The translations under genes and the position numbers were made by a program. 64,000 nt of DNA, taken from positions 62,001 through 126,000 of the forward strand of contig JAAPAO010000006.1 of NCBI GenBank assembly GCA_013115145.1, given 5' to 3'. The notes below the pieces were generated by a model. The model had not been told where the DNA came from. It saw only the letters and a list, made by a program, of their open reading frames with translations, and made no database searches. This DNA comes from Perkinsus chesapeaki ATCC PRA-425 (taxonomy: Eukaryota; Protista; Perkinsozoa). Shown here one piece after another: positions 1 through 64,000 of this stretch (positions within the stretch are counted from its first letter, which is position 1; each line of letters opens with the position of its first letter).

Positions 1-790
1 AATTTATAATTTCCTTTCCATGTTGGTGGTGATTTAAATTCATCTCCGATATCATATTCTTCACGACCATTGAATCGGACTTCATGCTCGTTGGGCTTCA
101 ATGGGTCTGGATCCTCCTTAACCACTGATGCAGTAGCTCGGAATACCTATGAAATTGAATGCTTCACGACGATTAGGTTGCCACCGAAGAAATCATCGAA
201 TTTTTTTATCATTGTTTTTCTCACCAGTTTGCCCTGCTCATCCAGCCAGTCGTTCTTTTTAGAGAGTTCAGATCGGTGAGCAAATCTCCTCCAACCATTA
301 GATAGCCCAGGATATACGAACCTCGAGAATTCCTTCGCCTAGATGAAAGGTTGCGGTGGATCAGAACAATATCATTACGATGGACCTGGACTGGTCAGTG
401 TGGTTCACGAGCTCTATACTGTATTTCACTTTGGATCCGAGAGGGAAGACGTTCACTGAACCTACACGAAGAGGGGAATAGGGATCCCCCGAGGGATACA
501 ATTCGTGCGTGTGGTCATGTCACACTCACTAGTAACACTAATGATAACAGCCGTTCACGAACATGAACTTCGGGTTGGTATTCTTCGAGGTTTCTAATCT
601 CAAGTTCAATCTCCGAGATTAAATATATTATCTCACGGATTGAGTCACCACTTAATCCAAAGTTCCAATCCACTATCGAAAGCATCATTTGCAGAGCTGT
701 GATCATGTCACGATAATCGTACTACCTTTCTTCTCCTCGAAATAAACGTAAGCCGCCAAGTATCCCGCCTTGCTAAAGGGAGCGCCTTTG
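1..790 (-). CDS. Tandem MATH (TRAF-like) domain protein, paralog B (3' end runs off the window; 5' end unresolved)
   Basis: Spliced exons read KAGYLAAYVYFEEKK / SVNVFPLGSKVKYSIELVNHTDQSRSI / GWRRFAHRSELSKKNDWLDEQGKL / ...HEVRFNGREEYDIGDEFKSPPTWKGNYK. Bases 1-170 are clearly homologous to 2467-2630. Confidence 0.7.
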
Positions 791-1465
791 AGTTTCACGT
801 GTACCTGACCACCACTTTTTGACACCGTCTATTTGACAGGAATCGCGGACAGCTGGGCAATGACAACCTGACCGTCACCAGCCGTATCACATGCTTAACA
901 TTAACATTAAGTTGTGAGATTCAACGAAACCTTTGCAGTCAGCAGCGACGCTCACTCACGTGGTAGCTGAAGAATTCTGTCACCATTGCTGGGGATTTCA
1001 CAACGGTGCTTTCATCGTTGGGGTCGACTTGGAATTCCATGGTCACACTTGAAAGAGAATGCTAACAATGAGGGGAACGCCACGAAGAACAGGAGATGTT
1101 CGCATGAAACTATCATGATTGAAGAGTCTCTCAGAGAGACGAACTGGTCCGAGTCTGACAGATGCTGGGTGAACTCGAAACGGTCATAAAAGAACCTCAA
1201 TATCACGCTCAGATCTAGAAGTACCGTCAAACCCACATCGAAAAGACCACAGAACGAGGACCAAAATCAACGCCAATCTATCGCTGATATACGAAAACAC
1301 TTTCTGGTGAAATAGCAGGCAGATGCTTATATCATACTGGATCGCCGATCTCACAGAGGAGTTACTCCGCCGGAGTACTCCCACTCTAGCACGCTTTCCT
1401 CCAGACTTTGGTCGCTGATCATTCTTGGGCTTCTGCGCCAATACTCCGACTAGAACGAAATAGGT

Positions 1466-3282
1466 TTATAGACAGTTCAAGTTCATCGCAAGTACTTGAG
1501 AGCATTGAGATACAATTTTAGGAGGAGGCGCGCCTCCAGCCATGACCGGAAGTACAGCTGCTCTGATTACCTGCCATGTGGCTAGCATTTCGCTTGTCAC
1601 GCGAACTCGTCTCAATAGCGTAATATACAGAGAGAGATACTCACAGAGTGATACTCACAATCTCTTGATCCTCATTTAGCCAGCCACTCCCCTCTTTCCG
1701 TAAGGCTTCGAGAGGTATTAGTTCAGGGCAGCCCCAGCTGCTTCTGAGGGTGTCGAAGGTGTGAATTGCCGTCCACTTCTGAGAAACACCTCGGACTGAG
1801 CTCAGCACCAAAAAGCTGGAGCGTTCGCGCATTTCTCTTGCATCCATAGCACAGCCACGCCCAGGCATATATACGTTCCACCTACTGTTATACACTATCA
1901 GCAAACAGTAAGGCCTATCAAAATGCGCCCCGAAAATGCTCACAATGCTCTGCTTGAAGTCTTTGTGATTTAACGCTTTCATCTTCAGCTGCACCCCACA
2001 ATCCTCTCCAGTATCTAGAGAAGCCTAAATACCAGAGAACGTCTATGCTACCCCGGACTCGACGATATGCGACTGGCTACGATGTTGGAAGTAACGTGTT
2101 TACACGGCAAGGAGACGAACTTCGACTGCCCAGTAGGCAGTGCCTACTCTCCCCATCACAATGTGCCTAGTTAGTTACTATGCTTTACTGAATAGAGTAT
2201 TTCGAAGGTTACAGTAACCAGTAACAACGCTAATGCAACGTTGTTCATTGTTAGGTTAACCAGTATGCCTGGGATGAATCTCACCTAATCTATCCAGAAG
2301 ATGAATGTATGCGGCAAGGAATGGCTGCTGCTTTGGATTTGTGCTAATACCTCCAGGATATACCGCTACCTAAAAGAAATTACAACGTCTTCTCTGAAGA
2401 GCCTGAAATCTTGCTCAGTTTTAGATCGTCGAGTCCAGCAGTTCACCCACTTATGGCCTACTTGAAATTTATAGTTTCCTTTCCATGTTGGTGGTGATTT
2501 AAATTCATCTCCGATACCATATTCTTCACGACCATCAAATCGGACTTCATGCTCATTGAGATTTAGTCGATTTGGATCTTCTTCAACCACTGATGCACGG
2601 ATTTGGAATATCTTCCAGACCACGTTTCCAAATGCGAGGTCACATAGAGCGTACAATGTTATCCTGTTGGTCCAGCCATATTTTCTTATCTGCCAAAGCC
2701 TCTCGTTCGACAAATTTTGGCCATCCCCATATGAGGCTGGGATAAACCTTTCTACAGAAGCTTTTCACCTAGCAAGTAAGGAAATCACTACAGGGCACGC
2801 CATTTCGCGTTCTCCGAGACTTACAATAGGCCTCGATGCATCCTGATGGTTTAGAATGTGAACTTCCATCTTTACATCTCTCCCAAGCGGAAAGGCTTTA
2901 TACGAACCTGCAGTCACACCGAGCTAACCCCATACACAACGCTGGATAGTACACAAGCACACAACGGTGCTTCGACAACAAGTATACCCCACCTACCCTT
3001 CTTTTCTTCGAAATGAAGAAACACGCCAAGATAATCCTCGGAGTTGTTACTCTGGCGTACTTCAACCTTAAAAACAATTAGGGAAGTGACTACAAAACGT
3101 TTGCTGCAGGCAAACCCGTACAGATGATGTAACTAGAAAGATTACCCGGAAGTTAAAGGACTCAGTGGTCATCACTGGAGAGACCATGGTTTCCTTGGCC
3201 GAAGCTGGCACTTGGAACTCTGCAGTCAGGACTCCTTAAGAGAGATATTCGGTATCCAAGCCTAGCGAAACGCACCTTCCAT
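1466..3282 (-). CDS. Tandem MATH-MATH domain protein, paralog A (multi-exon)
   Basis: MATH motifs across exons: VEVRQSNNSEDYLGVFLHFEEKK, GWPKFVEREALADKKIWLDQQDNI, VYPGGISTNPKQQPFLAAYIHL, MKALNHKDFKQSI, SWGCPELIPLEALRKEGSGWLNEDQE. ATG at 3282 is followed by a 41-nt intron; the C-terminus is approximate. Confidence 0.75.
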
Positions 3283-3517
3283 AGCTTGGGGAGGGAGAAG
3301 GAACACCATTACAAAGAACTTGCTACCGAGGAGTGACTGCTCTATGAGAGACAATGGATTGGAGGCTGCGTTGGTGACGAAAACACTGTGGCTCTGGGTC
3401 ACTAAAGACGTCATCGCGGTGCAAAGACACTCTCCTTGGTCCTCTAACGCAACTGTGAAGATATAATACATGTCAAGCTTTCTAGATACGAGTAACAATT
3501 TAACATGTCCAGGAATC

Positions 3518-6500
3518 TCAATTAACCCCACCAAGGGCGACCACGGGCTCCGTCCAATCCATACCGAATAGCTTCTCAAGGCACTCCAGGGGAAATGCCA
3601 CAGCCGTAAGATTAAGTTCACGGAGCGCGACTGTGCCTACACCATACATGCGCCTAGCGGGAGGTGAGTCACCTCAGGCGACAGAAGCACTGCAGAGGAA
3701 AGGTTACTAGATTTGCTAGGGATGGAGCATCCCATCAACTCCATGTCTTTCACGGCCCACCAGTTTTCATCATACCTGAGCGGTTCTACCAGGAACCATA
3801 CTGGGGCGGAGCTGCGCAGAATGTACATGTCTAGATACACTGAAACCGTGTCATCTCTGCTGTCTACGGCCGAGAACCATACAGGATCCCATCCAGAATA
3901 GTCGGCACAAATGCGAAGCACCTTGGGTTCCCTGAGGTAGTGCAACACCAGCATGGTGGTAGCAGACAATAGCTACCACTCATCAAGAGCTGTAATGTAT
4001 CTTCTCCGTCCACCACCGGAGGATCGCCGTGCCAACTCCAGCGCTATACTGGACCAATTAGCTGCACTAACCACCAAGTCAATGTCTCGAGTGTGTGGCA
4101 GATGGTCCTTCTCGCGAACAGCTCCTAAATGCCCTCACCATAAGTGTAGCCCTCATCCCTATCGGCCTACCCAGTAGAGTTCCATAAATTGGTGTATAGG
4201 ATATGGTCAACGAATTTAGAACGTCCAATATATCCCGCAGGATTTGATGTTGAAGATCAGAGCAGCATAGGACGCCAGAGCTAGACATTGTATCTGATAT
4301 CTGTACACATTGTAAAAGGACCACATAGATGCAACCTCACGACGTTCTGGACTCTGTCCTTGTAGCTATCCTTGCAACTCCCATGTCGGCTGCATGGTGG
4401 TGTCCGACACAACAGATCAGCGGTACTCGTCATTGAAAGTGGTTCACTGCTCAGAGGGAGGTTGCTCACACCAGCTGCAAGAGATGCCTGAATCTGGTTC
4501 TCGTAGATGGCTTTTAACGTATCTTCTGGTGTACGCTGTCTCTCATTGAAGATGCTTTCCATACGTTGATGTATGTACAGATTCAAAAGTATGACTAATA
4601 CAGTTGTTTGAAGGAACTGGGACCAACCACCAGTAACCAGGGCGACTCCTAATAACGCTGTGAGTAGTAACTCAGATAGGTGCCCATCCAGTATGGCTTG
4701 AAAGCCCGGAAAGAACACACGTGCCGGAGGGGTTACAGATTGCTGTAGCATTTCCGCAGAGTCTATGAGCTGCTTCACCCCAATCGTCCAGGTACTCATG
4801 TCATAGTAACCTTCTTCTGTAACCCCACCAGTGATCCACAATCTACCATGAAATACGGTGGCACCAGCAGACAGGCGTGTACCACTTGGGAAGGTGACAG
4901 AACGGTACCATTTCGGAGTAGGCTCTGCTAGGTCTAATGAGTAAATACTGGAGTACCCCACAACAGCGATCCAAGCTCCAAGTCCTAGCGAGACCAAAAC
5001 CGGTTTACTGTGATCAAGTCGGAAAGGCAAAGGCGAGCATTGATGCCAGTTCAAATAGCGGTCGGTAGGGCAGAAAACGCGGGAGTCAATACCGAGAATA
5101 GCAACTTGGTTAGAAGCAACTACTGTGCCGATGCAACCTTCAAACGGTAGTGTATGTTCTCCTTTTCTCCACGTGTTGTCGAGGTTACGAAACCATACAT
5201 CACACAAGAGCTGACCACTCGCAGATCGCCCACCAAAAACTGCTAAGTCACCAAAGGGCTGTAGTAAGACACCGTGGCAGTGTCTTCCGCTGACTTCTGC
5301 TGGAGCACTCCTCGTTATACACTTCAAAGCACCCTGTTTTCTTAGGTTACAAGCTAAGTGTGTCGCGTTGCCAAGATCAGTGAGACCACCATAGATTTCA
5401 ATTCTATCCTCTTGCGCCAATACTTGGTGATAACTCCTGCCACTTGAGAGCCCTTCAACTGGCAGTTGCCGCCATTTGCGCATCGAGGTATCGAATTGCC
5501 AAATGTCATCAAGGCGTCCTAACGGGACATCTCGTAAAGCTACAGAACTTCCAAGGTCACCACCTATATTAACTTCTCGTGACATATATGCCTCAGTGAA
5601 TGAACTATTTACAACACCATGGCCACCCACTAGAAGAAGGCGTTCTCCCATTACCACCAAGCTGTGGCCAGCACGGGGCGACCACTCATTAGAACTATAA
5701 CTCATCCGACACCAATCGAGAGGGTCCGCCGAGCATTCCCATGAGAACAGGGAATCATCATCCGCGGTGAAAAGGGCAACATTACTCAACTTTCCTTGAT
5801 TATAATGGATGTGGGCCGTGCAGCTCATGCTTGATAGTTGGCATCTCTGGGATCGAACATCATAATTACCGGATCTACACAAAATGTTGTGAGCGCAACG
5901 ATCGGCACACTCCTTTAGGCTCTCTGTGAACCGGTTCAACAAATCCTGCCATACTTCACAGTGTGCTCCAAGTGGAACGTAACGAAATACTATCGGAAGA
6001 GGTATAAGCCTGTCTAGTTCATCATCTTTGTCATTCTCCGATACAAGATCCGACCGCCGGGAAGAAAAACCATCTACAGGTAGACGAGTGATGCCATCGT
6101 AGTGAAGGTTACGTGCCCAGACAATACTTATAGCAAGATATTTCAGTTCACCACACCTATTGCATCTTTCAATAGCGGGAGCCCTTGGCGTCCATACCAG
6201 CGGTTGAGGTTCTGGCTGACGAGCTGTCAGAGCATCAACAAGGTCGCTGCTGCCAAGAAATCTCAGGGTTTTTAAGACTTCTTTGCCGCCTATTATGAGA
6301 CTCGACAGTAGCATATAAAGACGCTCCTGCTCTGAGAGTCGTGGCTGCACCCACCATTCCACTGACCTTGGCTCCCCCTGAGCTCTACCCGATCGTTGGT
6401 CAGACATACACGTTCTGAGTATGTCACGCGCTTGAGTATGAAGGTGGTCTAACACTATCTGAGGCACGCTTTCATGCAGCCAACATTTGAGGATGTATTT

Positions 6501-6713
6501 GGGGATAAGACGTAGGAGGGCATATCGCTCAACCGGGACACGTGAGAGAGTCGGAGCCTGGGAGGGGAAATGATTCCCTTGCCATGAAGTAAAATCGAAG
6601 TCAATATGATCTTCTATGCCACCCAACTTTTGCCTGGTGGGCAAAGACCACTCTGCCGACGAACCCACCGATTGGGAGAGAGCAGAAAATGGTAGGATTA
6701 AACAGAACCTCAT
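3518..6713 (-). CDS. Signal peptide + Kelch beta-propeller + TM hairpin + LicD/fukutin-type nucleotidyltransferase domain
   Basis: Exon 1 (6713-4341, 791 codons) has Kelch repeats (PRAGHSLVVMGERLLLVGG, GRSYHQV..IEIYGG, GRHCHGV..LAVFGG, AGATVFHGRLWITGG) and a hydrophobic pair (LLLTALLGVALVTGGWSQFLQTTVLVILLNLYI). In-frame introns 4301-4340 and 4125-4170 assemble YGTLLGAVREKDHLPHTRDIDLVV. Later exons give RICADY, VYLDMY and AFPLECLEKLFGMDWTEP. The ORF-track start at 6752 is TTG; the first ATG is 6713. Confidence 0.8.
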
Positions 6714-7055
6714 ACGAATCCCTATGAAGGCAATAGTAAGAAAATAAACCAATGCTCCGCTAGCTCTAGCATTTCAGGTGTTTCATGCGAAATGATTGAG
6801 ATTCGTCTGAGCATGCGATACATTATCATTATCATGCTTATCAGGTCTTTCAGATGTTGAACGTTGACCAACGTTTCCCAAAGCCCATCAGCTACCATCC
6901 TTGACTACTAGTTAACGCAATAACGTGCTTTCTAATAACAAACCACTATCAACCACTATCTTTGCTATGCCTGTTGGCAACATACCACATAAGACATTAT
7001 TTCAGCAAGATGGATTACATCAAGCTGTGTACTCGATAAGAATATTTTCACAATC

Positions 7056-9004
7056 TTAATGATGGTGGACATCTTCAGCTGGCTCCAATCTATAAAGATG
7101 TGGTTCAAACTTCCTAGCCAAATGCCATTGCTGGTCTACGAAGAACTGTTCACTCTTCAGTTGAGCGATTGGCGCTGGAAGCTAACATGATAAACTCTGG
7201 ACTGTAGAACTGAAGCGCCAAGACTCACCCCGGTGGTAACTCCACGCATATGTCCAAGTGTGATTGCCATATGGACAGTATCAGGACGCCTGTACCTAAA
7301 ACACGAAAAAATCTACATTAAGAAGACTGCTGTACCTGACTTACATTTTCGGGGAGGTACCAAGCTCTTGCTGAACGATGTTCTCGAGCGCGGAGTCGGC
7401 CTGTCCCCTAGGCCAGTTCGGAGGCTTGCCCACTTGAGTGCCAGCTGTGGCCATCATCTTCTCCTCGTTTACCTATCAGCACTCTTTCTACTTTTCAACA
7501 ACCGTGTCAGCTTCTTACCGTGTTACAGTCACCAATGGCGAATATATTCTGATGTCCGGCGACCTAAGACATTAAGCACAAAGTCTACACTTAGCAAACG
7601 CTTGCGGGTATCCGCCTACGTGGAGGAAGTCATCAACTTTGACTCTCCCGCGATTGTCGAAAACATCATCAGGCAGTCCAGTAGCACCTCGCAACCAGCT
7701 GGTATTGGGTTCAGACCTGTCACGTGGAAAATGCAAATACATATCCAAGTTGAGGATTCAAGATTAGGTGAGACATTCGAAGGAGAGTCTAATGTCAGAT
7801 GCCGTGTAGGACACTCGAAAGGCGATCTCGACTTACCCCATACATAGGAAAACAAGATCTGGCTTGGCTGAGGAACCATCAGAAAACTGAACTTCACCAG
7901 GATCTGGCAGAGGACGGGCTCAAATGAACACTAAAGAGGCTCCGAATTTTACTTTTGATAAATGGTTTGTCCTTGAACTGTTCCCTAGTGATATTAGTTG
8001 CACTTACACCAGAACGTATGTATATCTTCAAATCTTATAACTCCCAAGCGAGCAGTTTTAGACTTACCCCAAGGCCCTTCAGTTCTGTCTCAACCTGCTC
8101 TATAAAGTCAAAAGGCAAGAATCTGATAATATCACTATGCAGGAGCAACGAGCTGGCTGACATCTACCCTTCACGACCCGTAGCAGTGGCCGGCTGGAGG
8201 ATTCGGTTGCCCTTTGTGACGATGCTCAGTTTCTTACTGGGATACTTCTGATTGATCTCACCAATTATCTCGATAGCTACTGGACCACCTCCGATGAACA
8301 TCTAATAGCCATTAATGAAACATAGAGCATCCCACCCGACCTACAATCTCCTTTGCCTCTTCAATGGCCTTAGCACTCTCTTGGTAAAAGTCGAGAATCT
8401 GCTTAGTCATCGTATAGGCTAAATTATAAACAAATATGTATCGTATGCGGAGAAAGGTTATCAGCAGGCTTACAGACAGGAGGATCTGCCGGACCAGTAT
8501 TGACAGCCCCAGTAGCAATAACCAAATAGTCGTATGGTACCGTCTGGCCACCATCTACTATCACCGTGTTGTTAGGGACATCAATTCCGATAGCCTGAAT
8601 AGGGTAGAGAGACAAACTGACTGAGAGCAACAGATATGACAACTTACTGGCTTGAAGATTTGCTGTACGTTAGACTTGAATAAAGTGTTTTGCGGTATAA
8701 CCATATGTTTGCCCCACTCAGGTCTCACACAAGCTCGAACACCACCAATCTGATAAGGAATGGCTATTCAGCAAGGCCAGGTGATTTGCCTACCTTATGG
8801 ACCAAACCAGCGTATCGAGCTTCAATCTGTGTTACACCAGTGAAAAGATCCTGGCCTAGGATCGTAGCCCCTTGGCCAGCATAGCCACCACCTGAAAGGA
8901 ACAGCAGATGTCCATAATGTACGATGAGTGATATCCATACCAACAACGACCAGCTTCTTATTAGATTGGAAATTACGAGGCACTGCGCTGAACGAACTTC
9001 CCAT
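7056..9004 (-). CDS. AIFM2/FSP1 (AMID)-like FAD/NAD(P)H oxidoreductase with N-myristoylation motif
   Basis: Starts MGSSFS. Motifs KKLVVVGGGYAG (intron 8892-8940), VPYDYLVIATG, IMFIGGGPVAIEIIGEI, PDLVFLC, PNTSWL, GRVKVDDFLH, NIFAIGDCN. Confidence 0.85.
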
Positions 9005-9277
9005 GGCTGATGAAGTGTAACAGGCTGAGGGAGAGTGTACCAAAACAATGAACAACTCAAGGGCTGAAATGTATTAATATAAAACTATGAATTTGGACAC
9101 AAAGACATAACACAATGTAACAGCCTAATAATAGTTTGTAATGGTCAGTTAAATATTCGATGTTTAACGCGCTAGACCGAACCTGATGATTTGTGAACTA
9201 CCACAGTATTACCAGAATACTTCGCTTACCTCCTCGCTGAGGCCTAACATTAGATTTGAGCTCACCAACTGGACTGG

Positions 9278-12200
9278 TTAATCTCTCTCGGTCATGACGC
9301 ATCTTCTCAATCTCTGTTCTAAGTGTTTGAACGTATATTGGCGCATACCTACGAACAGCACCCGTTCATATACCCTCAAAGGTATACAGCGGCAGATATA
9401 TGGGATAATGAACTTACACGCACATATGGTCTCCAACAAAAGACAAGAAAACCTGCAATAGTAGCCGCATCTTGCCCTCTACAAGTGATAATGTCCATGG
9501 TTGTTTCCCTAAAAGAATAACATCTCGTATTAAGTTGCATAAATTCCCTGTACCTAGACAACCTCTAGGCAACAACATAACTGCAAGTTTTGCCCGAGCA
9601 GCTTCGGTGTTGGCTGGTGAGTCTCCCGCTAGAGGTGTTCTTGGGCTCTTCGGCACTGACACAGCAGAAGCATAGACTCTACAGGTCATTGTATACTCTA
9701 GCCCTACCTTCGGTACTCTCAGCATCACCTTGCGAGACCTCAGCAGTCTTTGCAGGGACTGCAGTCGGGCCAACTACTTGGGATGAAGGCTCTCCTGCCT
9801 TTTTAAGGGCTTCTTCAAATGATTTCTCAACCCTAGACGACAGCAAGCGTATGACTGCTGTTTGCTGGCCTGTAGGTTTCTCGATATCTCTTTGACACCT
9901 ATCAGTACATTTATTAACACAATATAAACCCCCAATCCCACCCATTGAGAGCAGTGATCATACGGTCCATCTTTCCATTGTCAATCAGTTCAGTTCGTAT
10001 ATCAAGACCAACCTGACCCACACTCCTCCACTCAATGACATAATGAAATCTACCTCAGACATAGCGCTCATAATTTCGTGTAGCAGTTCATCAGATGTCG
10101 TCTCTTGATCTGCTCTATCTGACTTTGACGCTGGCTTCCGCCCGGGATGCTGCTTCTCTGGCATTGTTGCCAACACCTAACATAGGGCGATCCCTACGTA
10201 CACGAGCCCTACTTATTTCTCACACTCTTTGCTTCAATAACCCTCCATAAGTTGTCAAACATCGTTGTCATAACAGGTACATTTGTAGTCAACTTTGTGG
10301 GTAGTTTAAGCTGATGCAGTACTACTGCGATAGCCGCAAGTTCAGCTATTGCCAGTAGCTCATGGGCGAATTGAATGAGTCGAGATGTATCAGGCCTCAA
10401 AGGCTCTGGTATCTACTCATCAGTTAATCGAATAATGAAATGTAACTGTAGCTACCTCGTGACTATCACGTAAGGTGTCCTTATCAACACCATGGCAGCA
10501 TAGCTCGGCTAGCTCTAATAGAAGTAATCTGAGTAGTAAAGCAGGTGAATTTGAATCAACTAAAACCAGGACTTACCGTCCGGCCAGCTGGTGCATTAGA
10601 GCCTCCGATTTGAGGCTTGCCTCCACAATACTATCCGCACTCTCCCCTAATTTCAGTAGACCACTACGGAACATTTTCTTTGTGGCTGACATATCCACCA
10701 CACCAACATCGATCATCTGATAGATGCGAATCATGAAACCAAGTTCACGGACAGTTACATACCCTCATGAAGTGCTCGAATTCAAGCTGCCGTCTCTCCT
10801 TCATTGTTACCTACACAATACAGACATCGATAGCTAAACCATACTCGTGCATGAGATCACTCTAGAGACAATTTTCTTGCTCGAAACTTGAGGAGCAATA
10901 TCGAGCCAGAGCTGCGTTATCAAATATCCTACAGTGCTTACATATCAGAAAAACAAGAGCACTAATACCATGTATTTGCCCCTTCGGTGTCCCATAAACT
11001 ACTTGTGTTGTCCTATAGCTTTGTAGCTCTGCCTCGAGCACATCACACTGCTCAAACAGGAATGATAACGAGTCTACAATCTCCTTGTGGAAGGCATTCA
11101 TAGCCTCCTGTAAAGAGACACATACCATCATTAAAGCCCAACAGGGTGGCTACCTCTGGGGAATCGTACTCACTCAAAGCTGGCTTTTTCATGATGTCGT
11201 TCTCGAACCATTCAACAGTTTTCTTATGCGACGCTGGCGACTCCAGCCTATATAACATATCAACTACTACCCGCAGCACCTACAGCGGAAGAATAATACA
11301 CCATACAACCAAAGACGTGCTTAGTTAGCTACCTGTACGAAGGTCTCGCGATCGAATGCCTGATGTTGTATCTGCTGCTTCAGTAACTCTAAATCAAGTC
11401 GAGACGCAAACTCGGGTTGGCGGGCCTAGACAATGGAAATATCAGGAGTGGTATTAAACCACTTACTACCTGCGGCAGAAAACTGCACATGCGTGATCGA
11501 AGTTCAGACAGTCGTGCGAAAACAAAGGAGTAGTCTGGTGGTCGTTTCTGTAGATCCTCTCTATGCAAGTCCCAAAAGGCCCTGCGGTAGAAAAGCAGTC
11601 GCAGACAAAAGCTCCCAGCTAAGTCGCTAACCTCTTAAATGTCTTAGCAATCCTATCGGCCATTTCCTTCTCTTTATCATCAGTGAAGGCTTGGTCCATG
11701 TATCCCGTTGTACCAGACCACGTTAGCTCCGGGCAGGTACGCACTAAAAGCCAGCGTGGCAAAAGTAGGGAAGAAGATAAAGCTTACAAGTGTGATAAAA
11801 TAGCCATTCACTAGTAACAAACGATAGAGCATTAGACAACTGCTTTACGTTACGTAAACCCGCCTCTCCCATTCGAACATGAACCTGTCGTGCGGACGGT
11901 TGATGTATCTACCATGAGCAATCTTATCTACCCACCTCAGCAATCAGTGCCCTGAGACGATCCACCATCTTCGCGGGTGGGTATTGCCCATGGGCAGCTA
12001 TATTACGTAGTAAACTGATGCGAAAATAAATACCGATACATCGAGCTTTTACCTGTCAACTTCATCCACTAACTTCTGTTTGCTACGATTCAGAGATCGT
12101 GACTCGTCCAGTAGGCTTTCGCTACGGTTGATACTGATAGAAGAAGGGTGAAAGCAATGACATATCCTATTCAGTATTACCTTTTAGGCACAGATCTTGT

Positions 12201-12650
12201 GCTTTGGCTATTACGGTCACTACTCTCACTGGGAGGGTCTGGACTAGGCTTTAGAGTTGGCTGAGGGGTGGACGAGGCCGCTGTTCTAAGGCAATAATGC
12301 ACTGACTGTTACAGGGAATATGACTACCCAGTTGACTGTAGCTTCTGAGGAGCTTGGAATATCTTACGAGGGGATGATATAGATTCCATCTCACTCGACG
12401 ATACGCTCTCTGGCCGCTGCTCGTCTTGGTTTGTGCCTGCCGGTGTGTTGGGTGGTGTGGGATCAGCTCCCTCTTCATTGGCTTCCTGTGAGCTGCCACA
12501 GTCACTTGACTCTTTATCATCATCTCTTTGACTTTGATAAATCTTATAGGCACTGTAGCCCGCAGCTGCAGTTAAACAAACCGCACTAATGACTTTGATA
12601 ACAGTGGACAGACCAGAACCGGTAGAAGTACTACTATTTGACGCTGGCAT
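9278..12650 (-). CDS. T-complex protein 11 (TCP11/SOK1) family protein with N-terminal hydrophobic anchor
   Basis: Spliced motifs AFWDLHREDLQKRPPDYSFVFARLSELR, SRLDLELLKQQIQHQAFDRE and DMLYRLESPA match the TCP11 domain. N-terminal segment VISAVCLTAAAGYSAYKIY. Confidence 0.8.
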
Positions 12651-13067
12651 ACGTAAAAATCATAACACTAGGCAAAGTAGATCGCCCTACTCTACGGCAT
12701 CACGAGCCAACGAACGATGCCGGCATGACCTAATTTGCATCTTTCGTCTATCGCTCCGTCTCCTGGGAGTAGCGCGCGCCTGGCACAACGAACTCTGAAG
12801 AAGTTGTTGCAATACCGTTATTGAGGCTGCGTATTTTGCAGGGGTTAGTCTGTTAAGAGACGTAATAAGTCAGCAAGGGTAGTTTAGGTTAGAAAAGTAA
12901 GATTAGCATCTGCGCGAAAGAATATGATATAAATGAAACGTGGGACGCCGGGTTACCCGTCTGTTAACAGTCAGAAGGAATAATCCACTTCTATATTAGA
13001 GCATTTACTGGCATGCACACTTTCATCCCGAAATTGTATTACGGCGACTTAGTTGATTATTGTTAAT

Positions 13068-16000
13068 CATGGCTGCTGTCACATCAATGACTACAGCGAA
13101 AGACACTGGAGGTGTCAGTTCTCCAGATGATGCGGAATTCAAAGACTGTAATAGTATAGATGCAAGCAGAGTAGACGAACAGTCTATCGAAGAGGATTCT
13201 CCTAAGAGTACCATGACGCCCACACACAGTGAGCATGTAGCTGATGATAGTAAAGGGGAGTCTAAACCAGAGCAGACGACACAGCACAGTGATACTGATG
13301 TGGCTTCTGATATGGGTAATTCTCATCGCACGAGAAGTCACGATAGTATCCAGTCGAATGCAAGTGCTGTCCAGCAGACAGCACTAGCAGACTCAAGCGC
13401 TGATGCCGCTGGCAAGTCTCATGTTGAGGAGGCTGGAAACGCTGATATTAGTAGAAAAGAGGAACGAAAAAGTGATGATGAAATCTGCAAAAAAATTCCA
13501 CAGCCCATCAGCGCTATTCCGGTGATGCCTCCACCCAGTGACGCTTCTGATGCTGATGGTACTACATGGTCATATTCTGCAGGCAGATAAGTTATTTGAA
13601 ACTAGGTGTAGCACCAACAGGGGAAGATCCAGTTAAAACTGAAAAGGAAATGAAAAAGCAGATGACATGGGGAGAGACTTGGCGGTCTTTGACATTAGCT
13701 CCGAGGGCTGCGGGGGTTATGATGAAAGTAGTAATGGGGTAGTGATCCAGAAGTGACATATGGGGTGCTCCATGTATATAGGGAGGGATAAATCGACAGC
13801 TCTGACGTAGGAATGGAATATCGATTGTCGAATAATCTCAAGCCTTCCAAAATTTGTCTTGGGCACTGCCGGTATCTGTACATCACAGATTGTGTCGGTC
13901 TCGTTATTCAATCTGACACGTGCACATGCTGCGTTGGCGCCACTTGCCGCAACGGGAAGGTTGATTAATGATAACAATCGAAAATTACCACAGCGATACG
14001 ATGCTAGGCGATATAAAACAAGACACAATCATTCACTATATATTCTAGTATTGGAGGTCACGATAGTGTTGTTAACGCTTAAGCTGTGTGGATCATAAAG
14101 TCTATTACTTATCACAGGTCCCAATTCGTCGTATGTTTAGTAAGCCCAGAAGGCCGACATGGAATACTCAGATGGAGACGTACTAATGGAAATGTCAGTC
14201 TTGCAACCAATAACGTCGCCTTTTTAGATATATAAGCGTTATGCGATCAGCTGGCAAGAATGCCCCTCGGCATGATCTGCGGGCAGTCCGCGCTATCGCC
14301 AATACGACGGTTCCGAATATTCTCCTCCCTAGTGGTGTGGTAATATACCTGGGTAGGAGTGGGTAATTACTGCCTGCGGTGGGTTCAGTTTCGATGTAAA
14401 CAGTACATAGCATTTCAAGAGCGAGACGGTGAAGGTCGCCTACATCAACCAGTTAAGATAGGTAAGTTACATTGCCAAACATCTAGGCATGTTCATTCAA
14501 TAGTATGTTAGATTGGATCTGGGCCAAGACTGTTACTCCCGAGCGAGACCAGAGCGGTCATGTTCTGAAGGAATGTCCGACAAAGGAGGAGTTACAGCGA
14601 AGCTCGGTCATCCTGTAATATTAGCAAACAGCATGTAGAAAGTCGACTAGAAGGAATTTGTAATCTATTGTATGATTCTACTCACGTGGTGAAGAATACC
14701 GTTATTCTTTTCGTAAACGTACACCAATAACAGCTCAGCGTGTCGATACTTGTGTTAGCATTAGTATAATATATCAGATACGTCCATGGAGGGGGATTCT
14801 GCATGTGTAGCAGTGGAACGCATCGGCATCTTCTCTACACTTTAGCCCTTAAGACAGAGAATTGTATGATGTAATACTAGCATATGATAACGCCTGCCTA
14901 ACTCTTATCCCAAATAGATGCTGCGTTAATTACCGTCAACCACCCGAAAGCAGTCTCCTGGAATCCACGTCAGACGTGGAATGCATGTACGTCTTTACAT
15001 CTTTACGGTAATCGAATTATGGTAGGCGAATCTCAGGTATCGATATCTCATCTCAAATCTGGATGTTTCCCCTGATCGCATTGCCATCGCTGGTGATTCA
15101 GCCGGTGGGGATATGGCAGTTCTTGCTTTGGTTCAGATAAGAGACAAAAAGGTGGCATGGTACAACTGGTTTTCTATAAAAGATTACCGATTAGCAGATA
15201 CCACTTCCAGGATGTGCATGTCTTCTCTCTCCGTGGGTTGACCTCGCAGACAAGGTTGACTATTTCGATGTGACTCCTCAGCAGACTCCTAGGGTAGCGC
15301 TCTACTAGGGTGCGGGAAGAATATCATGAACCTTCTGTTCAGGAGCTTCCTGGATCTGAAAGCGTCACAAGTAGCGATCGGCAGCGACGACGACGGAGAA
15401 GGAACAGTAGTCGTCGGAAGAGCAGTGACTTCTCTGACGAGTGTGTGGATTACCTTCCTTCCGACTTGGTAAGCCAGTGCTCTTCGACCCTCGGTTTTTG
15501 ATGTTTGTCTGTTAGGTTGTTGAGTTTGCGCAACTAGCTATTGGTGACATCTCAGCGGATGATCCACGAGTGTCAGCCATGTACGCAGACCTCCGCGGGT
15601 TGCCACACATGCTAGTAGGAATCACTTGATATAATATCTGTGTCTGCTAACATTTTTTCAGATACATGCGGGTCAAGCAGAGCTTTTACTGCCACAAATA
15701 GAGCGCTTCGCTGCTAAGTTCTCAGCTCAAAAGTCAAATAAAGTGGAACTCGAGTATAAAGAATTCGAGGACATGGTAGCAGCGTTGGGTTGGTATTACC
15801 TATCAATTAGATGATCAATCACACTGATGCATTACTCAGCTTAAAGGGTGGTGCCTGGACAGGCATTTGATATCTATTCAGGTTCACGTTTTCCAGCTGT
15901 TCAGTTTTTGCTGCGGCCCTGATGAGGCCCCCAACCGGTCACTCTCGGACATAGCTGATTTCGTAAGATTTATCATGATTCTCCAGTGGTGGTCGTTATA

Positions 16001-16080
16001 ACCCAACTCTCATCAGATACAACGGCATACTCAACCTCGAGCTCCCTCTGACGACGCCAATCCATTATCATGACCAGTAA
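13068..16080 (+). CDS. Hormone-sensitive-lipase family (abhydrolase_3) esterase/lipase with long acidic N-terminus
   Basis: YVHGGGF (~14780), VNYRQPPE, IAIAGDSAGG (~15080), LLSPWVDL, DPRVSAMYADL, AGQAELLL, EDMVHVF. The Ser/Glu/His triad appears intact. The end is approximate. Confidence 0.85.
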
Positions 16081-16352
16081 CCATTTAAGAAGGAACAAAA
16101 TGAGCACTTCATTCACCCACCGTCTGTAACTCAGTGCACGTGAGACCTTATATCATTGCATTAAGGCAAGGTTCTGTCTAGCTCCTTTTGTGAGCTAAAA
16201 GTCCTTTTTAACATTTCCTCTTCGTTACCTGTACTTCTCTCGAGCCGAGTTGAGTAGATGAAATGATGAGGTACCCCATAGTTCCCGGCACGATTATTCT
16301 GCCCGCTCCTCCCCCTTGTTCTCCCATCCGTCCCTCACCTTATGCATCCTAT

Positions 16353-17636
16353 ATGCTTTGTGTGCTGCTTATTGTAGCGGTACTCATCAACTTTTGTGCT
16401 GCAGTAGGCGAGGGAGCCTCTGATAACAGCAATGAACGTTGGGTCAACGAGATTAATCTGTATCGATGCATTCATGGCCTTCGGCCACTTTCGTGGGACG
16501 CGAGTCTGGCCGAGGCTGCTTCTGCACTAGCTAATAGTTTGTCTGCTACTGGGAGTCTCTTTATACCTGATCCGCATAGGAACACGATTGCTTTTGGTTT
16601 TGGGGAGTTCCTATGTAGCAACCGATACCGTCAATTTGACCAGACTTGTGCAGTATGGTTTTGGTATCTTCAATATCTTGATACTATGGGTCAGGATGGT
16701 TGTGGGCACTCCCCGATCAAGGGCAAGGATAAATGGAGCCCCAGCAACATTGCGGATGTGAAAATACTATTATCAGATCGAGTCGAGTTTGTAGGTTGTG
16801 CCGGCAACAATCTCTACTATGCTTGTGAATTTGACGCTGGGTGCGGACTTCCGCGAGAACCATGTGGAAGCAATACAACAGAGTTAGAGCACTGTGTTGA
16901 TGAGACATGCTTTTGGTGCAGGGAAAACACGAGGGTTAGTTCTTGTTGGAAGTGGAATCCTTACGTCGACTTGGGCATTTGGCAGTCTACTACAACTACT
17001 TCTTTACCGAGTGAGCCTGACCTGGAAGCGGCGGTCACAACAACAAGTGAGATCTTTGTTTTGGCGGAATGAGTGCACGTGGATAACTGAAAAGAATATG
17101 CGTTTCATCCAGGTACTCCTCTAGAGACACCAAACCTTCGTGGTACGCCTCCTGACACTGAACTAATATCAACACTACCACAAACCGTATTGACAGACCC
17201 GGGTCCCTCTTCCTTTTTTAATGATTATGATGATGATGGATTAATTGTCGAGAGGGGTGAAGTTTCTGTCGACCCAATGGTTCCATCATTGAGTTTACTA
17301 CTATCTAAAAACTTTTACTGTGAGACGCCCGAGGAAGTCACTGCTGCTCATACACTATGCTCGAGTATCCAGTCTGGCTCCTGGTGCCAACTAGACGCGG
17401 CGCATCCAACTTGTTTTGGTACTAGTCAGGTCTGTGGTTGTTTCGATGAAGACAAACTACCGAGTGCATTTCACAACCCTTCTGGGGAGTGCACAGTTTT
17501 AGATTCTCATTACTTCTGCCAAACTAAAATACGCAATGGGCGTTGCCGGTTCGAGAACGGTCCACCTTACTTATGCGAGGGTTCAGACATCAACTGCGAC
17601 TGCGATCATTTGTTAGCGCATGCTCTGGTCCTTTAG
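16353..17636 (+). CDS. Secreted CAP/SCP/PR-1 domain protein with T/P-rich linker and two Cys-rich modules
   Basis: Signal MLCVLLIVAVLINFCAA; WVNEINLYRCIHGLRPLSWDASLAEAA; EFVGCA. One in-frame intron (~17047-17112) joins ORFs 16263-17072 and 17190-17636. Confidence 0.75.
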
Positions 17637-18164
17637 TGATTCTAAGACAGCGTATAGTTTATATTCAAAGCTCTAATTCAAATCTATTTCTGCCTATGTA
17701 GTGCCCGTAATATTATTGTGTTATGCAGGACCATGTGACACGTTTTCTACATGCCAAGTTGTTGTGCTAATCCTACAGCCCTATAGGAGCGAATCAGTCA
17801 AGCTTGGCAAATGGGTAGAGTCTAAAGCATCTGAAAGTCTTCGTCAGCTTGATTATTTGTTATCTCACTCTACAGCAGCTCACGATATAAGTCTCAAGAG
17901 ATAACGAGATGGGGAAATCGCATCACAGCTATTCGAGTCATCTAATAGTTCGCAGAAGCACTCGGCAATTGCGTTTGAACTCATTTTATTGGTTTATTTG
18001 TACTGTAGTGAGGGTTCTGGTTCACAGTGGGTTCTATTTACAGTCCCAGCAGTCGAAGAGGTCTCCGAGTGCACTCTTGCTATTTCATTGTTTAATACTG
18101 AAGTGGCACGCAACACCTTGACTAGACAACACAGTTTATACTATCATCATCATGCTCACGTGTA

Positions 18165-21100
18165 TCAAAGACCACTTGTATCGCAGCATTTCTCGGTTAT
18201 ATCCTGAAGTAACATGCTTTAAGCGAATAGGAAGGAATGTACACCTCTGGAATCTTCCAGATGAAGATACCGCCTTCATGCCCTGCGCTAACAATCATTG
18301 TCTGATCTGGTGATATGGCAACGGATGATATTGTCCCACTGTGACCAATTCCAGACAAATGGCAGACCCCTGAAATGGGTAGGTCCTCATTCCCACAGGC
18401 GTTACATAGTACTCTCACCTTCATCATAGTCCCACAACTTAACGAGCTTGTCTGCTCCTCCACTCACAAAGTGAGAGCCCGACCTACCAGGATAAGTACC
18501 ATGCCATGAAATAAAGACAATGATACTTCGATATCGAAAGGGCACAAAGCTCAGCATCCTGCGATCCTTCTAATACACGAATTGTCTGACCATCGAAGGT
18601 GTCCCAATATGCAATCTTCCTGAAAAGGTAACGGTCATTGGGGATACCGCAATTTAAGATAACTCACCGATCGCTCCCGGTGGTAATGAGCTGGGTCTCG
18701 TCCGGGTGGTAGACTAAATTCTTGAACATGGTCGATTCGAACAGACACAATGACCGTGTGCGAGTGACAAGGTCCCATATACTGAAGAGATAATCGATTA
18801 ACACCAAATAAACCAATCAAAACTACATGCAACTTCCATCGGAGCTAGCAGAGACAGCTTTTGTGTTATCAGACGTGAGTCTAATACACCACACACGACC
18901 ACGGTGCTCCTGAGGTTAATAATTGCCCTTACCTTACACATGCGCCTATAAGGTACTCACCTTCAGGCTTGCTTCCATGACTTGAGTTTGACCATTCTTT
19001 CCAAGACGCCAGCATCTCACCTCGCCTTCCATACCTCCCGAAACAAGCCTGAAATGACAGTGTGGGCATACCAAGTCAAACTGTCTCATTTCTACTTTCC
19101 TATATCGGAGCTGCAGGTAAGGGCGGTAACGCCGTTTTTGTGTGCATCATTGATCACGTAGAGAAGCTTTCCCGATTGTGGTAGGAACGCCCGTATTTTG
19201 CCGTCATGCCAGCCTGTGACAATACTGCGCCCATCCCTGGCGAAATCCATGCAGTTGCACTCCACCTTAGGAACCTGACATATTCGAACTCACTGGCTAC
19301 GTCACATGTGGCCTCAGCGGCAGACCAACCTGTATACGTAGAAGCTCTTGCCTTGTCCTCGAGTTCCATATACGAACCTCTTCCTTGCTGCATGTCGCAA
19401 ATACCTGAACTGATATGGAAAATGTGAAGGGCTCGCCAGCTACCTCTGAGAAATCATGAGGGAAGGCAACCTGGTTAATTGCATCATAATGGCACGTGTT
19501 ACGTAACTCAGGGGTCATAACATCCTGAAAGAAGGGTAGTGGTACTGTAATACTTACTTTCCACCCACCTGTGGACTAGCATCTACCCAGTAGACATTAC
19601 TGAGTGAAGTAGTCGCGAAAAAGTGAGTACTGTCTTCAGTGAGAGCTATGGACGTAACGCAGCCAAGGACCTGAGAAGGGCAGTGAGAATCGTGTCATTA
19701 GCTAAGGTGTTATATCCGAGTTCAGAATTGCATGCTCTAGTTTAAAACCGACGATCCATAACGTTAGACCCGATCTTATCATAGTTTAAAGGTCATGATC
19801 AAAGAGCGGTAGAAGTTGGTGTTTGTATGATTGGCCATTCGAAACGAGGCGACAGTCAACAGCCTATTATGTCTTCCTGAATTCGATTTGTATATGCTCA
19901 CCTTGCAGCTTGTTGTCACTCTAAAGGTCCTTGTATCTATCTTAGCAATGGTTCCTTCACCACTTCCAGCAATTAGATCGCCTTAAACAATGACCAATAA
20001 TGAGAGCATTTGAAGGGTCACCCTTTACCATCGTCTAGTATTCTGATACAGCTGACTCCCTGACTGAAGCATTGCTTGTGTGGCCCGAGTCGTTTATATA
20101 TACCACGCTGAGCCAATATGCCTTAAGTGGTAGGTTACTCAAACACTTACGTCCACATTGACTTCGAGTATATCGCCGCTCTGAGTGCCACAATAGGCAA
20201 GCTTGTCATCTTTAGAGATGCACATTGTTGTAATGACCCTTCTTAAATTCCCTGAGCAGAAATAGGATCTTTGCCGGATATGAGTTGGGCGTCGGGAAAA
20301 CTCAGTGCTATACAAACGAAATACCACAACCTGCGATCATCGGACTATTTACCTGTGCTAACCTCTGTTGGGCGTACCTTCTTGTTGGCCAAATCAAGAT
20401 ACCATAACCTGCATCAGAGAGCAGTAGATACATTTTCTCCTCCGCAAGATATACACACGTTCAATCCAATGATAATTAGTTAGCAAAAAGCGTTGACCGC
20501 AAAACAGCTACATATGGCGGTGGTAGCAAAATTCACCTTGAACTTTCGATGTTACCTGATATGATAATTTCCTCCAGACATGAGATGCAGGTCAGAGTTA
20601 TGAAGGAACTTCACAGTATGGGCTGTGTCAGTGGCAGCAGGAGTGCCGCAAATCGGTTGACCTGACAGAGATATTTTACGACCACTGCTGCCTTGGCAGA
20701 ATTCACCTGACTGAACATCCCACACAACCAGAGCGTTGTCATCTTGTCCCCCGAGGCTAACAAGGTACTTGTTATTAAATGAGAACGACAGGGATGATAC
20801 AGCCACCTGAAGAGGATAGCGGAATCGACCTACTGCTCAGTGATAACTGGGATCTCTAACCTTATGCAGACTCAACTTATGGAGGGGTTTTCTTGTAGCG
20901 AAATCCCAAATAATAGCATCGGCTGGAAAACCCATGAAAGTTTTCTGTCCCGAGGCCACGAATGCACCATCGTCGGATACAGTGATACAGTTTACCTACA
21001 ATAAGAGAGCCTGCATCACTGCCATCTGCCATTATATGCGTATTTTAGTGTATGCGCTGCAACTTCAGTGTATAAATAAATCAGTGCAACGGAATATCGA

Positions 21101-21438
21101 GGTTCTTATAGCGACATGGGAGTAGCATAGACCAGGTTCATCTTACTTGATTATCATGACCAACCATAAACTCTTGTGTTCTATCCAATAGGTTACGAAC
21201 TACTACAGTACCTAGTATAACCATTGTCGTAGCTACATTAGACTCTGTACTTACATCCAAGAGGGAATATTAGATGTTTATTGTCCGGGTGAAGATGCAT
21301 ACCATCTATCACTGCACCCTTCAGTCCTATTACTGCCTGTAACTCTAGCTCTCCATCCTTCACTGTACGTTCAACTTTCTTAGGCTCATCGGCAGTAACT
21401 GGAACAGCTTCCGTTGTGGTAGGCTCTTCAACAGTCAT
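18165..21438 (-). CDS. CFAP52: Cilia- and flagella-associated protein 52 (WDR16), WD40
   Basis: ELELQAVIG..HLHPDNKHLIFPLGC, LVSLGGQDDNALVVWD, ICGTPAA, CHYDAINQVAFP, ELLRIQV, GHSGTISSVAISPD..IWKIP. Confidence 0.92.
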
Positions 21439-21675
21439 TGAGTGGAATGTTAATTCAGCTGAAATGATGGAATCGTGGAATGTGACCAGCAACACAAAGA
21501 CATTCCTCTCCACGACTCAAGGGCTCAAATCAAGAGACGTGACATGGATTGTCGGGCACACATCGAGTCCTGTGCCTCCACCGCACTCCTGATTCGTAGA
21601 GTTCCGTTTCGGGTGCGCATTAGCAGCAACGAACCTGCGAGTTTTATACTCGCTGGAGTGATCCTCAGTACTGCC

Positions 21676-23065
21676 TCACCGCTTAACAGTCCTAGGAGGG
21701 ACCATTGACGATATGGGATCCTTCTCGAAGTCGGCGTGATGCGTCGGGTCCGTAACGAGCAACTCGTAGTTCCACAGGACTCTAGGAGTCTCAGTCAACG
21801 ACTGCTGCAAATGATGTACAAGGCTAGAACTAATCGTCACTACAGTGTTGGAAGTAATGCCTTGTGGGACCCTCCGTAATGGTATAATGAAGTAAGACAG
21901 CCATGCCGGCCATGTGTACAGCTGGCCAGGTATAAGAGGGGCATTTCTAGAGAGATGGAAAACACACATCAGCTCGGCGAAGCATGAGGGCTATTACAAA
22001 ACGTGAATAGATTACCCTTTCTCAAAACGTTATCAAGAGCAGTTGCTATTATAAAATGCCTAGATCCCAGAGGAGCAATAAGTATGAAGGCTTAAGTGTG
22101 GTTGCCGGAGTTTTTGAAAACTAATCCTACCTGTCTTTTCCAAATGGTGGGTTGGAACCTCGAGGGTCCATAGTGTACATTACTACAGGAGACTCTTCAG
22201 AGTCTACAGCATCAGTTGGTAAAGGCGTAACATATCCACCTACACCGTGGAAACGAATACAAGTACTAGTGCAACCTCTTCACCCGCTGCAATGGCTCCT
22301 CTCGCAACGTGTGTTCTCGGCAATGGTTGAGGTGGGTCATCATGAGGATCAACGATGACTGCCCATACAAATAGTGCTACTTTATCCGATAACACGCCTT
22401 CGGGCTAAATTAGAAGACTATAAAGGGGGTTAGTAGGGCAACTTACAGCCCAATCGCTCTGATTGAGATATATTCCACACATCACTTCTATAGCCTTTTG
22501 CAGCGATCCAAAGGCTTCACTGTTATAGAGCTCAGGCCAGTGTTGGTGCCGTAGGCTCTCATTGGTGAATATCTAAAGTAAATGCAGTATTGACGTACAA
22601 CAATGAAAGCAGAAATATTAAGCCAATAATCGCCAACGCGATTGTGGACTACTCCGGGAACGAAGGAAAATGCCAGAATGCATCAAGTCACGGCGAAGTC
22701 TTCGAAAATGCATGCATGTTATGTACAAGCTCCACACTATATTGCAAGGTTGCAGACGTATTGCCGGATGGGTGAGTCATATCACCTTCCATTGCCACTT
22801 TTGAAATGCTATCGCTGATGTAGATGAAGGGTTGGTCGATAAGAAGGTCTTGTAACCTTCTTGTCCTGAATCGTAACACTTGCGTGTAAGTAACGTCCAT
22901 CATGATGGTACCCAGCTCCTGTAAGAGTGAGTGGTGACCAGGATTAATAAGATCCTCGCTAATAGGAGCAGACTGCCAGACTGTCGACCAAAGGTACTGC
23001 ACTGTAACTGTTTCCCTAGCGTGGGTTAGCAATACAATGGCAATGCTGCCTATAGCAGCGGCCAT
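21676..23065 (-). CDS. Signal-anchored protein resembling a degenerate 2OG-Fe(II) oxygenase (TIGR02466/PF13759-like)
   Basis: N-terminal hydrophobic MAAAIGSIAIVLLTHA. Spliced motifs LFVWAVIV..THVARG..YV..TMDPRGSNPPFG..PGQLYTWPAWLSYFI..RVLWNYEL follow the order of that fold. Recognised from memory only. Confidence 0.5.
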
Positions 23066-23244
23066 AGCGTATAGGCACGTCATATAGGCTAAAGTCCGCT
23101 GGTAATGTACTGCAGGAGTCGCCTAGGGTCCGCTCTTTACCCAGCGAAGTACTAGGTAAGTCCACGACTCGTATATTAATTGACATAGCACAATATACAC
23201 ATATATAATCGGTCTGACGTAAGGTATTCGGTAGAGTACAGGGC

Positions 23245-23865
23245 CTAGACTGATGGGCCAAGGCCTTTCTTAACTTGCTTCCGCTTCTTTTTTTCGGCTC
23301 GCCAGCCTCCTTCAAGCACTCCGACTTCTGGTATAGAGCATTCCTCTGAAGTACGTATTTTACCTGACAATTGACCCTCTAGTAAGACCGCCCACGGAAC
23401 TCAGGATAGCCTTTATATACAAATACAAACAACTAGGGTATTAGAAGCCACCACGTTCGCCCAGAATTTTCTGGTTGAGCTACCGTCGAGCCATTTACTC
23501 GCAGACATAGAGGAATTCGTTCACACCCTACTACCTCTCTTCTTCACTTTCCGCTCTGACTGAGCCAATCGCTCTATCTCTTCAGTTTCACGTTGAATAT
23601 CAGCTACAGTCACCTGAATCCTTAAAATGATGATTCTCCAGCTAGCGACTAACTTTTACCGATGGATCCATCTCCAACCTCTGTGCTTCCGTCTCGTCCA
23701 CCAAAGCAGCGCGACCGCCTGAAGGATGGCGTATGTAATACAAGTAGCAACTCGTGAGTTCTTTGAACAGGGGTACGACTTACGCTTCTTTGCCTTAACC
23801 TTTTTTGGGACCAAGCTGGAGAGGTCCTTGACAGTCTTAACTCGATGACGCTTCCGTTTAACCAT
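23245..23865 (-). CDS. Small Lys/Arg-rich hypothetical protein (multi-exon)
   Basis: MVKRKRHRVKTVKDLSSLVPKKVKAKK / RGRAALVDETEAQRLEMDPS / VTVADIQRETEEIERLAQSERKVKKR / ..WRAEKKKRKQVKKGLGPSV*, joined by GT-AG introns. Confidence 0.5.
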
Positions 23866-24000
23866 GACTGATAGACAACAACTGCTCTGCATAGCAAGTC
23901 CAATCTAGTAAGCGCAACATCACTAAGCCACCAGAAGGCGATAGAAAGCGATTTTACAGTTTAAAATATTAACAATGGTAAATTATTCAAGTACGTGGTT

Positions 24001-25246
24001 TTACGGTGATGGTGTGGACGGTGATGAAGGTGACGCAATGCTCTGTGGTGACGGGTTGAGAATCTGACAGGTATGCTAATACTACATCAAATCCCTTGAC
24101 GATGTCTCACCCCAGCCAAATGGGTATTGCTAACCCTCTCGGGCCTAGAGGAAGTCCTCTTGTTCCGAGTACCTCTCTGCCGGCCTCCTCGAGTCTTCCG
24201 GATAGGCCTGGTGACCAACGTATAGGAGAACCACCACAACTACGATAACAGTACCGGTGCAGAACTTCGGCTTGTTGGTTTCGTCCCTCATTAGTAGCTT
24301 TCTGTATATCAGCCATACTAGGCCATGTCGTTGCGAACCACCTACAGAAAACCGCTCACAGTAAGCGACTCCGAACTCCTTCGCCCTCATATATATTACA
24401 TCTCTTTAATATCGCTATCTAGTGCCTTGGCCATGGCAGTTATCTCGTCAGAATAAAGTCTACCCAGGACAACTCCAAGATTGCTACGGCCTAAGAGCAA
24501 CCCTAATATTAGATGGACGCGTTTGAACGGGATGAACTTACAGGCCGAACATCGCTCGTCATTCGAGTATAAATCACACTGTTGCTTCTTAGGCCGTGGT
24601 CCACCAACTGAAATAAACAGCGATCCCATATCCTTCTCCACTATGACTTGTATACCGTTAGCCTTCCTCGCGGTTGCGTCGGCCGCAGCTTGTTCAGCTG
24701 CCGCCTGTGCTCGCTCGCATTTAATTTGTTTTACATAGTCGGGATGCCTCACTCCTCTACAAGCATGCTCACGCAGTAAACCTGTGTAAGTGAACTAACA
24801 ATATAAATGAAAATACCGTATTAGTACTTGAGATATCCTCATCGATTCCCGGATAACTTTCCAAAAGATTAGGATCCACCATTAAAGTCGGTCGGCTGTG
24901 GAGGAGCTGCAATAATTGTTGCTTGTCACGAAGATCGTAGTGTGGCCTATATAATTGGAGTAACTTCTTCGCGTATATATCTTTCCAACCTAAATTTGTA
25001 TCTTCTGGTCGTCGGATCGTAGTCAATCTTGGGATTGTTCTGCAACATCCCTACCACCGCCGGTTGCCCTATTATCCGCTCTCGAGTGGTCCTGTAAGCC
25101 ACTAGCGGAAACTGAGACTACTATAAGGTTTACCTTTCAATTTGAGAATCAGTGAATTCCTGATTAGGATTCTGCTTGAGCATGTCCAAGACGACCTTCA
25201 CGATCGACTCTACTGGTCGCTGACCTTTCGCCCCGAATTGATACAT
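24001..25246 (-). CDS. General transcription factor TFIIE beta subunit (TFA2/GTF2E2-like); 5' end uncertain
   Basis: Winged-helix segment VVLDMLKQNP..MLQNNPKIDYDPTTRRYKF-RPHYDLRDKQQLLQLL..LLESYPGIDEDI; LDSDIKEMWF; basic tail ending SNTHL. Confidence 0.72.
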
Positions 25247-25949
25247 TGCAATACACTCTGGGGTATAAAACTACGTTGCGGTCATATGAGATGTACCCCT
25301 TTCCAAGTGATAATCTGAGTTGTAATGTAGGAACCACTAGGAGTGCCTAGACCAGTTTTTGCGAATCGCGTGCGCCCAGATGATCGATCTCCAAGGAGAG
25401 TCTAGTATAGAGCACCGTAGAGGCTCTATGACATACCTATTCATTCATATCACCAAGGAAGCCACTGGGTCCTAGTAACACTTTCAGCATCTTAGTTAAT
25501 GGCACCTCTAGTGCCAGTAAAGCCGCCGAGGCATGTTCCGGTTGCTAACGGTGTGCCAGTGAGGGATGGTCCAGTCGTCCCAATGGTACCTGATATACCA
25601 CATGGCAATATTTATATGAGGCAGCATCTATCTCGGTAAGCAAATGCGATCTTTATTGCGCAGCTCTCGAATCTCTTCGGTGAACCCGTGTGGAATTCCG
25701 AATAAAAATGCAAAACAATTTATACGACATATCTGCCGTAAATTAATTAGACATTCCTGCCAAGTTCAACTGGTATTATACTCAGTACTAGCGTGGTAAC
25801 AAGCAATTGTCATTGATGGGCTCTCATAAACCAGCGAGATTTTGCGGGTTAGCTTCGCGTAAGATGCGGCAAAATCGGCATTTCATAGCATCTCAAGGAT
25901 GGCATATATCATTTGTAGGTGTCATCGGTCAGCAGCACCAACTTTAGAA

Positions 25950-27437
25950 AATAAAAGACTGGAAGAGGTAGAGGAGCCCGAGAGGGCAGTGTAACGGTTT
26001 CTGGTTGCGTGCTAGATCAAGTGGAACAACAGAGTGGACGAGCTAGATGCCCGGTGGCGAGGAAATGGCTTCAAGGGGGAAGTTCAATACATACCGTAAG
26101 GCCCGTTGGAGAGGGAATCATTATGGTCATGACGTCATAGGTTCGTTGGGCGGGGTCTTATCCGACCTTTAAAGCGGGATATAGATTTGCAGCTTTCAAC
26201 GTTTGCCAAGGACAACATGAAGCATCTCAATGACACTCAGATGCCACCCGAAAACGCTGTGGGTTCAAAGCTCTCCCTCACGAGCCCATCCCCCCTTTCA
26301 GTTGAGTGCGCTTAGGAGGGCCATGAAGGACTGTGGCTGCCACTCTAGGCTTCCTCAGCTAGCTGCTGGTTTACCTAGTATAAACCCGACCCTAGGAACA
26401 CGCATAGAAGCCCTGCCTAACCTACGTAGCCTTACAGGTTCTCTCTATACGTTGTCTTTCCTATGCCATATCTACTCTCTTTAGGTCCAGCTCTCCTCGA
26501 CGCTTGGAGATGTAGCACTCCCTGGGCATTATGTCCTCCTCCTTCGGCGCTCAATGGTAGAATCGTCGCTTTCAGGTATATTTATGGGTTGTCATCAACT
26601 TAGGTAACCTTTCATCCAATTTACAAGGTCATATTTATCGTTGCATGTCTGAGCCTATCTTTCAGCCATGATAATTTTACCCTTATGTTGTACTTCTCAT
26701 CGGTGGGTCGTGTTCACGCTCACTTTCTCCATGATCAGTTCATTTTGCATCAATGCCTAAGATTAAATCCGGTACGGTTTCATCTCATCCTTTGAAGCCA
26801 TCACCCATACCTACCTCAGGCTCTGCCCCAGGAAATGTATGGTATTCACCTGGCAGGAGATGTCACTTATTTTCATTAGGGCATGGAGATTATTGTCAAG
26901 GAGCGAGGGAGCGGCGCAGAGCTGACCAGACTTCAACTGCCTGAGTTTTGCATCGACCATATGATGTGATTATTCTAAGTCGTTGTTTCCTTCACTGTTG
27001 TTGTCTTTCCAGGATGATGTCTCCCGAGGCTAACCTCGATATGATGATCAAGCATATCAACACAGCCATAAAGCCACGAACTGTTGGCTTTTTGTGAGAG
27101 TCCAGACTTCCGGTTTCAAGAAACCTTTTCCCTCAGGTTCCTTCAAGGAGAACGCTGCAGCGGCATTACGATCGATGACTGCGGTGACGGTATGATCCTC
27201 GAAATCGAATAGACCGCTCATGTGGTCGTCATTTGTCACCCGACTGGATTGCTGTGTTGGCAACTCGCTCCTTTCTGGCTCGTGAAGGTACAAATTTCTT
27301 ATACTCATTCCAATGGACTCGGGCACGACATTACGGTACTCTACGATGGCAGTACTGCTACTCGCGGCGATCCTTTTAGCTACTGCTTGGCTCAAGCTGA
27401 AACCTTGGTAGGATGATTCAAGTGTTGAGTCCAACAT
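25950..27437 (-). CDS. Hypothetical multi-exon protein
   Basis: 126-aa first ORF (27057-27437) followed by several GT-AG-bounded open segments. No family recognised; the 3' end is approximate. Confidence 0.35.
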
Positions 27438-27461
27438 AGGTCCAGGTGGGATCGTGCGAGG

Positions 27462-27873
27462 ATGCGTGAAAGTATTTTAAATGGTATTAATAGTGAGTAT
27501 GAACAATTGAGGCTAGCCAGGAAGGTAGTACGCCTTCTCGTTCGGTTGAAATCGTTTTATGAAGGATCTGGTCTATCATTATTACTGGGCACTTAGCCGC
27601 AATGATGACAGAGAGGCCGATATGCACGAGTCACAGGTACTTGATATGGACAGGAAACTTGAGCAGCTCCGAGAACGATATTGGGCTGTTGAAAGGGGTA
27701 TAGCTTGTGCTCGAATGCCTATATCTTTATACTTCTGCCAAGGCCAAGAATCCCCGGTACCGCTGGCACCATCGCAGCTTACAGTTAGAGTCTACGGTAA
27801 AGGCGAGGCCACCGATAAGTCGTCCAGTGATGACGATTCTGCACGCATGCGTCACCCCATACAAGCTTCGTGA
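27462..27873 (+). CDS. Small hypothetical coiled-coil protein
   Basis: MRESILNGINSEYEQLRLARK / DLVYHYYWALSRNDD..MDRKLEQLRERYWAVERG / QESPVP..HPIQAS*, with two short in-frame introns. Confidence 0.45.
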
Positions 27874-27961
27874 TTGTTTTCCTATTAACTTCGAGGTTGA
27901 GTTAGCACCATTCCCCTCAGTATTGAAATGACAGTTTCTACCGATTTTCTCATAGTTCTGT

Positions 27962-28662
27962 ATGGCGCCTAACCCTTCCCACATAACCCGCTTTATGCGA
28001 AGTCCACCTGATACTCTCCACAGAGCTCTAGTCTACCTCAATCTCAGGCCAGGGGATCGCTTCATTGATATAGGCTCCGGTGATGGTCTAGTGCTTAAGG
28101 AAGCCCTCAGAGTTCAACCGGCCCTTGAAAAGGCTGTAGGTATAATGGCACGTTATGCTTACAGCTCTCACCATCTTTCAGGTTTGGAGTTGAGACCAGG
28201 GCTTGTTGAACAATCCAAACAACTTCTCAAGGAGTACCCTCAAGCCCAAGTCTTGGAAGCAGATTTTCAAAGATCGCCCGAGGCTCACAGAATCATTCAG
28301 GAAGCTAATAAGATTTATTTCTTCTTGGATACAGGTGGTTTGTCTTCCAACTGTCTACCGCTTCAACAGTGTCAATCCTAGGTGGCATCGAAAACCTCCT
28401 ACCGGTGTTATCCAAGCATGCTACTGCGGGATCGAGAATTCTCAGTATCGACTTCCCTTTGGATTTCAAGGCAAGCCGCGAATTAACTTTTGCAACCACT
28501 ACTTTAATGGCCTCCTCCGTATCCTACTCGATCGAATGGCGAGTGTCCTCCTTTGGTCAGGCCTTATCAGTTCCAGGCAGCGATCGCTTCAGTCCTGGTT
28601 TGAGCTCAATGGTGGAGAATATGGATGTGTATTGGTATGATGTCCTAAAGCCTTTTTCGTGA
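27962..28662 (+). CDS. Class I SAM-dependent methyltransferase, FAM173/ATPSCKMT-like
   Basis: Motif [12 protein letters not shown]; [12 protein letters not shown]; LEADF; [11 protein letters not shown]. Confidence 0.75.
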
Positions 28663-28753
28663 AGTTATGCTCTCTGTTGCGCTTCACACTTGGTTGTTAA
28701 CCTTACTGCCTGTAAGTTACATTTTTTCTCTTAAACTCCACAGTCCCCTGGAA

Positions 28754-29999
28754 ATGTTTCGCAATCCTTATGATACCGACTGCATCACCTGGTCACCCCA
28801 GGGCCGTATCTTCCAGATTGAGTATGCTATGGAGGCTGTGAAACAGGGAACTGCCGTGGTGGCCCTCAGAGGAAAGAAACATGCTGTAATAATCGTAGCT
28901 TACGGACTGATTGTCATTAAGAAGTCCCTTTTCACCCAGTATTTACATTATTGCAAGCCCTGCACTGTCGTTGATCGGGGAATCTCATTCGATCACCCGT
29001 CACATCGCGAGGGGATTTTTGTTATTGCTTGAGGTCAGCGTGGTCTGCTTGTTAAGCTGTTTCTATTCACTGGCTCCTTAGTATTACTCTCGTTTGGAAT
29101 GATATTTCAGGTGCTATGCGCTTTCCGAAGGAGACAGTCGGAGCTTGCGTCCTATCAGCAGAAGGTCTTCCGTGTTGACGATCATATCGGTGTGGCCATC
29201 TCGGGCCTTACCGCTGATGCTCGTAGGAAACTATGTCTCTAGATAGTCGTGTTTATCTCAAATGTTCAGGTGTTATTTGCTCCTTCATGCGCGATGAATG
29301 CCTCTCTCATAAGTTCACCTATGATACACCAATGAGCGTCGGAAGGTTGGTGAACAAGATTGGTGTTGGTAAGCATACTCGCCTTTTCATACAATCAAAT
29401 CTTCCTTCTATCAGAATCCCAGGAGAAGACTCAAGTCGCCAGCAAGCGTCCTTACGGTGTCGGCCTCCTTGTGGCTGGTTACGATGAGACAGGTCCTCAC
29501 ATCTATGAGACTTGCCCCAGTGGAAATATATTCGAGTAATTGCCATCTTATATGGTATCGCGAAGAAAACGTCTTCGTAGGTATTACGCTATGGCTATTG
29601 GAGGTCGCTCCCAATCCGCCAGAACCTACCTCGAGAACAACTACGAATGCTTCGATAACATCACTGATCAGAAGGAGCTTCTCATGCACGGCTTGAAGGC
29701 TCTTGCTAAAACTCTCCAGGATGATGCTACGTAAGAGCTGCTCAACCGTCGTGGGTTTGATATGCTCTAAAGCATTAAGCAGTTCCAATGTTGTATCTCT
29801 TAGATTAACGACTGAGAACTGCAGTGTTGCAATCGTCGGCGAGGACCTTCCTTTCAAGGAGCTAAACACCGAGGAGCTACAGAGTCTTATCAGTAACCTC
29901 GAGCAGGCTCAGGTAGAGGTTAGCCTAGTCGCAGATTAGAGACATCTTTCGTCTTAGCCCGAAGCGACTGGCGCTGCTCCTATGGATACATCCGAGTAA
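28754..29999 (+). CDS. PSMA1: 20S proteasome subunit alpha-6 (alpha type-1)
   Basis: [82 protein letters not shown]. Confidence 0.96.
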
Positions 30000-30656
30000 A
30001 GAGTGACAAAGTAAACACTAGTGATAGTTGGTGATGACAATCGATTGTTGCAGAAGTTTCAAAACTATATTCTGTGTTGATCTAGTTAAGTATTAAATAT
30101 TCATCAGTAGCTACGAAAAGACAATCTCATACTCGTTTTCAAGCCAAGCTGTTAGTCGTATTGAAATTTCGTAAATTCAACTACCAATTAGTAGCCGAGT
30201 ACCATATTGGTTACCTTGGGTAATAAGCTAATTAATGTGGAATATAGTTGTAAGAACTTAAACCCACTGCATCACATGCGCGGAAACTCTTCACTGAATA
30301 GATGGGCTCTTGTAAAAGTTGCTTGTTTACCCATTACGTTTACTCTTTGAACTCAACGGCTAAATTGTGATTCACACTGGATACATAAATTAAGCCAGTT
30401 GTTGGTGGAACGTACTTCACAGCGAGTACAAATGGTAGTGAAATAACGATGATGAAGTTATGATGATAACACCCAGCCTCGCCGGGATTATCATCAATAT
30501 TAATGATACTAGTAGGGAATAGTTTCAGTTTCGAACCTAAACAGTTTTAGTGCAGTAACATCTACAACAAGTGTGCGAACGAAAGCACACCCAGACTCCC
30601 CGGGTCCAATCGTTCACTACACTGATTAATCATGTTGAACAAATAACAACAGCAGT

Positions 30657-32438
30657 TTATCGTCTCTCGAGACCGTACTTCTCGGGTTGGAGGAAGTTGT
30701 TGATGACATCATTAACGACAACATCCAAGTTAGCCTTAGCCTGCTCCTCGCTCTTCCTATCGGACATCTCGCAGTAGTACTTCAGCTTGGGCTCAGTGCC
30801 GGAACCACGTAGAGTGACAACGGCATTGTTGTCGAAGTAAAGAGTAATCATCTGCTGATCAGGAGTGGTAGGAAGAATACTCTTGTGCTCGGGCATCCTA
30901 GAATCATAACCAAGGGTAACATCACGGATACCAGCAAGAGTAGAGGAACCCAAGCTCTTAGGATAAGCACCATTGTTACGGAAAGCGTCGAAGATCTGCT
31001 GCATAACCTTGGGGTCGTAACAGAGGAAGTAACCGTTGTTGTTGGCAAAGTAGCCGACAGTCTGACGGAGCTCCTCAAGACGCTCGTAAAGAGTGATACC
31101 CTTCTCACGACGCCAGTAGTTGGCCATCTCTGCCCAAACGGAGGCAGCGGTAACACCATCCTTATCGGGAACAGTCATGGTCAAAGCATAACCGATGGCC
31201 TCCTCGTAAGCCAAGCAATGGACAAGCTCGGGGTTCTCGGCAGTCATCTTGAGAGAGGTGTTGGCCAACCACTTGAAACCAGTAAGAGTATCAGTGTACT
31301 GGCAGCCATAATGCTTAGCGACAGCGGCGAGCATCTTGGATGATACAGTTGAGTTGAGGACTAAGCACTTATCAGCAGGAACGCCTCTGCGGATAGCCAT
31401 CATGATGGAGAAATCACCAAAGATGGTTCCGAGCTCATCACCACTGAACTGATGCCATTCACCGTTCTTCTGCTTCTCGCAGGCGGTGAAGCGATCAGAA
31501 TCCGGATCGTTAGCAATCACGTAATCACAGTCGTTCTCCTTAGCGAAGGCAAGACACAAGTTAAGAGCACCTTTCTCTTCGGGGTTGGGGAAGGGGACAG
31601 TGGGGAATTCCGGATCGGGATGAGCTTGAGGCTCGAAGACCTTAACGCACTCCTCGGGAATGTTGAACCTCTTCAAGAGACCAGTGGTGAAAGGAAGACC
31701 AACGCCGTGCATAGCGGTATAAGCGAACTTCAAGGTACTCTTCTTGTTCTCCTCAGGGAAGCGGCAAAGCTCATGATACATCTGATCCATGTAAGTAGTC
31801 ATGACATCATCATAAGGGTCAATGATCTTAGAGGTATCCTTGAGGTAACACTCCTCGTTCAAGAGTTCAAGAGCCTCCTTCCAGGGGACGAGATTCTTGG
31901 CAATAGAGTCGGAAATCTCGCTATCCATGGGAGGAATGATCTGAGCACCATTGGCAGCGTAGACCTTGTAACCATTGTCCATCTTGGGGTTGTGAGAAGC
32001 GGTCACCTGGGCACCAGCACAGCAGTTGTTCCTCTTAACCAAATAAGGGTTGAATGGAGTGCAGGTAGTGGCCTTGTCGTACAAGTAGACCTTGGCACCC
32101 TGGGAGAGGAAGACAGCGGCGGCGACGTGAGCAAAGCGCTTGGAATTGTAACGACCATCGAAGCCGAAGACAACACCTCGCTCAGCAAGACCTTCTTTAC
32201 CGAACTGAGATTCGAGATATCTGCAAAGACCTTGAGAGGCCTGCATAACAGTGAGACAGTTCATACGGTCAAAGCCAGCACCCATGCGAGCACGAAGACC
32301 AGCGGTACCGAAAACCAAACGCTTCTCGGGGTTCAAGTGCTCAGCGATTTCCTCATCAGAGAAGGAAGATGCTTCATCACGAGTGGCCTTATAGAAATCC
32401 AAAGAGAGCCAGTACTGAAGAGCCTCGTTCGACGACAT
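30657..32438 (-). CDS. PGM2: Phosphoglucomutase-2 / phosphopentomutase-type alpha-D-phosphohexomutase, intronless, 593 aa
   Basis: FGTAGLR, catalytic TASHNPKMDNGYK, metal loop NDPDSDR, AYEEAIGY, RGSGTEPKLKYY. Single ORF with strong C/G-ending codon bias. Confidence 0.96.
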   Translation of the reverse strand: MSSNEALQYWLSLDFYKATRDEASSFSDEEIAEHLNPEKRLVFGTAGLRARMGAGFDRMNCLTVMQASQGLCRYLESQFGKEGLAERGVVFGFDGRYNSKRFAHVAAAVFLSQGAKVYLYDKATTCTPFNPYLVKRNNCCAGAQVTASHNPKMDNGYKVYAANGAQIIPPMDSEISDSIAKNLVPWKEALELLNEECYLKDTSKIIDPYDDVMTTYMDQMYHELCRFPEENKKSTLKFAYTAMHGVGLPFTTGLLKRFNIPEECVKVFEPQAHPDPEFPTVPFPNPEEKGALNLCLAFAKENDCDYVIANDPDSDRFTACEKQKNGEWHQFSGDELGTIFGDFSIMMAIRRGVPADKCLVLNSTVSSKMLAAVAKHYGCQYTDTLTGFKWLANTSLKMTAENPELVHCLAYEEAIGYALTMTVPDKDGVTAASVWAEMANYWRREKGITLYERLEELRQTVGYFANNNGYFLCYDPKVMQQIFDAFRNNGAYPKSLGSSTLAGIRDVTLGYDSRMPEHKSILPTTPDQQMITLYFDNNAVVTLRGSGTEPKLKYYCEMSDRKSEEQAKANLDVVVNDVINNFLQPEKYGLERR

Positions 32439-33505
32439 GGTTGTTGATTAATAGAAATACTAATAATATGATGATGTGTAAATCTGTACGCATACAGTGC
32501 TCGACGCTAGCGCTGAGCTGAGGGACATGTCACACAACGCAGTTTGGCTCAACTAGGGCTTGCTTGAAAATCCTATTCTACCAGCCCATGAAGCTGCCCA
32601 TGCCTTTATTGACATCGAGCGGGTGCTCAATGAGTTAACGCTTGAAGGGACCTCTTCTCTGGATTCACCAACAGTTTTGGTTCAACACGACAAGTGATAC
32701 CTGGTAATCTGTTCAACTCTCTTACACGGACATGCTGATATTAGTGAGAGATCACTCAAAGAGAAACCAGCTAGCGTTTGGAGCCGAGATGAGGTTCGTT
32801 ATGTATCGATTAAATGCCTAATGAGACTGCTGTAAGAATACAATAGTCGTTCTGGCTGTAGAACTGACTCAGGACCGAGCGCCGAGGAAAAACCCGTTGT
32901 CGATGACAGTCCTACCGGTATCAATTCCAGAGTGTCTAATATATAGGAAGCTGAATAACAACCAAAACCACAGCATCGAGAATAGCACTTGGAAACGGGT
33001 CCAGTGCTACGTTGTCTCGTTACTCCACTCACTTCGATTTTTATGCTTGGAAGCAGATAGCCTACTCCCTCGCAACAGAGTGCAAATTACTTGGGACTGT
33101 GAATCGATAACAGCGCGATGGACAATATGCATCTTCTCAAATAACTGTTGAGTCCCCTTTAACTAAAATCCCTTACGGAGACTAGCGAGACGTGTTGCAA
33201 GATCGAAGTTGAACAACAATCGATCAAAGTGGCGCAACACATTTGTCGTGAATGTGCGTTCTCCGATACATCTCCGATTTACACTTGCGACACGCCCAAA
33301 CGGCTAGGGTGGCAGTTAGGGTGGGACGCAATAGAGCATGGGATAGGTTCCTCTAAGGTCATCATGATATTTTTTGGAATAGAGTTCCCTGCCAAATATC
33401 GTCTGTAGCTTCGTTCCTTCCCGAGGCATTGATATCAGCAGTAAGCCAGAATTGAGAGTTGGACGCTTTACCGAATAGTCAGTTGTTTGCTATCACCACG
33501 GCCTA

Positions 33506-35528
33506 ATGACTACGTATTTCCCGATTCGAGAAATCTCTTCCTACTCGGTCAGAAATTGGACCATCAAAGCTCGAATCACAGCTAAGGTAACCTTCCTACG
33601 GCACACGTTCGAGTCACCCAGTTCAAGCGTTTTGTCGATAGCAACTTCCGGACATGGAATGTTTCTCAATCTCAGTCTGCGGTACGACACTTTACTAATT
33701 CTCGAGGAGGCGGATCAGTCTTCAGCATCGATCTTTTGGATAAAGAGGTATCCGCTGGGGTGAGGGTATATCGAGTTTCGTTGTGTAGGGAGGCGAAATT
33801 AGGGGAACATTCTTTAATGCAGCTTCTGATAAATTTGACAAGATACTGGAACAAGGAAAGGTAGTTTCGCTATTTTATCAGCTATTGACAGACTCTTTCA
33901 GATCTATACTTTCACCAAAGGAAACGTTCGAGTAGCCAACAAGAGATACAGCTCGTGCAATCACAATTACGAAATCGTGTTCGAAGAAGACTCTCAAATT
34001 GTTGAGGTTCAAGATGATGTCGATGACCAAATTGAGAAGATCAAGTAGTGTATTTAGTTCGAAAGGATTTACATCAAGGGTCTTGTTATCAGATACACGT
34101 TCTGCTCGGTCAGGGATCTCAAAAACAAGCCGGTGCCGAGTACCGTCGATCTCTTAGTCCTAGTTAAAGACTACAGGTAGGTTCCGACAGCCTGCGTGCA
34201 GAGTACGGTAATTATATACTGCTCTTAGGCCTGCCGGGACAGTAAACTCCAAAAATGGCGCTGAGCTGCTTCGTCGTAATGTGACTGTCTGTGATGAATC
34301 TGGGTGCAGTGTGGATGTTACATTTTGGAATGAGCATGTAGCTTGTTGTATGACTGTGGATTGCTTTCAACTTATTTTTCTAAGGCTAATGTGGTGGATG
34401 AGTCATTGCTTCAAACTCAGCCTATTATTGCTATGAAGGGTGTCAGTGTTCGAGACTATGGCGGTAAGGAATAATGCTGGTGTTCGTGAGACACATTAGG
34501 ATCTTGTCAGGAAGGAGCTGCTCCACATTGAATTCGACCCAAGTCGAGGTTAACCCCGATCTTCCCGAAGCTAAGCAGCTCAAGGTATTATTTCTGCATG
34601 ACTCTACTTAGATTATCTGGATATTAGATTTGGTGGGCGAATACAGGCTGTTCGATGGCCTTGACGAACTTGTCCCAGCAAGGCATATCGACTCCTGGAG
34701 CCGGCGGGCAGCCGATGGTTACTAAGGCTATGGTAATACGAAAGTGTATGTCTATTAGCTATCCATGTGCTGGTTTCAGACTATCTCGGAAATGAAAAAT
34801 GATGTTAAAAACATGGATATGGGCGGGTCGATGAATTCGTATGAAATAGTTGGTAGACTTCAGTTTGTAACTACTAGAGGCAGAGAAGGGAATGATGTGA
34901 GTTCATGGTGCTGACATGCCGTGGGGTATTGATGCATAGCTCCCTATTTACTACATGGCATGTGATAGCTGTAATCGAAAGATGGCTGATGGAAGTGACG
35001 GGTTCTGTCAGGCTTGCAACAAACAAGTGAGTATTCGTAATATGGGTGGCTTTAATATCGTTGTGAGCATTAATTTTATAAGTGTTACTGAAACAGGTTA
35101 ATGTGAAAGCTAGATATATGCTGCGGTCGCAGTTTGTCGATAGTACTGATGATGCTTACCTAACATGCTTCCATGACCAAGGTAAGATGATGTATGGTGG
35201 CCTAGTCGTATTTCTATGTCAAGCTCATGCGCTCATTGGCAAGCCAGTTGAGGACTTTGTAATGGCACAAGAGATGGGTAAGAGTGTCGGTAACGAGCTT
35301 AAGAATCACTACTACGAGAAGGTAGTATCGAGTTGATGATAGGGCGAATATCTCATCCGACAGGCATGGAAAGTCCGTGTAAGGGCCAAGATGGAGACTT
35401 ATCAGGGAGAGCCTCGACCTCGGATCACAGTATCAGCCCTGGAGCCCCTGGACCCCAAGGAGCATTGTCAGAGGTTACTCACGGCAATATATGAAAATGT
35501 AAACAGTCTGTTGCTTGATGCGGTATAA
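33506..35528 (+). CDS. RPA1: Replication protein A large subunit, short form (OB-A, OB-B, OB-C with Zn finger)
   Basis: MTTYFPIREISSYSVRNWTIKARITAK, FTKGNVRVANKRYSSCNHNYEIVF, DESGCSVDVTFW, PIYYMACDSCNRK..FCQACNK, RYMLRSQFVDST. Confidence 0.9.
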
Positions 35529-35754
35529 GATAGTCTTGCACAGATTGGAAAAGAAGATGAGAGCGAGGCACAAAAGGCCAAGATTCGTCAGTCTATGGTT
35601 AGTGAGGGAATGTCTATGGAAACAGCTGTTGCTAGTGGTGCTTGAGCGATCCTTGAACCACGAGTTTCGAAGTCAATGCATGCAAGTTAACCGATATAAC
35701 ATGTTGAGTTTGTAAAGTTGCCCGATACAACTCAAATTGTTTATTTGCGAATTG

Positions 35755-37517
35755 TCATCGATTAGCTGGGCGCGCGCGATTATCGTGACATGGCTCAATT
35801 TGGTGAACAGATCGTGGCGATCGTAATGTGAAAAACTTTAGAATCAAAAGTGTCGAGCGGCTTTGTCTTGGGTTTCTGACAACTGGGATTTTATTATCAT
35901 TCATGAGACTCTCATGGTGAGAGTGGTCTGAGTGCATGGATTTTGGCAATGTCATTCTATGTCCTGTATCTTGTTCACTATCGTCTATGATTTTGTTTAC
36001 TGTTTGCTCTTCTGCCAAATACATTATGGCAAATACGAACTCTTCGACTTAAATTGCATCTACATCCCGTGTCCAACAATGTATGTTATCACTGGTAGAA
36101 TATTCCAACAATATTAACATCCAATTTCCAAGTTCAAAGCCTCCACATTTGTATCATGCATTGCGATTGACATCCTGCTACGTGATTCATCTTCACCCTT
36201 TCAGTTGAGACAGTCGGTTTCTGATAATATTTTCTCCTATAAGGAGAGGCTTCTTCAAATAAGAGCTTCAATAACGGGATAATGTCCGTCTGCGCAACAT
36301 GCGGCCTTTATTTTATGGATATATTGTATGATGGCGTGGAAGTTCACGAGCCGGGGACAGGGATACTGTAATAATTTTGGTCCAACCAGTGCCGGGAATC
36401 CGTTTGTTTGATGTTTCGTGGGAGAGTAAAGTAGTTTATCGTATCTTGCTCTAAGATTCTCGTCTTACTCGTTGATTCGGAGTTCACTTACAGAACGAAC
36501 AATTTTAATACTGATCACAAGATGCAGCCATAACGGATAATTTCAGCCCCATAGGATATCTTGCATCCAGGAACAGTGGTTGTTTCTCCGCAGGTTCCAC
36601 TGTAATAACTGTTATTACTCCTGGCAGGAATCAGAGCAACGGCGATTGTCGGCCAGAAGCCAAGTTGACCCCAACAAGCGGTAGTACTTCCCGGTGGGTA
36701 TCATTCTCCCGGTCGGCGATTTATACCAGTAGCAACCCCTCCTGTGTTTATAAATTAAGCCGCATGCGGTGTAATTGGACTGTTCACAAGAGATAGCACG
36801 ACAGATCGCTATTACAAGAGACCGCTGTCATGACTCTCCTCTTCAGTTCTGTATGGTACTATGAACCACTGATTAGAGATGTTCCTATCCGTAATATGGA
36901 TAGAAAAGGTCACTATGACGAGGTCAAGAATTTTAACTCACTGTGTTTCAGGGTAATCAAAGTTAATCACGATTGTCGTCACTTCCTCATTTCAGACTAT
37001 TTTGCCTTGTACTGATATCCAGCTCTATCACACTGCTCCATCGGTTGGCCCGGATGGGAAGCTGGTAGAACCGAAACCACCTGAATCAACTAGTTTGCTC
37101 AGGGTACGATAGGGTGACAGGGGATAGGCATTTTTTGTAAAACGAAATCCATAAACTATGCATTTTGACGTTCGGAATCTGGAAACTATTCCGACCGCTC
37201 GGTTATCGCTGATCTGACGTAGTGTCTCTAGGAATTCGTAACTTCTGGAGGCCTCTGTTCCGGTGACAAAGCTCCACTAGTGGACCTAAAGCCTAAATTC
37301 CCCGCCGAAGCCTGTAAAGAAGGTAATGCGATGTGGGACAGAAGTGAGAAGAACGATGGTTTTCGTCATTAGGGCCTTGGGGAGACGGGTATGATCCGGA
37401 AACAGGGGACGATATACTCAGTTTCGAGGTAGTACATGCCCGATAGGGGGTGGCAGTAGTGATGCAGTAAATTAGTATATTTACAACATTCCCAAAAAAA
37501 TGACCGTACTCGGTCAT
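35755..37517 (-). CDS. Possible hypothetical multi-exon gene
   Basis: Scattered open segments with intron-like boundaries. No coherent model or family was obtained. Confidence 0.25.
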
Positions 37518-37789
37518 ACCTTATCACGGTGTTGAATTGGACAAGTGATCTTTTTCAGTTTCTGGGCTCCGTTGAGATGCTCACACGTGGGAAGCGAAAG
37601 GAGGATTGGTCTTTCCGTTTCGGATACTCAGATGGAGTGTAATAATAATTTGGGGTAGGCGCGCACGGTATAAATCAGTAAGCCCATCGGAATCTACTGG
37701 TAGAGATATTCGCCTAGCAGGGATATAACTCAGGAATTATCTTTACGGAGTCACAGTGGAAGGGGATTACTGTTCTATATTATTATAAA

Positions 37790-40112
37790 TATCGAGAAAT
37801 CTGTACCTTGATATGGTTGCGATTTTGCAACTTCCCTCTTCAAGCGAACTTCACGAAATCAAAACATACCGTCATGGGACTTTGACAATGTCTTGGCTTT
37901 GGTATGGATGCTTCCCAGGTGCATAGACTGGAATTCATTAGAGTTTGAAGTACCTGAGGATTTACTTGTCACCGAGGCTCAAGATGAGGAGCTGGGCATT
38001 TGGGCGCCTCCAGAGGTGAGAATAGATTACTCTACACGAAGATATGTGGGAGCAGGTTCTCTGTCCACCATGGATGAAGGGGAGATTCACTTATTATACA
38101 TCAGAATTGATGTCATGTGATAGTGGACAAGCCAGCCCAAATGGTCAGGGTTCTACAAGAAGTACAGGAGCCGACTCTAACGGTCAACAAACACCCTCGG
38201 TTGATGGACGGAAAAACAAAACTTTCACGAGGAGGAAGAGATGTAGTTTTGAGCGCACCTACTTGTCAGACCAATGACTCGCTTTTTGCAGTACCTTCTT
38301 CGTATCGGCCTATGCCGGGTTCACTGCTCTTGCCTAAGGGAATTGTCACGCCAAGCAGGAGGAGTAGCCTCTCGACCGTGGCAGCGAGTCCGGTAACACC
38401 CGGTAGTGTGACATCTGCTACAGTAACAAGCCGCAAACGTGGTTCCCTTGTCATCTTTCTGTTTAGCCGCCGTTCTTCGCTCAAGCCAAGGCCGCTGTGT
38501 CGAATAAGGCAACGGTTGGAGAGGGAGCAGCTACTCCTGGGAGGAATGTCAAGCCCACGACCTCTTCAACTCCAAGTAGAACTGAAGCAAGTATGGCGGC
38601 GTTGAAGGAGAAGTTGGCAGGCTTTCAGGTGATATGGGTTCAGGATTTGGAGAGATTAAACCAAGTCGGTTGTGCGTGTTTGAACATCGCGCACTCACGA
38701 AGATTATCCCCGTTTTACCTATACGCGTGAAACGCCTCTAACAGCGCGCCACTCGATAGTGTCACATGTCATTCGTGTATGTCTTCTGATGTCTCACATT
38801 TGTTTAGGCGAAGGCAAAGGCGGCGGCGGCCGCTGCAGCATCCATCTCGCAGCCCCCTCTTGGCACCACACGGCAATCCGGCAACGACAACTCAAATAGC
38901 GGTGGGCTGCGGCCTTTGAATATCAGTCCGTGGGCACCACCTCACCCACCACCGAAGACATCGAATGGGCCTAGCGGCCCATTCCGGCCAAACACTGACG
39001 AGTGGCAACAAAAAGCACGGCCCTTACCCAAAACTCCGCCTCGTGAGAATGGTAATTCGAAGCGTCCAGTAAGCCCGGAACGACACCACCATGTCGGCCG
39101 GACGGACTCTGACAAAAGGAGGAAGACGGATTTGCGAGCTAAAGATTCTCCGAGGTCGAGAGGGTCATCGCCGAGGTCAGATATCAGCGAGCCTGTTGAG
39201 CGAGAGTCTCGTGAGGTTATGATGTCGGTGGATTTGGATATGTCTCCTCGAGCTCGATTACTGGTCCGGAATCGGAGCGGTGGAGCTACAATTAGTCGAA
39301 GACGAACGGAAGTGGAGGCTGCTGGTACGATGGCTCGAGCTGCTGCTGAGGCTGCTTACAGCTCGAGAAATGCAGCACCGATGCCGTCGGCCCCTTTTGC
39401 GAGGTCTGGAAGGAATTTGGGCAAGGGGCTTCGAGGAAGGGAAAGGTAGTAGTGGGTATGGATGCCCCGACAGTCTCTGGGATACATTCGATTAGCGGTG
39501 CACATGCACGTAGAGCTAGGGCTACTTCACTTTTACGCAACTCCCACTATAGTTTCGGAACCGTGCTTAATGTTATTATCGAATTCCTTTTTTCGATGCA
39601 ATTGGGACAAGCTTGTCGATCGGATGAATTTGGCCATTTTCAGGTCAAGATCTCCACCACACTTCCGGTTACACCCTGCCCAACGTATGAGAGCAGGCGG
39701 TCCTCGAAATGCTTTTGACACGGGTGGCCCACGGAACGCTCTGGATGCTGCCCCTCCTATACGGGAGCCGAATCACCACCAGCATCATCATCAACATCAC
39801 CATCATGATGAGGATAAGGAGGTTCCCAGGCCGATACTCATCGAAAAGATGTCACCGGAAAGCACTAGTAGCCACGGCTCCGTACCGCCGCGGACATTCC
39901 CGCCTCCACCAGCTGGACTAGTGCCAAGAGCCAAGGCCAGTCATAAGGCAAAAGCTCCGAAAAGCTTCCCGCCACCACCGGGATTGGTGCTCCGACAAGA
40001 TAGTAGGAACGGTCCTAGCGGAAGGATCGGAGGAGGGCCGAGGAGCATGTTCGGCGCGGCGATGCAGTCAGTGCTGCGACAGAGTGGTGGCGGGGGCGGC
40101 AGAAGACGATAA
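37790..40112 (+). CDS. Hypothetical protein: small Trp/Pro-containing N-terminal domain, long S/P/R-rich tail, poly-Ala and poly-His tracts
   Basis: In-frame splicing gives ..GTLTMSWLWCIDWNSLEFEVPED..GIWAPPEVLCPPWMKGRFTYY. ORFs 38916-39449 and 39462-40112 include HHQHHHQHHHHDED. The start is unresolved. Confidence 0.55.
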
Positions 40113-40322
40113 GATTCCTTAGAAATAGTAGTAGTACCATATGTAGCTAGCGTGAAGGTCTTTACTGCCTTATCAAAGAAGGCAGGTCTATAGATATCAT
40201 ACTTTGCTTGAAAACGTCAAAAACCTATAGTTTAGAAATCCTTAAGTAAAATTGAATGATCTTACGCAGCTGTTGAGTTGGAGTTGTTGTTTAAATAAGG
40301 GATCTAGTTTGCCTTCTTGATA

Positions 40323-43300
40323 ATGAATCAAGAAGATGAATGGCAGCAAGTAGCAGCTTTGCCGTATCTGGTAACATCAGTAGGGCCAGTGGCATGCTGG
40401 TCTGTAGATGACTATGTCGCTGTAGCCACAGAAAAAGTGGTTTATGTACTAGACGCTACGGTAGTACTTCTGGGGGGGATAAGGACGTCCTCGTCATTTT
40501 TTTATCTGCGAGGTGGACAATTATTAGCAACCAATCTATATATTTCACGTTATGTGTCGCTTTGGTGGAATTGCCAAGTCTGTTGTAATAGTTTCATTTG
40601 TGAGTAGCTATATATCATTCTATATTGTTTAGGCATTTTTAGAAGGAACCACTCGATCGGCTTTGGCTGCCGGTGGAGTTACTGGACCAGTGAGACTGCT
40701 GAAGGGGCAGATCACACCGTCACGTCAAATTACTGGTGGAGAGTTCCAAGCGAAGAGGCTGAAGCTGGAGGATGGGGTAAGAAAACATGATGCACCAATA
40801 CAGCAATACAAAATACTGTCAGACATGAATTGTACTATACTTTCGTGACCTACGGGTGAACTTATCGTTGACTCCTTCACAGCTCACTTCGCTAGTGGAA
40901 TCCTTTTAGGAGGAGGAGTTCCACGCCGCCAAGCTTCTGTCTAGAAGGAAAAGCGCCGATAAGGAGGTTAAACTGAAGGCTATGGAGCTTCTTGAGGGAG
41001 GCATAAAGGCAGCAACGACGCGCTCAAAAGAGCATCCAACACCGGTGAAGAAAGTTTCGTCGGGCGAGAGTAAGAAAAAGAAAAAGTCTGAAAAGAAAAG
41101 CAAGAGTACGGAGAAGAAAGCGCCAGCGAAAAAGAAAGCGACACCGAAGCGGAAGGTAATGTATGGCGGCTGGCGGAGGATACGAAGGGTTCCGCCAATT
41201 TGGTTTGGATGGTTATGGGTCTCATTTAGTGTTGGGAATACTACAGTATAGGCGTATCTCCATTTTTATAGGCCCTATACGAGTAGAGATATGTGCTTCC
41301 CCTATCTGACAATGCTTTCATCAGGCTAAGAAAAGGCGTAGCATAGTTCGGAGTGATTCCGAGTCTGAAGCTGATGACGATGACTCTGATTTTCAAATGG
41401 AGTCTGAGGCTGAGTCATCATCATCATCATCGTCGGATGATGCTAGTGACCTAGTCCCGGAAGGTTCTGAAGGTAGTGCCTTGGGGTTAACTCTTTCTCC
41501 AGGGGATGATTTGAGAAAGGAAGCAGAAATAACTTTGAGGTGCCCCGTTTTTTATGAGTTGGTCAGTTTGGATGGCGTTAGTGGAACTCCGATGTATTAA
41601 TATCCCTCCAGCAGCAGCGGATATTACAAATTTGTTGGCTGATGGCTGCTATTCTTCCTTTTCAGCTGATGAGCTCGCGAATTCTCGGCCGCACCCTCGA
41701 GCCTCTACTGCCAGTAGCAGTAGCGTCGGCGGCCTTGGCGGTTCAAACCTTCTAGGGCAGTGCGGTGGTCCAGCGGGGGTTCAGGACTTGTGGGTTGGCG
41801 ATGTTCAACGGGTCGCTGGAGCGAATGCGGTAAGTGAAAATACAGTAGAAGAATACAGCAAGTCATTATCTTTTGCCAGTCAACACAGGAGGACATATTA
41901 ACGCTACTACAGCAACATTACTCTGTGATGAGCACATGTCCAAAATCAGTTCATTGGTCTCCCGGTTATGCCTGTGGCCATGGTGAGCCGGAAAGCCTCA
42001 GCCACGATTGTTACCTCATTAAATATCGCAGGTTGCATACTTGCACTTGTGCCTCGCTTCGCCTTTGTTGTGCAGCTTTTCGTGCTCTCGGAGCACTCCA
42101 CCTCAGTGAACGGTAAGTAGTAGGAGACGATGGTTTGGTGGAAAGTAATAGCGATATCATCAGGTCCGGATTGTCCTACTCTGGCCGACCTAAATCCATC
42201 CGAGGCATGGGCGATGCCCCCGACTGAGACACCCCCGTTAATTACAATAGAAGCCGATGGTCAGTGCAACCAGCCTATAGAACTAGGTACTATAAAGATA
42301 TGATCAATATACACAGCACTGAGTTCTCGGACGTGAGCCCCAACATACCGTGCGCGCGTTTCATGCATGTGTTACTTGCAACTGTGTCTTGATGCACTTG
42401 GCTAGCCCCTCCACTCAGGTCCGCGTCCTCCTCCATTAACAGTAGTATACCCAACGTTCGCCCAGTCCCCAATAGCCAGTTCAAGTACAGATGCTGTGGT
42501 CGCGTGGGCACCAAGGAAGATCGGCCCTATTAGTAGGGGAGTCATTCATATGCATCGGTCTAAAGGTTGCGACAGGTTCCGCCTTAATTGTTTGTCATGG
42601 AACTCTTGCTCTATTTTGGGACATCGCTCCGGAAGCCTCTAGGTGAGGGTCGGTGGCGTACAGCGTATCTTCGAGGCCGATGGTCTTAGGTTCCGCCCCT
42701 TCTTCGCATTGTCCCTACCGAGTATGATAACAAGTGTCACCTGCCAATCGCTACATCGCTCGGTCCCCCTGCCTACTGAGATGGTACTGACTAAGGCAGA
42801 GACGCTACGTCTGGATGGGGCACCGAGTCTTCATGATATGGTAAAGCGGCCTATATCAGGAAACTGCTCGTAATAGGGAATTCTATCAGGTGGATGTCGT
42901 CGAATGCCCAACAGTGGAGGTGGAGACAGTCGTTGTGGTTGTTGGAATGCAATCTGGTTCGGTGATGGCAGCATGTGTGTCTTTGGCTGAGCTACCCCAT
43001 GGAATAGTGGTAGGTCGTTGGCTTCGTAAACTCCTTCATTGCTTTGATAATGTTCATTTTCAGCCTCTAAATACTCCTAAATTTATCGAAATTTGCCGCC
43101 TTCCGTCATTCATTGAAAATGTCGGCTGCGAAGTGCTACCCGACGCCGCGGCCATAACTGAACCTAAACTGTTGGTGCACATCTGTGCAGCGTCAACCGC
43201 GGTTTACGAGGCGAAGGTGGTTGTGTGGTCAGAGGATAGTGAGTATCTTCAAGGGTAAGGCTATTTTTGTTGCGACGTTTGCCAGCTGCAGTTTGCCGGT

Positions 43301-44867
43301 TGTCGAAACGTGATTTCTATTTCTCCGTTAGACCACCCGAATGCCTATCAATACCGCCAGTAAACACCGCCATTGACGACGATGAATGCTCACCCATCAC
43401 AGGCGTCACTCCACTAATAGGGCAAGGCTACTTTATCATGTCCAAGTCGGCCGGGACTCGCATTGCGGTAATCTTGCCTCGTACAGTCTAGGCACCTGAA
43501 ATTCATATTAAACTCAGGTATCAGCATTGCCAGATCGACTTAGAGAAATAAGTTTGGAAGGCTTCGATCCTTCATCTAAGCTCCAGGGAGAAACAATATC
43601 ACCGAATGGGACTGAGATAGTAAGTCCTGTAGGATTTATCGATTAATGTGGGATAATTCATGTAAGATTGCCATTTGCTGTGGGGGAACTGTGAACAAGC
43701 AACAGTCTCGAGTGATGCTGAATCGATCGAGGAAAGTTATGATAGAGATAGAGGCGGCTGTTACTGGTACTCCCACTGGCCAAATGAATGGTATCGATGA
43801 TCAAGCCAACCAACTACTGAGTAGGTGCTATTACGCATTATCGTCGATGAAATAGACCCATCGGATAAGACTCCTCTACTGTTAGGACAAATACTATTAC
43901 CCAACTCTGGGAACGGCACTAACTTATATGATTGCTACTTGTCACTTCTGTCGGGAAGGGTTCCACCGAGTGTGGATCCAGCCAGGCCGGAGGTAACTTC
44001 GATGGCTTGAAGTTGCGCAGGAAATCCCTATGATTTAGGTCCTGCCACCCATTGCCACTCTAGAGTCTATAAACCAAGCTCTTGAATTCTCCCTTGAAAG
44101 GGTAGGTGTACTTCCCCCGGGATACTCTACTGCCCCGCTACTGGTGTACAACGATAGTACGCAACCAATTCCAGCATCATCGTCATCCATGGAGGTTGAT
44201 GGTATGCCTTCAAATACACGCCTTGAGGGTATGTGTCAACTTATCTCGACCACCCAAAGGCTCATTGTCAGGTATTGATGATATGCTTTCCAAGGCTCGA
44301 GCTGTAATGGCTCTGCATTGCGTGTAGGTTTCACTTTGCTCGCTCTTTGTCACTCTGTCGTCTAGATACTGGGCAATGATGCGCCGGCTACATACGCCTA
44401 GGGCAACGTTTATGGCGGTCGTATCTCGTCCGTTTCCGGAGTCTACAATGCAAAACGAGCGACGAGCCATACTCAACTTGCTGTGGACAGGAGGCCAGGA
44501 TGATTTACTAGCCCAGCAGCTCCTCCCTATGGATATAAAGGAGCCCAGCTTTCCGTCACCGGACTGCCCTCTCTGTGACGCCACAACACCTTCTAAGATG
44601 ATCATCGATGACAACGCTCGGATCTACATTTGCGAGACAAATCCGACCCATAAAGCTCTAATGTGCCAGAAAACAAGAAAGCCTCTGTGAGTGGCCTCAT
44701 ATGCATGGAACTGCATTTTCCTGACTTGATATGGATTTTATTTCCCTTTCAGAGTGTACGGTGCCCTTCTACGATGCTCCTTCTGCTCCGCCGTCTTCGA
44801 TGCATTCGAGGTACTCACATCAAACCGCTGCTGCTTATGCGGCTGCCGTACCGGTATGGAGATATGA
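40323..44867 (+). CDS. TFIIIC 90 kDa/delta subunit-like protein (GTF3C4/Tfc8): N-terminal propeller start, Lys-rich/acidic insert, C-terminal Zn finger
   Basis: N-terminus ACWSVDDYVAVATEKVVYVL; SVHWSPG; C-terminus CPLC..ICETNPTH..MCQKTRKPL..RCSFC..CCLCGC fits the zf-TFIIIC ligand spacing. Confidence 0.6.
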
Positions 44868-45040
44868 ATAGATGATGGTGGATGATGCATCCCGACTAAT
44901 ACTATCTATTACTATTAAGACTTACACAAATCATTGCCAACGTACGTTACGCAAAGGAACGTTTTTCAGTTTTTAGCGTATTCGAGGAATGTGTTGTATT
45001 CGTTAATTTGTGGCTCACCGCAGCGGCACCTAATTCTCGA

Positions 45041-46984
45041 TTAAGGGATGACAGCTCCGACACAGTCGCAGGACGAGAGTAACGACAAGACGCCAGTGTT
45101 ACGGAAAACAGCTACATTCACCAAAGACGTTGTCGATAAAAACAAAGACACATCGTACCTCCGCAACCGTGATTGTGAGGTAATCTGTTGGTATACTCTT
45201 GAATAACGATGCACCTCAGGGAGAGCTTGTTGTAGTTGGACAGATCTCTCACGGTTTTGGCTTCGAGCCTCATAAACCATCCATAGGTCTGCGTGTGGAA
45301 CTCTCGGTTGTATTTCCGGGTGTTGAAGGGGATCGTAGCGCTGGTAATTCGCTGTTTGTAAGCTCATGAACATACCTGATATGTGTCGGTAGATGGCAGT
45401 GAGAAGTGGGTGTCACAATGTCGGAAACTAGGCTGGATGCCAATAAGTGCCCAAACGATAAGGCCCGAGCAAACTCAGACGTGCTACACTGATGTTAGTT
45501 GGGAAAACCCTAGTCTGAGAACAAAATAACTCATTCCGTAGGGCAGTCGTTTACTAGGAACGTCAGTGTATCCGTGGAATCACCCGCTTGACATGTATCT
45601 GGCTTTCAATTCCGTTGGTTCCTGGCCGATGCTAAAGTTAGTAGTATATGCGGTCGATGATACAGGGGACCCCGAGAGAAAGACGCAAGCTCGGATATCA
45701 ATACGTGAGTCTGCCAACTCGGCTTTGATGAGATGATGTTCGTAGTCTCCTACGGGCTGCTACCTCTCCCCACAAAGCCCGGGAACCACCGGTTACACTG
45801 TCGAACTATGAGGACGATCGGTTGTGGTAGATTCGGGAGATTTAAAGATGCGCTGCGTAGGTTCAGAATACCTATTAGAACGTATAAACTATACCGATCA
45901 GGTTGTTATCTGGGTCTGCCGGTCACTACAGCTGTACCGACCAACTTTCTAGACAACGACCGTTCATCATTCGTATCAGTTCCAAGTGGCACTATCGTGA
46001 GTGCTGCCTTCTTCATGCTTTGGCCTCCGTTTCTAAATCAGGTTATCGACTGCGAGATAATAGTAAGGCGAGCTTCCAAGCTCGGACTGCTTTTAGGGGG
46101 AAGTTGATCACAAAGAGTTGATCATGTCATCATTGTGGTACGTGTGTCTCCATGTGTAGAAGCATTGTGTTGAAGAGTTTCTTCAAGCTCCCGAAATCGC
46201 ATATTGCTGTCGGTAATGACCTATCCACATACGCGAGACTATACGACCAGACTTCGATTGCGATGGAAAAGATGGTTACCTAGAAATTGTGCATAAGTTA
46301 TATGTATTACAATGTCGCATATATCGGTAACCTGACATTGAGCTAGCAATAGCAACTACGTCTATATGGATTTTTCGACCACATAGTTCAGCATTCAGTC
46401 CAAGAATTCCATGGGGGCCGGCAACTCGTATCAAGGGCGCGCTGTAAACCGCTGTACTGCCGAAATACAAGTCCACGGTAAACATTGCCTGCACTTCACG
46501 AGAGCTCGCAGTTACTCGGCTGAGTCATCTTTAAACGAGACTATCGATATACGTAACCTGCAAGGATTGACCAACACGAAACTAGCCTCATATATCCGAA
46601 CAAATTTCGAGGAACTCACAACTGTCGAATCCTGTCAAACCTGTGGGCGTTATAAACGTTCCGCAAGAGTAGCGAATAAAATAACGATGCAAGTTGGGTG
46701 AGGCCACAAAATCGCTCCCAGACCCATGGTCGTCAATGCGGGAACCTTACACTCGCTCCCCCCTCGCATATCGCCGAGTATTGCCGGTTTCACTGCTAGA
46801 CGATAACACTAAGCTGTCGTAGCCAGGGAGAACTCTTCGCCGTCCGCCATTCATACCGGTAGGGTGCTAAAGTGATCGTAGCTTCGAAGGTATACTTTTG
46901 GTCGCGCGTTTTAGAAAACGGGAAACATGAAATGCTTCGCTCCGCCTCGATTTCTGTTTCGCTGCATTTAGTTCTCTTGACCAT
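45041..46984 (-). CDS. Hypothetical multi-exon protein, divergent from CCT5
   Basis: MVKRTKCSETE..KYTFEATITLAPYR / SENRQYSAICEGER is open across a GT-AG intron; further open exons run to ORF 45041-45373. Confidence 0.5.
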
Positions 46985-47014
46985 ACTTTTTGGGGGAGCT
47001 ATTTCTTATTTAAG

Positions 47015-49542
47015 ATGGCATCCATTAACGAAGGGACAAGTAAGCAGACGTAGCTTATGGGATTCACCCAGTGCTCTACCGTTATTATAGGCCTTTTGTG
47101 GGCTTTTGGTAGCCCTTAGCGGGCCGCCGCCGACTTTGAGCCCGATTTTAGTATAAACGATTTATACCATTTTAAATTATAGTACGGCTCATATCACACT
47201 GTGCCTCGCTACTTCGAGAGGCTGACGGTTACCGCGAATATTCACAGAGTGTTACTTTCGCCGTCTTTTTGGATAAAGTCTACGACGATTGTAATTATTG
47301 TCAGGCGGCCTCCCCGTGGGGCAGCTCGCCGTTGATGAGTACGGCAACCCCTTTGTTATTATGCAAGATCAGAATGATAAGAAGCGAGTAACTGGCTTGG
47401 ACGCCCAAAAGGTATTTTTACTTCCCTCGGAAGAGCGACCACAGTAATTTTTCAGGCTAACATCCTTGCCGCCAGAAGCGTCGCGGAGACGATTCGAACT
47501 AGTCTTGGCCCTAAGGGTAAAATAAGATACTTTAGTCTCACGTGACATAATGGTGCGTTATAGGCATGGACAAGATCATCGTCGGACCTGATGGCGACGT
47601 AACAGTCACTAATGACGGCGCAACGATTCTTGACAAGATGCAAGTTGAGAACCAAGTCGCCAAGCTTATGGTTGAACTATCCAAGAGTCAGGTAGGCTTC
47701 ATGTAGATGCCTGGACTGAATGACTCAATGTTAGGATGATGAAATTGGTGATGGTACCACCGGTATTGTCATCATTGCCGGTGCGTTGTTGGAACAAGCC
47801 AATAAGTAAGGGTGATCTGTACGAGTAAGGGTATTGTAGGCCAACCTTCAGGCTTTTGGAGATGGGTATTCATCCTCTCCGTATTGCCGATGGCTTCGAG
47901 AAGGCTTGTGAAGTTGCTGTTAAGCGTGTTCAGGAAATTAGCAAGCAGGTATTAGTACACCTACTTGGGACTTGGAGTTGGTAAGGAACTATCTCTCAGG
48001 TGGACATATTCAGTAACGATAATGAGGAACTTCATCGCGCTGCCATGACCGCTCTGGGCTCAAAGGTAGCACCCTTCGGACTTTGATTACAGCTCTCATA
48101 CCTGTAACAGATCGTCTCTTCCCGACAAGCCCAAATGGCCAAGATTGCCACCGATGCGGTCCTCTCGGTCGCCAATTTAGAGAGAAAGGACGTCAACTTC
48201 GATCTTATCAAGGTCGAAGGCAAAGTTGGTGGTCGACTCGAAGATACCTGTTTGGTCAACGGTATAGTTATCGACAAGGAGTTTTCTCATCCCCAAATGC
48301 CAAAGGAGGTTAAGGACGCGAAGATCTGTATGTCGAGTGTGTACGACTGCGTAGGTGTATTCCAATTTCAGGCATCTTGACATGTCCATTTGAGCCCCCG
48401 AAGCCTAAGACTAAGCATAAGATTGACATCAAGTCCGCTGAGGACTACAAGAAGCTCTACAAATACGAGCAGAAGTAATACACTTCAACACTTCAATCAC
48501 CGTTCAATATTTATCGCTCAGGTATTTCTCTGATATGGTGGATAAGATGCTGGATTCTGGCGCCAACTTGGCAATTTGCCAGTGGGGCTTTGACGACGAA
48601 GCGAACCACCTTCTGTAAGATTATCCTGTCTTGACGTTTTCTCTCGTAATGTTCTCATCTCAGATATCAGCGTGGTCTCCCAGCTATCCGATGGGTTGGT
48701 GGTGTTGAGCTCGAGCTTATCGCCATCGCCACTGGTGGTCGAATCGTCCCCAGATTCTCCGAACTCACTTCTGATAAGCTTGGCCATGCTGGCACTGTAA
48801 AGGAGCTGAGTCTCGGCACTACTGACAAGGACTCGATGATTGTAATCGAGGACTGTGCTAATTCGAAGACCGTAAGGCTGCTTTCTAATTACTCATTTAA
48901 TCTTAGTTATTTTCTGTTAGGTCACCGTGCTTGTTCGTGGTGGTAACCAGATGGCTGTCGATGAGGCTAAGCGGTGCTTGCATGATGCCATGTGTTGCGT
49001 CCGCAATCTTATTCGTGATAACAGAGTAGGGCCTTTCGAATTGTGTACTTTTGATTTTTCGTTCTTCAAGGTTGTTCCCGGCGGCGGCTGCGCTGAGATT
49101 GCTGCCAGTATTGCTGTTGCTGACGCAGCTGATAAGGAGCCCACTGTCGAGCAATACTCAATGAGGGCTTTCGCTGACGCTTTAGAGACCATTCCCAACT
49201 GCCTCAGTGAGAACTCTGGTCTCCAGCCGCTCAAGACGGTGGCTGAAGTGAGGTAGTGTTTCAAGTGAAATTGTTACGGGAGGAATCATTTCCATTTTAG
49301 GAATCTGCAAATATCCACGGGAAAGCCTGTCTATGGTGTAGATTGCGTAGCCCAGGGAACAAACGATATGTGGCAACAGGGAGTGTACGAGGCCATGGCG
49401 TCAAAGGTGGAAACTCTTGTTTAGAGCTAAGGGGTTTTCAAACATCTCTTTTTAGGTTGAGCAATTCAGCCTTGCGACCCAGGTTGTGAAGATGATCCTT
49501 AAAATCGATGATGTGATGTCCCCATACGATTGCGATCAGTAG
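47015..49542 (+). CDS. CCT5: Chaperonin CCT/TCP-1 subunit epsilon
   Basis: [92 protein letters not shown]. Exon 1 MASINEGT (47015-47039) splices in frame over a 265-nt intron. Confidence 0.96.
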
Positions 49543-50126
49543 AGTGCCTGCATGGCGGACGGCTCGGCTATTAGCACGTATATGGCATAAGATTACTCAG
49601 CTAGCTGCCGCTGCACAACGATTGCGTTTCTAACGTTATCTACATACCCTTCCCAATCAATATTGCCAGTGGATGAGTGTTGCTCTTCGAGCTAGAGGGA
49701 TGGTGTTCCGTGTTGAGTTCGAAGTCCGTGTTAATTCTATCTTGTGACGGTTATTCAGCATCAGGTTATCGCGATCATCGCGATGCTCTGTAGATGCATA
49801 CAGCGTGAGTGCCAGCATAATACGCGGCGCTTGTATCGATTCAACTCAAACCCTAATGAGTTATTAGGCTTCGAGTGCTGCGAAATAGTCATCGATATGC
49901 AAGTCGAACTTCGACTTGCATACTCAGTGTGCATACTTCGACTGTCGAAGTATCTAGATAAAAGGTTCGAAAGTCATTTCCGTCTCTGGGATGTTGGGAT
50001 GTTGGGATGTGGGGGATTTAGCGTTTACTTTGTGTTGCAATGCCACGAAGATGGTCTTCTACGTCGAAGGAAAACAAACAGTAATGCATCACGTGGTTTT
50101 TGTAGGTAGGTAGAATTGTCTCTGCA

Positions 50127-50593
50127 GGACGTTTGTCAGCCGGACGAACGAGCAACGCTGTGGTCGTTATGCCACAACTCGGGGTATAACTCCTCCTAAT
50201 AGGCTTGATTTGGAAGGTATCCTGGAAACCGCAAGTGTGAAGAACTCAGAACTTCTTAAGCGACCAGGGTAGGTTCCATAGTGATTTCCCTAGTTTGAAG
50301 TAACCTATATGGCTACGGTTTGAGCTTCTTTGCGGAAACGGCCTCCCAACTACCAACTTTAATAGACATGAGCCATGGACACTGTAGTGTGGAACTCGAA
50401 GAGAAGGTGAGGCTGACGTGATCCTTGATCGTGCACGTTCTTGACGCGTCAGGTGCTCGGACCGCTGCAGACAATCTTCGACCAGGCGAACGTAGAAAAA
50501 TTAGTCCAGCCGGTTGGATCAAGTGACATGAAATGCACGGTAAACGTTTTCGAGGACAACGAGAAAGAAGTAGGAGACATTCCCGTATCTTGA
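50127..50593 (+). pseudogene. Possible spliced gene fragment, unknown product
   Basis: Three open segments bounded by GT-AG (..LDLEGILETASVKNSELLKRP / FFAETASQLPTLIDM.. / VLGPLQTIFDQ..DIPVS*). No clear start. Confidence 0.3.
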
Positions 50594-50680
50594 GTAGGAT
50601 GTGACATGAACCGCTCTGCTAGACTATCTAGTATTAGTTAGAAATGCCAGACAATCTGCAACTATTAGTCTTGAGTATAC

Positions 50681-51062
50681 TTAATCCCACAGGTGGAAAA
50701 GTCCGTGAAACGACTGATCATGGGTATGAAGAAGTTCGGTAGCAAGGCGGAAAACGTGAGATATCTCGAAGAGGCCACCCAAGCTTTCTACGGTCTTTAC
50801 AATTTCTTTTTTGAAGCCACTCGCTTCGTAGGGATTGTGACCCACCCACAGGAGTAATAGTTCATGTATAGTTCGTATGTCCATGAAGTTCTCCATAGTT
50901 ACGCTGATAAATGCAAGGCATGGATTAGCGATCCGTCACTAGAGCGACTCAGGAGACCCCCACATAGTGGAGCGGAACAAGAGAAATGTAATGTAACTTG
51001 TAATATTCGGCGGTAATCCGGTCCTCATTTGCACGGGGTACTATCTGCCATGCAAAATCCAT
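50681..51062 (-). pseudogene. Two-exon hypothetical gene or fragment
   Basis: MDFAWQIVPRANEDRITAEYYKLHYISLVPLHY spliced to VTMENFMDIRTIHELLLLW..HLWD*. Confidence 0.3.
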
Positions 51063-51390
51063 GATGAATAAAATAGCACTTGTGTTGTTCAGGTTTTGTG
51101 GACTTTTGGCAGCGCTGTGCAGTGAACCAGTGCCGTAAACGAAAGGAGCGAGCTCCAGCAACCCCACCTGCTACGGACTACAGGAGTGGAACGCTTTTGA
51201 GAGCGCAGAGAGATATCCACGCTGAGCTAGAGAGTCTCCGTGCAGAGGTTGCTAAACTAAGAGCGGATGCTAACAATAGGGGCGGTAGGGTCTGGGGCCC
51301 AGCCTCTGGGCAGGCTACAGGGTTATCTCGGATTCTGTTTTCACAACGGTTGTCCTGGCCTGACTAACACTCGTAGCAGTTTGTATCTCG

Positions 51391-64000: not shown

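Follow-up and report, generated by a model that had tools for sequence, protein, structure and literature searches.

A single six-exon gene of Perkinsus chesapeaki, as read from its sequence, joins a Kelch beta-propeller to a LicD-type domain. It lies on the minus strand of the window, by which we mean the whole 64,000-nucleotide stretch of DNA that was analysed (contig JAAPAO010000006.1, positions 62,001 to 126,000). We think it fairly probable that the gene encodes a 980-aa membrane protein of the secretory pathway, common to Perkinsus and dinoflagellates, a judgement that takes in the whole proposal, including the predicted membrane topology and the predicted transfer role of the catalytic domain.

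Results

Gene structure

The 823-aa ORF (4281-6752, minus strand) that holds the Pfam matches to PAN_1 and Kelch had been taken, in a preliminary description of this DNA, for nothing more than a first exon. This was borne out, and the Kelch ORF and the LicD-type exons form one gene (Table 1). Read-through of intron 1 meets a stop after 19 codons, at 4281-4283. Both introns placed by that description (4340-4301, phase 0; 4170-4125, phase 1) were exact in coordinates and phase, and three others that it did not contain, introns 3, 4 and 5, are also required to reach the stop. All five introns of the splice model are GT-AG and measure 40-71 nt; intron 4, being in frame and stop-free, reads through as an ORF. 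The spliced 980-aa protein includes YGTLLGAVREKDHLPHTRDIDLVV, RICADY, YLDMY and FPLECLEKLFGMDWTEP, and every motif that had been quoted beforehand is present in the CDS spliced from 6713 to 3518.

Table 1. Positions in the window of the exons, introns and protein features of the PAN-Kelch-LicD gene.
Feature	Coordinates	Strand	Description
Whole CDS	3518..6713	-	6 exons, 980 codons plus TGA stop at 3518-3520; start ATG 6713
Exon 1	4341..6713	-	residues 1-791; SP-like start, then in order N-terminal region, PAN, Kelch, hydrophobic hairpin, linker and conserved Cys 1-3 of the loop in the LicD-type domain
Intron 1	4301..4340	-	40 nt, phase 0, GT-AG (GTGAGG...ACAG)
Exon 2	4171..4300	-	residues 792-835 (part); CC pair and hG[GS] motif YGT
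Intron 2	4125..4170	-	46 nt, phase 1, GT-AG (GTAGGC...TTAG)
Exon 3	3977..4124	-	AVR...TRDIDLVV; holds DxD (D848, D850)
Intron 3	3932..3976	-	45 nt, GT-AG
Exon 4	3827..3931	-	RICADY...YLD(M); holds the predicted distal catalytic Asp D918
Intron 4	3776..3826	-	51 nt, GT-AG, in frame, no stop
Exon 5	3708..3775	-	(M)YDENWWAVKDMELMGC...; kept in P. olseni and dinoflagellates
Intron 5	3637..3707	-	71 nt, GT-AG
Exon 6	3518..3636	-	ends ...FPLECLEKLFGMDWTEPVVALGGVN, then stop; GVN C-terminus common to family
SP-like segment	6657..6713	-	MRFCLILPFSALSQSVG...; read from sequence
PAN/apple	5709..5960	-	about residues 252-335; Pfam PAN_1 26.2 bits, cut-off 21.4
Kelch beta-propeller	4719..5708	-	about residues 336-665; PF24681 61.8 bits, cut-off 50
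Two adjoining hydrophobic helices	4569..4679	-	residues 679-697 and 700-715, GGWSQ between; candidate membrane hairpin; hydropathy scan
LicD/FKTN/FKRP-type domain	3545..4436	-	residues 760-972; all five introns fall inside; HMM 127 bits
Cys-rich loop	4256..4409	-	C769-x4-C774-x5-C780 (exon 1), C803-C804 (exon 2); split by intron 1

Evidence for the fusion

The Perkinsus olseni protein KAF4672766 aligns with residues 29-965 of the spliced protein at 48% identity (E = 0), and the alignment is unbroken over the Kelch-LicD junction. At the matching site P. olseni has a GT...AG intron equivalent to intron 1, its exon matches break at the protein positions of introns 2-5, and the genes of both species terminate in ...LGGVN followed by a stop. 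Judged from these sequences, chance is far exceeded as a source of the Kelch-LicD continuity with P. olseni. A local HMM made from 40 distant LicD-type homologues matches from residue 760 onward and spans all introns; since this match begins in exon 1, intron 1 splits the LicD-type domain itself.

In P0009, the public protein of the same genome, splicing of introns 1-3 likewise connects Kelch with LicD. The P0009 model starts at Met103, leaving out the SP-like N-terminus, and exons 4-6 are mis-spliced, with intron 4 retained and exon 5 skipped, before the C-terminus is falsely fused to the downstream MATH gene. A MATH-domain extension is ruled out, since P. olseni and every full-length dinoflagellate member keep the GVN-stop end. 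The outcome is a corrected gene model in which the signal peptide, the splicing of the catalytic domain and the MATH fusion are put right.

The N-terminal half and the candidate membrane hairpin

P. olseni has a Met and a hydrophobic run at the place of the SP-like start, and the N-termini of dinoflagellate homologues are clear SP-like segments. The following stretch of about 250 aa, up to PAN, has no assigned domain. The PAN/apple domain shows both a profile match and a conserved Cys pattern, and the family alignment shows no change in its Cys from Perkinsus to dinoflagellates. For the propeller, Kelch_1 and Kelch_4 also score above their Pfam cut-offs, and the AF2 model of the P. olseni protein, of moderate confidence in this region, superposes on six-bladed Kelch domains with Z 15-18 over about 250-270 residues; by this model it is a six-bladed Kelch propeller.

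A signal-like start with two hydrophobic helices between the domains had been proposed beforehand, and the pattern is present; from sequence, it would have the propeller and the catalytic domain face the same side of the membrane. It is much clearer in dinoflagellate homologues, most of the long ones scanned having two clear TM-like segments between Kelch and LicD, than in Perkinsus, where the helices are 19 and 16 aa long and weakly hydrophobic. A threshold hydropathy scan of P. olseni found no hydrophobic helices. The hairpin and the topology are therefore least certain in the Perkinsus lineage. The full-length AF2 model of P. olseni has a mean pLDDT of 54 and carries no information on interdomain arrangement, TM topology or zinc geometry.

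The LicD/FKTN/FKRP-type domain

Membership of Pfam LicD (PF04991) is transitive, the direct match being marginal. The P. olseni domain reaches 21.7-22.0 bits (E 2e-4), slightly short of the cut-off of 22.6, in a match that covers only the first ~45 profile positions, the N-terminal third. Single exon translations of the window gene gave no LicD match in Pfam, the pieces being too short. Dinoflagellate members of the family score 22.5-38.8 bits, four of the five at or above the cut-off, and PF04991 is matched by 49 of 51 homologous domains.

Comparison with known structures points to FKRP, which comes first in a phmmer search of the PDB (E 3.8e-4) and is the sole PDB match of the family profile (E 2.9e-5). 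An AF2 model (pLDDT 84.8) was made of the P. olseni domain, whose identity with that of the P. chesapeaki protein is 62%, and it gave FKRP as the top 13 Foldseek matches (E 2e-6); H. influenzae LicD is also a structural match. With VIA-align the model superposes on human FKRP at Z 16.0 (rmsd 2.7 A, 150 of 178 residues), the next fold reaching Z 11.9.

The hG[GS] motif is Y830-G831-T832 within YGTLLGAVR, its G and T being at least 90% conserved in the homologue alignment. In that alignment D848-I-D850 (DxD) is invariant, as are G and R, and conservation of the distal Asp, D918 of YLDMY, is 90% or more. D848, D850 and D918 correspond to FKRP D362, D364 and D416; the definition of hG[GS] and the catalytic roles of the residues of the hG[GS], DxD and distal Asp regions in FKRP are given in PMC6965139. 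The preliminary description had recognised a LicD-family domain with catalytic motifs, and the profile score, the predicted FKRP-like fold and the conserved motifs uphold this assignment. At the position of Asp360, an essential residue of FKRP and a ligand of its site I metal, there is a Thr (T-R-D-I-D), and the subfamily has T-x-D-x-D throughout. The FKRP_N stem domain (PF22921) is absent by Pfam, which gives PAN and Kelch instead.

Ahead of the hG[GS] motif, the CC pair aligns with the CC of FKRP at an identical spacing, 26 residues before the motif. From this spacing and the numbering in PMC6965139 we read the pair as the probable counterpart of the FKRP Zn ligands C317/C318, which with C289 and C296 form the C4 zinc-finger loop of that enzyme (PMC6965139). 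Three conserved Cys lie upstream of CC; the loop Cys are invariant in one family alignment and widespread in homologues. The upstream spacing is C-x4-C-x5-C in Perkinsus as against C-x6-C in FKRP, and this part was not aligned to FKRP by HMMER (profile against PDB) and has a pLDDT of about 48-68 in the full-length AF2 model. The Cys loop is a candidate FKRP-like zinc-finger loop.

Distribution of the family

When the whole Kelch ORF or a 9-sequence family alignment was the query, candidates were saturated by Kelch words and only Perkinsus proteins were returned; a search limited to the LicD part did recover the wider family. It includes over 10 dinoflagellate proteins, 1,090-1,330 aa long, in which PAN/Kelch and LicD occur together, several of them from transcript assemblies (Trinity, MMETSP). 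Dinoflagellate proteins with Kelch and LicD measured 1,093-1,326 aa, and PAN_1 was matched by all five that were re-scanned, two above its cut-off. Two Logan contigs of 3.8-4.0 kb contain one uninterrupted ORF each. The dinoflagellate spliced leader (DinoSL) was sought at the 5' ends of these two contigs and not found, so their transcript origin rests on the single uninterrupted ORF and on the separate Trinity/MMETSP entries; one of the contigs begins with what we take to be a Nextera adapter. The syndinian Amoebophrya has a partial match to the family.

Members from Effrenium, Symbiodinium, Cladocopium and Pyrodinium share the full architecture and the GVN C-terminus with the Perkinsus protein. 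Full-length identity is about 27%, and in the LicD-type domain, measured against the P. olseni orthologue, it is 38-44%. They are longer than the Perkinsus protein, have stronger TM segments and are uncharacterised. The Effrenium copies have consecutive accessions, and four of the six cluster members are on one contig, which suggests a tandem array.

The architecture had been described as not known from characterised proteins. Databases already hold it, so it is in part annotated: P0009 makes the join, and UniProt automatically names dinoflagellate members 'LicD/FKTN/FKRP nucleotidyltransferase domain-containing protein', others being misnamed 'ADO2 / Adagio protein 2'. In the literature we found no paper on LicD and dinoflagellates or on LicD/FKRP and protists, and on LicD and Kelch only a mollusc database paper. 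A protein atlas search returned generic LicD clusters only. The architecture itself is not new to databases; as a family it is unstudied.

Discussion

Comparison with characterised relatives

The closest sequence and structure match in the PDB is FKRP, a ribitol-5-phosphate transferase (PDB 6KAJ-6KAN). The two proteins have in common the NTase fold, the hG[GS] motif, the DxD and the distal Asp, and in each the C-terminal catalytic domain follows a non-catalytic domain, which in FKRP helps acceptor recognition (PMC6965139). Where FKRP has its stem, the Perkinsus protein has PAN and Kelch. It would be anchored by two helices that form an internal hairpin, downstream of a signal peptide, whereas FKRP has an N-terminal type II anchor. 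The catalytic core of the Perkinsus protein is more compact, at about 175 aa. FKTN and the nematode proteins W02B3.4 and T07A5.1, all eukaryotic secretory-pathway enzymes, have the same LicD-type fold (Foldseek E 5e-4 to 4e-3) but N-terminal domains unlike those of the Perkinsus protein.

The bacterial phosphorylcholine transferases LicD, LicD2 and Mycoplasma mf1 belong to the same Pfam family, PF04991 (LicD/FKTN/FKRP), which is group XXIII of the NTase fold (Kuchta et al. 2009). Bacterial LicD-type enzymes work with a CDP-activated donor and require a divalent metal (PMC2794190; PMC11982090). They are soluble or peripheral cytoplasmic proteins of about 250-270 aa that have no Cys loop, PAN or Kelch, and they have a DDDxD-type acidic motif, whereas that of the Perkinsus protein is TxDxD.

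A model for the protein

In the model that we prefer, the signal peptide would send the PAN-Kelch part to the lumen or the cell exterior, and the helical hairpin would bring the chain back to the same side, so that the catalytic domain would be luminal like those of Golgi FKRP and FKTN. With Mg2+ or Mn2+, this domain would move a phospho-alcohol or phospho-sugar from a nucleotide-activated donor to a glycan acceptor; family precedent offers CDP-ribitol, CDP-choline and CDP-glycerol as candidate donors. The PAN-Kelch module may select or hold the acceptor, a role that would be comparable to that of the FKRP stem domain. The preliminary description had suggested decoration of parasite surface glycans. 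This was too narrow, and decoration specific to parasites is ruled out, since free-living and symbiotic dinoflagellates carry the protein. Because the free-living species share it, the target would more likely be a conserved cell-covering or secretory glycoconjugate than one specific to parasitism.

It is very improbable that the Kelch and LicD parts are two genes, with a Kelch protein ending at 4281-4283 and a LicD protein starting at the ATG at 4287 (MSSSGVLCC...), the AG at 4301 perhaps serving as a spliced-leader (SL) acceptor. The stop 19 codons into intron 1 read-through and the in-frame ATG just past the acceptor would suit such an arrangement, as would the tight spacing, the next gene lying about 95 nt downstream, and the SL trans-splicing of Perkinsus (PMC3101222). 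The ATG has no counterpart in P. olseni, where no Met occurs between the junction and the CC motif, and part of the LicD-type domain, the conserved PPCSR..C, precedes intron 1. The two domains occur together in ORFs from dinoflagellate transcripts, and P0009 joins both parts. A separate LicD product would be without a targeting signal.

If the fused gene is accepted, both domains of its product might still face the cytosol, with an N-terminus that is not a cleaved signal peptide and a hairpin that is monotopic or re-entrant. The enzyme would then work on the cytosolic side of the membrane, perhaps on precursors linked to lipid, like bacterial LicD. We regard this as unlikely. Such an orientation would agree with the synthesis of CDP-donors in the cytosol, with the mainly cytosolic location of Kelch domains in proteins that have been well studied, and with the short, weakly hydrophobic hairpin helices of Perkinsus. 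Yet the invariant Cys of the PAN/apple domain are characteristic of extracellular or luminal domains, SP-like N-termini recur across the family and the dinoflagellate homologues have two full-length TM segments. The catalytic domain of FKRP has a Golgi-luminal orientation. Among relatives of known structure the nearest is FKRP, an enzyme of the secretory pathway that was crystallised as a secreted form (PMC6965139). Somewhat less likely again is a fused protein with another function: an AMPylation-like nucleotidyltransferase, an MNN4-type mannosyl-phosphate transferase or a non-catalytic binding module. The nucleotidyltransferases ANT(2'')-Ia, LnuA and MenT have the same fold (Z 10-12), MNN4, which belongs to the LicD family, works with GDP-mannose (PMC2794190), and both the Thr in place of FKRP Asp360 and the confinement of the Pfam match to the N-terminal third could be taken in this sense. 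FKRP nevertheless scores well ahead of the remaining NTases (Z 16 against 12), and a dead domain is unlikely in view of the family-specific motifs GTLLGAVR and YG-x-W-x-P and the three metal-binding Asp, all of them retained. Of these readings, a membrane-bound, luminal transferase is the one that we favour.

Implications

The sequences define a family, extending from Perkinsus to the core dinoflagellates, in which a LicD/FKRP-type catalytic domain is combined with a PAN-Kelch ectodomain. All functional statements made here are predictions, and their value lies in a specified, testable candidate, with no new mechanism demonstrated. Judging from the Cys loop, the zinc-finger loop of FKRP, which has been described as confined to orthologues of that enzyme, may occur more widely. 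We offer as speculation, to which we attach little probability, that the dinozoan PAN-Kelch-LicD proteins are FKRP-like zinc-finger-loop enzymes adding ribitol-, glycerol- or a similar phosphate to a cell-covering glycan, with the PAN-Kelch ectodomain as built-in acceptor recognition. If this were true, alveolates would possess, as an ancient trait and in a lineage-specific architecture, the FKRP type of phosphodiester modification of glycans, which to date has been characterised in animals and bacteria. Enzymes of the LicD family put phosphocholine or ribitol-phosphate on surface glycans that matter in bacterial host interaction and in the function of animal dystroglycan, and a conserved luminal member in the Dinozoa would predict an unreported phosphodiester modification in the cell covering.

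Structure of the fused gene

On five independent lines of sequence evidence, the Kelch-containing frame and the LicD-type exons are parts of one predicted fused gene. The preliminary description had carried the Kelch frame into LicD-type exons through introns 1 and 2, both of which are exact when the minus strand is re-read; its intron set was incomplete, since three further GT-AG introns are needed to reach the stop codon. The coding sequence so completed begins and ends exactly where that description had placed the gene.

Coordinates of the Kelch-LicD gene and adjoining features in the window
Feature	Position	Strand	Details
Kelch-containing ORF	4281-6752	minus	823 aa
Intron 1	4340-4301	minus	GTGAGG...ACAG (read on strand), 40 nt, phase 0
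Intron 2	4170-4125	minus	GTAGGC...TTAG (read on strand), 46 nt, phase 1
Intron 3	3976-3932	minus	GT-AG, 45 nt
Intron 4	3826-3776	minus	GT-AG, 51 nt, in frame, stop-free
Intron 5	3707-3637	minus	GT-AG, 71 nt
CDS	ATG 6713 to TGA 3520-3518	minus	980 aa (splice model)
Stretch upstream of annotated Met103	6408-6713	minus	includes a conserved SP-like Met start
MATH-domain gene copies, directly downstream	3-3426	minus	at least two

That the Kelch frame continues into the LicD-type exons is borne out by the orthologue, intron positions, the public protein, the wider family and a domain straddling intron 1. Only one close homologue turned up in a large protein collection: a hypothetical protein of Perkinsus olseni, for which several alternative gene models exist. 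Residues 29-965 of the spliced window protein align with this orthologue (KAF4672766) without interruption at the Kelch/LicD junction, 48% of positions being identical. On the P. olseni contig, tblastn exon matches are interrupted where introns 2-5 cut the window protein, with stops in the intervening stretches, and the junction intron is present as GT...AG in the matching place. In both Perkinsus species the protein ends in LGGVN followed by a stop. P. olseni lacks an equivalent of the alternative start at ATG 4287. The public protein of this gene (P0009, 1,537 aa) agrees exactly with our splice model from Met103 onward and is spliced at introns 1-3.

We also made a LicD-type profile solely from 40 more distant LicD-type homologues. 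Because these had themselves been retrieved with the orthologue, some match is expected by construction. The profile matched residues 760-972 of the spliced protein (127 bits, E 4e-35 at Z = 1e6), with a score and a coverage of its full length that go well beyond that expectation. The match begins at a conserved PPCSR..C motif in exon 1 and then spans all five introns. The domain thus straddles intron 1, and on all five lines together we count the fusion as real. Intron 4 holds a small GGTTC...GAACC hairpin and does not fit the tRNA B-box.

Errors in the public gene model

Comparison with homologues shows three errors in the public model. Its start is placed at Met103, but P. olseni homology reaches up to residue 29, and with an SP-like Met start conserved upstream we count the annotated N-terminus as truncated. 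Further on, intron 4 is kept as coding sequence while exon 5 is left out. Lastly, the model splices out the conserved GVN-stop terminus, and so runs into a downstream MATH-repeat gene; all full-length dinoflagellate members end in G-V/I-N. The Kelch-LicD gene and the downstream MATH copies are thereby merged into a single protein; the first MATH gene probably starts about 95 nt past the Kelch-LicD stop. In P. olseni, MATH genes lie on both sides of the orthologue, and some models there (P0002, P0004) show the same kind of mis-fusion.

The LicD-type domain and its Cys loop

For the spliced product, the Pfam, PDB and structure comparisons used the P. olseni orthologue or local HMMER; its LicD-type exon pieces gave no Pfam match on their own. 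With that scope, the LicD/fukutin-type assignment stands on profile, PDB and fold matches. PF04991 scores 21.7-22.0 bits against the orthologue domain, just below the cut-off of 22.6, reaches up to 38.8 bits in dinoflagellate members and finds a match in 49 of the 51 homologous domains aligned. In the PDB, phmmer ranks FKRP first (E 3.8e-4), and the family profile matches FKRP and nothing else (E 2.9e-5). The orthologue domain was also modelled with AF2 (pLDDT 84.8, pTM 0.81); FKRP fills the top 13 Foldseek rows for this model (E 2e-6) and stands at Z 16.0 in VIA-align (rmsd 2.7 Å over 150/178 residues), the next fold being ANT(2'')-Ia (Z 11.9). Matches among Swiss-Prot models were FKRP, H. 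influenzae LicD, C. elegans W02B3.4, FKTN and Rickettsia proteins annotated only as uncharacterised, and the AFDB cluster search ranked first a protein of 1,277 aa named [quoted passage not shown]. Of the protein's parts, the LicD-type domain is the best conserved between the two Perkinsus species, at 62% identity; Kelch reaches 49% and the hairpin 26%.

The catalytic features of FKRP, namely hG[GS], the DxD pair and a distal Asp (D362, D364, D416; PMC6965139), all have conserved equivalents in the window protein (Y830-G-T, D848-I-D850, D918), whereas FKRP Asp360 is replaced by Thr. In the HMMER alignment C803/C804 fall on the FKRP CC pair, 26 residues from hG[GS] in both proteins, a pair that we read as the zinc ligands C317/C318 from the numbering in PMC6965139. 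C769, C774 and C780 are invariant from Perkinsus to dinoflagellates. Since the upstream Cys part gave no sequence alignment to FKRP when the family profile was run against the PDB, and the full-length orthologue model has low confidence in this region, an FKRP-like zinc loop in the window protein is put forward as a hypothesis. The zinc-finger loop has been treated as specific to FKRP orthologues and absent from FKTN (PMC6965139). The C..PPCSR..C...CC pattern precedes hG[GS] in most of the more distant LicD-type homologues (P0028-P0157), which suggests a broad Cys-loop subfamily. Ten distant homologues were checked for their source: four come from protist transcriptomes in EukProt, including one of the dinoflagellate Polykrikos, and the other six are unnamed.

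PAN and Kelch domains and topology

The 823-aa ORF matches, above cut-off, Pfam PAN_1 (26.2 bits) and the Kelch families PF24681 (61.8 bits), Kelch_1 and Kelch_4; the first ~250 residues of the protein gave no family assignment. The full-length orthologue model is poor overall (pLDDT 54), with 85-95 in the LicD part and 60-78 in the Kelch part. Its propeller resembles six-bladed Kelch domains in general (Z 15-18; ESP, LZTR1, KLHDC2/3, YjhT/NanM), and these structural matches gave no specific functional lead.

The window N-terminus (MRFCLILPFSAL...) is SP-like. Dinoflagellate members have clearer SP-like starts and, in most of those scanned, two TM-like segments between Kelch and LicD; the Perkinsus helices there (19 and 16 aa, linked by GGWSQ) are short and less hydrophobic. 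Two helices between them would put Kelch and LicD on the same side of the membrane, whichever side that is, and the SP-like start and Cys-conserved PAN domain favour the luminal or extracellular side for both. FKRP was crystallised in secreted form (PMC6965139).

Distribution of the family

With the orthologue C-terminal domain as query, an exhaustive HMMER search retrieved 287 proteins (E<1e-3), including proteins of 1,160-1,330 aa with Pfam PAN_1 (above cut-off in two of five), Kelch and LicD. A region-restricted search added Kelch-LicD members from Effrenium voratum, Symbiodinium natans, Symbiodinium sp. CCMP2592, Cladocopium goreaui and Pyrodinium bahamense, together with Trinity transcript ORFs. 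Two Logan contigs (3.8 and 4.0 kb) each carry a single uninterrupted ORF (1,192 and 1,309 aa). An Amoebophrya sp. A120 protein with no Pfam domains on record matches about half of the LicD-type region.

The architecture, which the preliminary description did not know from characterised proteins, is already public for at least eight dinozoan species under automatic names or the misnomer "ADO2/Adagio protein 2"; full-text searches found no paper describing it. The novelty lies in the architecture, the class of enzyme itself being known.

Tandem arrays are common among dinoflagellate genes. In E. voratum, five near-identical PAN-Kelch-LicD proteins (P0017, P0160, P0162-P0164) have consecutive accessions (CAJ1373176-80), and a single 303-kb contig accounts for four of them, which suggests a tandem array. 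A 450-aa AFDB entry named "Clathrin coat assembly protein ap19, putative" (C5L9G2, presumably from Perkinsus marinus, given its accession style) carries a LicD-type domain (residues 207-393) and is probably a misnamed paralogue, in which case there would be several LicD-type genes in Perkinsus.

Proposed function

On the precedent of its family, the LicD-type domain would most likely take a phospho-alcohol or phospho-sugar group off a nucleotide-activated donor and attach it to a glycan, using two metal ions held by three Asp, and PAN-Kelch would serve to bind the acceptor. Known donors in the family are CDP-choline (LicD, mf1), CDP-ribitol (FKTN, FKRP) and GDP-mannose (MNN4) (PMC2794190, PMC11982090, PMC6965139); the sequence does not point to a particular one. 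Decoration of parasite surface glycans had been suggested, but the protein is shared with photosynthetic dinoflagellates, and this conservation makes a general cell-covering or secretory target more likely than one specific to parasitism.
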